Shown piece by piece: positions 1-64,000 of a stretch of DNA of 64,000 nucleotides; within the stretch, counting starts at the first letter, position 1; every line of letters begins with the position of its first letter. The position numbers were made by a program, and so were the translations under genes. The notes under the pieces are model-generated. The model saw nothing but the letters and a program-made list of their open reading frames with translations. It made no database searches and had not been told where the DNA came from. The DNA comes from a bacterium (GTDB taxonomy: Bacteria; JACRDZ01; JAQUKH01): NCBI GenBank assembly GCA_028719205.1, contig JAQUKH010000002.1:1-64000 (forward strand). The letters are read 5' to 3'.

Positions 1-1043
1 ACAGGCGTGTTATTGCCGGCATAGGTAAAAGTCAGGTTTTTAAATTCTATTTTTCCTTTAAATATCCTTTCCTCAGGTTTAACAGGAGCGTGTTTAGTTA
101 TCGGGATTTCGTTAAAGACATGATCGATCCTTTTTATTGACGCGATGCCCGCCTGAAACAGGTTTACGACCCAGCCGATAGCCATCATTGGCCAGACAAG
201 CAGGCTGAGAAATCCATGGAACGCGACAAGTTCCCCCAGAGTAATTTCGTTGAATACCACGGCCTTCCCGCCGAATAAAAGAATGATCAGTGTGCTTAGC
301 CCGGACATAAAAAACATCAAAGGAAAAAACGCGCCCCAGATCTTAGCAACGCCGAGATTAGCCTTAAGATAATCATAGCTTGTTCCATAAAATTTTTCGT
401 TCGCGGTGTCTTCCTGAACGAATGATTTAAGGACTTTAATGCCGGAAAGGTATTCCTGGCTTGCCTGGCTGATAGCAGAAGTTTTCTCCTGTACCAGTTT
501 ATGGCTCTTCTGGAGATATGACCCCATTTTTGTGACAAATATTGTAAGGAAGAAAAGGGGTATGAGTGAAATGAAAGAAAGTCTCGGGCTGATCAGGACC
601 ATCATCGTAAACGCGAAAATAAATGTTGTAATTGTGTCTGCCGAATACATAATTCCCGGGCCAAGAAGCATGCGGATGGCGTTAAGGTCACTGGTTCCCC
701 GCGACATCAAATCCCCGGTATTATTCTGGTCATAGAAAGATAACGGGAGCTGTTGCAGGTGCTCGAAATAATCATTTCTAAGGTCGTATTCGATCTGGCG
801 CGAGGCGCCTATGGTTATCTTCCGCATAAAGAACCGGAATATCCCTTCAATAACAGAAATGCCGAGGATATAACCGGCGTATTTTATAATAACCGAATAA
901 GAGATTTTTTTTGTCAGGTCATCAATAACGTATTTTAATATCCACGGTGTAAAAAGGCTGGCGAGTGAGGTAAGTATCGCAAATATCGCGCCGGCTATAT
1001 AATGTTTTTTATAACGAAGGAGATACAGTTTTAATCTTTTCAT
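1..1043 (-). CDS. ABC exporter, fused permease/ATP-binding protein (MdlA/YheI-like); runs off the window edge
   Basis: Not in the ORF track. Manual translation from ATG 1043: MKRLKLYLLRYKKHYIAG...SRQIEYDLRNDYFEHLQQLPLSFYDQNNTGDLMSRGTSDLNAIRMLLGPG, typical of an ABC membrane domain. Confidence 0.9.
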   Translation of the reverse strand, partial: MKRLKLYLLRYKKHYIAGAIFAILTSLASLFTPWILKYVIDDLTKKISYSVIIKYAGYILGISVIEGIFRFFMRKITIGASRQIEYDLRNDYFEHLQQLPLSFYDQNNTGDLMSRGTSDLNAIRMLLGPGIMYSADTITTFIFAFTMMVLISPRLSFISLIPLFFLTIFVTKMGSYLQKSHKLVQEKTSAISQASQEYLSGIKVLKSFVQEDTANEKFYGTSYDYLKANLGVAKIWGAFFPLMFFMSGLSTLIILLFGGKAVVFNEITLGELVAFHGFLSLLVWPMMAIGWVVNLFQAGIASIKRIDHVFNEIPITKHAPVKPEERIFKGKIEFKNLTFTYAGNNTP

Positions 1044-1050
1044 ACAAAAT

Positions 1051-1098
1051 ATTATAACAGTAAGTTTACATTTCTATAAGATTTATTTATGTTATAAT
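1051..1098. promoter_or_regulatory. Back-to-back extended -10 promoters (TGTTATAAT on each strand)
   Basis: Minus strand TGTTATAAT at 1051-1059, 7 nt before the ABC ATG; plus strand TGTTATAAT at 1090-1098 before the FmdB-type gene. Confidence 0.55.
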
Positions 1099-1125
1099 AT
1101 TTTCAGGAAAAGGAGAAACAGATAA

Positions 1126-1359
1126 ATGCCAATATATGAGTTTTGCTGCCAGGATTGCCAGAAAGAATTTGAGGAATTTTTTCATTCTTCTTTTCAAAAG
1201 AAGAATATTGCCTGTGTCAAATGCGGAAGTTCCAATGTCAGGAAAAAAGTCTCGCTGTTTGGCGTGGCGGGAAAAAACGGAGATTCCGGGGAATTCGCTA
1301 CTTCTTCGGGAGGCGGGTGCGGCAGTTGTGCTACGCATAATTGCGGAAGCTGTCATTAA
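1126..1359 (+). CDS. FmdB-family zinc-ribbon protein
   Basis: MPIYEFCCQDC...CVKCGS and C-terminal CGSC..HNCGSC; AGGAG RBS. Confidence 0.9.
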   Translation: MPIYEFCCQDCQKEFEEFFHSSFQKKNIACVKCGSSNVRKKVSLFGVAGKNGDSGEFATSSGGGCGSCATHNCGSCH

Positions 1360-1373
1360 CAGGAAAGGGAAAC

Positions 1374-2228
1374 ATGCAGGTAAAAATAATCGGCAAGAAA
1401 TTCAGCTATAGTTCAAAATTATTCTTTTTTGGCTTAGGAGTGATATTTACATTGATAAATGGATTTGTGATTTATATGACCAGATCAGAACTGGCATTTT
1501 CCATGTTATATTTTGTTCCAATAATAATGACTACCTGGCTTATTAATAAAGAAGCAGGTTATTTGATCGCTATAATTAGTATTATTTCCTGGTTCGCGAT
1601 CGATATGGTAATAATAAAGGAATTTAAGAGTCCAATAGTGCCCTATATAAACGGTATTTTCAGGTCATCGCTTTTTTTGTTCATGGTGTTTATACTTTCC
1701 GAGCTTAAAAAAAACCTGGACCTGCAGAAGGAACTTGCCGGTACGGATTCTTTAACGGGTATAAATAACAGAAGGGCATTTTTTATTTTAGCTGAGGCGG
1801 AGATAAACCGGGCCGTAAGATTCAAGAATTCTTTTTCTGTCGCGTATATTGATCTTGATAATTTTAAGTCGATAAATGACCGTTTTGGACATGACACGGG
1901 AGATGTTCTATTGCGGATGGTAGCGGGAACAATAAAACACAATATCCGCTCAACAGATGTATTTGCCAGGTTAGGAGGAGATGAATTTATTATATTATTT
2001 TCAGAGGTTTCAAAGAGTGAAATTGCATGTGTCCTGGCAGGTAGATTTCAGTCTTCTCTTAAAGAAATTATGAAAAAGAATGAATGGCCTGTAACGTTGA
2101 GCGTTGGTATTGCTGTCTATAAAAAAGTGCCGGCTTCAGTAGATGAATTGATAAAGGAATCAGATTCTATAATGTATTTCGCGAAGCAAAGCGGAAAAGA
2201 TAAAATCAAACATAAAATAATTGAATAA
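1374..2228 (+). CDS. Membrane-anchored diguanylate cyclase
   Basis: N-terminal hydrophobic helices; DLDNFK.IND..GH..GD and RSTD(I-site)..GGDEF. Start moved to ATG 1374 after a GGA-rich RBS. Confidence 0.9.
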   Translation: MQVKIIGKKFSYSSKLFFFGLGVIFTLINGFVIYMTRSELAFSMLYFVPIIMTTWLINKEAGYLIAIISIISWFAIDMVIIKEFKSPIVPYINGIFRSSLFLFMVFILSELKKNLDLQKELAGTDSLTGINNRRAFFILAEAEINRAVRFKNSFSVAYIDLDNFKSINDRFGHDTGDVLLRMVAGTIKHNIRSTDVFARLGGDEFIILFSEVSKSEIACVLAGRFQSSLKEIMKKNEWPVTLSVGIAVYKKVPASVDELIKESDSIMYFAKQSGKDKIKHKIIE

Positions 2229-2260
2229 GAATTTTGACATGCCTGGTATAAAAAAAATAC

Positions 2261-2310
2261 TTGACAAGGGAAAACTTCAGGTGTAATATATAACCAAGTT
2301 AGTAATAATT
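2261..2310 (+). promoter_or_regulatory. Sigma70-type promoter with candidate Rrf2 operator
   Basis: TTGACA 2261-2266, 17 nt, TAATAT 2284-2289; motif 2289-2310 matches the reverse complement of 2743-2764 at 19/22 positions. Confidence 0.6.
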
Positions 2311-2329
2311 AATATTAAGGAGCCTGAAA

Positions 2330-2728
2330 ATGGTTATATCCCGAGCCTCTGAATCCGCTGTAAGGGCATTATTGTATATGGCATCGTTGCCATCCGGACA
2401 AGTGGCGAAAAAACAGGATATATGCCGCACGCAGGAAATTACGCCGGCATTTTTTATAAAAATTATGCAGCCTCTTCTTTCCGCGGGGCTGGTAGAATCT
2501 TATCGGGGGGTGGCGGGAGGATTTTCTCTGAGGAAACCTCCTGAAAAAATAAGTTTGTGGGACATTGTTTCAGCTGTGGAAGGGCCGATATACCTGAATA
2601 AATGTATGATCCACAAAGGATATTGTTCGCGGGATGCGGTTTGCCAGGTGCATAAGGTATGGCATAACGCTAAAAAGGCAGTTCAGCAGATATTAGCCGA
2701 TGCTACTTTAGATAAATTAGTGAGATAA
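2330..2728 (+). CDS. Rrf2-family transcriptional regulator with three Cys (Fe-S type)
   Basis: GLVESYRGVAGGFSL wing motif; C-x6-C-x5-C (CMIHKGYCSRDAVC). Confidence 0.92.
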   Translation: MVISRASESAVRALLYMASLPSGQVAKKQDICRTQEITPAFFIKIMQPLLSAGLVESYRGVAGGFSLRKPPEKISLWDIVSAVEGPIYLNKCMIHKGYCSRDAVCQVHKVWHNAKKAVQQILADATLDKLVR

Positions 2729-2742
2729 ATTTTTTTGATATA

Positions 2743-2767
2743 AATTATGACTAATATGGTTATAATT
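2743..2767. promoter_or_regulatory. Second candidate Rrf2 operator (imperfect palindrome)
   Basis: AATTATGACTAATATGGTTATAATT, dyad-symmetric and similar to 2289-2310. Confidence 0.55.
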
Positions 2768-2854
2768 GGGAGGTGATTTTATTATGTAAGAAAAACAAAT
2801 TTTAACGGCGGCAGGGGGGTAATAAGAATATTATATAAAGGAGGAGAATGAAAA

Positions 2855-4243
2855 ATGAAAAAAATATTTTATGTGTTAATTTTAGGAGTTATACTGATCG
2901 GAGTTGTATCGGTTAAGGCGGAAGAGAAAAATGATAGATATCCTTTTTTCCCTTCATTGATAAATACTAATACCGGTAAACCGGTAAAGTCCGGTGATTT
3001 TGAACAGCCGGAGGTATGCAGGGCGTGCCATACTGATATTTATAACCAATGGAAAGGATCCATGCATTCAAATGCCTTCATTGATCCGGTGTTCCAGGCT
3101 TTATGGAAGATCGGAAACAAAGAGACGAATGGCTTAACTGAAAAATTGTGCGCCGGATGCCATACGGCAATAGGCACGGTCAGCGATGAACTCGGGAAAA
3201 AAGACGCGCAGGGAAATTATAATATCAGCGAGATTGCCCAAAAAGGGGTACAGTGCGATGTTTGCCATAATGTTAAATCCAGTACAGCCCTGGAAGCTGA
3301 AGGGCATGAGCCTCATAACGCAACATTTATTATTGAGCCCGGGATAAAACGCGGGCCTTTTAAGGATGGAGACTCTCCTCATCATGCTATAGCGTATTCC
3401 GATCTGCATACCTCAGCCGAGTTTTGCGGCAATTGCCATCATGTGTTTCATCCTGTTAATAATTTTCCGATCGAGAGGACTTATGATGAATGGAAAAACT
3501 CGGTTTACAGCCAGAACGGCATAATTTGCCAGGATTGCCACATGGCGGATGTTGAGGATGCCGTTGAGATAGCCCGCACGCTGAAAAAAGTAAAGCATTC
3601 CGGTAAGGCTTCGAACAGCGGTCCTGAGAGAGAGCAAATTTACAAACATAATTTTGACGGAGCAAATTTTACTATCCCGGGATTATTAGGTTACACCAAA
3701 CACTCTGAAGCGGCTGCAAAACGGTTGCAAAGCGCCGCAAATCTTGAAATAATTTCTCCTGATGAATTTAAGGCGGGACAGATGGGTGGTTTTAAAATTA
3801 AAGTAACAAATGTTGCGGCCGGGCATAATTTACCGACCAGCCTTACAGAGGTACGACAGATGTGGCTGGAGGTTGAAGTGACCGATGATGCCGGCAAAAA
3901 AATATTACATTCAGGCTGGTTGGATAAGGAATATAACGTAGATCCGGAGGCCGCGATGTTTCACGCAAAATCGGTAGATAAGGATGGAAAGGATACAGTG
4001 AAGCCTTGGGAGATCGTGCGGTTTGAATCTAATAATACTATTCCTCCCAAAGGTTCAGCGATACAGAATTATAATGTTGAAATCCCGTCAGATACAAAAG
4101 GGAATTTGCAGGTTAAAGCAATATTGCGATACCGGTCTTATCCTCAGGCTGTGGCTAACTTGCTGTTAGGCAGGGATGCTCCTGTTTTACCGATCGTGAA
4201 TATGACAACGGCGTCAAAATCTGTTAAAATAGTTAAAAGCTGA
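2855..4243 (+). CDS. Exported pentaheme c-type cytochrome (c554-like N-terminal region plus Ig-like C-terminal domain)
   Basis: Signal peptide; five CxxCH motifs: CRACH, CAGCH, CDVCH, CGNCH, CQDCH; GHNLPT motif. Confidence 0.9.
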   Translation: MKKIFYVLILGVILIGVVSVKAEEKNDRYPFFPSLINTNTGKPVKSGDFEQPEVCRACHTDIYNQWKGSMHSNAFIDPVFQALWKIGNKETNGLTEKLCAGCHTAIGTVSDELGKKDAQGNYNISEIAQKGVQCDVCHNVKSSTALEAEGHEPHNATFIIEPGIKRGPFKDGDSPHHAIAYSDLHTSAEFCGNCHHVFHPVNNFPIERTYDEWKNSVYSQNGIICQDCHMADVEDAVEIARTLKKVKHSGKASNSGPEREQIYKHNFDGANFTIPGLLGYTKHSEAAAKRLQSAANLEIISPDEFKAGQMGGFKIKVTNVAAGHNLPTSLTEVRQMWLEVEVTDDAGKKILHSGWLDKEYNVDPEAAMFHAKSVDKDGKDTVKPWEIVRFESNNTIPPKGSAIQNYNVEIPSDTKGNLQVKAILRYRSYPQAVANLLLGRDAPVLPIVNMTTASKSVKIVKS

Positions 4244-4253
4244 AAACGAACAT

Positions 4254-4285
4254 CAGGGGGGCGCCTTTTAAAAGAGGTGCCCCTG
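4254..4285 (+). terminator. GC-rich stem-loop after the cytochrome gene
   Basis: CAGGGG..GCGCCTTTT / AAAGAGGTGCCCCTG; only a weak U tract follows. Confidence 0.45.
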
Positions 4286-4325
4286 GTTAAGGGGAGTCCG
4301 GATTTAGCTATTAGGAGGATTGATC

Positions 4326-5048
4326 ATGATCTTAAGACATTTATGGAAAAGCGGATTAGTGGCAGTTGTGCTTGTGTTTTATTCTGTGTCCCCGATTAAT
4401 GCCCAATCAAATAATGTGGGAGCTTTTATTGATCAGGTTATAGGGGCGTATGGCGGCCGGAAAAATATTTTATCAATTAAGTCGTATCGTCTGGAAGCAA
4501 CTATGCAAACTCATGTCCAAAAAGGTATCGGTAAAGTAACAAGAGTTGTTGAAGGGCCGCTGCGGTTGAAGGTTCTTATTCGCTATCCATCCGATATGGA
4601 GATCCGTCTGCTTGACGGAGAAAAATCCTTGAGAGGTTTTGCCCCTGATAAATTAGCTTCTGTTGAAGGCCCATTGCGTGATTCGATGGTACTTCAGGCG
4701 GCGCGGGCCGATATTCCATGGATCCTGGATAATATGAGATCAAAGATACGTCTCACAAAGGCAAAAGACGGGCAATCTGTCCTGGAAATTCCGCTTGGAA
4801 AAGGAATGTATATGAATGCTTTTGTAGACGCAAAAACACATTTAGTAACGCGAGCCGAGACTGTATCGGAAGGAGAAATGGAACTTCAGTTCGCGGCAGA
4901 CTATTCGGATTTTCGGAAAGTTGATAATGTATTATTCCCTTTTCACGAGGAAAACTATGCTTCAGGTTCGCACACGGCAACTACAAAGGTGGATAGTATC
5001 AAACTCAATCCGTCGGGGGAAGCTCTGGAACTGCCGATCCCGAAATAA
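4326..5048 (+). CDS. Exported hypothetical protein (LolA-like/lipoprotein-sorting fold suspected)
   Basis: Signal peptide; A.GG..N..SI and YSDFRKVDNVLFPF motifs; AGGAGG RBS. Confidence 0.7.
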   Translation: MILRHLWKSGLVAVVLVFYSVSPINAQSNNVGAFIDQVIGAYGGRKNILSIKSYRLEATMQTHVQKGIGKVTRVVEGPLRLKVLIRYPSDMEIRLLDGEKSLRGFAPDKLASVEGPLRDSMVLQAARADIPWILDNMRSKIRLTKAKDGQSVLEIPLGKGMYMNAFVDAKTHLVTRAETVSEGEMELQFAADYSDFRKVDNVLFPFHEENYASGSHTATTKVDSIKLNPSGEALELPIPK

Positions 5049-5064
5049 TTGCGGATAATTTTAT

Positions 5065-6069
5065 TTAACAAATTCTGGGCAACTGATCGCTTTCCAGTGT
5101 GATAAGCGGCCGTTTCCCGCCGATTGCGGTTTTTAAAAATACTCCGCGCCCTTTTGACACTTTTCCGATAACAGCGGAATGTTTTCCGTATTTATGGTCT
5201 TTCAGGATCTTTAAACATTTTTCAGTGTCTTTCTCAGCGGCAAAAATAACCATTTTCCCTTCGTTCGCGAGATAAAGAGGGTCAAGCCCCAAAATTTCGC
5301 AAAAAGAACGGACAGGCCTATTGACCGGGATCTTGTTTTCATAAACCTCAATGCCTGAACCTGAGGCTTCAGCGGCCTCATTTAATACTGTCGCAAGTCC
5401 GCCGCGCGTCACGTCCCGCATCGCGCGGATTTTACAACCTTTATCAAAACACGCATGGATCATATTGTTTAACGGCGCGCAATCACTTATGATCCTGCCT
5501 GTGAATTTCATATCCTGCCGGGCATTTAATATCGCAAGCCCGTGATCTCCAACTGAACCATTTATAATTATATTATCTCCGGGTTTTACGTTATAAATTG
5601 AAATATTATTTTTTGGATCTCTGAAACCGATACCGGAGGTTGTAATAAATATTTTATCCGCGCTTCCTTTTTCTACTACTTTAGTATCGCCGGTTACAAT
5701 TTTTACATTGGCTTCCCGGGATGTTTTCTTAATTGAACTGCATATTTTTTCCAGAGCAAAGAAGTCAAACCCTTCTTCAAGGATAAAAGAAATGCTTAAA
5801 TATTTAGGGATCGCTCCCATAGCCGTCAGGTCATTGACCGTTCCGCAAATGGATATTTTCCCGATATCCCCACCGGGAAAAAATATTGGCGAAACCACAA
5901 AAGAATCTGTAGTAAAAAGGATTTTACCCCTCTCTCCGGGCAAAAAAGCGGAATCCTCTAACCGGTCAAGTATCGAATTGGAAAAATATTTTCTAAAAAT
6001 TTCTCCGATCAACCGTTGTGTGGCTTTCCCGCCGCTTCCATGAGATAGTGTGATTTTTTTTTCTGGCAT
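5065..6069 (-). CDS. hypE: Hydrogenase maturation protein HypE
   Basis: HGSGG, FTTDSFVVSP.FFPGGDIG, GTVNDL, C-terminal LPRIC. Confidence 0.97.
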   Translation of the reverse strand: MPEKKITLSHGSGGKATQRLIGEIFRKYFSNSILDRLEDSAFLPGERGKILFTTDSFVVSPIFFPGGDIGKISICGTVNDLTAMGAIPKYLSISFILEEGFDFFALEKICSSIKKTSREANVKIVTGDTKVVEKGSADKIFITTSGIGFRDPKNNISIYNVKPGDNIIINGSVGDHGLAILNARQDMKFTGRIISDCAPLNNMIHACFDKGCKIRAMRDVTRGGLATVLNEAAEASGSGIEVYENKIPVNRPVRSFCEILGLDPLYLANEGKMVIFAAEKDTEKCLKILKDHKYGKHSAVIGKVSKGRGVFLKTAIGGKRPLITLESDQLPRIC

Positions 6070-6084
6070 AGATATCCTGATTTA

Positions 6085-6675
6085 TTAATACTTAACAAGA
6101 GGCAGTCCCAATTCTGTCGGCCTTTTTTCGGGTTTGCTTATATTATTATCTGCCGGGCGTTTGCCGAAATATAACACACTGCCGTCGGTTTTTATAATAT
6201 CATACTCCTTGTCGCATTCATTAACAGGCGTGATAAAATAACAACCTGACTCTGAAATATCCATTTTTTTACCTTTTTCAAACTTGTAAATATCAAATCC
6301 ATAATTTTTGACCGCCTCCTTGTCATCTGTAAGAAGTGTAATATATTTCTTGACCACTGTGAAATTTCCGTTGAAAGCGCCTTTAACTTTCGATGAAGGC
6401 CCTTCAATTCCATAAGAGCCTTCTCCCTGGAACTGAAAAACCGGTTTTTGCAGTTCTTTGTCCTGATAAAGGGTATAATCGATCTGCCATAATTTATCCA
6501 AAAAACGGAATTGTCTTTCTACAAACGCGCTTTCACCCGCTTTTTCAGGGGATTGGCTTTTCCACTTTCCTTCAATATTGACTTTACTTACCGTCGGCCT
6601 GTTTTTATTGGAACAACCCCATATGAAAACAAAAAATAAAAAAATGAATAAAACTTTTTCTGATATTTTTACCAT
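6085..6675 (-). CDS. Lipoprotein resembling the APCDD1 domain
   Basis: Lipobox IWGC; GKWKS..E, F..R.F.F, D....GC, EYD, LYFG.RP.D......RPT...PL pattern. Confidence 0.65.
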   Translation of the reverse strand: MVKISEKVLFIFLFFVFIWGCSNKNRPTVSKVNIEGKWKSQSPEKAGESAFVERQFRFLDKLWQIDYTLYQDKELQKPVFQFQGEGSYGIEGPSSKVKGAFNGNFTVVKKYITLLTDDKEAVKNYGFDIYKFEKGKKMDISESGCYFITPVNECDKEYDIIKTDGSVLYFGKRPADNNISKPEKRPTELGLPLVKY

Positions 6676-6818
6676 ATAATTTCCTTATTTTGATGTTTGG
6701 ATGTTTTTTTAATATTTATTTTAGCATATCCAAAAATTTATTGCCAAAATTTATTATAAGTGGCATAATGTAACATATAGAAATTGATGTTGGGAAAGGA
6801 TCCCATGAAAGGAGAAGT

Positions 6819-7352
6819 ATGAAAAAAAGGTATATATATTTAACACTGGTAATTTTATCGGTAATGTTTGCAGGATCTGTCCGGGCTGATGAAGAATCTA
6901 AACACAAATTAACGGAAGAACTGCTTTCGGTTATGAGAGTGGAGGATGTGGTAAATGAAGTGTTTGAACAGGTAAAACTAATACAATTGTCACAGATTAA
7001 GAGTCTTGTATCATCAGAAAAAGGTTCTGCCGGCGGGCAGGTATTGGAGGAAAAAATTATCGCCCTTATCAGGAAAGAATTTAACTGGGAGCTTGTTAAA
7101 AATGACTATTTAGCTATCTATGAAGGAGCATTTACCGAGGAGGAGATCCAGGGGCTTCTGGTTTTTCATAAAAGTCCTTTGGGCCAGAAATTATTAAATA
7201 AAAATCCTGAAATTATATCTAAATCAATGGGGATTGGTCAGAAACGCATGATAAGCATAATGCCCGAGGTGCAGAGAATAACAAAAGAATGGATAGCAGA
7301 ACAAAAAAATATTGAAAGGGAAAAACAGAAGAAGGAAGAGCCTGTAAAATAA
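6819..7352 (+). CDS. DUF2059-type exported protein
   Basis: Signal peptide; IYEGAFTEEEI..L..F.KSPLGQK. Confidence 0.8.
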   Translation: MKKRYIYLTLVILSVMFAGSVRADEESKHKLTEELLSVMRVEDVVNEVFEQVKLIQLSQIKSLVSSEKGSAGGQVLEEKIIALIRKEFNWELVKNDYLAIYEGAFTEEEIQGLLVFHKSPLGQKLLNKNPEIISKSMGIGQKRMISIMPEVQRITKEWIAEQKNIEREKQKKEEPVK

Positions 7353-7378
7353 TATTGTAAACGAAAAAAGGAGGGCTA

Positions 7379-8746
7379 ATGGATTTAAAAAAGATTTATT
7401 TAAGCGAAAATGATATTCCGCGCCAATGGTATAATCTGGCCGCTGACTTTAAAAATCCGCCACCTCCGCCGCTAGGCCCTGATGGTAAGCCCGTGTCACC
7501 TGATATGCTCGCGCCTGTTTTTCCTATGAATTTGATCGAACAGGAAGTAAGCCAGAAAAGATGGATCGATATCCCTGAGGAAATAATCGAGATTTTGTAC
7601 CGCTGGAGGCCTGCCCCTTTACGAAGAGCGGTTTATCTTGAAAATTTTTTAAAAACACCCGCAAAAATTTATTATAAAGATGAAAGTACAAGCCCTCCGG
7701 GAAGCCATAAGCCGAATACCGCTGTTCCGCAGGCCTGGTATAACAAACAGTTTGGAATAAAAAACCTGACCACGGAAACCGGCGCGGGGCAATGGGGGAG
7801 CGCGATTGCTTTTGCCTGTAAACTGGTAGGTTTGAACTGCAAGGTTTTTATGGTAAGGATAAGTTTTGATCAGAAACCCATGCGTAAGGCAATGATGAAG
7901 GTTTGGGGCGCGGAATGTATTCCAAGCCCAAGCAAGGAAACTAACGCGGGAAGAGAAGTTCTTAAAAAAATGCCCGATACCCCGGGAAGTTTAGGCATCG
8001 CGATAAGCGAAGCAATTGAAGCGGCTGTAACCGATAAATCGGGACAAACCAGATATTCACTTGGAAGTGTTTTAAATCATGTTCTGTTGCATCAGACAAT
8101 AATAGGGCTTGAGGCAAAAAAACAGTTAAAATCAGTAGGGGAAAAATTGCCGGATATAGTTATCGGCTGCGCGGGAGGTGGGAGTAATTTCGCGGGATTA
8201 TCCTTCCCGTTCGTAAACGATAAGATTAACGGGGCTAAAATGACTATCATCCCCGTTGAACCAAAAGCCTGTCCGACCATGACAAGAGGCCCGCTTACAT
8301 ACGATTTCGGTGATATTGCCTGTATGACGCCTCTTATCGCGATGCATACCCTTGGACACAGTTTTGTTCCAAAGCCGATCCACGCGGGCGGCCTGCGTTA
8401 CCACGGTATGGCTCCTTTAGTGAGCCACGCGATCAAAGAAGGCCTTCTTGAACCAAGGGCGTATGATCAGCTTCAATGTTATGAGTCAGCCCTTATCTGG
8501 GCGGGAACCGAGGGGGCGATCTGCGCGCCGGAGACAAGCCACGCGATAGCCTGTGTTATCGAAGAGGCGAAAAAGGCGAAGGAAGAAGGGAAAGAAAAGG
8601 TTATATTATTTAATTATAGCGGGCACGGCCTGATGGACCTTACCGGATACGAAAAATATCTTGCCGGTGAGCTTAAAGATTATCCTCTTCCTGAAAAGGA
8701 ATTGCAGGAGTCATTGAAATCACTTAAAGATCTGCCGAAGCTGTAA
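7379..8746 (+). CDS. trpB2: TrpB2 (stand-alone tryptophan synthase beta-like PLP enzyme)
   Basis: [38 protein letters not shown]. Confidence 0.95.
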
Positions 8747-8786
8747 AAATATTAAGCGGGGATATTATTCCCTTCGAAGATAACAA

Positions 8787-8844
8787 TGAGTAGAAGCGGA
8801 TCCCTGCCCGTCCGGCAGGCGCCTAAGGCGGACCGCTTAACTCA
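8787..8844. repeat. Nested palindromes between convergent trpB2 and dinB
   Basis: TGAGT..AAGCGG[A TC(CCTGCC CGTCC GGCAGG)CGCC TAA GGCGGA]CCGCTT.ACTCA. Confidence 0.75.
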
Positions 8845-8847
8845 AGT

Positions 8848-10020
8848 TTATGCCCGGCCTTTTGGAGACGCCGTAAGGCGGCCGTAAGTCAGCGTGTATT
8901 CTCCAAAACGGTCGTTTATTTCATCCATATGTTTTATCAGCCCGTTTTTTTTCTCGTCATCATCAAATAATGAATATTGGTGGTAATATTTTGAAAGATT
9001 TGAGAGGCTTACGCCGAATAATCTTACGGGTTGTGTGAGATTTATTGTATCAAGGATTATAAGCGCCGTATTGTAAATGTCAAGGTCATGGCTGATATAT
9101 TTTTTTATCGTAAGCTGTTTTGAAAAAGTGGTAAAATCTTTATATCTTACTGTAAGTGTGACCGTTTTCCCGAAATACCCGTAACGCCTCGCACGCCTCC
9201 CGACCATTTCGGAAAGCTCGAGAAGATATTTTTGTATCGTGTCACTGTCCCGGACATCCTTTGCGTAAGTCATACTGTGCCCTATGGATTTTACCTCCTC
9301 ATCCTCATCGAACGGCACCACAGGGCTTTCATCTATTCCCAAGGCCATATCATGCAGCCTTTCACCTATGACCCCAAATTTATTTTTTAATATTTCAACG
9401 GAATATTTTCCAAGATCAGAGCATGTCTTTATTCCCATCAAATTAAGATGAGCCGTTAATTTCTCGCCTATTCCGCAAATATCGGAAACAGGCAGGACTT
9501 TTATAAAATTATTCACGTCATCTTTTTCTACTATAACCAGCCCGTCGGGTTTTTTCATGTCGCTCGCGATCTTCGCGAGAAGTTTATTCGGAGCGATACC
9601 TATGGAACACAAAAGCCCGAGTTCGTCTTTTATCCGCTTTTTTAGTGAAAGAGCGATCTCTTTTTCCCCATGAAACAGTTTGATGGAGTGAGTGATATCT
9701 AAAAATGATTCGTCTATTGAAAAGACCTCGACCTCAGGCGTATATTCCTTCAATATTTTTATGATCCTTGATGAGGTATCGGTGTATTTGCGGTTATCGC
9801 CTACTACGAGAATAATTTCAGGACAGAGTTTTTTTGCCTCGTATTTTGTCATGCCGGTCTTGACGCCGTACGCCCTTGCCTCATAGGAGCAGGTGGTTAC
9901 GACCGTGCGTTCACTCGAGCCGATAACAGCGATTGGTTTGCCTCTAAGATTAGGATTGCACACCTGTTCCACGGAGGCGAAAAAGGCGTTGATGTCGATG
10001 TGAATTATTCTTCGGTTCAT
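8848..10020 (-). CDS. dinB: DNA polymerase IV (Y family)
   Basis: HIDINAFFASVE, SYEARAYGV, SIDE, AKIASD..KPDG. Confidence 0.95.
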   Translation of the reverse strand: MNRRIIHIDINAFFASVEQVCNPNLRGKPIAVIGSSERTVVTTCSYEARAYGVKTGMTKYEAKKLCPEIILVVGDNRKYTDTSSRIIKILKEYTPEVEVFSIDESFLDITHSIKLFHGEKEIALSLKKRIKDELGLLCSIGIAPNKLLAKIASDMKKPDGLVIVEKDDVNNFIKVLPVSDICGIGEKLTAHLNLMGIKTCSDLGKYSVEILKNKFGVIGERLHDMALGIDESPVVPFDEDEEVKSIGHSMTYAKDVRDSDTIQKYLLELSEMVGRRARRYGYFGKTVTLTVRYKDFTTFSKQLTIKKYISHDLDIYNTALIILDTINLTQPVRLFGVSLSNLSKYYHQYSLFDDDEKKNGLIKHMDEINDRFGEYTLTYGRLTASPKGRA

Positions 10021-10098
10021 TTTTATCTCTGTTTTAAAAGGTATACATATTCTTACATGTTATATTATTTTTACATATTTATCAATGGGGAAATTAAG

Positions 10099-10117
10099 GG
10101 AGGGGATTAGGGGTGGT
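10099..10117. repeat. Half copy of REP-like element
   Basis: GGAGGGGATTAGGGGTGGT, identical to 27450-27468. Confidence 0.7.
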
Positions 10118-10127
10118 GGGAAATAAA

Positions 10128-10155
10128 TTGACATAGGTAAACTTAGTTATATAAT
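10128..10155 (+). promoter_or_regulatory. Consensus sigma70 promoter, probably leaderless transcript
   Basis: TTGACA-16 nt-TATAAT, 6 nt before ATG 10162; no SD sequence. Confidence 0.7.
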
Positions 10156-10161
10156 AAAACA

Positions 10162-10488
10162 ATGCCAATAAAAATTAATAATATCTTTAAAAATATACCG
10201 GATAATTTACCTGATGAGTTAACAGAGATCCTTTTGTCAAAAGGTGATGTGAAGATCGAGAAGATAGTTTCAAAAGGGCATTCGTCGCCGGATGGTTTCT
10301 GGTATGACCAGGATAAAAATGAATTTGTGCTTTTAGTGGAAGGTAAGGCTAAATTGATTTTTGAAAATAAAAAGGGATCCATAATTTTGGAAAAGGGCGA
10401 TTATGTAAATATACCGGCTCATGCTAAACACAGGGTTGAATGGACTGACCCGGAAAATGAAACGATCTGGCTCGCGGTATATTATTAA
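10162..10488 (+). CDS. Cupin-domain protein
   Basis: IEKIVSKGHSSP..FWYDQ...EFV...G.A; IPAH.KHRVEWT. Confidence 0.9.
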   Translation: MPIKINNIFKNIPDNLPDELTEILLSKGDVKIEKIVSKGHSSPDGFWYDQDKNEFVLLVEGKAKLIFENKKGSIILEKGDYVNIPAHAKHRVEWTDPENETIWLAVYY

Positions 10489-10498
10489 GAAACCAATT

Positions 10499-10840
10499 AT
10501 GAAAAATTCAGAATTATGGATAAGTTCAAAAAAATTCAACAGGGAAAAGGCAACTATTGAAAAGATGTCCGCTATCTTTTGTCATGGCAGGCATTCTTCA
10601 TACGCCCGCCTGCCGGATGGGCAGGGACAGCTATGCCCTTCATGCTCCGAATTATTTAATTATTCTATTGAGCGTATAAAAAAATGCCCTCATGGCATGG
10701 CAAAACCAAGGTGTGCGAAATGCAAGATCCATTGCTATAGGAAAGATATGAGGGCCAGGATGAAAGAAGTTATGAAATATTCAGGCCCCAGGATGCTATA
10801 CCGCCACCCGTGGCTTACATTGATGCATTACTCAAAATAA
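10499..10840 (+). CDS. YgbA-like (nitrous oxide-stimulated promoter family) protein carrying a 7-codon insert
   Basis: REK.TI..M..IFC...H, LCPSC, CP....KPRC.KC.IHCY, VMKYSGPRML..HP. Start moved to ATG 10499. Confidence 0.88.
   Translation: MKNSELWISSKKFNREKATIEKMSAIFCHGRHSSYARLPDGQGQLCPSCSELFNYSIERIKKCPHGMAKPRCAKCKIHCYRKDMRARMKEVMKYSGPRMLYRHPWLTLMHYSK
10605..10625. repeat. CCTGCC/GGCAGG mini-palindrome inside the CDS
   Basis: CCCG-CCTGCC-GGATG-GGCAGG; the reverse complement of 10607-10626 matches 8802-8821 at 19/20 positions. Confidence 0.75.
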
Positions 10841-10878
10841 AATATTCCTTGTTTACGCGTCAATACCGTAGTAAACTT

Positions 10879-10929
10879 GAGTTAAGCGGAAGGTTCTGGC
10901 TTAAAGCCAGGTTCTTCCGTTTTTACTCA
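10879..10929 (+). terminator. Long stem-loop, probable intrinsic terminator
   Basis: GCGGAAG GTT CTGGC TTAAA GCCAG GTT CTTCCGT followed by TTTT. Confidence 0.55.
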
Positions 10930-10980
10930 TTGTTATCCTCGCAGGGGATAGAATATTTTATTAAATATTAGGAGATATCG

Positions 10981-11358
10981 ATGGGAAAAAGTTTCGTTAA
11001 ATTTGCATTATTAACTTCAGTTGCTGTCAGCCTGCTTTTAGCAACAGTACATTTCGTTCGCGATAAACTGCCCTGGTTTGCCGCCATTTATCTGTTTTTG
11101 CTGATTATTTTCCTGGTTTTCCGCGAGCCGGTAATAGCAAAAATAATACAGGGCGCGTTAATACTCGCGGCCTGTGAATGGTTAAGATCCACTTTTTTTC
11201 TTGTGGATCTTCGTATTCAATACGGGGAATCATGGATCAGGCTTGCCATTATCCTTCTTGGCGTGGCAGGTTTTACATTCGCGTCAGTATTTGCTTTCCG
11301 CAATAAATTCCTCAAAGAATTATACGGATTAACGAAAGAATCGAAGCCGGAAAATTAA
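10981..11358 (+). CDS. Small hypothetical membrane protein
   Basis: Four hydrophobic segments; AGGAG RBS. Confidence 0.75.
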   Translation: MGKSFVKFALLTSVAVSLLLATVHFVRDKLPWFAAIYLFLLIIFLVFREPVIAKIIQGALILAACEWLRSTFFLVDLRIQYGESWIRLAIILLGVAGFTFASVFAFRNKFLKELYGLTKESKPEN

Positions 11359-11359
11359 A

Positions 11360-12592
11360 ATGAACATTTATTCCTTTATTATTTTAACCGCGCTTATCGG
11401 GATACAGGTATTGGAAGCAGTTTCTCAACTGCTGAATCTTAAAGCGCTGGTACCTGAATTGCCAAGAGAATTTGAGGGTGTTTATGATCCTGTAGAGTAC
11501 GGGCGCTCACAGAGATACACAAAAACTCATACCATGTTTGATCTGATAGAATCGTTTTTTGACCTCATCGTTCTGATTTCTTTCTGGTTTCTGGGTGGTT
11601 TTAACTGGCTGGATGTCTGGGTGCGAAGCGGCAATTATCACCCTATTGTCAGCGGGCTTGCCTATTTCGGCATTTTAACGCTTTTTAAATATATTTATTC
11701 ACTGCCGTTCAGTATTTATTCCACATTTGTTATAGAAGAAAAATTCGGATTTAATAAAACTACTGTCCGTACCTTTATAGAGGACAATCTTAAAATGGTT
11801 TTTTTAACGGCGTTGTTAGGCGGATCGATCTTAGCCGGGCTTCTGGTGTTTTTTGAATCGGCAGGTTCCCTGGCATGGCTGTATGGATGGGCGGGAGTGA
11901 CCGTATTTATTATCGGCATCCAGTTTATAGTGCCTGCCTGGATAATGCCGCTTTTTAATAAATTTACACCCCTCGAGGATGGCGGGCTCAAATCAGCGAT
12001 AATGGATTATGCCCGTTCAGTTAAGTTTCCTTTGCAGGGGATTTTCAAGATGGACGGTTCCAAACGTTCCACGAAATCAAACGCTTTTTTTACAGGATTC
12101 GGGAAAAATAAACGTATTGTATTATTTGATACTTTAATAGAAAAACACCCGGCTAAAGAATTAGTTTCAATACTGGCGCACGAGATCGGCCATTATAAGA
12201 AAAAACATATTATTAAAGGTATGATGATCAATATACTTCAAATCGGCATATTTTTTTATTTGCTGTCTTTTTTTATAAGCAGGAAAGAAATATTTGACGC
12301 CTTTTTTATGTCAAATATGTCGATCTACGCGGGCTTCCTTTTTTTTGGAATGCTTTTTGCGCCGATATCTTTTGTTTTATCCATACTAACACAGATCTTT
12401 TCAAGGATGAATGAATATGCCGCTGACCGTTTTGCGGTTGAGACAACTAACGATCCGGAATCTCTTATTAACTCGTTAAAGAAACTTGCTGTTTCTAATT
12501 TGTCAAATCTTACGCCGCATCCATTCTATGTTTTTCTGCATTTTTCCCACCCGCCTCTTCTCGAGCGGATTGCAAGCATGAAGCAAAAATGA
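11360..12592 (+). CDS. M48 (Ste24-like) membrane zinc metallopeptidase
   Basis: DGSKRS..SNAFFTG, HEIGH, EY.AD, SHPP..ERI. Confidence 0.95.
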   Translation: MNIYSFIILTALIGIQVLEAVSQLLNLKALVPELPREFEGVYDPVEYGRSQRYTKTHTMFDLIESFFDLIVLISFWFLGGFNWLDVWVRSGNYHPIVSGLAYFGILTLFKYIYSLPFSIYSTFVIEEKFGFNKTTVRTFIEDNLKMVFLTALLGGSILAGLLVFFESAGSLAWLYGWAGVTVFIIGIQFIVPAWIMPLFNKFTPLEDGGLKSAIMDYARSVKFPLQGIFKMDGSKRSTKSNAFFTGFGKNKRIVLFDTLIEKHPAKELVSILAHEIGHYKKKHIIKGMMINILQIGIFFYLLSFFISRKEIFDAFFMSNMSIYAGFLFFGMLFAPISFVLSILTQIFSRMNEYAADRFAVETTNDPESLINSLKKLAVSNLSNLTPHPFYVFLHFSHPPLLERIASMKQK

Positions 12593-12606
12593 TATACTGA
12601 ATAATA

Positions 12607-13551
12607 ATGAAAAAAATAATTATATCGGCAATAATTTTATTATTTTATTCAACGATTACAGAGGCGGAAGTAAAAAATAAAATTTTATATGATAATAAGG
12701 TTTTTGACCTGTGCGGTAATTTATTGGATCCTCTTTATAATAACACAGGCAATAGTGAATGGTGTGATTACGCCGCTATCTGGGAAATTGAAAGAGACGT
12801 ATTATGTCTTCTGGGGCTCGATAATTCAATATCTGTCGGATCACCTGATTATAAGAAAGCGGATATGAAAGAACTTTTTGGTGAAAGGTACCGGGATGGA
12901 AAGGTAAAAGCAGTGTGGTTTACCGGAGACTTGCGAGTACCTGACGGCAGGGTGTTCCTGCAGGTCAATAATGAATATATCTATGAAAGAGATATCATAA
13001 TATCAGTTGATGCCGGAAAAATTACTAATAAAATAGTAATTGATAATACGAAAAAAAAGGATTTATCTGAAAAAAGATCAATGCTTATCCCGATCATAGA
13101 GCCTGATAAGAGCTTATTTGGCATACCTTATGGGACGGGAGAAGATGAGTTTATAGCGCGGTTTGGCCAGCCAATGAGAAGTAATAGATCGGGAAAAACA
13201 GGAAGGGAGATGATGTACGGGAAAAAATATATATTCGTGTTTGAAAAAACAAAGCTTGCAGGAATGAAGACAATTTATTCTGAACATGAAGTGTATCAAA
13301 TAATACCAACACACAATACCTTTGATTATTTAGAATGGAAATTAAGTAATGGTATTACAAAAAATATGAACCTTGCCGAGGTTAAAAAAATCCTGGGAAA
13401 CAACGCAGGTGAATTCGAGAATAAAGGGATCCCGAAATTTTACTTTACCACTGTTAAAGCGCGAATAGAAATTAGTTTGAGACATGAAGCTGAGAGGGAA
13501 AATACAGATGAGGCCTATATCGTATCGGAAATATCAGTCAAGCTTAAATAG
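12607..13551 (+). CDS. Exported hypothetical two-domain protein, paralogous to the next gene
   Basis: Signal peptide; ELFGE...DGKVKAVWFTGDLRVPDG shared with 13508-14086. Confidence 0.75.
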   Translation: MKKIIISAIILLFYSTITEAEVKNKILYDNKVFDLCGNLLDPLYNNTGNSEWCDYAAIWEIERDVLCLLGLDNSISVGSPDYKKADMKELFGERYRDGKVKAVWFTGDLRVPDGRVFLQVNNEYIYERDIIISVDAGKITNKIVIDNTKKKDLSEKRSMLIPIIEPDKSLFGIPYGTGEDEFIARFGQPMRSNRSGKTGREMMYGKKYIFVFEKTKLAGMKTIYSEHEVYQIIPTHNTFDYLEWKLSNGITKNMNLAEVKKILGNNAGEFENKGIPKFYFTTVKARIEISLRHEAERENTDEAYIVSEISVKLK

Positions 13552-14086
13552 TTTTATAATTTTATTTATTTTATTGTTACCGTCAATAGCTTTTTCTAAC
13601 GCTCAGGCACCGGATATCATATTATATGAAGATAAAGTTTATGAACTGTTCTGCAATCCGCTGGAGTTTTTATATGCCAAAGAAGGAGGGAGGCCTTATT
13701 TCAGGGAAAAACCATATAATTATTTAAGTTCGGGAAACTGGCGGGGTTATGTCGCTTTTTGGGAGGCCAAAGAAGATACATTATACCTTATTGGAATTGA
13801 AGCCTGGACCGCCGATTCTAAATTCGTGAAGACGACTGAATGCAGAAAAGTTGATTTAAAAGAATTATTTGGAGAAAAATGTGTGGATGGAAAGGTTAAG
13901 GCAATATGGTTTACCGGTGAACTTAGAATACCGGACGGGAAAATGATCAAGGATGTAAATTCAGGTTATAATTCAATATACGAAAAAGATATTATCCTGA
14001 CGGTTGAAACAGGAAAAGTCATAAATAAAAAAATTATCGATAATACACAAAAGGAAACTCCTTCAAAATCAGAACCTGAAAAATAG
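13508..14086 (+). CDS. Exported hypothetical protein
   Basis: Hydrophobic leader then AQAPD; NPLE, WRGY.A.WE, WFTGELRIPDG. Start uncertain. Confidence 0.75.
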   Translation: MRPISYRKYQSSLNSFIILFILLLPSIAFSNAQAPDIILYEDKVYELFCNPLEFLYAKEGGRPYFREKPYNYLSSGNWRGYVAFWEAKEDTLYLIGIEAWTADSKFVKTTECRKVDLKELFGEKCVDGKVKAIWFTGELRIPDGKMIKDVNSGYNSIYEKDIILTVETGKVINKKIIDNTQKETPSKSEPEK

Positions 14087-14098
14087 GGCTTTAAATTT

Positions 14099-14323
14099 CT
14101 AATAATTTTTGTTTTCAAGTCCATCAAGACGAATATTTATTGTTTCTGTAAGATTGTTATCAATGTGTGCTTTTTCTTTTTCGCTAGATCTTTTTTCTTT
14201 TTTATTTGCAAAAAAAAGCATTAAAGCTACAATCCCGGCTAAAAAGATCTTCAAAATAAGATTAAAATATTTTAGATGTTTTCCCTGCGTATTATATTTT
14301 CCATTTAATAATCTTATTGCCAT
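14099..14323 (-). CDS. Small single-pass membrane protein downstream of hypD
   Basis: AGGA RBS just after the hypD stop; one hydrophobic helix. Confidence 0.45.
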   Translation of the reverse strand: MAIRLLNGKYNTQGKHLKYFNLILKIFLAGIVALMLFFANKKEKRSSEKEKAHIDNNLTETINIRLDGLENKNY

Positions 14324-14339
14324 TTGGTGGTCCTAAATT

Positions 14340-15425
14340 TTAGATATATTTGTAATAAGCCGCACAAGTGCCTTCGCTTGACACCATGCAGGGCCCGATC
14401 GCTTTCTGTGGTGTGCATTGTTTCCCGAAAAGCGGGCATTCTTCAGGTGTTTTTAATCCCATTAATATTTTCCCGCAAAGGCAATTTTTTGGCTCTTTTG
14501 GTTTGTTTATTTTAATATTGAATTTTGATCTGGAAGAAAAGGCATTATAATCTTTTCTAAATATCAATCCTGAGCCAGGAATATTGCCTATTGCTCTCCA
14601 TTCAGACGCGGATTTTTCAAATACTTCATCTAATAATTTCTGCGCTTTTGTATTGCCTTCCGGTTTGATCGTGCGGCTATACTGGATCTCTATTTTTGGC
14701 CGGTTTGTTTTTATTTGTTTTAAAATGAGATAAATAGAATATAGGATATCTACTGGTTCAAATCCGCTGATCACACCTGTAAGCCCGAATTCTTTGGATA
14801 AAAATTCGTAAGGATAGCTTCCTATAATCACGCTTACGTGGCCGGGAAGCAGAAACGCGTTTAGCCGCAAAGAACGATTATCCGCGATTAAGCGCAGGGC
14901 GGGGGGTACAGTTTTAAACGCGGGGACAATAAACAGGTTTTTAATATTTTCCTTTTTCGCGCGTGTAACCACGGCGGCGGCAAGAGGAGATGTAGTTTCA
15001 AAACCTATTCCCGCGAAAACAATGTTTTTCCCCGGATTATCCCGCGCAAGGCCTAAAAGTTCCAGCGGAGAATAAATAATTCTTACATCAGAACCTTCAC
15101 TTCGCATCTTTTCTAAAGTTGTTCTTGACCCGGGAACTCTTATCATATCCCCGAAACTTGCAATTATAGTGTCGGTTTTTAAAGATATTTCAATTATCTC
15201 GTCTATGATTTCAGCCGGGGTAACACATACCGGGCAGCCCGGGCCGGAAATAAGCTTAATTGACGGAGGCAGCAGTTCGCGTATGCCATATTGTGCGATA
15301 GCCATGGTATGCGTGCCGCAAACTTCCATTATATTAACCGGCTTGTCAGCAAGCTGATGGATATTATTTACGATTTTTTTTATTAGTGCCGGATTCCGGA
15401 AGTTTTTTGAATTCATCGATCTCAT
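14340..15425 (-). CDS. hypD: Hydrogenase maturation protein HypD
   Basis: MEVCGTH, GPGCPVC, GFETT, PGHV, GPCMVSSEGTC. Confidence 0.97.
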   Translation of the reverse strand: MRSMNSKNFRNPALIKKIVNNIHQLADKPVNIMEVCGTHTMAIAQYGIRELLPPSIKLISGPGCPVCVTPAEIIDEIIEISLKTDTIIASFGDMIRVPGSRTTLEKMRSEGSDVRIIYSPLELLGLARDNPGKNIVFAGIGFETTSPLAAAVVTRAKKENIKNLFIVPAFKTVPPALRLIADNRSLRLNAFLLPGHVSVIIGSYPYEFLSKEFGLTGVISGFEPVDILYSIYLILKQIKTNRPKIEIQYSRTIKPEGNTKAQKLLDEVFEKSASEWRAIGNIPGSGLIFRKDYNAFSSRSKFNIKINKPKEPKNCLCGKILMGLKTPEECPLFGKQCTPQKAIGPCMVSSEGTCAAYYKYI

Positions 15426-15621
15426 TCAGCAGTTTTAATGTTTCTAAAGCATCATCTTTATCTATTTTACTTATTGCAAACCCGGCATGCACCAGAACAT
15501 AGTCGCCGATCTTTGCGTCAGATAAAAGATCTAATGCAGACTCTTTTTTTATTCCGCCAAAATCAACTACGGCTGTATTTTTATCGATTTTTATAATTTT
15601 TCCGGGTATTGCTAAACACAT
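15364..15621 (-). CDS. hypC: Hydrogenase chaperone HypC
   Basis: MCLAIPG; GDYVLVHAGFAI. Confidence 0.96.
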   Translation of the reverse strand: MCLAIPGKIIKIDKNTAVVDFGGIKKESALDLLSDAKIGDYVLVHAGFAISKIDKDDALETLKLLNEIDEFKKLPESGTNKKNRK

Positions 15622-15677
15622 AATGTTATTTTTCTTAAATTTTTCTACTTTATTTTATTATTATTTGAACCTTTTTC

Positions 15678-16586
15678 CTAAATATCCTTACTTCTCTCCC
15701 ACCATTCATCAAATGGCGGAAAATTTACAGTTCTTTTTACCTCACTATATTGCCCTCTTGCAACAGTATCAGTTGATGGCATGTTATAACATATATTTTC
15801 TGAAATAATCCATCTGTCGTGAATATCAGCATTCAATTTATTATCGATTATAATCCTTAATTCGCATTTTATACCATCATTTTTGAGTTCTTTCTTTAAA
15901 TCTTTATACAAAGATATGAATTTCTCATCCACTCTTTCTGACGACATTAAAATTTTAATACTTTTTACTTTGCTGGTATTAAGTGACTCCAATAACCAAT
16001 CTAACCCCGCCCTTGAAAAATATTTGTCTATCCAATAAATGTGTTTTTTGCAAGAACTAATAATATCCCTGATTGTTTTTTTGTTTGAAAATGGTTTTCC
16101 GGGTAACAGCAATTTGGCATCTAATGGCCTATGTATAACTTCAAAAATCGTCCTTATTTTCTTATCGTGTGATTGAACCTCATCTTCCAATTGATTCAAT
16201 CTGTTGAGTATTCCTTTATTTGTAGAAACTAATTTTCTTATATTAACAAATACCCGCATTATACCAATGTTTACCTGAATAGCCCTTTTACTGTTAAGAA
16301 CACTGGAAAGCATAGCAACACCCTGTTCAGTAAAAACATAAGGCAAATATCTAATACCGCCCCATCTTGAGGTTTCAAATTGAAACCTCAAGTCAACAAA
16401 CTCTTCTTTTGTTAATTGAAACATAAAATCATATGGAAATCTGTCTAGATTTCTTTTTACGGCAAGATTAAGTGCTTTTGTTTTCACTCCATAAAGTTCA
16501 GCAAGGTCTCTATCTAACATTACATTTAGTCCCCTAATTAAAAATATTTTTCTCTCCACGATTTCTTGTTTAATAATTTCTGTCAT
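15678..16586 (-). CDS. ORF6N (KilA-N-like) DNA-binding domain fused to a PLD-like domain
   Basis: VMLDRDLAELYGV.TK.LN.AVKRN..RFP.DFMFQL; coiled coil; WIDKY...IHDRWII. Confidence 0.8.
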   Translation of the reverse strand: MTEIIKQEIVERKIFLIRGLNVMLDRDLAELYGVKTKALNLAVKRNLDRFPYDFMFQLTKEEFVDLRFQFETSRWGGIRYLPYVFTEQGVAMLSSVLNSKRAIQVNIGIMRVFVNIRKLVSTNKGILNRLNQLEDEVQSHDKKIRTIFEVIHRPLDAKLLLPGKPFSNKKTIRDIISSCKKHIYWIDKYFSRAGLDWLLESLNTSKVKSIKILMSSERVDEKFISLYKDLKKELKNDGIKCELRIIIDNKLNADIHDRWIISENICYNMPSTDTVARGQYSEVKRTVNFPPFDEWWERSKDI

Positions 16587-16610
16587 AATTTCTTTTTATT
16601 TTAAAACTAT

Positions 16611-17999
16611 TTATTTTGTAAGCATCTTCTCAATTTCTTTTTCAACAAGCTCCTTTGCTCCTTGTAGTTTTTGCTTTGCTTCTTTTTTGGCTTGATTTGC
16701 TTGTACAACTTTATCTGCTAACTTATTTTGCCATTCTAAATCTGGCTTTCCATTTTTGTTTTGCGGGATAAAAACCTTATATTTTACAATATCCTGAGGA
16801 TATATTTCTCTTTGCGCTGAACCGGAAGCCCGTTGATCGGTTTGCATTAAACCTGCGGGTGAGTTTAAGAATAAAGCCAGATAAACAGGATTACAAATTT
16901 TATTATCAGGCCTAATAATAGCTACATGATTACTCGCAATACCTTTTATATTCTCTAAATACACATTTGTTCTGCCTACATAAGCACCAGTCGAATACAT
17001 TAAAACGTCATATTGCTGCAATTTTGCTTTTGTTGTATTCGCTTCTTCGTAGAACAATTTGGAAGTTCTTTCACTGTTTTCAATATCAATCTCAGTTGGC
17101 CCGAGGTGCTTGCTATTAATTACGAGTATCTCTCCTTTATCAACATATAGCGGCTGTACACCGCGATTAGGCAAAGGGCAAAACTCGCCAAGTTTTTTTG
17201 CCCCAGCCTTATTTAATTGCTTAATCAGATACTCAAATTTTGGCTGATAAAACTCCGGATCAAGACGTTCGTTTTCAGAAATAATTTTGCTTGAGGCTGA
17301 ATAATTTAAAATATGCTGTGTATCGACTTTATTCCATTCCAACCTTTCAAGAAGTTCCTGTTCTGCATTGCTGTAATAATTTTTAGTTTTTTCAATATTT
17401 TCATATAAACATCTGCATGATTTATCAATCTCTTTTTGGAAAACGGTTGGCAAGATTGGGATTAAGACTGCATTTATATCCTCAGTATAAATCTCTGTTT
17501 GTCCCGAAGAACCTCTTGCCATTGTATCAAGCTGGACATATCCATACTTGGAAAGTAAATATACTGCTAAATAATATTTTGAAATATTTTTTAATTCTGT
17601 AATTTTTGTAATATGTCCATCTATTATATATTTATTATTATTTTTCATCAAAATTGCTGAACGTCCCAAAGTGCCTCTGCCAGTTGAATTAATTAAAATG
17701 TCGCCATATCTTGCTTCTGATTCGGGATTTTTTATCATAAAACTACTTTCTGTATATTCACAAGATTCATCTACAAAACCATTTTTTATTTTTGCCGATT
17801 TTATTACATGCACATCTCCTTGCTCAGTGTAAACCGGTAACTTACCTCTATTAATTTTAGGATTAAAATAGCTAATATTTTTACTATCGATATCCTTCAA
17901 ATTTTTTAATAGATTAGTATATGTAGGTTTATATATTTCAGGATCAAGTCTTAATCCTAAAACTAATTTTTTTGAACTAATTGCTTGCCAAACTGCCAT
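16611..17999 (-). CDS. Restriction-modification specificity (S) subunit with two TRDs
   Basis: Internal repeat RLDPE.Y.P ... D.L..STG...GR ... YLA..L.S..G..Q....A.GS..Q.EIY. Confidence 0.85.
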   Translation of the reverse strand: MAVWQAISSKKLVLGLRLDPEIYKPTYTNLLKNLKDIDSKNISYFNPKINRGKLPVYTEQGDVHVIKSAKIKNGFVDESCEYTESSFMIKNPESEARYGDILINSTGRGTLGRSAILMKNNNKYIIDGHITKITELKNISKYYLAVYLLSKYGYVQLDTMARGSSGQTEIYTEDINAVLIPILPTVFQKEIDKSCRCLYENIEKTKNYYSNAEQELLERLEWNKVDTQHILNYSASSKIISENERLDPEFYQPKFEYLIKQLNKAGAKKLGEFCPLPNRGVQPLYVDKGEILVINSKHLGPTEIDIENSERTSKLFYEEANTTKAKLQQYDVLMYSTGAYVGRTNVYLENIKGIASNHVAIIRPDNKICNPVYLALFLNSPAGLMQTDQRASGSAQREIYPQDIVKYKVFIPQNKNGKPDLEWQNKLADKVVQANQAKKEAKQKLQGAKELVEKEIEKMLTK

Positions 18000-18010
18000 A
18001 ATTCCTCTGT

Positions 18011-20041
18011 TTAATTAAATTTTATTCCTTCTTTTTTACAGAAATCTGTAAATGCTTCTACGATATCGTTTAAGTCGTTATCAACTATTGGTTTTTCTTT
18101 TGTTGGTTCAATTATTTTTCCTTCATTGTTTATAAATTTTCCTTCTCTATTGTTTAACAAGATATAGTTTCCGGAACTATCCTTGCCTGAACGTTCGCTT
18201 GTTGCCATAAATATCGGGTAATCTTCAATCGGTTTACCAGTTATTCCGCCCCATTTTTGCAAAAACAAAACACTCGTCTTTGTTCCCGTAAATGGCTTGA
18301 ATGTATTCACTCCCAAACCTACCACAGCAAGTATTTTTGCTTTTGACATTATCCATTCACGCAATGCTTTTGTTCCAATGTTATTTAAATTACCTTGTGG
18401 TAAAACAATTGCCATTCTCCCGCCGGGTTTTAAAAATCTTAAACATCTCTCAATAAATAAAATATCCCGCTTCATTGAATTTACTTTTTTCTTTTTGTTT
18501 TTACGTTGTTGTTCTTCATCTTCGGTTTCTTCTTCATCGTCAGAAAGTTTTCCTGATTGTCGCAAATCGTATAATTCATAAATTGAGAGTTGTTCTTTTC
18601 CTGTAATTTTTCCGGAGAATGGCGGATTTGTTAATACTATATCAAAATCACCGTCTTTTGTGTCTTTTTTGAATTCACCTATTCTGCCAGATGCTTCTGA
18701 TTTTGCCCACTTTCTAAAATCTAGTGAATCTACGCCAAACACATTTGATTTACCGTCACCGGCAATCAACATCATTACCTTTGCCACTTTTTTTAATTTA
18801 TCATCAAAATCTACAGCAAAAATATAGTTACTGGCATATCTATAAATTTTATCTATATCATTACCCCATTTTTGCTGTTCTCTGATATGTTTTATTGTAT
18901 GGATAAGAAAACCTGCAGAACCGCAGGCTGGGTCAATAACTTTTTCATCTACTTGAGGGTCCATCATTTTAACACACATATCAACTACCATTCTGGGAGT
19001 AAAATACTGGCCTTTTTGCCCTTTTTGTTCCGGATTTATTAAATATTCAAATGCAGCATCTATAACGTCAAGGTCTGCATCGTGAAATCTTAAAGGTTCG
19101 AGAGTGGATGCACATTTTATTAAAGCATCATCTTTAAGTTTCAACACCTCTTCTTTATCAAATATTCCACCCCACCCTGGTCGCTTTTTTGCATCCTGGA
19201 ATAAACCGTTAATAATTTCATAAATTGTATCTGGGTCAGCTTCCGGAACTCTAAATTGCATTGGTGAATCATCTTTTTTCTTTGGATCAAATTCATCGTG
19301 TAATTTTGCAAAAAATAGTTTAAATAATTCATCGAAAACACTACTAACTCCGGCATTTGCTAATGCATCTTCTTCGAGACGCTGGATAGTTTCTTTTAGA
19401 TTTGTAATAACCTTTAAGTCTTTTCTTGTAAGTGGTTTTAAAATATCTTTTAGATATTCACCTTTTTTGGGCAGGCGTGGAATATCACGGTATTTAAAAG
19501 GTTCTCCTTTTGTTTTAGTATCCTCTTCCCGCAACTGCACAATAGTTTTTGAACCATTAGACCAAGCCCCAAATTTTACTCCAGTAGCATTCATGTATGA
19601 TTCTAATTCTTCTATGCCCTCTTTTTCATCAGGCTTTTTAAGTTCAATGATAATATATTTACTTGTGCAAGTATCATTTGTAAAAATTACTATATCTGCC
19701 CTTTTAGTATCATCCGACCCCATCTGTATGGGTTCTTCAACGTTTAGTTGGTTTAATGGATATTTAAGATAATCCCTTATATAAATCAAAAACAACTGTC
19801 GTATAATTTCTTCTGGCCTAGCGGTTTTTTTATTTTTATCATAAACAAAAATATCCTTATTTCTTTTTAAACATTTTACATAAACTTTTCCATCTTCCTT
19901 TTCAAAGAAACTTATTCCCTTAAAAACATCTCGAGGAAATTCTTGTAGGCCATACTTAATTGAAGAATCTTTAAAAACTAAATCAAATATTCCTTCTGTG
20001 CCGATTTTTTCTTTTTGAGGCTTATAAAAAACATTACTCAT
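18011..20041 (-). CDS. Fused restriction endonuclease / N6-adenine methyltransferase (HsdR_N-like plus N6 MTase; type IIB/IIG-like)
   Basis: PEEIIRQ...RADIVIF...IELK nuclease motif; GQYFTP, DPACGSAG, NPPF. Confidence 0.9.
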   Translation of the reverse strand: MSNVFYKPQKEKIGTEGIFDLVFKDSSIKYGLQEFPRDVFKGISFFEKEDGKVYVKCLKRNKDIFVYDKNKKTARPEEIIRQLFLIYIRDYLKYPLNQLNVEEPIQMGSDDTKRADIVIFTNDTCTSKYIIIELKKPDEKEGIEELESYMNATGVKFGAWSNGSKTIVQLREEDTKTKGEPFKYRDIPRLPKKGEYLKDILKPLTRKDLKVITNLKETIQRLEEDALANAGVSSVFDELFKLFFAKLHDEFDPKKKDDSPMQFRVPEADPDTIYEIINGLFQDAKKRPGWGGIFDKEEVLKLKDDALIKCASTLEPLRFHDADLDVIDAAFEYLINPEQKGQKGQYFTPRMVVDMCVKMMDPQVDEKVIDPACGSAGFLIHTIKHIREQQKWGNDIDKIYRYASNYIFAVDFDDKLKKVAKVMMLIAGDGKSNVFGVDSLDFRKWAKSEASGRIGEFKKDTKDGDFDIVLTNPPFSGKITGKEQLSIYELYDLRQSGKLSDDEEETEDEEQQRKNKKKKVNSMKRDILFIERCLRFLKPGGRMAIVLPQGNLNNIGTKALREWIMSKAKILAVVGLGVNTFKPFTGTKTSVLFLQKWGGITGKPIEDYPIFMATSERSGKDSSGNYILLNNREGKFINNEGKIIEPTKEKPIVDNDLNDIVEAFTDFCKKEGIKFN

Positions 20042-20712
20042 ATTATCCCCTTATCTTTAAAACTAAAAAATCCACTCTTTACAACAACAATATGGTCTAT
20101 CACTTCTATCCCCAAGATCCTGCCTGCCTCGACTAATCTCTTATTAATTTCTAAATCGTCTTCAGATGGTTCTGGGTCTCCAGAGGGATGATTATGTGCC
20201 AAAATAATTTGTGCGGCAAGATTCTTGACGGCTGGCTCAAAAACTTCTCGCGGATGGACAAGATTTGCATTAAGGGAACCCACGGAAATAATCTCTCTTT
20301 TTATTTCCTGATTGCGGCTATCAAGATAAAAAATTACAAAATGCTCCTTTTTATGGTCTCTTATATCTTTTAATTCTTTCCAAACATCCTCTGGTTTTAA
20401 ATATAATCCAGCAATTTTATCTTTTAATAATCTTTTCCCTAATTCAAAACAAGCTATAATTTCGCAAGCTTTTGCCGGACCAAGACCAGAGAAATCTTTA
20501 AGTTCTTGATAAGTTAAATTTGGCAGGTTTTCCGCTTTATACTTTTTAAGTATTTTATTTGCTAAATCAACTACATTTTCACCTTTTTTACCAGACCTTA
20601 AAAGAATAGCTAAAAGTTCTGTATTAGAAAGCCGTGTGGGACCATATTGGATTAACTTTTCTCTTGGCCTTTCAATTTTTGGTAAATCTTTTATCTTTTG
20701 ATTATGCAACAT
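20038..20712 (-). CDS. radC: RadC-family JAB-domain protein, full length
   Basis: ERPREKL, ELLAILL.SG, GLGPAKA, HPREVF, HNHPSGDPEPSEDD, DHIVV. Confidence 0.95.
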   Translation of the reverse strand: MLHNQKIKDLPKIERPREKLIQYGPTRLSNTELLAILLRSGKKGENVVDLANKILKKYKAENLPNLTYQELKDFSGLGPAKACEIIACFELGKRLLKDKIAGLYLKPEDVWKELKDIRDHKKEHFVIFYLDSRNQEIKREIISVGSLNANLVHPREVFEPAVKNLAAQIILAHNHPSGDPEPSEDDLEINKRLVEAGRILGIEVIDHIVVVKSGFFSFKDKGII

Positions 20713-20791
20713 TTTAAATATAGTTATTTTTTTAGTTTATTATTTGCTGATTATATAACGAAAATTCTAAAATTCAAAGTTAATGTACAAA

Positions 20792-23095
20792 TTAATAACC
20801 TTTTGCAATATAATTAAGATAAATCCAAATTTGGCCGAGGCTGATCCCGCCGTCATTTGACGGGACAAGTGTATTAAAATAAATATTCAAATGTTTCTTT
20901 TTAAATTCTTCCGTTAACCAATCGGTCAAAACCTTGTTTTGGAACACGCCGCCGCTTAAAAGAATTTTATCCGTTCCGTAAGTTTGAGCCAGAATTTCAC
21001 CAATTTCAGATATAAGTTTTACTATCGTTAAATGAAACTTTTCAGCTATTTTTTCAATAACGGTACCTTTTTTTTTATCATCTAAAATACATGATAATAT
21101 TTGTTTTTGACCTATGATGATCTTTTCTGTTGAATCAAACAGGTGGGCTGAATTTATTTTTTTTAGATCAACAGGATAATATTCTTTTGGTTTATTTCTA
21201 CACAACGATTCTAATTCAATCGCCGCTTGAGCCTCATAGGTTGTTTCATTCCTTAATCCCAGCAAGCAGGCCGCCGCGTCAAAAAATCTTCCCATACTTG
21301 AGGTTAACGGGGAGTTAATATTTGTTTCCGCCATTTTTTTTACGATTTTCAATTTGGAGATATTGTTCTTATCAATAAAATCTATATTACGGTAATCCGT
21401 TAACGCGTACGCGGTCCGCCAAATTTCTTTTACAGTTGTATCTCCGCCGGGCAGCGGGAAATAATCCAAATGAGCTGACCTTAATATTTTATCTTTTGTA
21501 AACGCGAAAAATTCTCCGCCCCAGATATTTCCGTCAAGGCCATAACCGGTACCGTCAAAGGCTACTCCAATAAAGGGAAGTTTTAAATTTTTTTCCGCGG
21601 CAACGCTCGCAACATGAGCTTGATGGTGCTGAATGCCGGAAGGCTCCAATAAATTTTTTAAAGCAAATTGTTTGGCGAAAATAGTGCTAAGATAATTTGG
21701 ATGCAAGTCATGTAAAACGGTTTTAGGTTTAGCGCCTGTTAAGTCAGCCATGCGGGAAAAAGCTTCTTCAAAAAATTCAAGAGTGCTTTTATCATTCAAT
21801 TCTCCGATATATTGGGATAAGAATGCCCTTCCTTTTGTAAAAAGCGCGAAACTGCTTTTCATATCAGCTCCGGCGGCAAATATTTCTTTGTTTTTTAGAG
21901 TGGGATAGATATCAAAGGCATTTGGAACATAGCCTCTGGCGCGCCGGAGGACGCGGATGGATTTTCCCGCGTAGTGAGCTATAGAATCATCGCACCGGTT
22001 AAATATTTCACGGTTATGAATGAGAAAATAGTCAGCGATTTCTCCCAGGTTTTGATAAGCATCATCATTATTACGGCTGATGGGCTCGTTACTTATGTTC
22101 CCGCTGGTCATTATTAACGCGTGAAAATTATTTGCCTTTGAAGGGTAAAAAAGCAAATGATGCAAAGGAGAATAAGGAAGCATTACCCCCAGATATTTAT
22201 TAGCGGGGGCAACATCTTTATATATTTCTGTTTCTGTTTTCTTTTGTAAAAGCAAAATCGGCCGTTCAGGAGAAAGAAGGATCTTTTGTTCTTCTTTATT
22301 GATAAAACATAATTTTCGAACGGCTTTTATATCAGGAGCCATGATCGCAAAGGGTTTATCAGGCCGGTTTTTCCTTTTTCTGAGCTTTAATACCGCTTGT
22401 TTGTTCATAGCGTCACAGCATAAATGAAATCCTCCGATGCCTTTAATAGCTATTATTTTGCCTTTTTTCAGAAGGTCTATAGTTTTATTAACGGGATCGG
22501 AACAATTGATCATTTTTCCTGATTTATCGGTTAAAAGCATCTTTGGTCCGCAGGCCGCGCATGCGTTTGGCTGCGCGTGGAATCTTCTGGTTAGCGGGTC
22601 ATTAAATTCTTTTTGACATCTGGGGCACATCTTAAAGTCAGACATGGTAGTATTTACACGATCGTAAGGGATATCGTATATTATGCTGAACCTGGGCCCG
22701 CAATTGGTGCAGTTTATAAATGGATATAAAAACCGCCTGTTGGAAACCGTGAATAATTCTTTTTTGCAGGGATTGCAGATGCTTATATCCGGGGGGATAA
22801 GAGTGTAATTTTTCCCTGAAATCGTGCTCTGTAAAATTTTAAACGAAGCGAAGCCTTTCAGCGGAAGCTTTTTTATTGAAATATTTTTAATTACCGCCTG
22901 AACAGGCGCGATATTTTTTAAATTTTTAATTAAATAATTTACGGTGTTTGTTTTTCCCTCTACTTCAAGAAAAACTCCGGAAGGTGTATTTTTTATCCAC
23001 CCTCTAATGCCTGATTTTTTTGCCGCGCGGTAAATTGCGGGGCGGAACCCAACGCCCTGAACCCGTCCATGAATAATCAGGCGTAATCTTATCAT
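20792..23095 (-). CDS. hypF: Carbamoyltransferase HypF
   Basis: VQGVGFRP, two Zn fingers, KGIGGFHL, QHHQAH, DGTGYG, NDGGISLGQ. Confidence 0.97.
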   Translation of the reverse strand: MIRLRLIIHGRVQGVGFRPAIYRAAKKSGIRGWIKNTPSGVFLEVEGKTNTVNYLIKNLKNIAPVQAVIKNISIKKLPLKGFASFKILQSTISGKNYTLIPPDISICNPCKKELFTVSNRRFLYPFINCTNCGPRFSIIYDIPYDRVNTTMSDFKMCPRCQKEFNDPLTRRFHAQPNACAACGPKMLLTDKSGKMINCSDPVNKTIDLLKKGKIIAIKGIGGFHLCCDAMNKQAVLKLRKRKNRPDKPFAIMAPDIKAVRKLCFINKEEQKILLSPERPILLLQKKTETEIYKDVAPANKYLGVMLPYSPLHHLLFYPSKANNFHALIMTSGNISNEPISRNNDDAYQNLGEIADYFLIHNREIFNRCDDSIAHYAGKSIRVLRRARGYVPNAFDIYPTLKNKEIFAAGADMKSSFALFTKGRAFLSQYIGELNDKSTLEFFEEAFSRMADLTGAKPKTVLHDLHPNYLSTIFAKQFALKNLLEPSGIQHHQAHVASVAAEKNLKLPFIGVAFDGTGYGLDGNIWGGEFFAFTKDKILRSAHLDYFPLPGGDTTVKEIWRTAYALTDYRNIDFIDKNNISKLKIVKKMAETNINSPLTSSMGRFFDAAACLLGLRNETTYEAQAAIELESLCRNKPKEYYPVDLKKINSAHLFDSTEKIIIGQKQILSCILDDKKKGTVIEKIAEKFHLTIVKLISEIGEILAQTYGTDKILLSGGVFQNKVLTDWLTEEFKKKHLNIYFNTLVPSNDGGISLGQIWIYLNYIAKGY

Positions 23096-24033
23096 TTTTT
23101 ATTTATTAAATCCGGTATAAAAGAACAAACCCTGTTTTTTCCGAGATGTTTAGCCTGGTAAAGGGCAAGGTCAGAGCTCTTAATTAACTCGTCCTTCATT
23201 TGAGCGTCAACCGGATAACAACTTAAACCAATGCTTATAGTCGTCTCAATGTTGTTATATGAAAGATTAGATTTATTGATAGTAACAGGAACCATTAAAC
23301 GAAGCCTATGGGCAAGGATGAGTGCTCCATTTTTATCAGTTTCCGGGAGTATAATAGTAAATTCTTCTCCGCCATATCTGCATACTTGGTCTATATCGCG
23401 GACACTCTGGGAGAAAAATTTTGAGATATTCCTTAAAATACGGTCACCTTCAAAATGGCCCAATGTGTCATTAATGTTCTTGAAATTGTCAATATCGATC
23501 ATTAAAAGTGAGAACCTGTGGGCGAATCGTTTGCTTCGTTTAATTTCTTTTTCCAGCAATTCATGAAAGTGCCGATGGTTAAAAAGTTCGGTTAAACCAT
23601 CCTTATTTGACAGGTCCTTATACTTATCCCTTTCTTTAAAAAGTTTTTGCCTTTCAATAGCCTTATTCAGTATTATCTTTGTGGCTTCTTCATCAAATGG
23701 TGTTGGGATAAAGTCATATGCCCCGGCTTTGAGAGATTCTAAAGCTTCTTTAATTGTGGGAAAACTTGAAGAAACAAGGATGCAATGTTCAGAATTTGTA
23801 TCTTTTATCCGTTTTATAAGCTCGATCCCTTTTATCCCCGGGAATTCGGATTCTGTGATAATAATTCTATACTCTCCTTTAGAAAGCTTATTAACTGCCT
23901 CATTATGATCTTTAGCTTTTTCAAGATGGTAATGGCTTCCCGGCAGGATTTTTTTCAAAAACTTCAGGGTTATATCTTTATTTTCAACGACTAAGATATT
24001 GATCTGATCTGATGAATCAACTAAATTTTTCAT
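23092..24033 (-). CDS. Receiver-domain diguanylate cyclase with atypical receiver
   Basis: REC with VVENK and IITES (Glu at the phospho-Asp position); RDID..GGEEF. Confidence 0.9.
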   Translation of the reverse strand: MKNLVDSSDQINILVVENKDITLKFLKKILPGSHYHLEKAKDHNEAVNKLSKGEYRIIITESEFPGIKGIELIKRIKDTNSEHCILVSSSFPTIKEALESLKAGAYDFIPTPFDEEATKIILNKAIERQKLFKERDKYKDLSNKDGLTELFNHRHFHELLEKEIKRSKRFAHRFSLLMIDIDNFKNINDTLGHFEGDRILRNISKFFSQSVRDIDQVCRYGGEEFTIILPETDKNGALILAHRLRLMVPVTINKSNLSYNNIETTISIGLSCYPVDAQMKDELIKSSDLALYQAKHLGKNRVCSFIPDLINKK

Positions 24034-24046
24034 TAAGTTTTCCTTG

Positions 24047-24697
24047 TTAAAAGTTATATTTTATTCCCGCGTGAGTTCCGCTTAAAAAAAGGGTTTTAGA
24101 GCTCAGGTAACGATAACCGAGAAAAAAGTTTATTTTTTTCCAGTAAAAACCGCAGGTCCAGTCAAAGTCGTAAAACGGCCGCTCATCAAGATATACGTGC
24201 TCCATAGAAAGATTAAACGTAACAGGTTTTTTCGGCAGGAGTTCGTAATTAAATCCAAATGCATATCCGTATATTATTTCTTCCTGTTCCAGGTGTTTTA
24301 AACCTAACTTAATTTCAAAGGCGCTGTATTGGGAAGGGATAGTAATAGGTATGTAATAAAGTGAGTAGAGTTTATATTTAGTTATTAAGTTATTATCTTT
24401 CTTTTTAAGGTCAACGTAATTAAATTCCATGCCGGCAAACGCCTGGTATTTAATTTTAAGGTCGAAATTTATACCGTTTAATGAAGGTGACTGGTAGTGA
24501 AAACTTGTAAGAGCCTCAAAGTGCCAATTAAAACCATTATCTGATTCCTCCAGTAAAAACTTATTGTTTTTATATGGCACTTTTACATATTGCCATTCCG
24601 TAGGTTTTTCTAATGAAAATGTGGGAATAAAGGCATTGGATATTGTGGAAAGAAGTATAATAAAACCAAAAATAAGGGTTAAAATATTTTTAAGCAT
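24047..24697 (-). CDS. Hypothetical outer-membrane beta-barrel protein
   Basis: Signal peptide, aromatic-rich amphipathic strands, ends GIKYNF. Confidence 0.6.
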   Translation of the reverse strand: MLKNILTLIFGFIILLSTISNAFIPTFSLEKPTEWQYVKVPYKNNKFLLEESDNGFNWHFEALTSFHYQSPSLNGINFDLKIKYQAFAGMEFNYVDLKKKDNNLITKYKLYSLYYIPITIPSQYSAFEIKLGLKHLEQEEIIYGYAFGFNYELLPKKPVTFNLSMEHVYLDERPFYDFDWTCGFYWKKINFFLGYRYLSSKTLFLSGTHAGIKYNF

Positions 24698-24762
24698 AAA
24701 TTTTAAAAAGGTTAAAATACTGCTGATTTATTCTACTCTTATAAATTTAAAAAGTCCATATT

Positions 24763-25581
24763 TCATTTTTTTTCTTCAATATTCCGGCTTTTAAAATTTG
24801 TATTTACCAGAGTTCCGGTAATTATGCCAACCGGGGCCTTTGCCTGAATAAAGACAGGCATTCTCATTTCGTCATCGCTGAACCAGACTTTTAGCCGGAC
24901 ATCCTTTTTTAGGTAATTCCGGTCTTTTCCACCGGCTGAAAATTCGATTACGTCAGTCATAAATTCTCCGGCGGGTGTGGAAACCTTTTCTTTTTTTAAA
25001 ACCTGAATCTGTATGATTTCATTCCTTTTGCCGTCGCAATAATAAAAACTCATGATATTTTCTTCTTTGATATTTAAATTTCTGAAATACCATAGAATGG
25101 AAAGCGGGTCTTGTACATTTTCAGGTATCGTGAAAGTAGTGTCCTGCCTTTTAGCGATATGGTTTATCTGGTCAAAATCCACAACCAGATTATCCCGATA
25201 ACGGCCTTCTCTTATATTTTTTACGTACCGCCATGAATACAAATTTATGGCATCAATAAAAGATTCAACGGTACTGTCTACCTTAAAAAAGACTGCCAAT
25301 ACGCCCTCGGTCCATACGTGGTTCATTACATGATATGTTAATTGATTTTGGATCCCGGTTGTTTCTATAACCATTAATTCGGAGGAAGCAACAGTAACTC
25401 CGGCCCATTTTACCTTGTAGGAAAATTTGTCACCCGCGGATATGGTATTTATTTGATAGGCCGGGGCGTTTTTTGATCCATTATCACTTTGTTCATTTAT
25501 TTTATTATCTTCTGTGTCTAGTATTGATGACAATAGAAAGATTGCCAGAACAGTCAAAAATATTGTTATTTTATTATTCAT
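24763..25581 (-). CDS. DUF3108-type exported protein
   Basis: GDK..Y...W.G, QDPLS, TPAGEF, VWFSDD..RMPV. Start reassigned to ATG 25581. Confidence 0.8.
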   Translation of the reverse strand: MNNKITIFLTVLAIFLLSSILDTEDNKINEQSDNGSKNAPAYQINTISAGDKFSYKVKWAGVTVASSELMVIETTGIQNQLTYHVMNHVWTEGVLAVFFKVDSTVESFIDAINLYSWRYVKNIREGRYRDNLVVDFDQINHIAKRQDTTFTIPENVQDPLSILWYFRNLNIKEENIMSFYYCDGKRNEIIQIQVLKKEKVSTPAGEFMTDVIEFSAGGKDRNYLKKDVRLKVWFSDDEMRMPVFIQAKAPVGIITGTLVNTNFKSRNIEEKK

Positions 25582-25610
25582 AAAAATGTTACGTTTTAGT
25601 TTCTCTGTTA

Positions 25611-25646
25611 TTGACATATTATCGGCTAAGAGAGATAATATGTCAA
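25611..25646. promoter_or_regulatory. Perfectly symmetric divergent promoter pair or operator
   Basis: TTGACATATTATC-N10-GATAATATGTCAA; reads TTGACA-17-GATAAT on both strands. Confidence 0.7.
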
Positions 25647-25656
25647 ATATTAAAAA

Positions 25657-26628
25657 ATGTTCGATATGAAAAAAGAAAATATTATTACAGCTGTTTTTAT
25701 ATATATTTTTATTATCTTGCGGTTGTGTTCCGCGCAAGAAAGTAATTCTATATCAGGGAAAGTTAAAGAAATTGACGGCGAGTCTGTTTATATAGAATTC
25801 GATAAGAGCCAAAGCATTAAAAAAGGCACGATATTTGGAATATATGATCCTAATAGAAATCCTGTGGCTGTTTGTGAAATAACAAAATTCCATTTTGGAA
25901 ATAGCTATTTGGCATTTATTCTTGTACAGGTGGATGACGTTAAGGAAGGATATTCCGCTTTATCCAATATTGATGAAGAAAAAAAATTGCGAAAGCAAAT
26001 GGAAAATGGGAAAGGTGAATATTACGATTTTTTTAAAACTTTTGCTATTTCCCGCACATTTAGAGAAACAAGCCCGGAATTAGCTGAAGACTTTCTTTTG
26101 TATCAGCTTTTCACGGAAGCAATAAAATTCTTAAAACTGGATATTTATTATTTCAGGAGATATGATGTAACAAAAAGGGAAGAAGCTGTTCTTAATATGG
26201 GAGAGAAAAAAACACTTGATATATACCGCGATATCATTTCAGAAGGCAAGGTTTTTAATTTTAACCGGGTTAATGGTATGGGTACTATGGAAGTTAAAAT
26301 TAATTTAGGAAAACTTAAAAATAGATTAAGACATCAGGGCTACTCATTAAAGCCTAAGATAATCAGGCTGGTATTTACCCCAAGGACCTTAGCTGATGAC
26401 ATCAGGCTTTTGAGAGAGATATTATTGGAAAATTCGGTATATGTGTCCGTCGAGGAAGCGGAATATCAGGATGTAACCAGTCCTGTATCCTGTATTATTT
26501 ATACAACGCCTAAGATATTAGCGGAAGAAATAAACGGGATCAAGATAGAAAATAACAATATTTTTATTTTAATAAATAAAGTTGAAGGCGATACTATCAA
26601 TTTGGATATAGGCAGTTACAGGCAATAA
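25657..26628 (+). CDS. Exported hypothetical protein
   Basis: 323-aa ORF with signal-peptide-like N-terminus; family not recognised. Confidence 0.7.
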   Translation: MFDMKKENIITAVFIYIFIILRLCSAQESNSISGKVKEIDGESVYIEFDKSQSIKKGTIFGIYDPNRNPVAVCEITKFHFGNSYLAFILVQVDDVKEGYSALSNIDEEKKLRKQMENGKGEYYDFFKTFAISRTFRETSPELAEDFLLYQLFTEAIKFLKLDIYYFRRYDVTKREEAVLNMGEKKTLDIYRDIISEGKVFNFNRVNGMGTMEVKINLGKLKNRLRHQGYSLKPKIIRLVFTPRTLADDIRLLREILLENSVYVSVEEAEYQDVTSPVSCIIYTTPKILAEEINGIKIENNNIFILINKVEGDTINLDIGSYRQ

Positions 26629-26629
26629 A

Positions 26630-27364
26630 TTATTTATTTTGCAGGGACAAAGGCAGTTCAAGTTTATTTTTTTCTAAAAGTGTTTTGTTCAATAGCATAT
26701 CTTTCGTAGTTCCATCGGCCTGAACACGTCCATCGTTTAAAATTATGCATCTTTCGCATACATCCATTATCAAATCCAGGTCGTGGGACACAATAATTTT
26801 TGTATGATGAAATTTTCTTAATAGATTTATGATTTCCCGCCGCGAGTGGTTGTCAAGAAATGAAGACGGTTCGTCCATGACAAGTATATCCGGCTCCATT
26901 GCAAGAATAGTGGCGATGGAAACAGCCCGTTTTTGCCCAAGGGAAAGATGGTGAGACGGACGGCTCTTTAATTCAAGGCACCCCACGATCCTTAGAGATT
27001 CTTCTACTTTTATTTCTACAGCCTCAGGAGAGAGCCCTAAATTTAAAGGGCCGAAAGCCACATCATCAAATACCGTCGGCATAAACAGCTGGTCATCGGG
27101 ATTTTGGAAGACAAGGCCGACATGACGGCGGATCTCCGTTTTTGTTTTTTGTGTTACAGGCGTGCCCCCGATATTGAATGAACCGGATGTTGGCAGGAGA
27201 AATCCGTTCAATTGCAGGATAAGTGTCGATTTCCCCGCGCCGTTAGGGCCGATAATACCCACAGATTCACCATGGTGTATTTCAAAAGATATGCCGTTAA
27301 TGGCTTTTGTTCCGTCAGGATAGGAAAAATGGATATTTTCAGCTTTGATAATATGATGGCTCAT
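26630..27364 (-). CDS. cbiO: ECF transporter ATPase (CbiO/NikO)
   Basis: GPNGAGKST, FQNPDDQLF, DVAFGP.N, MDEP. Confidence 0.92.
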   Translation of the reverse strand: MSHHIIKAENIHFSYPDGTKAINGISFEIHHGESVGIIGPNGAGKSTLILQLNGFLLPTSGSFNIGGTPVTQKTKTEIRRHVGLVFQNPDDQLFMPTVFDDVAFGPLNLGLSPEAVEIKVEESLRIVGCLELKSRPSHHLSLGQKRAVSIATILAMEPDILVMDEPSSFLDNHSRREIINLLRKFHHTKIIVSHDLDLIMDVCERCIILNDGRVQADGTTKDMLLNKTLLEKNKLELPLSLQNK

Positions 27365-27372
27365 CCAACGAA

Positions 27373-27468
27373 CTCCCCCTACCCCCTCTTTAAAAAAAGA
27401 GGGGGTTAAGAATAAAATTTTAACCTCCCCTTTGTCCCCTCCTTGGCAAGGAGGGGATTAGGGGTGGT
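27373..27468. repeat. Composite REP-like palindromic element
   Basis: ACCCCCTCTTT/AAAGAGGGGGT (27381-27406) and TCCCCTCCTTG/CAAGGAGGGGA (27435-27457) inside ACCTCCCCT/AGGGGTGGT. Confidence 0.75.
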
Positions 27469-27469
27469 A

Positions 27470-28270
27470 TTAAATAAACATTTTCCCAATAAATTGACTT
27501 AATGGGAATAACCTTAAAAAGATGAAAAAACCGCTTAAAAGAATAATATATAAAAAATCTTTTAATAAAAATCTGCTTTTTTTAAACAAATTGATCTTGC
27601 CGTTAAATCCGCGCGCGCACATTGCCTGATATATTCTTTCTGAGCGGTCAATTGTCCTTAAAAGAAGGCTTCCAAGAATGTTCCCGGCAGTGAGGATCTC
27701 ATAGCCCTTTTTCCCGAAAGAACGAAGTTCCCTGGCGTTATTTGTCCGGACAACCTCTTCCCCCAGGATAAAGATATAACGGTAGATAAACATAAGTTGT
27801 AAAATAAAAATATTGGGCATACCTAAATTTTCCATAGCCATACAAATACCGGGAAAAGAAGTGGTTGCGATAAGAATTAACGCTGAACTAATCGTCAGAA
27901 TAAATTTTATTATTATCGAAAGGTAGGATATCCAGCCGCCGCTAATGCCTATGCCAAATAATGAAATCAGGATTTTTCTGTCCAGCATGGGATTAAATAT
28001 TCCTACCATAAGGGCAAAAGGGGAAACGACTATTAATTTTTTCAATATGATCTTTATCGGAATATCCGCTAACGCGACCAGGATGACGGGAAATATTAAA
28101 AATGGAATAAGCCCTGAAATCTCATGTTTTGGGAAAGAGATAACCATAAAAATAAAAACCAGGGTAACAATAAATTTAGCCCTCGGATCCAGGCGATGGA
28201 TAAAGGTATCCTTGTAAGACAGATAATCCAGATATCCTAAATCAAAAAATTCAGATTGATTGAATGACAT
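27470..28270 (-). CDS. cbiQ: ECF transporter T component (CbiQ/NikQ)
   Basis: HRLDPRAK, YRYIF, RSERIYQAM.ARGF.G. Confidence 0.93.
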   Translation of the reverse strand: MSFNQSEFFDLGYLDYLSYKDTFIHRLDPRAKFIVTLVFIFMVISFPKHEISGLIPFLIFPVILVALADIPIKIILKKLIVVSPFALMVGIFNPMLDRKILISLFGIGISGGWISYLSIIIKFILTISSALILIATTSFPGICMAMENLGMPNIFILQLMFIYRYIFILGEEVVRTNNARELRSFGKKGYEILTAGNILGSLLLRTIDRSERIYQAMCARGFNGKINLFKKSRFLLKDFLYIILLSGFFIFLRLFPLSQFIGKMFI

Positions 28271-28298
28271 TAATCCTCATATATATTTTTGTGTTGAA

Positions 28299-28333
28299 CC
28301 TCTTACCCTCCTTTATTTACGGAGGGTAAGAGG
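28299..28333. other. Perfect 13-bp stem-loop inside the transporter operon
   Basis: CCTCTTACCCTCC-N9-GGAGGGTAAGAGG; no U tract. Confidence 0.7.
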
Positions 28334-28351
28334 CCAATTAATCCTGGTGGC

Positions 28352-29404
28352 TTAATATGTATTTGTTAAGCTGCGTTTACGAAAGAATTTTATCACAGAA
28401 CCGATCAAAATAGTTATTCCTAATGTTAATATCCCGCCTAGAATTCCCGCAATACTGGTACCTCCTGAAACAGCCGGCCAGGCTTCTTTTTCCGATTCGG
28501 CTTTTTCAGGCTCCGCCATTTCCGGTTTTTTAAAACCATAATCGGGAAGAAAGGCCGTTTTTTCCTGTAATTTAGACAGGGTTTTGTGGAATATGTCTTC
28601 TTTTGGAGGCAATTCTTCTCTGCCTGATATTTTCCCCATAGACCATTCAAGGCCGTCCGGATGGGTGGAGGCGAACCATGAAAGCATGCCTCCTGTAATT
28701 AAGGCTAAAACACTCATAGCTACAAGGACTTTTTTCAGGTTTAAAAGTGTGTTATTTGATTTATTATCAGAATAAAATAAATCAGGCTGGATATTTTTAA
28801 CATAAATAACTATAGTTCCGGTTACAATTCCTTCTACAACGGCAATAAGCAGATGAATGGGAAGCATTATACTGGTAAAAGTTAAAAAGGGCAATTCGGT
28901 TATACCGGAAAAAACGGTTTCAAGAACAACGCTGAAAGCTCCCATTTCCAATCCGAGAATAACTCCCAGGATTGAACCTATCATTATCTTTTTATTACTG
29001 TTGTTGCTGCCGGTTATTAATTTATAAACCAGAGGGTAGGCGATAAAACAGGGATAAATACCCAAATTCCATATATTACATCCTAACGCAAGCAGCCCCC
29101 CGTCCGCAAAAAATAATGCCTGGATAAATAACACGGAGGCAATGGAAATAAAGGCCGCCCATGGTCCCAGAACGATCGTAAGAAGCAGACCGCCTCCGAT
29201 GTGACCGCTTGAACCTGTCGCGGGGATAGTGAAATTAATCATTTGTCCCGCAAATATAAAAGCACCCATTACTCCCATTAGAGGGATTATTTTATCATTA
29301 AATTCATTTTTTAGCTTTCGGGCACAATAGCTGATGGTTGCGATTGTCCCGGCCCAAAAACTTAAACCAACAGTTGGTGAAAGAAGCGCGTCTGCCATAT
29401 GCAT
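28352..29404 (-). CDS. cbiM: ECF substrate component CbiM/NikM fused to a PDGLE (NikN-like) domain
   Basis: N-terminal MHMAD metal-binding motif, GSSGH, ADGG..ALG.N, ASTHPDGLE. Confidence 0.92.
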   Translation of the reverse strand: MHMADALLSPTVGLSFWAGTIATISYCARKLKNEFNDKIIPLMGVMGAFIFAGQMINFTIPATGSSGHIGGGLLLTIVLGPWAAFISIASVLFIQALFFADGGLLALGCNIWNLGIYPCFIAYPLVYKLITGSNNSNKKIMIGSILGVILGLEMGAFSVVLETVFSGITELPFLTFTSIMLPIHLLIAVVEGIVTGTIVIYVKNIQPDLFYSDNKSNNTLLNLKKVLVAMSVLALITGGMLSWFASTHPDGLEWSMGKISGREELPPKEDIFHKTLSKLQEKTAFLPDYGFKKPEMAEPEKAESEKEAWPAVSGGTSIAGILGGILTLGITILIGSVIKFFRKRSLTNTY

Positions 29405-29418
29405 AAGAATTCTCCTTA

Positions 29419-29472
29419 GTTTAAGCCGTTTAAACAGTTTAAACAGTTTAAACCGATTGAACCGTTTAAGCG
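29419..29472. repeat. Six tandem 9-bp repeats (consensus GTTTAAACM)
   Basis: GTTTAAGCC GTTTAAACA GTTTAAACA GTTTAAACC GATTGAACC GTTTAAGCG. Confidence 0.9.
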
Positions 29473-29476
29473 GTTA

Positions 29477-30238
29477 TTAATATTTTAAGGTTATACCTGC
29501 AAGAATTGAATTATCTGTTTCCGCGCTATTGAGCCCAAACTTAACGCCAAAATCTATGTCAATATTCTCCTTTATGGAATAAATCAATCCGCCTAAAATA
29601 AACGCGGGATTAATGTCTGATGTTTTATCCGGATTCTTCTCAATACCAATATTGCCTACAGCTTTTAGGTTTTTCATTATTTCGATTTCAGAGGCAAGTG
29701 ACGCATGCCATATATTTTCTTCTTCATCTGCTTTGTTTTCATTCCGGATATATCCTAAATTAAAATGAAAAGCGCCTGATTCTATTCCTTTTGTTGTAAT
29801 GAAGAAAACACTATATGTTGCTTTTCCGGATCCTAATCCTTTTTCATTATCTCCTGTCGGAAAGCTGATGCCGGGTTTTAAAGCAAAACTTAAACCATTT
29901 TTTTCATAAAAAGCATGTTTTACTTCCAGTGATACATCAGCTAGTCCGTTTTCATCAGAAGTTACTACATTATCTTCTTTCAGTTCATTCCATTGATTTG
30001 GCATCCCGATTACAATATCTGTATTATCATTTATACCATAACATAATCCAATTCCTATTTCAGCGCTGGTTTCCCTGATTGTTTCTTCTTTGTTAGAGCT
30101 AAATTCAGAATTGATCTCAATCTGTAAGTGCCCTTTCCCCTGTGTGCCGGTATCGTCGGTAATTAAAGGGTGGGCCGCAAAGGCCTGCCCGCAAAATAAA
30201 ATCAGCATAGAAACCATTACAAATAAATTCTTCCTCAT
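29477..30238 (-). CDS. Putative outer-membrane channel (MetA-pathway/'transporter' barrel family)
   Basis: Signal peptide AFA|AHPLITDDTGT, G..D..L..K, PTGD...GLGSG, ends GITLKY. Confidence 0.75.
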   Translation of the reverse strand: MRKNLFVMVSMLILFCGQAFAAHPLITDDTGTQGKGHLQIEINSEFSSNKEETIRETSAEIGIGLCYGINDNTDIVIGMPNQWNELKEDNVVTSDENGLADVSLEVKHAFYEKNGLSFALKPGISFPTGDNEKGLGSGKATYSVFFITTKGIESGAFHFNLGYIRNENKADEEENIWHASLASEIEIMKNLKAVGNIGIEKNPDKTSDINPAFILGGLIYSIKENIDIDFGVKFGLNSAETDNSILAGITLKY

Positions 30239-30266
30239 AATTTTTCTCCAAATTATTTTTTTGATT

Positions 30267-30340
30267 GGTTTCCAGTTGACTGGTTAGCCTGAATTTTTTA
30301 AATAAGTGATTTTTTGCCGCCTCCGGTTGGCCCGGCAGGC
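30267..30340 (-). ncRNA. Candidate cis-acting RNA: two related hairpins after the YezD-type gene
   Basis: Minus strand GCCT G CCGG GCCAA CCGG AGGC (30319-30340) and GGCTAA CCAG TCAA CTGG AAACC (30267-30289). Confidence 0.45.
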
Positions 30341-30531
30341 TATTTACATTTCTTCATAGTATTCTCCTTGCCGAACCTCATTCTTTCAATTTTATTAACC
30401 TGGACAATCTCCGAATCATGAATTACAATTTCAACACTTCCAAATTTTAGAGATTTAATTGCAGGCAATATTTGAGAGAAAACAAACTCATCTCTTTTAT
30501 TTAAATATGAATTTTCTTTATTGGTTTCCAT
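30340..30531 (-). CDS. YezD/DUF2292-family small protein
   Basis: I..AIKSLKFGSVEIVIHDSEIVQVNKIERMRF. Confidence 0.85.
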   Translation of the reverse strand: METNKENSYLNKRDEFVFSQILPAIKSLKFGSVEIVIHDSEIVQVNKIERMRFGKENTMKKCK

Positions 30532-30548
30532 TATTTACATTCTGCATC

Positions 30549-30575
30549 ATGCTACATTTTTTATAATCGTGTTAC
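30549..30575. promoter_or_regulatory. Candidate NikR operator of the Ni-uptake operon
   Basis: ATGCTAC-N13-GTGTTAC; similar in inverted orientation to 31055-31081. Confidence 0.65.
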
Positions 30576-30583
30576 TATAGGGC

Positions 30584-30616
30584 AAAAAAATAACTCGCAA
30601 TTTTAACGCGAGTTAA
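30584..30616 (-). terminator. Intrinsic terminator after nikR
   Basis: Minus strand TAACTCGC...GCGAGTTA followed by T7. Confidence 0.6.
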
Positions 30617-30620
30617 ATTT

Positions 30621-31037
30621 CTAAATAAGTTCTTTCCCTGTGCTTGACATGCTCAAGGAAACATGCTTGACGCCTCTTGCTGATTTTAAAGTGTCAGTTA
30701 GTTTTTGCACTTCTTTTGGATTACCTTTAATTGCGATTAATTCCAGACAATTGTGATGGTCAAGATGTATGTGCTGTGTGGAAATAATTATATTTTGAAA
30801 ATCATGCTGTATATCAACAATTTTACCAATAAGCTCTCTTTTGTGATGATCGTAAATAAGAGTTATCGCGCCGGCAACTTCTTTATCTTCCAGCCATTCT
30901 TTTTTTACGAGTTCCTCACGGATCAGGTTTCTAATGGCCTCCGACCGGTTGGTGTATCTTTTTCCTCGTATTAACCGGTCAAATTTATCAGATAATTCTT
31001 TTTCCAGTGAAATTCCAAACCGAACCAAGTCAGTCAT
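30621..31037 (-). CDS. nikR: Nickel-responsive regulator NikR
   Basis: RFGISL, NRSEAIR, YDHH, QH, HIHLDHHNCLE. Start ATG 31037 with GGAG RBS. Confidence 0.96.
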   Translation of the reverse strand: MTDLVRFGISLEKELSDKFDRLIRGKRYTNRSEAIRNLIREELVKKEWLEDKEVAGAITLIYDHHKRELIGKIVDIQHDFQNIIISTQHIHLDHHNCLELIAIKGNPKEVQKLTDTLKSARGVKHVSLSMSSTGKELI

Positions 31038-31054
31038 ATGATCTCCATACAAGG

Positions 31055-31081
31055 ATACTACGATTATAAAAATTGTAACAC
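31055..31081. promoter_or_regulatory. Candidate NikR autoregulatory operator
   Basis: ATACTAC-N13-GTAACAC just upstream of nikR. Confidence 0.6.
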
Positions 31082-31155
31082 GATTATTTTTTTTGTCAAG
31101 GGATTTTTTTAATGATATAATTATAAAAACCTAAACTTTAGAGGGAGATAAAAAA

Positions 31156-31830
31156 ATGCATATTGTTCCAGCTATTTTGACCGATAAAAAAGAAGAGCTT
31201 TTTAAAATGATCCGCCAGGCGGAAAAATTTTGCCCGATGAGCCAGATCGATATCATGGACGGGAAGTTTGTTCCGACCTTGAGCGTTTCGCCTTATGATC
31301 TTTCTGAAATAAGAACTTCAATGAAACTGGAGATACATTTGATGGTGGAAAGGCCTATTGCCTTATTAACTGCTTTTAAAGAAGCGGGGGCAGGGAGGAT
31401 TATTTTTCACTTTGAATCGAAAGATGATCCGTGGGATATTATTAAGGAGACCAGGGCGTTAAATCTGGAGGTTGGGATTGCGGTCAACCCGGAGACGACA
31501 GTACGTGAAATAGAAGATTTTTTATTGAGTGTTGATCAGGTATTGGTAATGACCGTAAAACCCGGATATTACGGAAGCCCGTTTTTGCCGGAGATGATGG
31601 GAAAGATCGCGGAATTGAAAAAGAAAAAAGGAAAATTTCTCGTATCAGTTGACGGCGGTATCAATATCAATAATGTTTCAGACATGAAAGACGCGGGCGT
31701 GGATCTTTCATGTGTTGGGAGCGGGATCTTTAAAGGAAATCCGGAAGAAAATTATAAAAAATTGGTAGATAAAATTTCACAACCGGTTTTTATGTGCCCC
31801 AAAATAGCAAACAACATCGTTAATCAGTAA
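31156..31830 (+). CDS. rpe: Ribulose-phosphate 3-epimerase
   Basis: IDIMDG.FVP, HLMV, MTV.PG..G, VDGGIN, GS.IF. Confidence 0.92.
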   Translation: MHIVPAILTDKKEELFKMIRQAEKFCPMSQIDIMDGKFVPTLSVSPYDLSEIRTSMKLEIHLMVERPIALLTAFKEAGAGRIIFHFESKDDPWDIIKETRALNLEVGIAVNPETTVREIEDFLLSVDQVLVMTVKPGYYGSPFLPEMMGKIAELKKKKGKFLVSVDGGININNVSDMKDAGVDLSCVGSGIFKGNPEENYKKLVDKISQPVFMCPKIANNIVNQ

Positions 31831-31945
31831 TTGTTTTTACCGATTAAGAAAATCGGTTTTTGGCGGATTTTTCTTGACTATATTGTTTTTTAGTAGTAAA
31901 TATGAGATTTGAAAGGGAAATTTATAGAAGTAAAAAAGGGTTAAA

Positions 31946-32851
31946 ATGCTGAAAAAATTAGTTGTTTTGCAATATATTTGTTTGATCTTTTTTCTTGTCA
32001 GCTGTAATAATGTGAAAAAGTCTAAGGAAATAAGTCTTGAAAAAACAGAAGAGATAAAGTTGGAAGTTGCTAAAGAAGCACCTTTACGTATAGCAATTGG
32101 AAATACGATCACGCAGAAAGAGGCATTCGCGTATTATAAGCCTCTAATTGATTATATAGGAAAAAGATTAGAGAAACCGGTTAAGATCGTAGTTAAAGAA
32201 AGTTATGCTGAAATTAACAGGTTAATGGGATTAGATGAAATTGATGTCGCGTTCCTTTCCAGTAAAGCATATGTTGACGGTTATGATGATTATAAAATCC
32301 AGATCTTAGCGGTCCCGCAGATCAAGGGTGTAGTTGAATACTCATATATTATTGTTCCCATAAGCAGTCCCATTAAAAACTTTAAAGAACTGCAGGGAAA
32401 AACCTTTGCGTTTGTGGATTCAATGTCCAATACAGGCAAGTTGGTCCCTCATAGTATGCTGACCAGCATGGGTGAAAAACCGGATTTTTATTTTAAAAAG
32501 TATATTTATACATATGCGCATGACAATTCCATCAAGATGGTCGCGCAGAATATTGTAGACGGAGCTGCTGTGTCAAGCGTTGTCTGGGAATATCTTAACC
32601 AGACTGATCCTGAACTAACCGCAAAGACGAAGATAATAGAAAAATCTCCGCCTTACGCGATGCCGCCTGTTGTGATCCGTCCGAATTATGATCCTGAAAT
32701 GAAGAAAAAGCTGAAAAAAATATTATTGGAAATACATAATGATGAAAAAGGTAAAGAAATACTTAATAAAATGAAAATAGACAAATTTGTTCCTATAGCA
32801 AATAGCGCCTATGACTCTATTCGTAAATTAAAAGAATGGATTATGGAATAG
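31946..32851 (+). CDS. PhnD-like periplasmic binding lipoprotein
   Basis: Lipobox LVSC; FAFVD..SNTG.L.P, HDNSI..V....VDGAAV, SPPY..PP. Confidence 0.85.
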   Translation: MLKKLVVLQYICLIFFLVSCNNVKKSKEISLEKTEEIKLEVAKEAPLRIAIGNTITQKEAFAYYKPLIDYIGKRLEKPVKIVVKESYAEINRLMGLDEIDVAFLSSKAYVDGYDDYKIQILAVPQIKGVVEYSYIIVPISSPIKNFKELQGKTFAFVDSMSNTGKLVPHSMLTSMGEKPDFYFKKYIYTYAHDNSIKMVAQNIVDGAAVSSVVWEYLNQTDPELTAKTKIIEKSPPYAMPPVVIRPNYDPEMKKKLKKILLEIHNDEKGKEILNKMKIDKFVPIANSAYDSIRKLKEWIME

Positions 32852-32855
32852 AAAT

Positions 32856-34589
32856 ATGTTAAAAAAAATCATACTAAATTTAAATCTAAGAAATAAGTTC
32901 TTATTTGGAAGTATATTATTAGTTGTAATTCTGGGTTTAGCTGTCTTGCTGCTGGTGCAGACTACGATATCTCAAAAACTTTTGTCGGAAGTCCGGGAGA
33001 GAGGTATCCTTATAGCAAAAAATCTGGCATCTGAGAGTATGGATCCGATGTTGGCAAGCCGGACCGAAGAACTTCAGTTGTTTATAAATGAATATAAGAA
33101 TTCCAAGCAGGATATTGAATATATATTTATTCTGGATTCAGAGGGCCGGGTTTTAGCGCATACTTTTGAGAAGGGTTTTCCGATTGGCTTAAAAAACGCG
33201 AACAGTACCGCGCAAATAAAAAAGCAAAACGTAAAATCGCTTAATATCGACGGGAAAAATATTCTTGATATTATGGTGCCTGTTCTGGAAGGCGAGACAG
33301 GGGTTGTACGGGTAGGGATCTCAGAAGAGCCGATCAGAAAAACAGTCAGCAATATAATCAGGTTGATCCTTGGAATAATTACCGGTGTTTTATTATTGGG
33401 AGGGGTGGGTGTATACGGTTTAGTTACAGTAGTCACAAATCCCATATATGACCTTATCAAAGCCGCGAAAACAGCCGGAAGGGGTGACTTGAGCCATAGG
33501 GTAGTTGTCAAAACCAGAGATGAGATAGGAGAGCTTGGATTAACCTTTAATAATATGGTTATTGCTTTGCAGAAGTCGAGAGATGAGCTTATTCAATCCA
33601 GGGAATATGTAAATAATATTATTCATTATATGTATGAAGCCCTTTTTGTTGTATCAATCGATGGGTATATTAAGACTGTTAATGAGGCAGCCTGTGAGCT
33701 TTTGGGGTATGAAGAGAAAGAACTGATAGGGAAATCGGTTGAAAGTATTTTCGCGGAAGAAGATTTTATGGCCTCCAGAACGGATCTGCAGGATTTGATT
33801 AAAGAAGAATATGTAAAAAATATAGAAGAGGAATTTTTATCAAAGGCCGGAGAGAAAATTCCTGTAATTTTTTCAAGTTCTGTAATGCACGATAGTAAAG
33901 GCAGCACTCAGGGGATAATTTTTGTAGCCCAGTCTATGATGGAACGCAAACAGCTTGAGGAAAAACTTCATCATACTTTGCTCACCTTACGCAAGGCCAT
34001 GAAGGGGGCCATACAAGCGATGGCATTAACAGTTGAGAGGAGAGACCCTTTTACTTCAGGACATCAGCAGCGAGTAGCTGATCTTGCCAGAGGAATAGCC
34101 AGGGAAATGGGGCTTACTGATGAGCGGATTGATGGTTTAAGAATGTGCGCGGTTGTCCATGACTTAGGGAAGATGTTCATTCCGTCAGATATACTCACAA
34201 AAAGCACGAAATTAACTGAAAATGAATACAATATAATTAAAACGCACCCTCAAGCGGGTTATGAGATATTAAGGGAGATAGAATTTCCTTGGCCCATCGC
34301 GGAAATGGAACTGCAGCATCACGAAAGAATTAATGGTTCGGGGTATCCTAAAGGATTAATGGGGAAGGATATGCTTTTAGAAGCAAAGATCCTGGCCGTA
34401 TCTGATGTTGTTGAAGCAATGGTTAATAAGCGTTCCTATCATCCCGCGCACAGTACTACTGAGGCGCTGGAAGAGATCTCAAAGAACAAAGGTATTCTTT
34501 ATGATCCCGATGTAGTCGACGCGTGCATGCAAATATTTGTTAAAAAAGGATTTAAATTCAAAGAAAGCCCTACTGAAGACGGCATTTAA
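32856..34589 (+). CDS. Membrane sensor with HAMP, PAS and HD-GYP domains
   Basis: Two TM helices, RDEIGEL..TFN.M, VNEAACELLGY, HDLGK, HHERINGSGYP. Confidence 0.92.
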   Translation: MLKKIILNLNLRNKFLFGSILLVVILGLAVLLLVQTTISQKLLSEVRERGILIAKNLASESMDPMLASRTEELQLFINEYKNSKQDIEYIFILDSEGRVLAHTFEKGFPIGLKNANSTAQIKKQNVKSLNIDGKNILDIMVPVLEGETGVVRVGISEEPIRKTVSNIIRLILGIITGVLLLGGVGVYGLVTVVTNPIYDLIKAAKTAGRGDLSHRVVVKTRDEIGELGLTFNNMVIALQKSRDELIQSREYVNNIIHYMYEALFVVSIDGYIKTVNEAACELLGYEEKELIGKSVESIFAEEDFMASRTDLQDLIKEEYVKNIEEEFLSKAGEKIPVIFSSSVMHDSKGSTQGIIFVAQSMMERKQLEEKLHHTLLTLRKAMKGAIQAMALTVERRDPFTSGHQQRVADLARGIAREMGLTDERIDGLRMCAVVHDLGKMFIPSDILTKSTKLTENEYNIIKTHPQAGYEILREIEFPWPIAEMELQHHERINGSGYPKGLMGKDMLLEAKILAVSDVVEAMVNKRSYHPAHSTTEALEEISKNKGILYDPDVVDACMQIFVKKGFKFKESPTEDGI

Positions 34590-34607
34590 CCTTATATAAG
34601 TTTTAAA

Positions 34608-37430
34608 TCAGCATATACCCGAAAATTCACAGTATTTGCAGTTTTGTTCATTGCTTTTGTCGTTTTGGAAATCTATGTTTTTATCAAGGATCTCGGATAT
34701 AATAAAATCTAATCCCTTGAGGCATGTTTCCATTACCTTGTCAGTATTCTCCTTATCTTTTTTAACAAAATCCGTAAATTCCATTTCCTGAAGATTATAT
34801 AAAGCCGCGTTCACAGTTCCGCTGTATCTTTGTTTTGTAAAATAATAATAAATCGGCAGTTGAAAAGAATGGATGTTGTTTTTAATGGATTCACGCCCGA
34901 ATGAAATATTTTCTAATTTTGTTGAAGCTGCAGGTGCTTTTGCCGATTGCCCTGTTTTATAATCAATTACAAATACTGTTCCATCTTCGAGCAGGTCTAT
35001 ACGGTCTATGGTATATCTGCAATTTATCAATTTGCCTGAGGGTAATTGTATTTTCCCTGAAAGTTTTTCTTCAAGTGAAAGGATCGTTTTTACTTCCCGC
35101 GACCGTTCATTGTTAATAAATTTTCTAAGCCTGTATTCCATAACCTCTTTTACCAAAAACGCCTCCGGCCCCAGCCTTTTTTTAAGTTTTTCTAAAAACC
35201 GGTTTTCGAATTCCCCGATAAAATATTTAAGAAAAACATCATCAATAACAGGTTTTTTATTTATAAATCTTTTGAAGGTATTATCAAGCAGTTCATGTAT
35301 AAATGTGCCGATATCCTTTGCCTCAACTTCATCAAGAAGATCTTCTTTTCCTTTAAGCCGTAACACATATTGATAATAAAATTTCATCGGGCAGTTTAAA
35401 TAAGTGTCAATGCTGGATGATGAATATATAAAATTATCATCAAAATATTTAATTATTTTTTCGGTCTTTTTAACTGTGTTTTTTACTGCTATAGTTACAG
35501 GATTAAATTTCGCGCAGGTCTCGGGGAAAACATTCAGTATTTTGTCCTTTTTTTGCTTCTGCCAGATGAGTTCTTCAAGAAAACGGCTTTTTTCTTTTTC
35601 GGGACTGCCGTCATAAACAAAATACACTTTCTTTGCTCCAGAGATCAAGCGGGTAAAATGGTATTTCTGGATCTCCTCTTCCTGTCTTAGTTTTTGCAGT
35701 CCAAGGCTTTCCATGATCTGGCGCGGTATCATTGAACCATGGACTTGAGATCTCGGAAGTATGGATTCATTAACATCCATAATTATTACATTTTCAAAAT
35801 TTAGCGAGCGGCTTTCAAATAATCCAAGTATCTGAAGCCCTTTCAAAGGAGAACCGGAAAACGAAACGATTTCGTTCTGTATCTTCTTATCAAAGACCTT
35901 AAATATATCTTCTTTATTAAAAGGCTGGTCTTTGAACTCGGCAGTTTTTAATTCATCGATTATTTCATATATCCTGTTAAGGATTTTTATATTCAAGGGG
36001 TAACTGTGAATAAAACTTTTTTTAAGCAGATAGGTGTTGAATTTTTCCAGGCAGGCGGTAAATTGGGAGAAATTGTTAATGTTTTCCCACATCCTGAAGG
36101 AGATCAAATGTATCTCTTCTAAAATATTTTTAAACTCCGGTATGCCGGTATTAAAAGCCATTTCCGCGCTTAATTCATAAAGCTTATTTGAGCTTTCTAT
36201 GTCATCCAGTTTTAAGAACAGGCTTCCGCTTAAAGAAGTTTCCTTAATTCCCGAAAGGATTTCTTCGGCTTTATGGACAAGTATCCGGGTCAAGGCGGGG
36301 TTAGAGTTTATTGTCAGATTTTTTATTAATGGATGAAGTATAACCTTGAGATAATCCTTGGTATAATAAGCCCCGTTTTTTCGTGTCAGCTGAGCGGCAG
36401 CGATAAATTTTATAAGGTTGTATAAAGCGCTTCGTTTCAAGGGGTAACCCATTGAAACATTAAAATTTTCCACAAGAGGTGAAATTTCCGAGAGCAAAGG
36501 TATAAGATTGTTCGCGTCGGGAAGTATAATGACGGTTTTATCAAGGGCTTCGCCTTTTTTGATAATCTCGGATCTTAAAATTTCTTTTATAATACCTGCC
36601 TGTGAATGGCTGTCAAACCCTTTGAATATTTTTAAATCATATGATGGCTTAGTTTGGTTTACCGGTTCGATCTTATTGTTGAGTTCTTTTTCGAGATTAT
36701 CGAAAACAGGCCAGGGATTTGAATCTTTCTGAAAAAAAGCTGTTGCTGTATCTTCACTAAGAAGATGTTTGAGAATTTTTTTTTCTGTATTGTGAAGATA
36801 ATAAAAATTACAAAAAAGAATTTTATCAAATTCAGGGAATTTCGTTTTCCTGATAATATTCGCCGCGTCCAGGTATATAATTCCGCGGGAAAGCAGATTG
36901 CGGCTTCGCAGTTCAATGTGATATAAATTCCTTAATTCAATAATATTCCGGAGCAATTTATTTATATTCTCGGGTATTTCATAACCTATTTCAAAAAGGT
37001 CTTCAACAGGTTTAAGGTCCTGCGTGGAGATATTTTCAATGTCCAGTTCATCTATAAATCCTGTAATTTCTGTTGCCCAAGGAAGAAAATCAGAAAACTT
37101 TTCTCTGTGAATCAATATTTTAGAGGACAGTTTTTTCGCGCAGGTGTAAATTATATAGCTTGATTCCAGTTCTGACGGCATGCGGAAATTGCCGTGTTTT
37201 GACACTATAAAATTCACAAACTGATCGATCGAGAAAAATTGCGGAGGAAAAAAAATCCGTTTTATTCTCTTTGAAAGCTCCCTCTTTAAGAATAATGAGG
37301 GCCGTTTTCCTCCGAATATAACAGCAACACGGCTCAAATCACCGCCTTTTTTTAAAAAATTGTTTTCCAGATAATCCGCGGTATTCGAAATAAAATCTTC
37401 AGTGAAATTGCAGGTGATTATTTTTTCCAT
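34608..37430 (-). CDS. AddB-like PD-(D/E)XK nuclease with Fe-S staple
   Basis: GLQILG..ESR.L.F, YLNCP..FY, IDRID, DYKTG, CKYCEFSGIC. Start ATG 37430 preferred. Confidence 0.85.
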   Translation of the reverse strand: MEKIITCNFTEDFISNTADYLENNFLKKGGDLSRVAVIFGGKRPSLFLKRELSKRIKRIFFPPQFFSIDQFVNFIVSKHGNFRMPSELESSYIIYTCAKKLSSKILIHREKFSDFLPWATEITGFIDELDIENISTQDLKPVEDLFEIGYEIPENINKLLRNIIELRNLYHIELRSRNLLSRGIIYLDAANIIRKTKFPEFDKILFCNFYYLHNTEKKILKHLLSEDTATAFFQKDSNPWPVFDNLEKELNNKIEPVNQTKPSYDLKIFKGFDSHSQAGIIKEILRSEIIKKGEALDKTVIILPDANNLIPLLSEISPLVENFNVSMGYPLKRSALYNLIKFIAAAQLTRKNGAYYTKDYLKVILHPLIKNLTINSNPALTRILVHKAEEILSGIKETSLSGSLFLKLDDIESSNKLYELSAEMAFNTGIPEFKNILEEIHLISFRMWENINNFSQFTACLEKFNTYLLKKSFIHSYPLNIKILNRIYEIIDELKTAEFKDQPFNKEDIFKVFDKKIQNEIVSFSGSPLKGLQILGLFESRSLNFENVIIMDVNESILPRSQVHGSMIPRQIMESLGLQKLRQEEEIQKYHFTRLISGAKKVYFVYDGSPEKEKSRFLEELIWQKQKKDKILNVFPETCAKFNPVTIAVKNTVKKTEKIIKYFDDNFIYSSSSIDTYLNCPMKFYYQYVLRLKGKEDLLDEVEAKDIGTFIHELLDNTFKRFINKKPVIDDVFLKYFIGEFENRFLEKLKKRLGPEAFLVKEVMEYRLRKFINNERSREVKTILSLEEKLSGKIQLPSGKLINCRYTIDRIDLLEDGTVFVIDYKTGQSAKAPAASTKLENISFGRESIKNNIHSFQLPIYYYFTKQRYSGTVNAALYNLQEMEFTDFVKKDKENTDKVMETCLKGLDFIISEILDKNIDFQNDKSNEQNCKYCEFSGIC

Positions 37431-37494
37431 TTTATGTAGTATAAATTGAGTTCGGTAAATTTTCAAGATAAAACGCCTGACCGTTAAAAATCAA

Positions 37495-37522
37495 TAAATT
37501 GTAAGCTGTAAAAAGCCGATAA
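37495..37522 (+). promoter_or_regulatory. Sigma28/FliA-type promoter
   Basis: TAAA-N16-GCCGATAA upstream of the signalling cassette. Confidence 0.55.
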
Positions 37523-37566
37523 TAAGAATATTATAATAGCCTGGGAAAAAACTCAAGTGAGGGCAA

Positions 37567-38649
37567 ATGATAAAAAAGAAAATCAAAGAAGTTATAAACA
37601 AGAATGTTAATGAGGGAGAGATTTCTAAAAAAGCGAATGAGCTGCCAGATAAGAATTTATTCCAGGCAGCGGTTTTAAACGAAATAAGTTATTTAAACAG
37701 AAATATTTATGACCTGGAAAATATTCTGCAATCTATCCTTAACTTACTTCAGGGGATAATTAAATTTGAAATTGGCGTGATCTTTTTAGCGGAAGAAAAA
37801 ATTATGCTGATCTTCAGCAGGGAGAAACAGTCAAATGAAAATAATGAAAAAGCAATAAACACTGCAATAAATAATTTTAATCAATTGGCAGGGCAAAGAA
37901 TATCTAAAAATGAAATGAAAATAAAAGTAATTGACAGCGGGAATATTTCCACAAATTCAAATCAATCCATAAATTCATTTATTTTTTCGGAAATTTACGC
38001 TAAAAATAATATAATGGGAATTTTAATGATCGGTTGTTATCAGGAAAACGCTTATAGTGATATAGACAGCAAGTCCTTAAATTCTTTTGTCACGCACGCT
38101 TCAATTGTAATGGATAATGCCCGATTATATCAAAAGCTGGAATCTCTAACGGTAATTGATGAATTGACTAAAATCTACAATAAAAGATACCTGGCACAAA
38201 TTATTCCACAGGAATTAAGCAGGGTCGAAAGATATAGGCGAACTCTTTCCATAATAATGTTTGATATAGATTTTTTTAAGAAAGTTAATGATGCGTATGG
38301 CTGTATTCAGGGAGATATTATTTTAAAAGAGGTTGTAAAAATAGCCAGGGTTACATTGAGAAAAGTCGATATCCTTATACGTTATGGCGGGGAGGAATTT
38401 ATTATTCTTTTGCCTGAAGTAAATCTTGAAATCGCGCAGAATATAGCGGAAAGGATAAGAAAAGCTGTTGAGGTATTTTCCTTTTCCGGGCAAAAAGAAC
38501 CACTGCGCATCACTATTAGTTTAGGAGTGACGACTTGTACGAAAGAATTGATAGATGAGGGAGGTAAAAAATTAATTTCAGTCGCTAATGAAGCGCTTTA
38601 TGAAGCCAAAAAATCAGGACGAAACAGGGTATGTGTGGCGAAAAAATAA
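37567..38649 (+). CDS. GAF-domain diguanylate cyclase
   Basis: GAF ending in DNARLY; DIDFFK.VND, RKVD..GGEEF. Confidence 0.9.
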   Translation: MIKKKIKEVINKNVNEGEISKKANELPDKNLFQAAVLNEISYLNRNIYDLENILQSILNLLQGIIKFEIGVIFLAEEKIMLIFSREKQSNENNEKAINTAINNFNQLAGQRISKNEMKIKVIDSGNISTNSNQSINSFIFSEIYAKNNIMGILMIGCYQENAYSDIDSKSLNSFVTHASIVMDNARLYQKLESLTVIDELTKIYNKRYLAQIIPQELSRVERYRRTLSIIMFDIDFFKKVNDAYGCIQGDIILKEVVKIARVTLRKVDILIRYGGEEFIILLPEVNLEIAQNIAERIRKAVEVFSFSGQKEPLRITISLGVTTCTKELIDEGGKKLISVANEALYEAKKSGRNRVCVAKK

Positions 38650-38713
38650 AACATGACCCTAAGCCCTTAAAAACCGATAAGTCTAGTATATTGCTAAATA
38701 ATAAGGTGAAATA

Positions 38714-39250
38714 ATGAGCGACCAAAAAAAGAAAAAAGATCCTTTAGAAGAATATCTCTCGTTTGTCAGGCACGAACTGCGTAATCAATTGTTTGTGGTT
38801 CGTGAAGGGATAAGCCAGGTCATAGACGGGTTAGGAGGTAAAGATTGTGCTAAATGCGCTAAAATTTTACAGCCTTCTTTGGAGACTGCTGAGAATTTCA
38901 ACAAGTCTATAAGTGAGTTGTTAAACGATCCCGCCTTCGAGAAAATACTAAAAAAACAATTTAAGGATAAATCGGAAACTGAAAATTTAGAAATATCGAA
39001 AAATGAGCTTATGGGACTTATAAATCATATAATTCGTACGCCGTTGACTATGATTAAAGAAGGTTTATCTATAGTAGTGGATGAGATACCCGGGAAGCTA
39101 ACGTTAGAACAAAAAAAGTATCTTAATGCCGCGAAAGAAAACACTGATAATTTAATTGTGTCTATTGAAAAGATTTTGTCAACTCCCCTGGAAAAGATAC
39201 CAAGCCTTTTAGGGGAAGATGTGCAGTATAAAATAGAATATAAAAAATAG
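38714..39250 (+). CDS. Protein with two HisKA (DHp)-like domains and no ATPase domain
   Basis: FVRHELRNQL..VREG and LINHIIRTPLT.IKEG; no N, G1, F or G2 boxes. Confidence 0.75.
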   Translation: MSDQKKKKDPLEEYLSFVRHELRNQLFVVREGISQVIDGLGGKDCAKCAKILQPSLETAENFNKSISELLNDPAFEKILKKQFKDKSETENLEISKNELMGLINHIIRTPLTMIKEGLSIVVDEIPGKLTLEQKKYLNAAKENTDNLIVSIEKILSTPLEKIPSLLGEDVQYKIEYKK

Positions 39251-39262
39251 CCGGAGGGTGTA

Positions 39263-39628
39263 ATGAAAAAAATACTGGTAGTTGATGATGAAACTATGAT
39301 AAGAGAGATGGTCAAGACAAGGCTGGAGGCAAACAATTATGAAGTTATTACTGCCGGTGATGGCCAGGAGGCACTTGAAAAAGTACGCCGGGAGAATCCT
39401 GATTTGATCCTTCTTGATTTAATGCTGCCTAAAGTTAACGGTTATAAAGTTTGCAGGATGCTTAAATTTGATGACAAATATAAGAAAATTCCTATAATCA
39501 TGCTTACCGCGCGCACGGCGGAAGATGATATTAAAGCTGGAAAAGAAGTCGGCGCGGACTTGTATTTAACAAAACCTTTTGATTCAAAAATTCTTTTAGA
39601 AAAAATAGAAGAACTTTTAAAAAAATGA
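39263..39628 (+). CDS. Single-domain response regulator
   Basis: VVDDE, LLDLMLP, MLTA, TKPF. Confidence 0.95.
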   Translation: MKKILVVDDETMIREMVKTRLEANNYEVITAGDGQEALEKVRRENPDLILLDLMLPKVNGYKVCRMLKFDDKYKKIPIIMLTARTAEDDIKAGKEVGADLYLTKPFDSKILLEKIEELLKK

Positions 39629-39642
39629 GCATAGGAGATAAA

Positions 39643-40020
39643 ATGGCAGGTAAAATACTTATTGTTCAGGATAACCGGCTGATAAACAAGATGATAAAAT
39701 CCCGTCTTGATTCCAATGGATTTTCAGCTGATATATGCGAGACAGGAGAAGAAGGCGTTGAAAAAGCAAAGACTGATAATTATCAGCTTGTTCTATTGGA
39801 TTGCACCCTTCCGGGGATCAGTGGTGTGGAAGTGTGCCGATTTATAAAAAAGGAAGAAAAATTTAAAAATATTCCGATTATTTTTATGTCGGGTGAAGAT
39901 GAAGATAAACTGATTAATATTGTAAAAAATGAAGGTGCTGATGGTTATATTTCGCTTGCATCCGGTTTTGAAGGCAAAGAATTTATTAATACAATAAAAA
40001 AATTTTTAGAAAAGGAGTGA
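39643..40020 (+). CDS. Single-domain receiver protein, atypical
   Basis: IVQDN, LLDCTLP, GADGYISL (conserved Lys missing). Start ATG 39643 after GGAG. Confidence 0.85.
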   Translation: MAGKILIVQDNRLINKMIKSRLDSNGFSADICETGEEGVEKAKTDNYQLVLLDCTLPGISGVEVCRFIKKEEKFKNIPIIFMSGEDEDKLINIVKNEGADGYISLASGFEGKEFINTIKKFLEKE

Positions 40021-40024
40021 AAAT

Positions 40025-40210
40025 ATGCCGGTAGTAAACATTCAGATCTTAAAAGGCCGGTCTCAAGAACAAAAAAAGAAAATGGCCAAGACAGTAACAG
40101 ATGCCATTGTTTCTTCGATTGGGGTAAAGCCTGAAGCAGTGTGGATCGTTATAGAGGAAATGGAAAGAGAAAATTTTGCGACGGGCGGGGTTTTGCATTG
40201 CGAAAAATAA
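40025..40210 (+). CDS. 4-oxalocrotonate tautomerase family protein
   Basis: N-terminal Pro, GRS.EQK, GG near the C-terminus; 61 aa. Confidence 0.92.
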   Translation: MPVVNIQILKGRSQEQKKKMAKTVTDAIVSSIGVKPEAVWIVIEEMERENFATGGVLHCEK

Positions 40211-40215
40211 TAAAG

Positions 40216-43200
40216 TTATGCAACTTCTTCCACTTCAGCTTCTTCCAGAAACATGGCAAATCCTTTTATCTGTTTTTCAGGAAATAATTCTTTAACCAAA
40301 CCGGCATAAATATCGATCTGTTCCTTATAATTTAAGGAAGATTCAGATTTTGTTTTGTATTCGACTATCCATACTTCTTTTTCCCTGACGATGAGGCGGT
40401 CGATCCTTTTTGTGTTCCCTAAGCGGTCGACAATATCTTTTTCGAGATAAACTTTACCATCAGAGATATAAAAAAACTTCCGCAGATCATTATTTTTGAC
40501 AAGTTTAGTTATTATCGATGAAAATTCAGAATAGTCCGTAATGCCCGGAAATAAATTACGCGCCTTTGAAGCGCCTTTTTTTATCGCATCGTCTAAATTC
40601 TGATGTTCAAGATTTTCTATTGAACTTAGCATCTCATGCAGAAAATTCCCTTTTAATACTTTATCCCTGTTCCTGATCGAATTAACATCCAAAAAATCTT
40701 CTTTTATAAATTCTATCCATTCTTTATATTCAGGCAAAGATAAAGTTATGTATGATGTTTTGTCATCCGATTCCGTAAAGTATTCATGCCTTTCCCCTTT
40801 ATTATAAATATTTTCAGGAATAAGGTATTTTGCAGTATTTGCGGTTCTTAATTCTCCATTTTTATCAGCGGACTTTTTAAAAGAAAACGGTATAAAAATA
40901 TAAAGTTCGTTTTTCGCCCTCGTCAAGGAAACGTAAAGAGTGTTGAGTTCATCTATAAAAGTTTTTTTGTATTCTTCCGTGTGCATGGAAGCTATCTGAT
41001 CTGATAGCTGCGCGTATTTTTTATCCAGTCTGACAAGTGAGAGGTTTTCGGGATCTTTATCAATGAAGCTTATATTTTGTTTTTTATTTGACTTAAAATG
41101 TTTCATATCAAACTCCAAAAAAGGAATTATAACTGTTCCGAATCCGAGGCCCTTGGATTTATGGATCGTCATAACTTTTATCGCGTCTACACCCTTCACG
41201 TTGACAAAAATGCTTTTATTATTCAGCCCTTTAAAATATTCAAGAAAATCAGTTATCCCGTTATAATCTTTTTCGCCTTCTTTTATCATTTGGAGAAAAT
41301 GTATAAAAAACGCCTGCTGGTAAGGGAAGTTTTTAAATACATTAAATTTTTTATAAATTTCAATCACAAATTCATATAATTCGGTAAATCCTACGGTTTT
41401 AAAGAAATTATCTATCAGGTTGTTCCAGATATCGGGGTACATATTTTGAAATTCGCGGTAAATATAATGATCGTTTTTTGTTGAAGAATTTTCTCTGAGC
41501 GCAAAAAGGAAATTTTCAATTATTTTTTTATCAATACCGGACTCCTTTAAAAAAATATTTCCCATTATAAAAGACGCGAAAGAAAGATTATCTATTGGTG
41601 AATTCAGGAATTTAAGGAACGAGGTAAGCTCATTAATGAAAACATTGTTTTTTATATTTAGCGTTTTATCAGATTCCACAGGGATATTTTTATCTATCAG
41701 CCAACCGCTTACGGTTTCCACGTACTCATTCTCGCGGCACAGGATCGCGATGTCTTTTAGGCCTGCGCGGTTCCGTGTTTTCAGCTGTTCTATAAGGTTT
41801 AAAAGCTTTTCCTTGATGATTTCATATTTTTCATCCTTGTCGGTAATTTCAACAGCCTCGGCCCTGACAAATCCGTATTGATATTTGTCATCCTTTCTGT
41901 ATTTTTGTTCCGCGCGGGAAAATATATTGAGAATCTCCTCGATACAGGTTTTACTGAAATTCCGAAGATCATCATCCTCGTTTTGCTGATATTCGATAAA
42001 CCGCTTTAGATTATTTTCCGCGAATATACTGTTCGTAAATTCTACAATTTCTTTCTGGCTGCGGTAATTTGTGTTAAGATAATTTTCTTTTACATATTCG
42101 GGATAAGTGTTCTTTATTTCATCAAATAAGGAACACTCGCCTCCGCGGAACCGGAAAATCGCCTGTTTTTTATCGCCCACGTAGAAAAAGCTTCCTCCGG
42201 TTGAAAGAATTTCCTCGATCATTATCTCAAAATTCTGCCATTGTAGAACGCTTGTATCCTGAAATTCGTCGATCAGAAAATGCCTTATGCGCGTCGAAAG
42301 CCTGTAATAAAGTTCAGGGACATTGATCTCGTTTTGCCTGATCAGTAAATGTGCCTGTTCATTGAGTTCGCCAAGGAACAATAAATCATTTTTTCTCGCG
42401 TTCCGCCTGAAAATGTCATAGACCATGTCAAAAATATCAATATAGCAATTAAAAAATGCTGCCGACTCTTTTTCTGAAACTCTGATTATTTCTCTGTGGA
42501 TATTTTCCCAAAGTTTGATAAGCTCGTCCGGTATAGTTTTATTTTTCAGGGCAGGCAGTTCATCTTTTAAAAATGATTTTTTTCCGATATCGGCAAAATC
42601 AAAATTGTCTTTGTTGTTTTGAACAAAATTATTTAACGTTTTTCGGAAAGTTCCATTAATGTCAGGAGTCATTTTATTATTCAGGTCCCGGTAAAGTTTA
42701 AGCAAGGCGCGTTTTGATATTAATATGTTTTCGCCTTTCAGGTCAAACTTCTGGAAATTCTTGCCGTAAGTATTTTTCCGCGAGTACATTGAATTGATCA
42801 GGTTCAAAATATCTTTTTTCGGGATCCAGCCGGCCTTGTTTTCAAGGTATAAATATTGGTGCAGAAAATTATTGAAAATATCCCTGGTGGTTTTGTCATG
42901 GTTAGCTTTGTCAATACATTCATCCAGGCTGTATAAAAGAAGAGGTAAATGATCGTCCCTGATCTCAAAATTAGAGGATATGTTCAGCCTGAACGCGCAG
43001 CTTATCAGGATCTTATTAATAAAACTATCGATAGTCTGGACCTGAAGAAAGTTGTAATTGGCAAGGATGTAGTCCATCAGGTACTGAGCCTTTTTTTGTA
43101 TATTTGTTGTATTACATATACTTTCTAAAACAGAATTTTTTTCTTCAGGGCTTGAAAATTTATTAAGGGCGATCTTCCTTAAGGTTTCCAGTATCCTTTC

Positions 43201-43392
43201 CTTCATTTCAGCCGCCGCTTTGTTCGTGAACGTAATAGCGAGGATATTTTCGATTTGCTTCGGATCAGATCCTTCCTTGAATAGCAGGCTTAAATAATGT
43301 CTGGCAAGCGCGTAAGTTTTCCCCGACCCCGCGGACGCTTCGACGACATGAACACAGGGATTATCGGGAATTGGTTCAAATAAACTATTCAT
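40216..43392 (-). CDS. AddA/RecB-like UvrD helicase-nuclease
   Basis: ASAGSGKT, TFTNKAA.EMK.RI, DEFQDT, GD.KQAI.RFRG, TIHKSKGL, RIDRL..EYK. Confidence 0.9.
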   Translation of the reverse strand: MNSLFEPIPDNPCVHVVEASAGSGKTYALARHYLSLLFKEGSDPKQIENILAITFTNKAAAEMKERILETLRKIALNKFSSPEEKNSVLESICNTTNIQKKAQYLMDYILANYNFLQVQTIDSFINKILISCAFRLNISSNFEIRDDHLPLLLYSLDECIDKANHDKTTRDIFNNFLHQYLYLENKAGWIPKKDILNLINSMYSRKNTYGKNFQKFDLKGENILISKRALLKLYRDLNNKMTPDINGTFRKTLNNFVQNNKDNFDFADIGKKSFLKDELPALKNKTIPDELIKLWENIHREIIRVSEKESAAFFNCYIDIFDMVYDIFRRNARKNDLLFLGELNEQAHLLIRQNEINVPELYYRLSTRIRHFLIDEFQDTSVLQWQNFEIMIEEILSTGGSFFYVGDKKQAIFRFRGGECSLFDEIKNTYPEYVKENYLNTNYRSQKEIVEFTNSIFAENNLKRFIEYQQNEDDDLRNFSKTCIEEILNIFSRAEQKYRKDDKYQYGFVRAEAVEITDKDEKYEIIKEKLLNLIEQLKTRNRAGLKDIAILCRENEYVETVSGWLIDKNIPVESDKTLNIKNNVFINELTSFLKFLNSPIDNLSFASFIMGNIFLKESGIDKKIIENFLFALRENSSTKNDHYIYREFQNMYPDIWNNLIDNFFKTVGFTELYEFVIEIYKKFNVFKNFPYQQAFFIHFLQMIKEGEKDYNGITDFLEYFKGLNNKSIFVNVKGVDAIKVMTIHKSKGLGFGTVIIPFLEFDMKHFKSNKKQNISFIDKDPENLSLVRLDKKYAQLSDQIASMHTEEYKKTFIDELNTLYVSLTRAKNELYIFIPFSFKKSADKNGELRTANTAKYLIPENIYNKGERHEYFTESDDKTSYITLSLPEYKEWIEFIKEDFLDVNSIRNRDKVLKGNFLHEMLSSIENLEHQNLDDAIKKGASKARNLFPGITDYSEFSSIITKLVKNNDLRKFFYISDGKVYLEKDIVDRLGNTKRIDRLIVREKEVWIVEYKTKSESSLNYKEQIDIYAGLVKELFPEKQIKGFAMFLEEAEVEEVA

Positions 43393-44141
43393 ATGATCCT
43401 TTTCTTGACCTTTTCCCAGCTTTTTGTGATTAAAAAACTTTCATCCATATTATCCACCATGCGTTTAAATTTTTTCATCGGTATCGCGAAACTTAATATA
43501 TCTTTAGGAACATAAGGCCTGGCGGAGACATCGAACATTCCTATAACCGCCTGCGGATTTTCCTTCTTATTTTCAAGATACGGGTATTCAATGATCGAAG
43601 CGCACCCGGCTCCAAAAGGCGCGATAACGGAAAATCTGCTTGTTTCTTCAAAGCCGCTCAATGTGAAAAGCCCGGACAGGATATCGGGTTTCGCATAAAA
43701 GATTACTACCGCCGGCTCATCATTCTCTTCAAGTTTATCCCATCTTTTAAATACGATATATTTCGCGGGAGATTTGAATTTTGGAGAGTTTTTTAAAAGG
43801 TCTTCAACTATTTCAGGGGATTTTTTATAGCGCTCGCCTTCCAATTTTCCTTCAGTGCCGCTGGATAGGAAATATTTGAAAGAGGGTGATATTTCTACCT
43901 CTGAAAAACCAAGATACCTTTCTGCGCCGCTACAGCCTAAGGAATCCGCGCTGAAACACAAGGATTTTCCATTTCTCACGAGATTTAAAACAGCGATTAA
44001 GCATTGGTGGCTGATACTCGGTTTTTTTACCGCTTTACCATGCCCTTCCTCATCTGTATAATAAAAAATAAATGGCAGTTCAGCTCCATCAAAATATTTC
44101 GCCCATAAATCTAGAAATTTGGTTTTAAATCCTATGTTCAT
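43389..44141 (-). CDS. DUF169-family protein
   Basis: C.G...YLGF, GERYKKSPE, PFGAGC, G.FD.SARP. Confidence 0.8.
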   Translation of the reverse strand: MNIGFKTKFLDLWAKYFDGAELPFIFYYTDEEGHGKAVKKPSISHQCLIAVLNLVRNGKSLCFSADSLGCSGAERYLGFSEVEISPSFKYFLSSGTEGKLEGERYKKSPEIVEDLLKNSPKFKSPAKYIVFKRWDKLEENDEPAVVIFYAKPDILSGLFTLSGFEETSRFSVIAPFGAGCASIIEYPYLENKKENPQAVIGMFDVSARPYVPKDILSFAIPMKKFKRMVDNMDESFLITKSWEKVKKRII

Positions 44142-45526
44142 TTTTGATCTTTAGATTTATTATTTTCTTCCTGAGATCTAACCGGAATTTGTTCAATTGA
44201 AGTGATTTCAGGAAGGTCCTTGTTTTCGCACGCGCCTAATTCCTTGAATTTTCTGACGCTTACCAAAACGCGTGTTTCCAGCGAATTTACCATATTGTTA
44301 AAGGATGTAACAGCCTGTTTAAGATTGGTTCCTGTTTTATTTATATGTTCAATAAATGGCTCGAAACGTTTATATAATTCTTTCCCCAGATCCGCTATCT
44401 TTTGCGCGTTTTCAGTAATTTGTTCCTGCCGCCATCCGTAGGCTACGGCGCGAAGCAGGGCGACCAGAGTGGTAGGTGTCGCGATAATAACCTTGGACGC
44501 TATCCCGTCTTCAATGATCGCGGGGTCATTTTCCAGTGCCGCGCTTAAAAATGATTCAGCGGGCATGAACATAACGACAAATTCCGGCGCTTTTGGGAAC
44601 TGGTTCCAATAGTTTTTCTCGGACAGGGATTTTATATGTTTTCTTACCTGCTGGGTATGTTTTAAAAGAAATAATTTCTTTTTTTCTTCAGTATCCTGGG
44701 CAATAGCATCAAGATAAGAATCCAAAGGCACTTTGCTGTCAACAACGATTTCCCTGTCGTTAGGAAGATGAATGATCATATCAGGCCGCGACCGGCCTTC
44801 TTCGGTATTTACGGAAACCTGCTCAGAGTAATCGCAATGTTCGGACATCCCCGCGAGTTCAACTACTCTTTTTAACGTGATCTCTCCCCATCTGCCGCGT
44901 ACCTCCGGCCTTCTAAGAGCGGAAACCAGGTTGCCAGTTTCTTTTTGCAGCTGCTGTTCGGATGATATGAGCGATTTGATCTGACTATCCAGGTTCGCGT
45001 AGTCCGAGGCCCGGTTCTTTTCCAGTTCATTTATCTGTTTTTCATATTTTTGCAAAGAATCGGCAAGAGGTTGGACAAGATTTTTAATCGCGGTTTCCTT
45101 AGTATCAAAATCACCTTTTGCCTTGCTTAAAATAACAGTCAAATTTTCCCTGGCGAGTTCCAAAAACGCCTTATTATTGCTTTTTAACGCCTCACCTGAT
45201 AAAGCCTGAAAAGCGGTTGTTAGTTTTTCCTGTGCCTGTTCCAGGAGTTTTTTCTGCTCCTCAATATTTTTATTTGCCTCCTCAAGCCGCGTTTCCGCGG
45301 TTGTTTTAGCTTTCTGGGACGATTCGAGGCTAGAACGAAGATCGCCGATAAGATTTTCTTTTTGTCCAATCTGCTTTTGCAATTCATTAGCGGAGTTTTC
45401 AAAGACAGCGATTTGGCTTTTCAGTTCATTTAAAAGAGTTTCATCTTTTTTGTGTTTAGAGGAGGCTAAAAACCATCCGGCAATTATTCCAAAAAATACT
45501 AAAAGGATATAAATCAATATTTGCAT
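44138..45526 (-). CDS. rmuC: DNA recombination protein RmuC
   Basis: TM anchor, coiled coil, RGRWGE, RPD, DSKVP, TPTTL. Confidence 0.95.
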   Translation of the reverse strand: MQILIYILLVFFGIIAGWFLASSKHKKDETLLNELKSQIAVFENSANELQKQIGQKENLIGDLRSSLESSQKAKTTAETRLEEANKNIEEQKKLLEQAQEKLTTAFQALSGEALKSNNKAFLELARENLTVILSKAKGDFDTKETAIKNLVQPLADSLQKYEKQINELEKNRASDYANLDSQIKSLISSEQQLQKETGNLVSALRRPEVRGRWGEITLKRVVELAGMSEHCDYSEQVSVNTEEGRSRPDMIIHLPNDREIVVDSKVPLDSYLDAIAQDTEEKKKLFLLKHTQQVRKHIKSLSEKNYWNQFPKAPEFVVMFMPAESFLSAALENDPAIIEDGIASKVIIATPTTLVALLRAVAYGWRQEQITENAQKIADLGKELYKRFEPFIEHINKTGTNLKQAVTSFNNMVNSLETRVLVSVRKFKELGACENKDLPEITSIEQIPVRSQEENNKSKDQK

Positions 45527-45617
45527 GATTTATAATATATCAGAAAATGTAATTGTTTTATACTAAAATTACTTCTTAGTTTGCCAAAATTTAAATTTTT
45601 AGTTTATAATACAAGAT

Positions 45618-46763
45618 ATGAAAACAGCCTATTTTGATTGTTTCAGCGGTATAAGCGGGGATATGATCCTGGGAAGCCTTATTGACGCGGGGTTGGACTT
45701 TAACAGATTTAAAAAAGAGCTTGGATTTCTTAACCTGAAAGAATATTCCCTGCAGGCAAAAAAGGTGAAACGCGGTTCTTTAATGGGAACTAAGTTTGAT
45801 GTTATTATAAATAAGAACGCGAAAGGCCGTGCTTATAATGAAATTATTAAATTGATCAAAAACAGCGGTTTAAATAAAAAGGTGAAAGAAAAAAGCCTTA
45901 AAATATTTCAACGGCTGGCGGTTTCTGAAGCAAAACTTCACGGTGTTCCTGTCTCAAAAGTTCATTTTCATGAATTAAGTTCAATAGACACAATTGTTGA
46001 TATTGTGGGAAGCGTGATCGCATTCGATATTCTGGGCATAGAAAAAATCTATTCATCAAGCCTGCCGTTGGGGCAGGGTGTGGTTAAAACCATGCACGGG
46101 ATGCTGCCCGTTCCCGCGCCCGCTACAGCGGATTTGTTGAGGGATGTTCCTGTCCGTTTAGGGGATGGGACATTTGAATTGGTTACGCCGACAGGCGCGG
46201 TAATAATATCTGAAATGTCTGACGGATTCGGGAAATGTCCTGAAATGAAGATAAAAAATATAGGTTATGGCGCGGGCGGCAGGGATTTGCCAAATACGCC
46301 GAATCTTCTGCGCGTTATCATTGGCGAATCATCTGAAAACGAGGAAGAAGATATTATTACGGTGATCGAAACAAACATCGACGACATGAATCCGCAGATC
46401 CTGGGATATTTAATGGAAAAGCTTATGCAAAAAGGCGCTTTGGATGTTTTCTTCACGCCGGTTTACGGTAAAAAGAACAGGCCGGGAATTTTGCTTACGG
46501 TTTTATCAGAAATCCCGAAGGCTGATAATTTTATTAAGATTATTTTAGAAGAAACAACAGTTTTTGGCGTGAGGATGTATGAAACAAGACGAAAAAAATT
46601 GAAAAGAGAAATAAAAGAAGTGAAAACTAAATACGGAAAAGTAAAAGTGAAATATGGTTATCTTAACGGCAAAATTATTAAATCCCAGCCGGAATATGAA
46701 GATTGCAAGAAGATCGCGGAAGAGAAGAATATCCAACTGAATAAAATTTTAAGAGAGATTTAG
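45618..46763 (+). CDS. larC: Nickel-pincer cofactor nickel insertase LarC
   Basis: DCFSGISGDM, VHFHE, HG..PVPAPAT, TPTGA, ETNIDD, KKNRPG, PEYED. Confidence 0.95.
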   Translation: MKTAYFDCFSGISGDMILGSLIDAGLDFNRFKKELGFLNLKEYSLQAKKVKRGSLMGTKFDVIINKNAKGRAYNEIIKLIKNSGLNKKVKEKSLKIFQRLAVSEAKLHGVPVSKVHFHELSSIDTIVDIVGSVIAFDILGIEKIYSSSLPLGQGVVKTMHGMLPVPAPATADLLRDVPVRLGDGTFELVTPTGAVIISEMSDGFGKCPEMKIKNIGYGAGGRDLPNTPNLLRVIIGESSENEEEDIITVIETNIDDMNPQILGYLMEKLMQKGALDVFFTPVYGKKNRPGILLTVLSEIPKADNFIKIILEETTVFGVRMYETRRKKLKREIKEVKTKYGKVKVKYGYLNGKIIKSQPEYEDCKKIAEEKNIQLNKILREI

Positions 46764-46783
46764 TAGTTTTTCGCATATGTAAT

Positions 46784-46835
46784 TTTACATAAAGGTATAA
46801 ATATCTCTTGACAAATTTACACAAAGGTGTAAAAT
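46784..46835 (+). promoter_or_regulatory. Promoter with two copies of a palindromic operator
   Basis: TTTACAT-AAAG-GTATAAA (46784-46801) and TTTACAC-AAAG-GTGTAAA (46816-46833) flank TTGACA (46808-46813); TAAAAT at 46830-46835. Confidence 0.7.
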
Positions 46836-46842
46836 AACCTTT

Positions 46843-48084
46843 ATGAAAAGGACACAATCTCTTTATATTTTTGATCCCGATGTTAATGCCGGGAAAATGA
46901 TATTTTTATTCGGGCCGCGCCAGGTCGGGAAAACTACGTTTGTAAAAAACAAACTAAAAGAGTTAAAGCAGGAATATCTTTATTTTGATTGGGATGATCC
47001 ATATGTAAAAATGGAATACTCGAAAAATCCGCATTTTTTAAAACCTCATTTAGCGAAAATATCTCAAAAACGGCCTCTCGTGGTCTTCGATGAAATCCAT
47101 AAGCACAAAAACTGGAAAAATATTTTAAAAGGATTGTATGATATTCATATCGATGAGGCACAGTTTGTTATAACGGGGAGCGCCCGGCTTGATTATTTCA
47201 GGCAGTCCGGAGACAGCCTTGTAGGCAGGTATTTTTCATATCGGCTTCTTCCTCTGGGATTAGCGGAAGCGGCAGGTAACTTTGATTCTATCTTAAATGA
47301 TGATACCTTTTTATTCTACCCTGATAAAAAAAAGTTATTAGCTATTATACAAAAAACAGAAGAAAAGCCATTTAAGGATTCTTTTAAAAAATTAATGGAA
47401 TTTGGAGGCTTCCCGGAACCTTTTACCAGGGCAAAAAACAATTTTTCTATTAAATGGCGAAAAGATTATAAATCTCTTTTGGTATATGAAGATTTAAGAG
47501 ATTTGACGCGTATTCAGGATATTAAAGGGATTGAACAGCTTTTACTGCTTCTTCCGGAGAGGGTCGGATCTCCATTGAGTATTAATTCTCTTAAAAATAT
47601 CCTGCAGGTTAATCATAGAACTGTCTCTGTGTGGCTTGAAGCATTAAAAAAAGTATATTTGATTTTTTCGTTAATGCCGTGGGCTAAGAACATTGCCAAA
47701 GCCATTAAAAAGGAAGAAAAAATATATTTTTTTGATTGGACAATGATAGACGATGAGGGTGCGCGATTTGAAAATGCGATAGCCGTAAGTTTATTCCGGT
47801 TAATTTCCCGGTGGAATGAATTAGGGTTAGGCGATTTTGAATTAAGATATATAAGAAATCAACAGGGGCATGAGGTTGATTTTCTGGTTATTAAGAACCA
47901 GAAGCCATTTGCTCTTTTTGAAGCAAAAAACAGCGATATTAATATCGCGAAATCCGGAATTTATTTCAGTGAACATTTGAAAATTCCTTATTATCAATTG
48001 GTGAATAAAAAAGATATTGTCGAGGCATATCCAAAAGATAGATATATTATTTCAGCATGGAGATTTTTAGGACTATTGGGATAG
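46843..48084 (+). CDS. AAA+ ATPase with DUF4143 / PD-(D/E)XK C-terminus
   Basis: GPRQVGKT, FDEIHK, TGSA, DSL.GR, GGFPEP, FEN, EVDF..EAK. Confidence 0.92.
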   Translation: MKRTQSLYIFDPDVNAGKMIFLFGPRQVGKTTFVKNKLKELKQEYLYFDWDDPYVKMEYSKNPHFLKPHLAKISQKRPLVVFDEIHKHKNWKNILKGLYDIHIDEAQFVITGSARLDYFRQSGDSLVGRYFSYRLLPLGLAEAAGNFDSILNDDTFLFYPDKKKLLAIIQKTEEKPFKDSFKKLMEFGGFPEPFTRAKNNFSIKWRKDYKSLLVYEDLRDLTRIQDIKGIEQLLLLLPERVGSPLSINSLKNILQVNHRTVSVWLEALKKVYLIFSLMPWAKNIAKAIKKEEKIYFFDWTMIDDEGARFENAIAVSLFRLISRWNELGLGDFELRYIRNQQGHEVDFLVIKNQKPFALFEAKNSDINIAKSGIYFSEHLKIPYYQLVNKKDIVEAYPKDRYIISAWRFLGLLG

Positions 48085-48114
48085 AATTTAGAAAATCGAT
48101 ACTTGTGAAAAAAT

Positions 48115-49341
48115 ATGAATTTTAATTTAGAAACTGTTTTTATCATTCAAAGTCTAATAATTATTGTTTTACCTTTTATCTTATGGAATACAAAGATAAT
48201 AAGATCTTTTGTTCCGCTTGTTGTCATTCAGATTTTTGTAGGTATTTTGCTTGGCCCGTCAATTTTGGGAAGGATATCGCAAAGTAGTTATAATTTGTTG
48301 TTTCCCGAAAATTCATTAATGATCCTTAACGGGCTTTATTGGCTGGCTTTGATTTTACTGGGTTTCCAAACGGGTTTACATATTGATCCGGACGAAATAA
48401 CTAAAAAAGGCACTAAATATGTAATAGTAAGCGCTTCCTCTCTGATCGTTCCAATGTTTGCAGGCGCGTTGATCGCGGCAAAATTGTATTCTCCTCAATT
48501 TATAGGGCCAAACGCCACCCGGTTTTCGTTTATTGCCGGAATGGCTATCGCGGCGGGTGTGACAGCCCTGCCTGTGCTTTCCGTAATTTTATATGAATTG
48601 GAATTAATAAGTAAAAATATAGGGATAAAGAGCCTCGCGTACGCGGCCGCAAACGACTTGTTTTTGTGGTTATCCATATTAATTTTAAATGTTATATCAT
48701 CAGGTAATTCCTGTAATATAATTTTTGAAAGATTGATAATTGTCATAGCTTTTCTTATTTTAAGCTTTTTTGCGGTAAAAAAGTTTTTAACCGTTTTGCT
48801 GGATAAAGGTTTTTTGTCAAAAGAGGTTAAAAATAAAGATCTGGTGATAATACTGTTTTTTGTTTTAATTTATGCTTTTATCGGAGAAATAATAGGGATC
48901 AGTTATTTAGTGGGTGCGTTTATTTTTGGCGTGATTTTCCCGAAGAGCGTATCTAAAAATATTAAAGATAAATTAGAGCAATTCTTATTTGTGATCTTAT
49001 TGCCGTTTTTATTTATTTTAACCGGTCTAAAAACATCCTGTGACATTACAAATTACAGGTTTTGGGTACTTTTTATTATTATGACAATAGTAATATCAGG
49101 GGCAAATATTATCGGCGCCGCCTTACCCGAAAAATATTTTGGCACATCTCTTAAAGAATCACTGCAAATAGGAGTTCTTATGCAGACAAAAGGGCTTATG
49201 GAAGTTGTATTTTTAAATATGCTGCTGAATCAGGGGATCATAAATTCTACAACTTTTTCAGCCATGCTTTTTGTAGCGATGGCAACAACAGCACTCACAA
49301 AGCCTATGCTGATGCTGTTAGATAAAACAAAGTTAAAATAA
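48115..49341 (+). CDS. Cation:proton antiporter (CPA2 family)
   Basis: GILLGPSILG, TALPVL, ND, LMQTKGLME. Confidence 0.9.
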   Translation: MNFNLETVFIIQSLIIIVLPFILWNTKIIRSFVPLVVIQIFVGILLGPSILGRISQSSYNLLFPENSLMILNGLYWLALILLGFQTGLHIDPDEITKKGTKYVIVSASSLIVPMFAGALIAAKLYSPQFIGPNATRFSFIAGMAIAAGVTALPVLSVILYELELISKNIGIKSLAYAAANDLFLWLSILILNVISSGNSCNIIFERLIIVIAFLILSFFAVKKFLTVLLDKGFLSKEVKNKDLVIILFFVLIYAFIGEIIGISYLVGAFIFGVIFPKSVSKNIKDKLEQFLFVILLPFLFILTGLKTSCDITNYRFWVLFIIMTIVISGANIIGAALPEKYFGTSLKESLQIGVLMQTKGLMEVVFLNMLLNQGIINSTTFSAMLFVAMATTALTKPMLMLLDKTKLK

Positions 49342-49355
49342 TAAGGTAACCGTGA

Positions 49356-49781
49356 ATGCAAAAATATGAATTTTTTGACCATGAATCGGATGTCGGAGTA
49401 AAAGTTGAGGCTGATAACATCAGTAATTTATTTGCCGGCAGTGCGGAAGCTTTGTTTAATTTGATCGGCAGGAAGATCGAGAGAGGGAAAAAATTCCATT
49501 TTGATATAGATCTTTCCGCCGAGTCAATGGAAGAGCTTTTAGTCAGTTGGCTTAATGAATTGATCTTTCGTTTTGAGGCTGAAGATTTATTTTGTAAGGA
49601 GTTTATTACAAAAATTTCAGAGCGGGATCAAAAATATTTTATCAACGCGCAGATTAGAGGAGAAAAAATAATCTGGGGGAGCGATGAGATACATCATGAA
49701 GTAAAATCCGCGACATACCATCAATTAAAAGTTGTTGAAAAAGAGGGGAAATATTCTGTGAAAATTGTTTTTGATTTGTAA
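49356..49781 (+). CDS. Archease
   Basis: YEFFDH..DV, L..WLNEL, EVK.ATYH, FDL end. Confidence 0.93.
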   Translation: MQKYEFFDHESDVGVKVEADNISNLFAGSAEALFNLIGRKIERGKKFHFDIDLSAESMEELLVSWLNELIFRFEAEDLFCKEFITKISERDQKYFINAQIRGEKIIWGSDEIHHEVKSATYHQLKVVEKEGKYSVKIVFDL

Positions 49782-49867
49782 GCGCGTTGATCGTTATAAG
49801 TTTTATTTCACTTGGCTATCCCGGGCCGAATGAGCAAATGATCAAATCCAAAAGAAGCATGGCGAAG

Positions 49868-50482
49868 TTATTCATTGGGAGAAATTTTAGACACCTGATA
49901 CCGTATTATCGTCTGATACTTTTTCGGATTTCCTTTAAAGAACATTCCCGGCCCTTTTAAATATTCTTCTTCATGCGGCCCCATGATTTTATAACCTTCG
50001 TCGTTGATAAATTTATGCAGTTTTTCAATAGCCGGAGTTTCTTCGCTGTATGGCCCGATGTAAAGTATTTCCGCGATAATGCCGTATTCCCAATATTCGA
50101 TCCTTGCGGACAGGGAAGATCTTTCTTTTTCGGCTGGAAGGGTTTCCACAGTTTCAGGTATCTGCAATCCGTAAATTCCGACCCATTCGTTTTTAGGGGT
50201 CTCAGGCGGTTTAGGCCAGCGTGCCCGCGGCGCGGATATTTTTAATCCCTTTGAAATTTTTTTAAGTTTATAAAATGCTTTGAAAAGAGTTTTGAATGCC
50301 TGTCCGCTGACTACATTCGGGTCTCCGGTAACTTCAACCACAAGCATTTTTTCTCTGGGAAAAGCCGTTATTTTGGGATCTTTTAAGTATTCATATTCCT
50401 TAAAGTTATTTGACGGGAAAAGAAAAAATAGTACAACAATGAACGCGATAATAATTGCTATTGAAATTCTTATCATGACCAT
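49868..50482 (-). CDS. GyrI-like small-molecule-binding protein with N-terminal anchor
   Basis: GDPN, PRARW, GPYSEE, HEEEYL.GP, TIIRY. Confidence 0.85.
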   Translation of the reverse strand: MVMIRISIAIIIAFIVVLFFLFPSNNFKEYEYLKDPKITAFPREKMLVVEVTGDPNVVSGQAFKTLFKAFYKLKKISKGLKISAPRARWPKPPETPKNEWVGIYGLQIPETVETLPAEKERSSLSARIEYWEYGIIAEILYIGPYSEETPAIEKLHKFINDEGYKIMGPHEEEYLKGPGMFFKGNPKKYQTIIRYQVSKISPNE

Positions 50483-50488
50483 TTCTCC

Positions 50489-51142
50489 TTATTCAAACTG
50501 TTTTTTAAATCCCGCGAATTGATCTTTCAGTATTTCAACCTCTTTTTGCAGTGACGCGATATTTTGTTCAAGGATATCTATTCTTTTATTTTCAGATTGG
50601 ACTTCTATAGCTGCTGCTTCAGGAGGCGGGGTCAGATTGACGGACACTTCGCCGCAGAAAAGATGGGCGTACCTGCGCTCTTTACGTCCTGCCTCGCGCG
50701 GAAGGTGCGTGACATATGGGCCAAATGCCGGATCCATAAGTGTTTGCAGGACTGCTTCAACCTCGCCCAGGTCTTTAAATTTATGCATCCGTTCCGTATG
50801 TGTCCGCAATTCCCCCAGTGTCTGCGGCCCGCGCAGAAAAAGCTCGCAGATTACCGGCAATTGCAGCGAAGAAAATTTAAGGGTTTCCATATTATGCTTA
50901 TACTTTGGCACACGGCCTTCCATGGTTGTAGTATGCCATACCAAAAGTTTAGCCCGAAGGTTGTCCAACGCGCGGACTATGGTTGTTTCATCAAGCTTCA
51001 TTACCGGATCCCGGTTTGATTTCTGGTTGCAGGCATTAGTAAGGGCATTTAAGGAAAGCGGATAATATTCCGGCGTAGTAATTTCTTTTTCAATTAAAGA
51101 TCCCAATACGCGCGCTTCAACAGCAGTAAGTATGATGTCCAT
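50489..51142 (-). CDS. YceH/DUF480-family protein
   Basis: EARVLG.LIEK..TTP.YYPLSLNAL..ACNQKSNR.PV, LRGPQT.GEL. Confidence 0.93.
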   Translation of the reverse strand: MDIILTAVEARVLGSLIEKEITTPEYYPLSLNALTNACNQKSNRDPVMKLDETTIVRALDNLRAKLLVWHTTTMEGRVPKYKHNMETLKFSSLQLPVICELFLRGPQTLGELRTHTERMHKFKDLGEVEAVLQTLMDPAFGPYVTHLPREAGRKERRYAHLFCGEVSVNLTPPPEAAAIEVQSENKRIDILEQNIASLQKEVEILKDQFAGFKKQFE

Positions 51143-51287
51143 GCGGATCTCCTTTTTTAAACTTACACAATATATTCTATATGTTTTTATTTTTTTTGTC
51201 CATTAATGATTTGGAAAGCCAATTCTTATTGACAAGGTAGGGATGTAAGTGTTAATGTAAACAACATAAATTAAGAAGGAGAATATT

Positions 51288-52034
51288 ATGAGTTACGAAT
51301 TGCTTAATCTTGAAAGGTTAAATATAAAAGTTAAAAAAACAGTTGAAGAATTTTGCCGGAAATTACTGGAGGAAAGACTGTCGCTGATAGAATCTATTAT
51401 TTTATACGGAAGCGCTACAGGGCTGGATTTTATCGAAGGGAAATCAAATATTAATATTTTATTAATAGTAAAAGATCCGGATCTTTCGCTGTTCCAGCCG
51501 GTTTTAAAATTATTTGAAAATTACGCTAAAAAAGGATTAGTCCCTCCGCTAATTTTTACTTCTGAAGAGATAAAAAATTCAGCGGATGTTTTTCCGATCG
51601 AATTTCTGGATATTAAAGAAAATCATATTTTATTATTTGGAAAAGATCTGTTTGTAGATCTGGATATTCCCGTCGGCAATTTAAGGCTGCAATGCGAGTC
51701 TGAATTAAAAGGAAAGATCATCCGGCTAAGGCAGATATATCTGGAGCGCGGGCGGCAGTCAAAAGAGATCGAGAAAATGATCAGCTCGACTTTTTCATCT
51801 TTTATCCCGATATTCAAAAATTTGATCAGATTAAAAAATAAAATTCCTCCACAGGACAAGCAGGGTATTGTTAATATGTTGTGCCGGGAGTTTGGGCTGG
51901 AAAATGAGGTTTTAATTACTATCCTGCGTGACAGAAAGGGAGACGGAAAGATAGACGGCAAAGACGCGTCGGACTTTTTGGGAAAATATTTATCCTTGTT
52001 AACTAAGCTTGCCAATATGGTAGATAAAATATGA
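51288..52034 (+). CDS. Nucleotidyltransferase-fold protein with degenerate catalytic motif
   Basis: LYGSA.G.DF....SNINIL, SADVFPIEFLD, LRLQCE.E. Confidence 0.75.
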   Translation: MSYELLNLERLNIKVKKTVEEFCRKLLEERLSLIESIILYGSATGLDFIEGKSNINILLIVKDPDLSLFQPVLKLFENYAKKGLVPPLIFTSEEIKNSADVFPIEFLDIKENHILLFGKDLFVDLDIPVGNLRLQCESELKGKIIRLRQIYLERGRQSKEIEKMISSTFSSFIPIFKNLIRLKNKIPPQDKQGIVNMLCREFGLENEVLITILRDRKGDGKIDGKDASDFLGKYLSLLTKLANMVDKI

Positions 52035-52786
52035 GAAAAAATGTAATTTTATTTTTTTCTGTGATTATTTTTATTTTATGTTTTTCAAAGGCAGGGGTAA
52101 CAGCCGCTGGAGCAGAGTATCCTTCACAGGTTGGATATATCAATGATTATGCGAATGTAATTTCCGCGGACGACAACAGGCTTATGTCTGGTCTGATACA
52201 GGAGTTAAAGGATAAAACAAAGGCGGAGATCGCCGTGGTAACCTTGCCCACGATCGGCGAGGAGACTGTTGAAACATACGCGGTAAAGCTTTTTGAAAAA
52301 TGGAAGCCAGGAGAAAAAGGGAAAGATACCGGAATATTGATCTTGCTCGCGATCAAGGAAAGAAAGATAAAGATCGAGGTTGGTTATGGGCTTGAGGGCG
52401 TTATCCCTGACGGATTAGCGGGCCAGATCATAGATCAGGCGATGATCCCGTCTTTGAAAGCAGGCGATTTTAGTACAGGATTAAAAAATGGCACAATGGA
52501 AGTTGTCAGGCTGATCGCGCAGGAGTATAAGGTAAAAATTGAAGGTGCCGTCAGTAATAGGACTGAAGAAACAAAAATCAGTCCATTAGAAGTTTTATTC
52601 CTGCTGGTTTTTGGTATTTTTTTTGTTATCGGGAGCAGGAGAAGAAGAGGTTCCCATGGCGGATATGGAGGGTATTGGGGCGGTGGATTTGGCGGCGGTG
52701 GAGGTTTCGGCGGAGGAAGCGGGGGTGGATTTGGCGGTTTTGGAGGCGGTTTCAGCGGAGGGGGCGGGGCGAGCAGGGGATTTTAA
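52031..52786 (+). CDS. TPM-domain (YgcG-like) protein with Gly-rich tail
   Basis: IND.A, IEVGYGLEG..PD, GGFSGGGGAS. Confidence 0.93.
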   Translation: MRKNVILFFSVIIFILCFSKAGVTAAGAEYPSQVGYINDYANVISADDNRLMSGLIQELKDKTKAEIAVVTLPTIGEETVETYAVKLFEKWKPGEKGKDTGILILLAIKERKIKIEVGYGLEGVIPDGLAGQIIDQAMIPSLKAGDFSTGLKNGTMEVVRLIAQEYKVKIEGAVSNRTEETKISPLEVLFLLVFGIFFVIGSRRRRGSHGGYGGYWGGGFGGGGGFGGGSGGGFGGFGGGFSGGGGASRGF

Positions 52787-52833
52787 TAAAAATTCAAAAT
52801 TAAAAATTAAAATTATTTAATAAAGGAGGAGTT

Positions 52834-53412
52834 ATGTCGAAAACAACAGGAATTATTCTGGGGGTAATAGCCGCAATAGTTTTATTTACCGGGCTATCTT
52901 TTATTGGCGGGTTAAATACGGTGGTGACAAAGGATGAGGCAGTTAAATCCGCATGGGCGCAGGTGGAAAATCAATTAAAAAGAAGGAGTGACCTTATCCC
53001 GAATCTTGTAAACACAGTAAAAGGATTCGCGGCGCATGAAGAAAAAGCAATTACTGAAGTTGCTGAAGCAAGAAGCAAACTTGCCGGCGCGTTTGACACC
53101 AAAGCTCCTATTAATGAAAAAATCGAAGCGGCTAAAGGCATGGAAGGCGCGTTATCAAGGCTTTTGATGGTAGTTGAAAATTATCCTAATCTTAAAGCTG
53201 ACCAGAATTTTATCCGCCTTCAGGATGAATTGGCAGGGACGGAAAATCGTATCGCAGTGGAGCGTATGCGTTTTAACCAGAGCGTAAATGATCTTAATAC
53301 CTATATCAGAAAAATTCCGGGAAGCATGTTCGCGGGTTTTAAAGGATTAAAAGAAGCGCCTTATTATGAACCTGAAAAGAAGGACCTGGTTGTACCGGAA
53401 GTAAAATTCTGA
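52834..53412 (+). CDS. lemA: LemA-family protein
   Basis: RR.DLIPNLV.TVKG, ENYP.LKA..NF..LQ.EL.GTENRI. Confidence 0.95.
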   Translation: MSKTTGIILGVIAAIVLFTGLSFIGGLNTVVTKDEAVKSAWAQVENQLKRRSDLIPNLVNTVKGFAAHEEKAITEVAEARSKLAGAFDTKAPINEKIEAAKGMEGALSRLLMVVENYPNLKADQNFIRLQDELAGTENRIAVERMRFNQSVNDLNTYIRKIPGSMFAGFKGLKEAPYYEPEKKDLVVPEVKF

Positions 53413-53431
53413 TAAAAATATTTTTTAGGAT

Positions 53432-54082
53432 TTATTTTTCCAGATAAATATCTTCTTTCGCGTCGATGGGAAACGCGTTGAGATGGGACGAGTCATTGAT
53501 TCCTGTAATATATAATTTTTTGTCATAACCCTGTATGTAAGTTATTCCTGTATTTGTCAGAGACATTCTTGTGATGAGTTTGTTGAAATTGCCTTTAAGT
53601 ATATAGGCAATGACCGCCGTTATTGTGCCGGCGTGAGCGACAATGATAACATTGTCGCCTTCTTTGTGGTTTTTTAATATTTTTTTGAACACATTGTTTA
53701 TTCTTTTTCTGAATTCCGGTATGTTTTCAGCTCCCGGGATCAGTGTCTTTGTGGGGTTTTTGCGCCATTTTTTATAATCACCGTTGTATTCCAGATTTAC
53801 TTCGTCAGGAGTTTTTCCCTCCCATTCACCAAGATATATCTCCGCGAGGTCTTTGTGAAAAGAGATTGGGAGCCCGAGATGGCTCGATATTAATTCAGCG
53901 GTTTGTTTCGCCCTTAAGAGTTCAGAACAATAAATAAAATTATATTTGTCTTTTGAAAGGCTTTTGGCCAAGAGTTCAACCTGCCGTATTCCGGTCGGCG
54001 AAAGTGCCGGATCGCTCTGCCCCTGAATTTTATTTTCACCATTTAATATTGATTCACCGTGACGGATCAGATATATTTTCAT
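53432..54082 (-). CDS. Histidine phosphatase family protein
   Basis: RHGE, L.RA.QTA, E...G.WEG, AHAG. Confidence 0.92.
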   Translation of the reverse strand: MKIYLIRHGESILNGENKIQGQSDPALSPTGIRQVELLAKSLSKDKYNFIYCSELLRAKQTAELISSHLGLPISFHKDLAEIYLGEWEGKTPDEVNLEYNGDYKKWRKNPTKTLIPGAENIPEFRKRINNVFKKILKNHKEGDNVIIVAHAGTITAVIAYILKGNFNKLITRMSLTNTGITYIQGYDKKLYITGINDSSHLNAFPIDAKEDIYLEK

Positions 54083-54172
54083 ATTATTGAATTGATTTTA
54101 ATAAAAGAAAATATTATAATATATTTTAAAAGAAAAATCCATTGTTTTAAATCAAAAAATCCGGGGTTGATA

Positions 54173-54946
54173 ATGTCCGATAAAAAACTATTAACAGGCG
54201 AAGCAATGAAGCAGGCGGTTCAGGAGATGAACCGGCCCGAAAACAGGGAAATGAAATATAAGTATGTCCAGGGGATGTTTAATTCTATCGCCCCGAGTTA
54301 TGACCTGATGAATACAGTTGCCTCTTTTGGCATACATTATTTATGGCGGAATAAAGCGGTGAAAATGGCAGGAGTTAAACAGGGAAATACGGCGCTTGAT
54401 ATCTGCTGCGGAACAGGGGATTTTTCTATCGCGCTTGCCAAGGCTGTCGGAGCGAACGGCAAGGTTAACGGCCTGGATTTTTCCTCGGGGATGATAAAAA
54501 AAGCCAAAGAAAAAATTGTTGGGACTAAGTTTGAAAAGATCATTTCGTTTCAGGAAGGAAACGCCGAACAGCTTCCTTTCCCTGATAATACCTTTGATTT
54601 TTGCACAGTAAGCTGTGGAATAAGGAATCTTACGGATCTTTCCCGCGGATTTTCTGAAATGAGGCGTGTTGTTAAACCGGGGGGGAAGGTTTTATGCCTT
54701 GACCTTGGCCGTCCGGCAATTCCTATATTCAGGACGATCTACTTATTTTACTTTTTTAAGGTGGTTCCGTTCTTTGGCCAGATCATCAGCAATCAAAGGG
54801 AGGCATATACCTATTTGCCTGAATCACTTAATACGTTTCCCCCGCAGGAAGAGCTTAAAAAGCTCATGGAAAATGTAGGGCTGAAAAATGTCCGTTATAA
54901 AAATTTCTTTGGCGGCGCTATGGCCCTGCATATCGGAGCCAAGTAA
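54173..54946 (+). CDS. menG: Demethylmenaquinone methyltransferase (MenG/UbiE)
   Basis: MF.SIAP.YD.MN, LDICCGTGD, RVVKPGG, AY.YLP.S. Start ATG 54173. Confidence 0.92.
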   Translation: MSDKKLLTGEAMKQAVQEMNRPENREMKYKYVQGMFNSIAPSYDLMNTVASFGIHYLWRNKAVKMAGVKQGNTALDICCGTGDFSIALAKAVGANGKVNGLDFSSGMIKKAKEKIVGTKFEKIISFQEGNAEQLPFPDNTFDFCTVSCGIRNLTDLSRGFSEMRRVVKPGGKVLCLDLGRPAIPIFRTIYLFYFFKVVPFFGQIISNQREAYTYLPESLNTFPPQEELKKLMENVGLKNVRYKNFFGGAMALHIGAK

Positions 54947-54965
54947 ATCGATTTCCTGTTCACGA

Positions 54966-55790
54966 TCAGATATAGTCCTTTAGTTCTTTCTTTAAAAATT
55001 CAAAGGCCTCGTCTACATCATCAAAAAAATGAAAAAGTTTCAGGTCTTTTCTGCTGATAGTATTATATTTTATCATCTCTTCGAAATTTATAACTTTTTT
55101 CCAGTAATCCGTTCCGAATAATATCACCGGCAATTTCTTCTGTACCTTTCCGGTTTGTATCAGCGTAAGGATCTCTGTCATTTCATCTAAAGTCCCGAAT
55201 CCGCCCGGGAAAACTATTAATGCTTTAGCCATATAGGCAAACCAGAATTTGCGGATAAAAAAATAGTGGAATTCAAAGGATAACTCTTCAGTTATATATT
55301 TATTGATTACCTGCTCAAATGGGAGGCTTATATTAAAGCCTATTGATCTCCCGCCGGCTTCAGAGGCCCCTTGATTTACCGCCCCCATAATTCCTCCTCC
55401 TCCCCCTGTGCACATTAACAGCCGGCTTTTATTCTTTGTAGTTTGTTTAGCCCAATGGGTTAATTTGCAAGATAAAGAACGGGCCTTTTCATAATATTGG
55501 GACATATATTGATCTGTCTTAGCTGACCTAAGATTCACAAGCAATTTTTTGCCGGGATTTTTTTTCGCCTCGCAAAGTTTTTGTATTTTTAATAAATTTT
55601 TTTCAGCGATAGTTTTTGATTTGATCCGTGCTGAGCCAAAAAACACTATTGTGTTTTCCACATTATATTTGTGAAGCCTCGATTTGGGTTCAGTAAGTTC
55701 GCATAATACCCTTATGGTTCTGGCATCATGACTTCGTAAAAATTCCAGGTTTTGGTATGCTTTAACTGCAGGTTTTATCATTTTTTTCAC
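54966..55790 (-). CDS. LOG-family (lysine decarboxylase-like) protein
   Basis: FFGSAR, TGGG.GIM, LPFEQ, FHYFFIRK, PGGFGTLDE. Confidence 0.92.
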   Translation of the reverse strand: MKKMIKPAVKAYQNLEFLRSHDARTIRVLCELTEPKSRLHKYNVENTIVFFGSARIKSKTIAEKNLLKIQKLCEAKKNPGKKLLVNLRSAKTDQYMSQYYEKARSLSCKLTHWAKQTTKNKSRLLMCTGGGGGIMGAVNQGASEAGGRSIGFNISLPFEQVINKYITEELSFEFHYFFIRKFWFAYMAKALIVFPGGFGTLDEMTEILTLIQTGKVQKKLPVILFGTDYWKKVINFEEMIKYNTISRKDLKLFHFFDDVDEAFEFLKKELKDYI

Positions 55791-55897
55791 CTTTCTTTTT
55801 GAATTTATTTTCTTGCAATTTTACTGAAAATATCATATCATATATAACTATATCGTTTCCCCTATATATTAACTTTAGAATAGTGCAGGAAATTCAG

Positions 55898-58045
55898 ATG
55901 GGTATTTCTTCGATTTTGAATTCAAAACAGAGAGAAGCTGTAGAGTATTTAGAAGGCCCTCTTCTAATATTGGCGGGAGCCGGCAGCGGGAAGACGAGAA
56001 CTATAACTCACCGCATTGCCTATCTTATTGATGATGTCGGAATTCCTTCAAGTAAATTATTCGCCGCTACTTTTACAAATAAAGCGGCTGATGAAATGAA
56101 AGAACGGATCCACGGCCTAGTTAAAAATCAAAGCGATGGCCTATGGATCGGAACCTTTCATTCTACCTGCGTAAGGATCCTTCGGAATTACCTTAAAGAA
56201 AAAAATAAATCAAATTATTTTGCCATATACAGCGCGAGCGACCAGTTCCATTTGATCAGAGAATGCATGAAAGAATTGGTAATAGATGAAAAACGGTTTA
56301 ATCCGGCCACGTTCGTATCTAAAATATCTCAGTCTAAAAACAGGCTTATCGGAGCGGAAGAATATAATAAAAATGTCAGTGATTATCTGGAAGGAACGAT
56401 CGGCCGCGTTTATAAACTTTACCAGGAAAAGTTAAGAGAAAATAACGCCTTTGATTTTGATGACCTGATCATGGAGTCTGTCCTGCTTCTCGAAAATGAC
56501 CGCGCTGTCAGGGAATATTATCAGGAAAAATTTTCTCATGTTCTGGTGGATGAATATCAGGACACGAACAGGGCTCAATACCGCTTAATAATGCTTATAA
56601 CTCCAAAAGATAAAAATATATGCGTTGTCGGTGATGAGGATCAGTCCATTTATCAGTGGCGCGGCGCGGATATAAACAACATATTGGACTTTGAAAAAGA
56701 TTTTCAAAACGTGAAAATAATCCGGTTAGAGGAAAATTACCGGTCGACCCAGACTATTTTGAACGCGGCTAACGTGCTCGTAAAGAATAACCGTGAAAGA
56801 AAAGGGAAAAATCTCTGGACAAAAAATAAAAAGGGTGAAAAAATAAATTACTTTTTATTTGAAACGGAGCATAAGGAAGCCGAATTTATCGTTCAAAAAG
56901 TAATTGAATTCCATAAAGAACATAAAATTCCATATTCGCATTTTTCTGTTTTTTACAGGACTCATGTCCAATCCCGCGTTATAGAAGATATTTTGCGCCA
57001 AAACAATATTTTTTATACTATTGTCGGCGGGGTAAGATTTTATGAGCGTAAAGAGATAAAAGATATTGTAGCGTACCTCCGGGTAATATTTAATCCTCAT
57101 GAAACTATCAGCCTTAAAAGGATAATAAATGTCCCCCGGAGAGGAATAGGGGAAACTACAATTGAAGAGATTTATAATTTTTTAAAAGATAAAAAAATAA
57201 GTTTTTATGACGCGCTTAAAAGAAGCGGTGAGATCCCGAATATTTCGGGCCGTACTAGAGAAAAAATAAAAGAATTCATCTCTTTAATGGAAAAACTGCA
57301 GGCCTTAAAAAATGAATGTCCTTCAAGGATATTATCAGAGGTTTTAGGGGCAACTAAATACAAGGAAAAAGTTATTCAGACGGATACTGTTTACAGCGAA
57401 GAAAGAGAAGAGAGCCTGGAAGAATTTTCTTCAGCTATAAAACAATATGAGTTAAAAAATACGGATGTGTCTCTTGGCGGATTTTTGCAGGAAATTTCCC
57501 TGGTTGCGGATATTGATACGTGGAATAAAAATAAGGAGTCCGTAACTTTAATGACCTTTCATAACGCCAAGGGATTGGAGTTCCCTATAGTTTTTATGAC
57601 TGGTATGGAAGAGGGGATTTTCCCGCATTTTAGTTCTTTTGCGAGTGATAAAGAGATGGAGGAAGAAAGGCGCCTTTGTTATGTCGGAATAACCCGGGCC
57701 AGAGAATCGCTTTTTTTGACCGCGGTTAAAAGGCGGTATTTACACGGGACAGAGGTAATGAATCCTCCTTCCAGATTTATCAAAGAGATCCCCTGTGAGT
57801 TGATAAATTGCGAGACATGTTCCTCCGGCAATGAAAGCAGGATTATTCCTGAGGTCCGGATTATTTGCGGGTATAAGGCAGGGGATATTGTAGAGCATCT
57901 AAAATGGGGACAAGGATTTATCAAGGACATTAAAGGAGACGGCGACGACGCTAAGGCAAGTATATTTTTTCATAGTGTAGGCGAGAAAGTCTTGCTGTTG
58001 AAGCTTGCGCCTATAAAAAAAATAAAGGATAAAAATGAGTGTTGA
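55898..58045 (+). CDS. pcrA: ATP-dependent DNA helicase PcrA/UvrD
   Basis: AGAGSGKT, TFTNKAA, DEYQDTN, GDEDQSIY.WRGA, H.AKGLEF, EERRL.YVG.TRA. Start ATG 55898. Confidence 0.95.
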   Translation: MGISSILNSKQREAVEYLEGPLLILAGAGSGKTRTITHRIAYLIDDVGIPSSKLFAATFTNKAADEMKERIHGLVKNQSDGLWIGTFHSTCVRILRNYLKEKNKSNYFAIYSASDQFHLIRECMKELVIDEKRFNPATFVSKISQSKNRLIGAEEYNKNVSDYLEGTIGRVYKLYQEKLRENNAFDFDDLIMESVLLLENDRAVREYYQEKFSHVLVDEYQDTNRAQYRLIMLITPKDKNICVVGDEDQSIYQWRGADINNILDFEKDFQNVKIIRLEENYRSTQTILNAANVLVKNNRERKGKNLWTKNKKGEKINYFLFETEHKEAEFIVQKVIEFHKEHKIPYSHFSVFYRTHVQSRVIEDILRQNNIFYTIVGGVRFYERKEIKDIVAYLRVIFNPHETISLKRIINVPRRGIGETTIEEIYNFLKDKKISFYDALKRSGEIPNISGRTREKIKEFISLMEKLQALKNECPSRILSEVLGATKYKEKVIQTDTVYSEEREESLEEFSSAIKQYELKNTDVSLGGFLQEISLVADIDTWNKNKESVTLMTFHNAKGLEFPIVFMTGMEEGIFPHFSSFASDKEMEEERRLCYVGITRARESLFLTAVKRRYLHGTEVMNPPSRFIKEIPCELINCETCSSGNESRIIPEVRIICGYKAGDIVEHLKWGQGFIKDIKGDGDDAKASIFFHSVGEKVLLLKLAPIKKIKDKNEC

Positions 58046-58322
58046 TAAAGAAGTAATAAAAAAAATAGCGCGTCTGGCAAACCTCTATTATAAAGAAGAT
58101 GAATTAGATACATCGGCCAGGGAATTAAATCAGATCCTTACATATGTTGAAAAGCTGTCTAAGCTTGATACCGGCGGGATTAATCCCACCTTTCAGGTTT
58201 CTCCTATAGAAAATATTTACAGGGATGATATTGTCGGGAAATCGCTGGATTTAGAGCATGTTATGTCAAATGCTCCTGAAAAAGAAGGGAAATTTTTTAC
58301 AGTTCCAAAGATAATTGATTAA
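58035..58322 (+). CDS. gatC: Amidotransferase subunit C
   Basis: IARLA.L, NAP.....F.VPKI; directly before gatA. Confidence 0.93.
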   Translation: MSVDKEVIKKIARLANLYYKEDELDTSARELNQILTYVEKLSKLDTGGINPTFQVSPIENIYRDDIVGKSLDLEHVMSNAPEKEGKFFTVPKIID

Positions 58323-58337
58323 AAATAGAGGTTTTAA

Positions 58338-59798
58338 ATGAATATTCATTCGTTATCAGTTAAAGAGTTGAATAATAAGCTTAATAAAAAAGAGATATCC
58401 TGTAAAGAAATAGTAGAGAGTTTTTTAAGCAGGATTGAGAAGGTTGAGCCGAAGGTTAAGGCGTTTTTATATACTAATGGAGACAGGGCCCGCAAAAAAG
58501 CTGAAGAGGTTGATAAAAAAATTTCATCGGGCGCAAAATTAAAACCGCTTGAAGGGATACCGATCGCGATAAAAGATAATATGTGTACGGAAGGAATGCC
58601 TACTACGTGCGCCTCTAAAATTTTATCTGATTTTAAACCGCCATATTCAGCTGATGTTATAAACAGGATAGAAGCTACCGGGATGATAATCATCGGCAAG
58701 ACCAATATGGACGAGTTTGCTATGGGTTCTTCCACGGAAAATTCCGCTTATGGGGCTACGCGTAATCCATGGGATCCGGAGCGCGCGCCGGGCGGGTCGA
58801 GCGGAGGAAGCGCCGCCGCGGTAGCCGCAGATGAGGCTCCATTGGCCCTTGGTTCGGATACAGGAGGTTCTATACGCCAGCCTGCGTCATTTTGCGGGGT
58901 TGTTGGATTAAAGCCGACTTACGGCCGGGTTTCCCGTTATGGCTTAATTGCCTTTGCCTCATCTCTTGACCAGATCGGCCCGATCACGCGTGAGGTTTAT
59001 GACAGCGCGCTTTTGTTTCAGGCGATCGCTGGCCATGATCCAAAGGATTCAACCTCTGCTGGTTTGTCTGTTCCGGAAATAACGGATTTTCTTAAAAAAG
59101 ATATTAAAGGTTTGCGCTTAGGGATACCCCGTGAATATTTTAACCCTGAAATGGATAGTGAAGTTAAAAATAAAATTTCAGAGGCAATTAAAAAACTTAC
59201 TGACCTGGGGGCAGTCGTTAAAGAAATTTCTCTGCCTCATACGGAATACGCCGTTTCTGTTTATTACATTATTGCCACGGCCGAGGCGTCGGCCAACCTG
59301 GCGAGATATGACGGCGTTCGTTATGGTTCAAGGGCAAATAAGGCTGAAAATCTTTTTCAAATGTATAGCCTTACCCGGGGGGAAGGGTTCGGCACAGAGG
59401 TTAAACGCCGGATAATGTTAGGTACCTACGCGTTAAGCGCGGGCTATTACGACGCTTATTATCTCAAGGCTCAAAAGGTACGGACTTTGATTAAAAATGA
59501 TTTTGATGAAGCCTTTAAGGCCTGCGACGCGATCATTACACCGACCGCGCCTACACCGGCTTTTAAATTAGGAGAAAAGTCAACAAATCCTTTAGAAATG
59601 TATTTATCAGATATCTTTACGATTTCCGTGAATTTAGCAGGGATCCCCGGTATTTCTATCCCGTGCGGATTTAGCAAAGGTAATTTGCCGATCGGTTTAC
59701 AGATCTTGGGGCGTCCGTTTGATGAAGGTACGATCTTACAGATCGCGTATAATTTTGAACAGGCAACCGGGTATCATTTAAGGAAAACAAATATTTAG
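58338..59798 (+). CDS. gatA: Amidotransferase subunit A
   Basis: [34 protein letters not shown]. Confidence 0.97.
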
Positions 59799-59831
59799 TT
59801 ACTTAACTTCACTTATTAGTTTATTAAATAA

Positions 59832-59858
59832 TAAATATTGTTAATATATTGCTGATGA
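59832..59858 (+). promoter_or_regulatory. Possible sigma28-type promoter
   Basis: TAAA-N15-GCTGATGA (6/8 match to GCCGATAA). Confidence 0.35.
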
Positions 59859-59900
59859 AATAATAAGCTTTTACAGGCTTATTCTTGAGAAAGGAGAACT

Positions 59901-60104
59901 ATGGGGATTTTATTTGATCTTAAGAAAAAGATAGATGATACTATAAATATAAACAATATGGATAAGTCTAAGATTAAAGGATTATTGGTTCTTAAAACTG
60001 GATTTTCACTTGCTCCAATTAAGGAAGACACACCAGATGACCCTGAAAAAATTGAAAAATTAAAAAAAGCGATTGCGGAAATTTTACATATTACCAATTT
60101 ATAA
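59901..60104 (+). CDS. Small hypothetical protein
   Basis: AGGAG RBS; 67 aa with KG....KTGF.L..I..DTPDDPEKI..L. Confidence 0.75.
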   Translation: MGILFDLKKKIDDTININNMDKSKIKGLLVLKTGFSLAPIKEDTPDDPEKIEKLKKAIAEILHITNL

Positions 60105-60115
60105 GGAGATAGTTG

Positions 60116-61267
60116 ATGACAATTAAATTAAAAACTGTTTTAGTTATTATCTCTAGTTTTTTTATCTTTGCGTTAATAATTCTTTATTTTTCAAATAGGA
60201 ATTACCAAAGAAATATTGAGTTTATTTCGAGTGAAGCTATTGATAATGCACGCATATCTTTTAAAAATCTCCAGGTTAATGATACAAAAATGCTTTCTTC
60301 AACATTAGAAGGGTTACTTGTAGATGATTCAATCAGGAATACATTTAGCAAGCGTGACCGCAAAAAACTACTTGAATTAACCAGCCCGTTATTCACAAAA
60401 CTACACGAAAAATATTCGATCACGCATTTTTACTTTATCGATCCTCCTCCAAGCAGTAAATGTTTCCTGAGGGTTCATACTCCGGAAATATTTGATGATG
60501 AAATAAAGAGAGCTACTTATATAAGTTCAATAAAATCAGGTACATTTGGATCCGGGCTTGAACTTGGCAAAACAGCATTCGCGCTTCGAGTAGTACATCC
60601 TGTTTATAACAGCGGGAAACTGATCGGGTATATGGAGCTGGGAGAAGAGATAGAACATTTTTTACAGACTATGAAATCTCAAACCAACGATGAATTTGGT
60701 TTTATTGTTGCAAAGGATAAAATAGACAAAAATGAGTATTTAACGATGCGAAAAAATAATAACCTTACTGACAACTGGGACGAGATGAAGGATGTTATTA
60801 TAACAGGAAAAACAATGAAAGATGACACCCTTCTAAATATTAATATAGATTTATCCGCAATACCGGATAAAGGTATGATCTTGGGAAATCTTAAACAAGG
60901 GAAAAATATGTTTATAAAAGGTTTATTCCCTGTTATTGATGCAAATTCAGAAAAAGTAGGGGCAATTTTTGTCTTACACGATATTTCTAATGATTACAAC
61001 ATGATGAAGAAAACACAAATAGCTATTATTATGATTGTGGTTATAATGAGTATCTTCATATCTGTATTACTAATAATATTACTCAATAATTTGATTTTTT
61101 CAAGATTGCATTCAATGAATGAAGCGGCAATAAGGGTTGTTGGTGGGGATTATGATTTCCCGATTAAAGTCCATAATGATGATGAGATTGGGGAGTTTGA
61201 GTCATTATTCGAGCAGTTTCGGGTAGTTTTTGTGGATACAATAAAACAAATAAGCAGCAAAAAGTAG
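60116..61267 (+). CDS. Membrane sensor with Cache-like and HAMP domains and no output domain
   Basis: TM, FLRVH.P...DD...R, GLELG....ALR.V.P, TM, HAMP (DDEIG.F...F), stop about 20 aa later. Confidence 0.85.
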   Translation: MTIKLKTVLVIISSFFIFALIILYFSNRNYQRNIEFISSEAIDNARISFKNLQVNDTKMLSSTLEGLLVDDSIRNTFSKRDRKKLLELTSPLFTKLHEKYSITHFYFIDPPPSSKCFLRVHTPEIFDDEIKRATYISSIKSGTFGSGLELGKTAFALRVVHPVYNSGKLIGYMELGEEIEHFLQTMKSQTNDEFGFIVAKDKIDKNEYLTMRKNNNLTDNWDEMKDVIITGKTMKDDTLLNINIDLSAIPDKGMILGNLKQGKNMFIKGLFPVIDANSEKVGAIFVLHDISNDYNMMKKTQIAIIMIVVIMSIFISVLLIILLNNLIFSRLHSMNEAAIRVVGGDYDFPIKVHNDDEIGEFESLFEQFRVVFVDTIKQISSKK

Positions 61268-61308
61268 ATTTTAGGGTCTGGAATACCTTTAAATTAGAGG
61301 AAATCTTT

Positions 61309-62745
61309 ATGGTTTATGAAACAGTAATCGGATTGGAAGTCCACGCGCAGCTATTAACAAACACAAAAATATTTTGTTCCTGTTCTGCAAAATTCGGGCA
61401 GACGGAAAACAGCCAGGTATGCCCGATTTGTCTTGGCATGCCCGGGGTTCTGCCGGTTTTGAATAAAAAGGTAGTTGAATTTTCAATAAAAACCGGACTG
61501 GCTTTGAATTGCAAGATCCAGCCGGTGATGCATTTTGACAGAAAAAATTATTTTTATCCGGACCTGCCTAAAGGGTATCAGATCTCTCAATTTGATTTTC
61601 CTCTGGCTAAAGCCGGTGTGATTGAACTTCGTTCAGGGAAAAAAATAGGGATTACGCGTGTCCATATGGAAGAGGACGCGGGAAAATTAGTGCATCCTGA
61701 AGCACTGGAAAACGCGGAGTTTAGCCTTGTTGATCTGAACCGTGCCGGTGTTCCGCTGATGGAAATTGTCAGCGAACCGGATATGCGGAGTCCTGCTGAG
61801 GCAAAGGAATATTTAGAACTTCTTCGAAATACATTGCGTTACATAGAAGTTTGTGATGGAAACATGGAAGAAGGAAGTTTCAGGTGTGACGCTAATGTTT
61901 CTATCAGGGAATACGGGAGTACGGTTTTAGGAACAAAGGTTGAACTGAAGAATATGAATTCTTTTAGAAATGTTGAGCTTGCTTTGGAATATGAAATAGA
62001 AAGGCAAAAAAAGGTTTTGTCTGAAGGCGGAAGAATAAACCAGGAAACAAGGTTGTGGAATGTTGATAAATGTATAACTATTTCTATGCGCAGTAAAGAA
62101 GAGTCTCATGATTACCGCTACTTTCCTGAACCGGATTTAGTTCCTTTTACGCCTGCAATGGATTGGATAAAAGAAATATCAATGACTTTGCCTGAGTTAC
62201 CGCTTATAAGAGAGAAGCGGTTTGTATCGCAATATAATATTCCGTTAAATGACGCTCAAACGTTTATTAATGAAAAAGAACTGGCTGATTATTTTGAAGA
62301 ATGCGTAAAATTATGTAACCAACCCAGGGTAGTAAGCAACTGGATATTAAATGAGCTTCTGGCCAAACTTAAAGAAAAAAATATCTCAATTAAGGAATGC
62401 CCCATTAAGCCGGTTAATTTTAAAGAAATGATAGAATTAATGGATAAAGGAGTAATTAGCGGAAAAATTGCAAAGACTGTATTTGGAGAAATGTTTCAAT
62501 CTAGCTCCAGTTCTGCCAGCGCAATAGTAGAAAGAATGGGTTTGACACAAATTGTTAACACTGACGAAATAGGCGCTATTGTAGATTCTGTAATTGCACA
62601 GCAGGCAGAGGTGGTCACATCTTATAAAAACGGCAAGGAAAAGGCCCTTGGCTTTTTAGTTGGCGAGGTAATGAAAATATCCAAAGGTAAAGCAAACCCC
62701 AAAATAGTAAATGAGTTATTATTAAAAAAATTAAAGGGCATTTAG
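61309..62745 (+). CDS. gatB: Amidotransferase subunit B
   Basis: GLEVHAQL, RKNYFYPDLPKGYQISQ, HMEEDAGK, DYRYFPEPDL. Confidence 0.97.
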   Translation: MVYETVIGLEVHAQLLTNTKIFCSCSAKFGQTENSQVCPICLGMPGVLPVLNKKVVEFSIKTGLALNCKIQPVMHFDRKNYFYPDLPKGYQISQFDFPLAKAGVIELRSGKKIGITRVHMEEDAGKLVHPEALENAEFSLVDLNRAGVPLMEIVSEPDMRSPAEAKEYLELLRNTLRYIEVCDGNMEEGSFRCDANVSIREYGSTVLGTKVELKNMNSFRNVELALEYEIERQKKVLSEGGRINQETRLWNVDKCITISMRSKEESHDYRYFPEPDLVPFTPAMDWIKEISMTLPELPLIREKRFVSQYNIPLNDAQTFINEKELADYFEECVKLCNQPRVVSNWILNELLAKLKEKNISIKECPIKPVNFKEMIELMDKGVISGKIAKTVFGEMFQSSSSSASAIVERMGLTQIVNTDEIGAIVDSVIAQQAEVVTSYKNGKEKALGFLVGEVMKISKGKANPKIVNELLLKKLKGI

Positions 62746-62784
62746 GCATCCTCTAAAGATTAGGATGGGCTAAGCTTAAGCAGA

Positions 62785-62805
62785 ACCTGCCCGAGGTAGG
62801 CAGGT
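62785..62805. repeat. CCTGCC/GGCAGG mini-palindrome, intergenic copy
   Basis: ACCTGCC-CGAGGTA-GGCAGGT. Confidence 0.6.
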
Positions 62806-62847
62806 CCGCGTAATCAGGTATGATTGATATTACAGCAGGAGTGTTCC

Positions 62848-64000
62848 ATGAAAATTCTTGTAGTAGATGATAATGAGATTATATTGAATGTAGTTTCAGA
62901 TGTTCTCAGAGCAGATGGATATTCGGTTGTTTCAGTTAATAACGCGCCTGAGGCATTGAAAAAATTAAAGCAGAAAGATTATGAACTTTTGATAACTGAT
63001 ATTAAGATGCCTTTTATGACTGGAATAGAAATAATTAAAAAACTGCCCCAGATTTCTCCGCACACAAAAGTAATTATTATAACAGGTTGTACGGAATTAG
63101 ATTTAGCCCAGGACGCTATCAGACAAGGAGTATATGAATATCTTTTAAAGCCTTTTAATAATGATACGCTGCGTTTAGCGGTTAAAAACGCGATTAAGAG
63201 AAAAAAAGAAGAAGAAGAAGCAGCCCGCTTAAAAGAATTATTTGGCCTCTTTCGGGTCAGCGAATTTATAACTTCAAGCTATACTTCAAAAAAACTTCTT
63301 GAATTAATTCTTTCTTATATTATTAAACAGCTTAATGCCAGTCAGGGTTCGATTATGCTTTTGAATCGAGAAACGGAGACTCTTTTTATAGCTGCCTCTG
63401 TAGGGTTAGATGAAGAAATTGTTAAAAATACTAATATAAAAGTAGGTGAAGGGATTGCAGGCCGTGTATTTAAGGACGGGATGCCCGTTCTTGTAACAAA
63501 TATAGAAGAACATCCTTTATTTTCTGAAATTGCCCGCGGTTATCCTGACAAATCTTTTGTAAGCTATGCCATTAAATCAAATGAAGAGATTATTTCTTTC
63601 CCCCTGGCTACAGCTAAAAAAGTGCTAGGTGTGATTAATGTCAGAAAAAAGACAGATAATACTTCTTTTACGCAGGCTGATATGGAATTGATTTCGATTC
63701 TTTCAACTCAGGCAGCCGTTGCCATTGAAAACAACCAGCTTTTAGATAATCTGAATAATGTTTATATAGAAATAATGCAGTTTATTGTCGCGCTAACTGA
63801 AGCCCGGGATGTTTATTTAAAAGGGCATACACAACGAGTTACTGAATGGTGTTTAAAATTAGGAGAGGAATTAAGGCTTGAAAAAGAGGAATTGGAAGTA
63901 TTAAGATATGCGGCGACATTGCATGATATAGGTAAATTGGCTGTTAACGAATTGATCCTTAATAAACCGGTTAAGTTTACGCCTGAAGAATATGAAATGA
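62848..64000 (+). CDS. REC-GAF-HD (probable HD-GYP) protein, truncated by the window end
   Basis: Manual translation from ATG 62848: MKILVVDDNE...ITDIKMP...KPF; GAF (GEGIAG.V, AVAIEN); RD.YLKGH..RV, LHDIGK. Confidence 0.9.
   Translation, partial: MKILVVDDNEIILNVVSDVLRADGYSVVSVNNAPEALKKLKQKDYELLITDIKMPFMTGIEIIKKLPQISPHTKVIIITGCTELDLAQDAIRQGVYEYLLKPFNNDTLRLAVKNAIKRKKEEEEAARLKELFGLFRVSEFITSSYTSKKLLELILSYIIKQLNASQGSIMLLNRETETLFIAASVGLDEEIVKNTNIKVGEGIAGRVFKDGMPVLVTNIEEHPLFSEIARGYPDKSFVSYAIKSNEEIISFPLATAKKVLGVINVRKKTDNTSFTQADMELISILSTQAAVAIENNQLLDNLNNVYIEIMQFIVALTEARDVYLKGHTQRVTEWCLKLGEELRLEKEELEVLRYAATLHDIGKLAVNELILNKPVKFTPEEYEM

What the first reader, a model, noticed from the sequence alone, without database searches (positions are those of the whole stretch)
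30267..30531. YezD/DUF2292 small protein followed by two related RNA hairpins: candidate protein-RNA regulatory system
Seen: the first hairpin begins on the last base of the stop codon (GCCT G CCGG GCCAA CCGG AGGC); a second follows 29 nt later (GGCTAA CCAG TCAA CTGG AAACC). They share a CCRG-loop ending CAA-CYGGA core with a compensatory G-C to A-T change, in otherwise very AT-rich DNA. Known: DUF2292 proteins are uncharacterised and, as I recall, often lead transporter operons. Inference: the protein binds the tandem hairpins to antiterminate, stabilise or translationally control the Ni-uptake mRNA, a layer added to NikR.
Basis: partly seen in the sequence, partly recalled or inferred. Interest (0 to 1): 0.7.

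Follow-up and report, generated by a model that had tools for sequence, protein, structure and literature searches.

The report
Conserved RNA hairpin gate behind YezD genes
The two small hairpins after this tiny gene are copies of an RNA signal found behind the same gene family in many bacterial phyla, and the protein and the RNA probably work together to switch on nutrient-uptake genes.

Summary
A 63-aa DUF2292/YezD gene (30531..30340, minus strand) is followed by two hairpins (30340..30319 and 30289..30267), then an outer-membrane barrel gene and nikMN-Q-O. nikR lies upstream.

Alone the hairpins are not significant (fold z -1.49). They match a motif I found behind DUF2292 genes elsewhere: outer stem, 5' GA, inner stem CCRG/CYGG, 4-nt loop, 3' bulged A.
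- 68 of 80 genome loci carry it.
- In an independent metagenome set, 58 of 78 loci carry it. All 77 strong hits lie downstream on the sense strand.
- Stems covary, and G.U outnumbers A.C.
- A model built without this window ranks hairpin 2 first in the 2.59-Mb genome, and hairpins 2 and 1 first and second in the window.

Intergenic hits occurred only in genomes with yezD (0 of 117 without). In Paenibacillaceae the motif's 3' half overlaps a terminator. In Gram-negative loci it pairs with the first codons of the porin gene. Neither platform is visible in this window.

Best reading (0.55): YezD binds the hairpin and turns on downstream genes. Binding is untested.

No match in Rfam 15, and none in the papers searched. 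Earlier notes of this scan reported the YezD-hairpin tie on other DNA.

The parts
30621..31052 (-). nikR (143 aa), the regulator gene upstream of the unit
   Evidence: Pfam NikR_C E 1.3e-31 and RHH_1 E 7.7e-07
30591..30615 (-). Intrinsic-terminator-like hairpin plus T-run after nikR
   Evidence: 9-bp stem followed by TTTTTTT in the consensus scan
30550..30577 (-). Block before yezD that is conserved with G003. Candidate promoter or operator. It holds two GTARCAY words 20 nt apart.
   Evidence: Pairwise alignment of window and G003. Function not tested.
30340..30531 (-). yezD / DUF2292 gene, 63 aa, stop TAG at 30342..30340
   Evidence: Pfam PF10055 E 9.6e-15. NCBIfam OscA model scores 37 bits, below its 85-bit cut-off. 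It is the only DUF2292 copy in the genome.
30319..30340 (-). Hairpin 1: outer stem GCC/GGC, 5' unpaired TG, inner stem CCGG/CCGG, 5-nt loop, 3' bulged A. A divergent copy of the motif.
   Evidence: Second-best R1 hit in the window, 13.6 bits, E 0.22. Its G003 counterpart is the best R1 hit in that genome, 28.4 bits.
30290..30318 (-). A-rich 29-nt linker between the hairpins
   Evidence: Sequence. Unchanged in the related contig of run X4. The inner stems start 52 nt apart, within the usual tandem spacing, median 51-53.5.
30267..30289 (-). Hairpin 2: inner stem CCAG/CTGG, loop TCAA, 5' unpaired AA, 3' bulged A, weak outer stem. A copy of the motif.
   Evidence: Best R1 hit in the window, 23.3 bits, E 4.2e-4, and in the whole genome. 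A 16-nt core is identical in G003.
30239..30266 (-). 33-nt spacer from the end of the inner stem to the ATG, with GGAG at 30249..30246
   Evidence: Sequence. In most of the 51 other loci with a scorable start the start codon lies 22-39 nt (mostly 26-33) after the last hairpin. The related contig of run X4 has substitutions and about 10 deleted letters here.
29477..30238 (-). Outer-membrane beta-barrel gene (253 aa), the first gene behind the hairpins
   Evidence: Pfam Phenol_MetA_deg E 4.9e-21
26630..29404 (-). ECF-type Ni/Co importer genes: CbiM+PDGLE fusion (29404..28352), CbiQ (28270..27470), ABC ATPase (27364..26630)
   Evidence: Pfam CbiM E 6.1e-59, PDGLE E 2e-29, CbiQ E 4e-31, ABC_tran E 2e-29

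Best explanation
The two hairpins are two copies, in the usual tandem spacing, of a widespread sense-strand RNA motif. The motif is genetically tied to the small DUF2292/YezD/OscA proteins.

Most likely it is the RNA operator of YezD. Once YezD has been made from the first cistron, it binds and stabilises the hairpin. In other lineages the 3' half of the hairpin would otherwise form either an intrinsic terminator (Paenibacillaceae and other Bacillales) or a long helix that buries the Shine-Dalgarno and start codon of the next gene (Gram-negative porin loci). Binding therefore switches the downstream uptake genes on.

In this window the unit sits behind nikR and in front of an outer-membrane channel and nikMN-Q-O. 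That would make expression of the nickel uptake genes depend on prior synthesis of YezD.

Shown:
- The motif, its covariation and its strand.
- Its tie to yezD.
- The competing structures elsewhere.

Inferred:
- That YezD is the binding factor.
- That binding activates.
- What the output is in this window, where no competing structure is visible.
For: (1) Adjacency.
- 68 of 80 diverse DUF2292 loci carry a CCRG-N3-6-CYGG hairpin within 300 nt downstream. Density is 4.4 per kb, against 0.74 (same strand elsewhere) and 0.98 (reverse strand).
- In an independent set of 80 metagenome loci, 58 of the 78 with at least 120 nt downstream have an R1 hit at E<0.01 within 500 nt downstream on the same strand, and 19 have two. 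All 77 such hits lie in that zone.

(2) RNA structure.
- The outer-stem pairs were not selected by the regex, yet they covary: 6:26 GC29/AU27/GU9, 7:25 CG62/UA9, 8:24 CG35/UA20/UG19.
- 80.1% of cells are paired against 72.1% in shuffles (0 of 500 reach it), and 27-47% when the 3' partners are slid. The independent set gives the same picture.
- G.U outnumbers A.C by 32 to 12 and by 19 to 2 in the three outer pairs.
- 100 of 101 hits are on the sense strand.

(3) This window.
- R1 was built without the window. It ranks hairpin 2 first in the genome and hairpins 2 and 1 first and second in the window.
- Both cores are conserved in G003.
- In the related contig of run X4 there are 0 changes in 30267..30375, against 33 substitutions and 15 gap letters over 30159..30518.

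(4) Co-occurrence.
- Paenibacillaceae: R1 at E<=0.01 in 28 of 36 genomes with yezD and 0 of 5 without.
- A Bacillales-level order: E<=0.02 in 10 of 46 genomes with yezD. The 3 hits among 55 genomes without it all lie inside open frames of 306 aa or more.
- 61 relatives of the window genome: the only intergenic hits are in G000 and G003. The 17 hits in the other 13 genomes that scored lie in open frames of 165 aa or more, and none of those genomes has DUF2292.

(5) Expression platforms.
- 24 of 35 Paenibacillaceae hits are followed by a terminator whose 5' arm starts at motif positions 19-32.
- Gram-negative loci fold into a helix that pairs the motif's 3' half with codons 2-5 of the porin gene.
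- Mean duplex energy is -13.59 against -10.74 kcal/mol for permuted partners (sd of means 0.35). 58 of 92 loci reach -12 or lower, against 33.6 expected.

(6) The same gene order with another regulator. Rrf2 lies upstream of yezD in 10 of 10 ORFs tested and a porin lies downstream in 39 of 71, parallel to nikR-yezD-barrel here.

(7) In one Paenibacillus genome, motif leaders precede sulphonate and sulphate uptake genes. This matches the sulphur-starvation role reported for OscA (passages in PMC2996968).
Against: - No binding datum exists.
- The AF2 monomer (helix plus beta-hairpin, pLDDT 76) matches no known RNA-binding fold.
- YezD proteins are only mildly basic, median pI 8.2.
- In this window I found no terminator and no sequestor helix. 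Duplex energy is -5.9 here and -8.7 in G003. The local fold is -8.9 kcal/mol, z -1.1.
- The window's hairpins depart from the consensus at the usually conserved 5' GA (TG and AA), and hairpin 1 scores only 13.6 bits.
- A crude test, forcing the motif and measuring Shine-Dalgarno accessibility, showed no consistent effect: 8 loci up and 12 down of 47.
- Co-occurrence may reflect a shared regulon rather than direct contact. The genomes compared are kin, so the counts overstate independence.
- R1 missed the motif in 8 of 36 and 36 of 46 genomes with yezD. Part of this is due to stricter filters and to stem variants such as TCAG/CTGA.
Confidence: 0.55

Rival explanations
1. The hairpin is a small riboswitch. 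It binds a metabolite or ion itself, perhaps as a tandem pair, and needs no YezD. yezD is just a frequent neighbour in the same regulon.
For: - It has riboswitch-like expression platforms: a terminator overlap in 24 of 35 hits and a sequestor helix.
- Two similar small hairpins in tandem recall the guanidine-II layout (recalled).
- In one Paenibacillus genome it stands in leaders far from yezD.
Against: - No intergenic hit in any of the 117 genomes without yezD that were examined.
- The unit is very simple: 10 pairs, 3 unpaired conserved bases and a tetraloop whose third base is free.
- The same motif serves a sulphur regulon and, here, a NikR/nickel operon. That is hard to reconcile with one ligand.
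- No Rfam family matches.
Confidence: 0.15
2. The hairpins are recognised by some other conserved factor (an RNase, or a protein other than YezD), or they simply protect or process the mRNA between yezD and the next gene. YezD has an unrelated role in uptake.
For: - In this window they sit directly at the yezD stop codon, and no competing structure is seen.
- Hairpin 2 is predicted to form on its own, P about 0.96.
- 5' hairpins are known to stabilise porin mRNAs (general knowledge).
Against: - Conservation across phyla is sequence-specific at unpaired positions: GA, bulged A, loop A-C-N-A.
- The motif is mutually exclusive with terminators and sequestors elsewhere.
- It was not found between genes in genomes without yezD.
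Confidence: 0.15
3. The inverted repeats are double-stranded DNA operators for a transcription factor such as NikR here or Rrf2 elsewhere.
For: The CCRG..CYGG cores are palindromic, and a regulator gene lies just upstream in many loci.
Against: - Strand bias: 100 of 101 hits lie on the sense strand.
- G.U outnumbers A.C.
- The unpaired bases are asymmetric.
- The position is inside the operon, after the first gene.
- The same motif occurs with NikR, with Rrf2 and in the Paenibacillaceae leaders.
Confidence: 0.04
4. The two hairpins in this AT-rich spacer are a chance resemblance.
For: Fold z is only -1.49. Hairpin 1 scores E 0.22.
Against: - They are the top two hits in the window, and hairpin 2 is the top hit in the genome, of a model built elsewhere.
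- They are conserved in G003 and in related contigs.
- Their spacing is typical of tandem copies.
Confidence: 0.02

Closest known systems
HutP and the hut terminator of Bacillus subtilis (from general knowledge, recalled)
   Same: The regulator is the first gene of the operon. Its RNA target lies directly behind it. Binding prevents a terminator, so the first gene product licenses the rest of the operon.
   Different: As recalled, HutP is a larger hexameric protein that needs histidine and reads spaced UAG triplets, not a hairpin. There is no sequence or fold relation to YezD. In Gram-negative loci the output here is translational.
ANTAR regulators (EutV, AmiR, NasR) and their dual-hairpin targets (recalled)
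   Same: Two small tandem hairpins, the second competing with a terminator. A protein stabilises the antiterminator.
   Different: As recalled, ANTAR targets have hexaloops. The protein carries an ANTAR domain, which YezD lacks: Pfam finds only DUF2292. The hairpins here have tetraloops and a GA/A internal loop.
Guanidine-II (mini-ykkC) riboswitch (recalled)
   Same: Two similar mini-hairpins with tetraloops, a variable linker, and the second hairpin close to the ribosome-binding site.
   Different: As recalled, its loops are ACGR. Here the third loop base is free, and the window has GCCAA and TCAA. No Rfam hit even at permissive E-values. The motif was found between genes only in genomes that carry the protein gene.
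OscA of Pseudomonas corrugata 28 (Viti et al. 2009, seen only as cited in passages of PMC2996968)
   Same: Same protein family (NCBIfam NF033785 hit). A small protein at the head of a sulphate uptake cluster, induced with sbp, with unknown mechanism.
   Different: The window protein scores 37 bits against a cut-off of 85, so it is a homologue and not an equivalog. It heads a NikR-linked Ni/Co uptake cluster. No RNA partner was mentioned in the passages I saw.
Leader terminator of the Bacillus subtilis ssu operon (van der Ploeg et al. 2001, recalled, not seen)
   Same: As recalled, sulphonate uptake genes are regulated at termination in a leader by an unidentified factor. In one Paenibacillus genome, motif sites precede ssu-like genes, one of them (FMN reductase) with an overlapping terminator.
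   Different: I could not examine the B. subtilis leader, so whether it holds this motif is open.

Membership tests
YezD-associated hairpin motif (defined here by model R1) | Inner stem CCRG/CYGG closed by a 4-nt loop | tested here: met
   Hairpin 2 has CCAG-TCAA-CTGG. Hairpin 1 has CCGG-GCCAA-CCGG, with a 5-nt loop, which is seen in a minority of copies.
YezD-associated hairpin motif (defined here by model R1) | Single bulged A 3' of the inner stem, and unpaired GA 5' of it | tested here: inconclusive
   The 3' A is present in both hairpins. The 5' dinucleotide is TG (hairpin 1) and AA (hairpin 2) instead of GA. In the alignment the A is 78 of 83 and the G is 63 of 83.
YezD-associated hairpin motif (defined here by model R1) | Outer stem of 3 or more pairs | tested here: inconclusive
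   Hairpin 1 has GCC/GGC, which meets it. Hairpin 2 has GGCT/AACC with one mismatch (alignment).
YezD-associated hairpin motif (defined here by model R1) | Sense strand, within a few hundred nt downstream of a DUF2292 gene and before the next gene | tested here: met
   The hairpins begin 0 and 51 nt after the stop codon. The ATG follows 33 nt after hairpin 2.
YezD-associated hairpin motif (defined here by model R1) | A competing terminator or start-codon sequestor that uses the motif's 3' half | tested here: not met
   No terminator on the minus strand of the spacer. Duplex energy with the ORF start is -5.9 kcal/mol against a median of -14.85 elsewhere. Local fold z is -1.1.
DUF2292 / YezD (Pfam PF10055) | Score above Pfam's gathering cut-off | tested here: met
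   54.3 bits against 22, E 9.6e-15.
OscA equivalog (NCBIfam NF033785) | Score above the curated 85-bit cut-off | tested here: not met
   37 bits. It is a homologue only.
Intrinsic terminator | G+C-rich stem followed directly by a U-run on the transcribed strand | tested here: not met
   Hairpin 1 is followed by GGCAAAAAA and hairpin 2 by AAACCAAUC. No minus-strand terminator is called in 30239..30339.
Guanidine-II (mini-ykkC), NiCo and other Rfam riboswitches | Match to the family's covariance model | tested here: not met
   No such family at E<=10 in 29000..31500. None at gathering score in 20 related loci. None at E<=5 in 10 loci.
HutP-type or ANTAR-type antitermination | Protein of the HutP or ANTAR fold or family | tested here: inconclusive
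   Pfam finds only DUF2292. Fold searches give nothing above Foldseek E 2.4 or VIA Z 2.9. The resemblance is in working logic only.

The most novel reading that the evidence does not exclude
YezD/OscA is a new family of very small RNA-binding activators. Together with its cognate hairpin it forms a portable 'gate' cassette. The cassette is placed behind whatever sensor controls the promoter: Rrf2/CymR-type repressors for sulphur, NikR for nickel, and (by an earlier unchecked note of this scan) B12 riboswitches. The first, tiny gene product must accumulate before the costly outer-membrane channel and importer are made, by antitermination in Firmicutes and by opening a start-codon sequestor in Gram-negatives. 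This would give a mechanism to a domain of unknown function spread over many phyla. It might also name the unidentified factor acting at sulphur-regulated leader terminators.
Probability: 0.45. Interest if true: 0.85.

Novelty: new variant of a known kind. Interest (0 to 1): 0.8.

Why it matters
DUF2292/YezD/OscA is a widespread small-protein family. One member has a phenotype (sulphur starvation, chromate resistance), but no mechanism is known.

A conserved, covarying RNA hairpin is tied to the gene by position and by co-occurrence, and in other lineages it has clear terminator or sequestor platforms. That turns 'function unknown' into a directly testable protein-RNA switch.

It also adds a post-transcriptional layer to sulphate/sulphonate and, here, nickel uptake, which textbooks treat as controlled by repressors alone. 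It supplies a new RNA motif for annotation: no Rfam 15 family matched it in the window region or the 27 related loci scanned.

If the rival reading holds, a protein-independent riboswitch would be of comparable interest.

Tried and rejected
Checks on the hairpins themselves:
- Fold significance of the spacer alone: z -1.49, not significant.
- Repeat-element idea: hairpin 1 is unique in the genome. The hairpin 2 core has only one other match, at 2 mismatches. Of the two other exact 12-mer matches in G003, one is coding (L013) and one is a real second intergenic copy (L017/L233).
- Rfam: no relevant family.

Protein searches:
- The search for homologous proteins gave only 3 near-identical proteins.
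- PDB sequence search with the family profile: 0 hits at E<=1.
- Foldseek PDB: nothing below E 2.4.
- VIA wide: best Z 2.9.
- ESM Atlas: only DUF2292 clusters, scores 0.83-0.85.
- Homodimer prediction of YezD: no verdict, score 0.40 against a mark of 0.42.

Mechanism tests:
- Anti-Shine-Dalgarno idea: forcing the motif did not change SD accessibility consistently, 8 up and 12 down of 47. I dropped it in favour of the start-codon sequestor helix seen.
- A long-range GCCUG/CAGGC pairing between the two hairpins appears in the window's MFE fold. It is not conserved in G003, so I set it aside.
- The NikR operator was not resolved. The conserved block before yezD holds direct repeats, not inverted ones.

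Expression and earlier notes:
- Expression: no RNA holder listed.
- The search of earlier findings by sequence found nothing.

Literature:
- 'DUF2292' gave 2 papers, neither about RNA (listing only).
- 'yezD' plus 'riboswitch' gave 1 unrelated paper (listing only).
- The oscA, ssuBACD and CymR searches gave nothing on an RNA partner.
Motif catalogues that sit in supplements of RNA-discovery papers could not be checked, and this bears on the claim that the motif is not in print.
Full report
**What is in the window**

On the minus strand the order is as follows:
- nikR (31052..30621), with a terminator-like hairpin and T-run at 30615..30591.
- A 63-aa DUF2292/YezD gene (30531..30340, Pfam E 9.6e-15).
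- A 101-nt spacer.
- A Phenol_MetA_deg-type outer-membrane barrel gene (30238..29477).
- A CbiM+PDGLE fusion (29404..28352), CbiQ (28270..27470) and an ABC ATPase (27364..26630).

Hairpin 1 (30340..30319) starts on the G of the TAG stop. After 29 nt comes hairpin 2 (30289..30267). The start codon of the barrel gene follows 33 nt after the inner stem of hairpin 2 and is preceded by GGAG.

**Standing alone, the pair is not impressive**
- The spacer folds at -20.8 kcal/mol, z -1.49.
- Neither hairpin has a U-run, so neither is an intrinsic terminator.
- Rfam gives nothing relevant at E up to 10.
- Hairpin 1 is not a repeated element of the genome.
- The genome has a single DUF2292 gene.

**First comparative hint**

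The window's phylum is small in the genome set: five other genomes among the 60 relatives drawn. One of them, G003, belongs to another family. It has nikR, a yezD that is 60% identical, a spacer, and a similar barrel gene. Its spacer keeps the hairpin 1 core (GCC.GCCGG ... CCGGAGGC plus an A-run) and an identical 16-nt core of hairpin 2, while the bases around them differ.

**Does a hairpin follow DUF2292 genes in general?**

I took 30 diverse family members from an exhaustive HMMER search, which found 450 proteins at E<=0.001. I aligned them (A1) and fetched 80 loci from the species-level genome collection: Nitrospirota, Acidobacteriota, Methylococcaceae, Latescibacterota, Planctomycetota, Omnitrophota, Paenibacillus and others.

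Printing the DNA after each stop codon showed the same element again and again. A loose regular expression for CCRG-N3-6-CYGG matched within 300 nt downstream in 68 of 80 loci. Density was 4.4 per kb, against 0.74 per kb elsewhere on that strand and 0.98 per kb on the reverse strand.

**Anatomy of the motif**
- An outer stem of 3-6 pairs.
- Two unpaired bases on the 5' side: G in 63 of 83 copies and A in 78 of 83.
- The inner stem CCRG/CYGG.
- A 4-nt loop, mostly A-C-N-A, sometimes TCAA as in the window.
- One bulged A on the 3' side (75 of 83).
- The 3' strand of the outer stem.

Many loci have two copies. With a strict pattern, 26 distinct loci have two or more. The order is CCAG then CCGG in 19, CCGG then CCGG in 6, and CCGG then CCAG in 1, as in the window. 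The median start-to-start spacing is 51-53.5 nt, and the window has 52.

**Is it an RNA structure?**

The three outer pairs next to the internal loop were not part of the selecting pattern, yet they covary:
- 6:26 is GC 29, AU 27, GU 9.
- 7:25 is CG 62, UA 9, UG 3.
- 8:24 is CG 35, UA 20, UG 19.

The inner pair 13:20 could have taken four combinations under the pattern. It is GC 53, AU 26, GU 3 and mismatch 1.

Overall 80.1% of cells pair. Column shuffles give 72.1% (0 of 500 reach the observed value), and sliding the 3' partners by 1-3 columns gives 27-47%.

G.U outnumbers A.C in the three outer pairs by 32 to 12. In the independent set below it is 19 to 2. That asymmetry fits an RNA read from the sense strand. 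It does not fit a DNA palindrome or an antisense RNA.

**Independent test**

I built covariance model R1 from the 84 copies. I searched a second, independently fetched sample of 80 metagenomic yezD loci (320,757 bases, both strands).
- Of the 78 loci with at least 120 nt after yezD, 58 have a hit at E<0.01 within 500 nt downstream on the same strand. 19 have two.
- All 77 hits at E<0.01 lie in that zone.
- Of 101 hits at E<=1, 100 are on the sense strand.
- Several of the 20 'misses' carry visible variants, for example TCAG/CTGA stems.
- Covariation repeats in this set: 80.2% paired against 70.0% shuffled, 0 of 500. This alignment is fitted to the model, so it leans that way.

**Back to the window**

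R1 contains no sequence from this genome.
- In the whole 2.59-Mb assembly its best hit is hairpin 2 (23.3 bits, E 0.017). The next two hits lie inside coding frames, and a fourth at E 9.3 was not examined.
- With filters off, the two best hits in the 64-kb window are hairpin 2 (E 4.2e-4) and hairpin 1 (13.6 bits, E 0.22).
- In G003 the counterpart of hairpin 1 is the best hit of that genome (28.4 bits).

Related metagenome contigs add within-lineage evidence.
- One 920-nt contig (run X4) differs from the window by 33 substitutions and 15 gap letters over 30159..30518. It has no change in 30267..30375, which covers both hairpins, the linker and the last codons of yezD. The 28 nt between hairpin 2 and the start codon carry 4 substitutions and about 10 deleted letters.
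- Another contig (run X3, depth 3.2, so possibly an error) changes one inner-stem C-G of hairpin 2 to U.G on the sense strand.

**Link to the protein**

*Position.* The motif follows yezD whatever lies around it.
- Downstream genes: I scanned the largest ORF of at least 150 aa starting within 700 nt of yezD. 71 of the 80 loci have one. Porin_O_P accounts for 39, Alginate_exp for 6, and the rest are other porins, TonB receptors and sulphate-type binding proteins.
- Upstream genes: all 10 of the roughly 152-aa ORFs I tested are Rrf2 regulators. The window's nikR-yezD-hairpins-barrel order is therefore the usual architecture with a different regulator.

*Co-occurrence.*
- Among 61 genomes around the window genome, DUF2292 is present in 4. 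The only intergenic R1 hits at E<=0.05 are in G000 and G003. The other 17 hits, in genomes without DUF2292, all lie in open frames of 165 aa or more.
- In 41 Paenibacillaceae genomes, yezD is present in 36. R1 hits at E<=0.01 occur in 28 of those 36 and in 0 of the 5 without.
- In 101 genomes of a Bacillales-level order, yezD is present in 46. R1 hits at E<=0.02 occur in 10 of the 46. Of those 10, I inspected the hits in 9, and they are intergenic or have terminator tails. The tenth sits at a contig end and was not inspected. Hits also occur in 3 of the 55 genomes without yezD, and all three lie in open frames of 306 aa or more.

So none of the 117 genomes without yezD has an intergenic hit.

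Two cautions apply. These genomes are related, so the counts are not independent. And R1 is short, so it misses many true copies.

**What the motif does elsewhere**

In one Paenibacillus genome the motif occurs in several leaders that are not next to yezD:
- Before a sulphate-type binding protein.
- Between an SsuA-like binding protein and its ATPase.
- Before an FMN reductase.
- Before an HPr-like gene followed by an MFS transporter gene.
- Before an aldo-keto reductase.

It also occurs after yezD itself. This looks like a sulphur-scavenging set.

Across Paenibacillaceae, 24 of 35 hits are followed by a stem plus T-run whose 5' arm begins at motif positions 19-32. Two of the 35 are probably coding false positives. 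That 5' arm uses the last bases of the inner stem, the bulged A and the 3' outer strand, so hairpin and terminator exclude each other. Just upstream of many of these leaders is an ATYGGAATWA-like box. From memory it resembles the CymR operator. I did not test this.

In Gram-negative loci, 46 of the 51 that have a scorable start codon place it 22-39 nt (mostly 26-33) after the last hairpin. The predicted ground state is a long helix. It pairs the motif's 3' half with codons 2-5 of the porin gene, puts the Shine-Dalgarno in the loop and the AUG in the stem, and has fold z between -2.6 and -3.9.

Over 92 distinct loci the duplex energy between those two segments averages -13.59 kcal/mol, against -10.74 for permuted partners (sd of means 0.35). 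58 loci reach -12 or lower, against 33.6 expected.

In both designs, a factor that stabilises the motif would turn the downstream gene on.

**What is missing in this window**

I see no terminator and no sequestor.
- The duplex energy is -5.9 kcal/mol here and -8.7 in G003.
- The local fold is weak, z -1.1.
- Hairpin 2 forms by itself in the model ensemble.
- The 5' GA is replaced by TG and AA.

The window therefore carries recognisable but divergent copies whose output cannot be read from the sequence. Stabilisation of the mRNA, or direct help to translation, remain possible.

**The protein**

AlphaFold2 with the family alignment gives one helix (residues 12-26) and a beta-hairpin (31-49), mean pLDDT 76. 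Invariant residues in the 30-sequence alignment are G31, H38, Q44, E49 and R52. Family members are mildly basic, median pI 8.2, and the window protein is 9.2. No solved structure resembles it, by sequence or by fold.

NCBIfam relates it to OscA, 'sulfur starvation response protein', at 37 bits, below the 85-bit cut-off.

Passages of PMC2996968 cite Viti et al. 2009. Inactivation of oscA in Pseudomonas corrugata made cells chromate-sensitive. The gene lies with the sulphate ABC transporter, oscA-sbp is induced by chromate, and the protein's function is unknown. A passage of PMC10433965 lists oscA among sulphur-homeostasis genes.

**Novelty**
- No Rfam 15 family matches the motif, either in the window or in 27 related loci.
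- Full-text searches for DUF2292, yezD with riboswitch, oscA, and ssuBACD with CymR found no paper that links the family to an RNA element. I saw listings only, except for the two passages named above. Supplements could not be read.
- Earlier notes of this same scan, which are AI notes and not independent evidence, had already reported on other DNA that the YezD family is tied to a conserved hairpin overlapping a terminator (e1-1506735). They had also described Rrf2-DUF2292-porin-sbp operons (e1-738995, e1-736684, e1-871550). I read them after searches had shown the motif. They gave me the OscA name, which I then checked.

**Verdict**
- The hairpins belong to a widespread, undescribed RNA motif coupled to DUF2292.
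In this particular operon it also lacks a visible expression platform.

Noticed in passing
window 30550..30577 (minus strand); L004 about 1255..1285: The stretch between the nikR terminator and yezD is conserved between the window and G003. It holds two GTARCAY words 20 nt apart, in direct rather than inverted orientation, around an A-run. It may be the promoter or a NikR site of the yezD operon.
   Followed up: partly
window 29405..29476 (minus strand): The spacer between the barrel gene and nikMN consists of about five tandem copies of a 9-nt unit built around the palindrome GTTTAAAC, ending just before the GGAG of nikMN. Rfam gave only weak palindromic hits on both strands.
   Followed up: no
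L017 / L233 (G003 contig C116, about 4356..4387): G003 has a second intergenic copy of the motif (27.6 bits). It lies after a phosphate/sulphate-type binding-protein gene downstream of porin-like fragments and before a toxin-antitoxin pair, far from yezD.
   Followed up: partly
L117 (G061, about 4 kb downstream of the yezD locus L028/L114): A second motif copy with the same score as the first lies between a DsrC-like gene and a 417-aa ORF with no Pfam match in a Nitrospirota chromosome.
   Followed up: partly
L241-L269, L120, L122, L130 (Paenibacillaceae leaders): Many motif-terminator leaders are preceded within about 3-12 nt by an ATYGGAATWA-like box. From memory it resembles the CymR operator, which would mean two layers of sulphur control on the same genes.
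   Followed up: no
Porin genes in L034-L107 and L139-L214: Many unrelated porin ORFs begin with similar codons, ATG-AGR-...-CCGG-TTG. These seem to be constrained by pairing with the upstream hairpin rather than by the signal peptide alone.
   Followed up: partly
L004 1076..1110 (G003 yezD 3' end): G003's yezD stops about 10 codons earlier than the window's, yet the DNA after its stop still aligns with the window's last codons. The C-terminal tail is therefore dispensable or recently truncated.
   Followed up: no
L110 (G000 contig C53, about 1340..1351): A G+C-rich contig with a run of N differs in composition from the AT-rich window. It may be contamination of the assembly.
   Followed up: no
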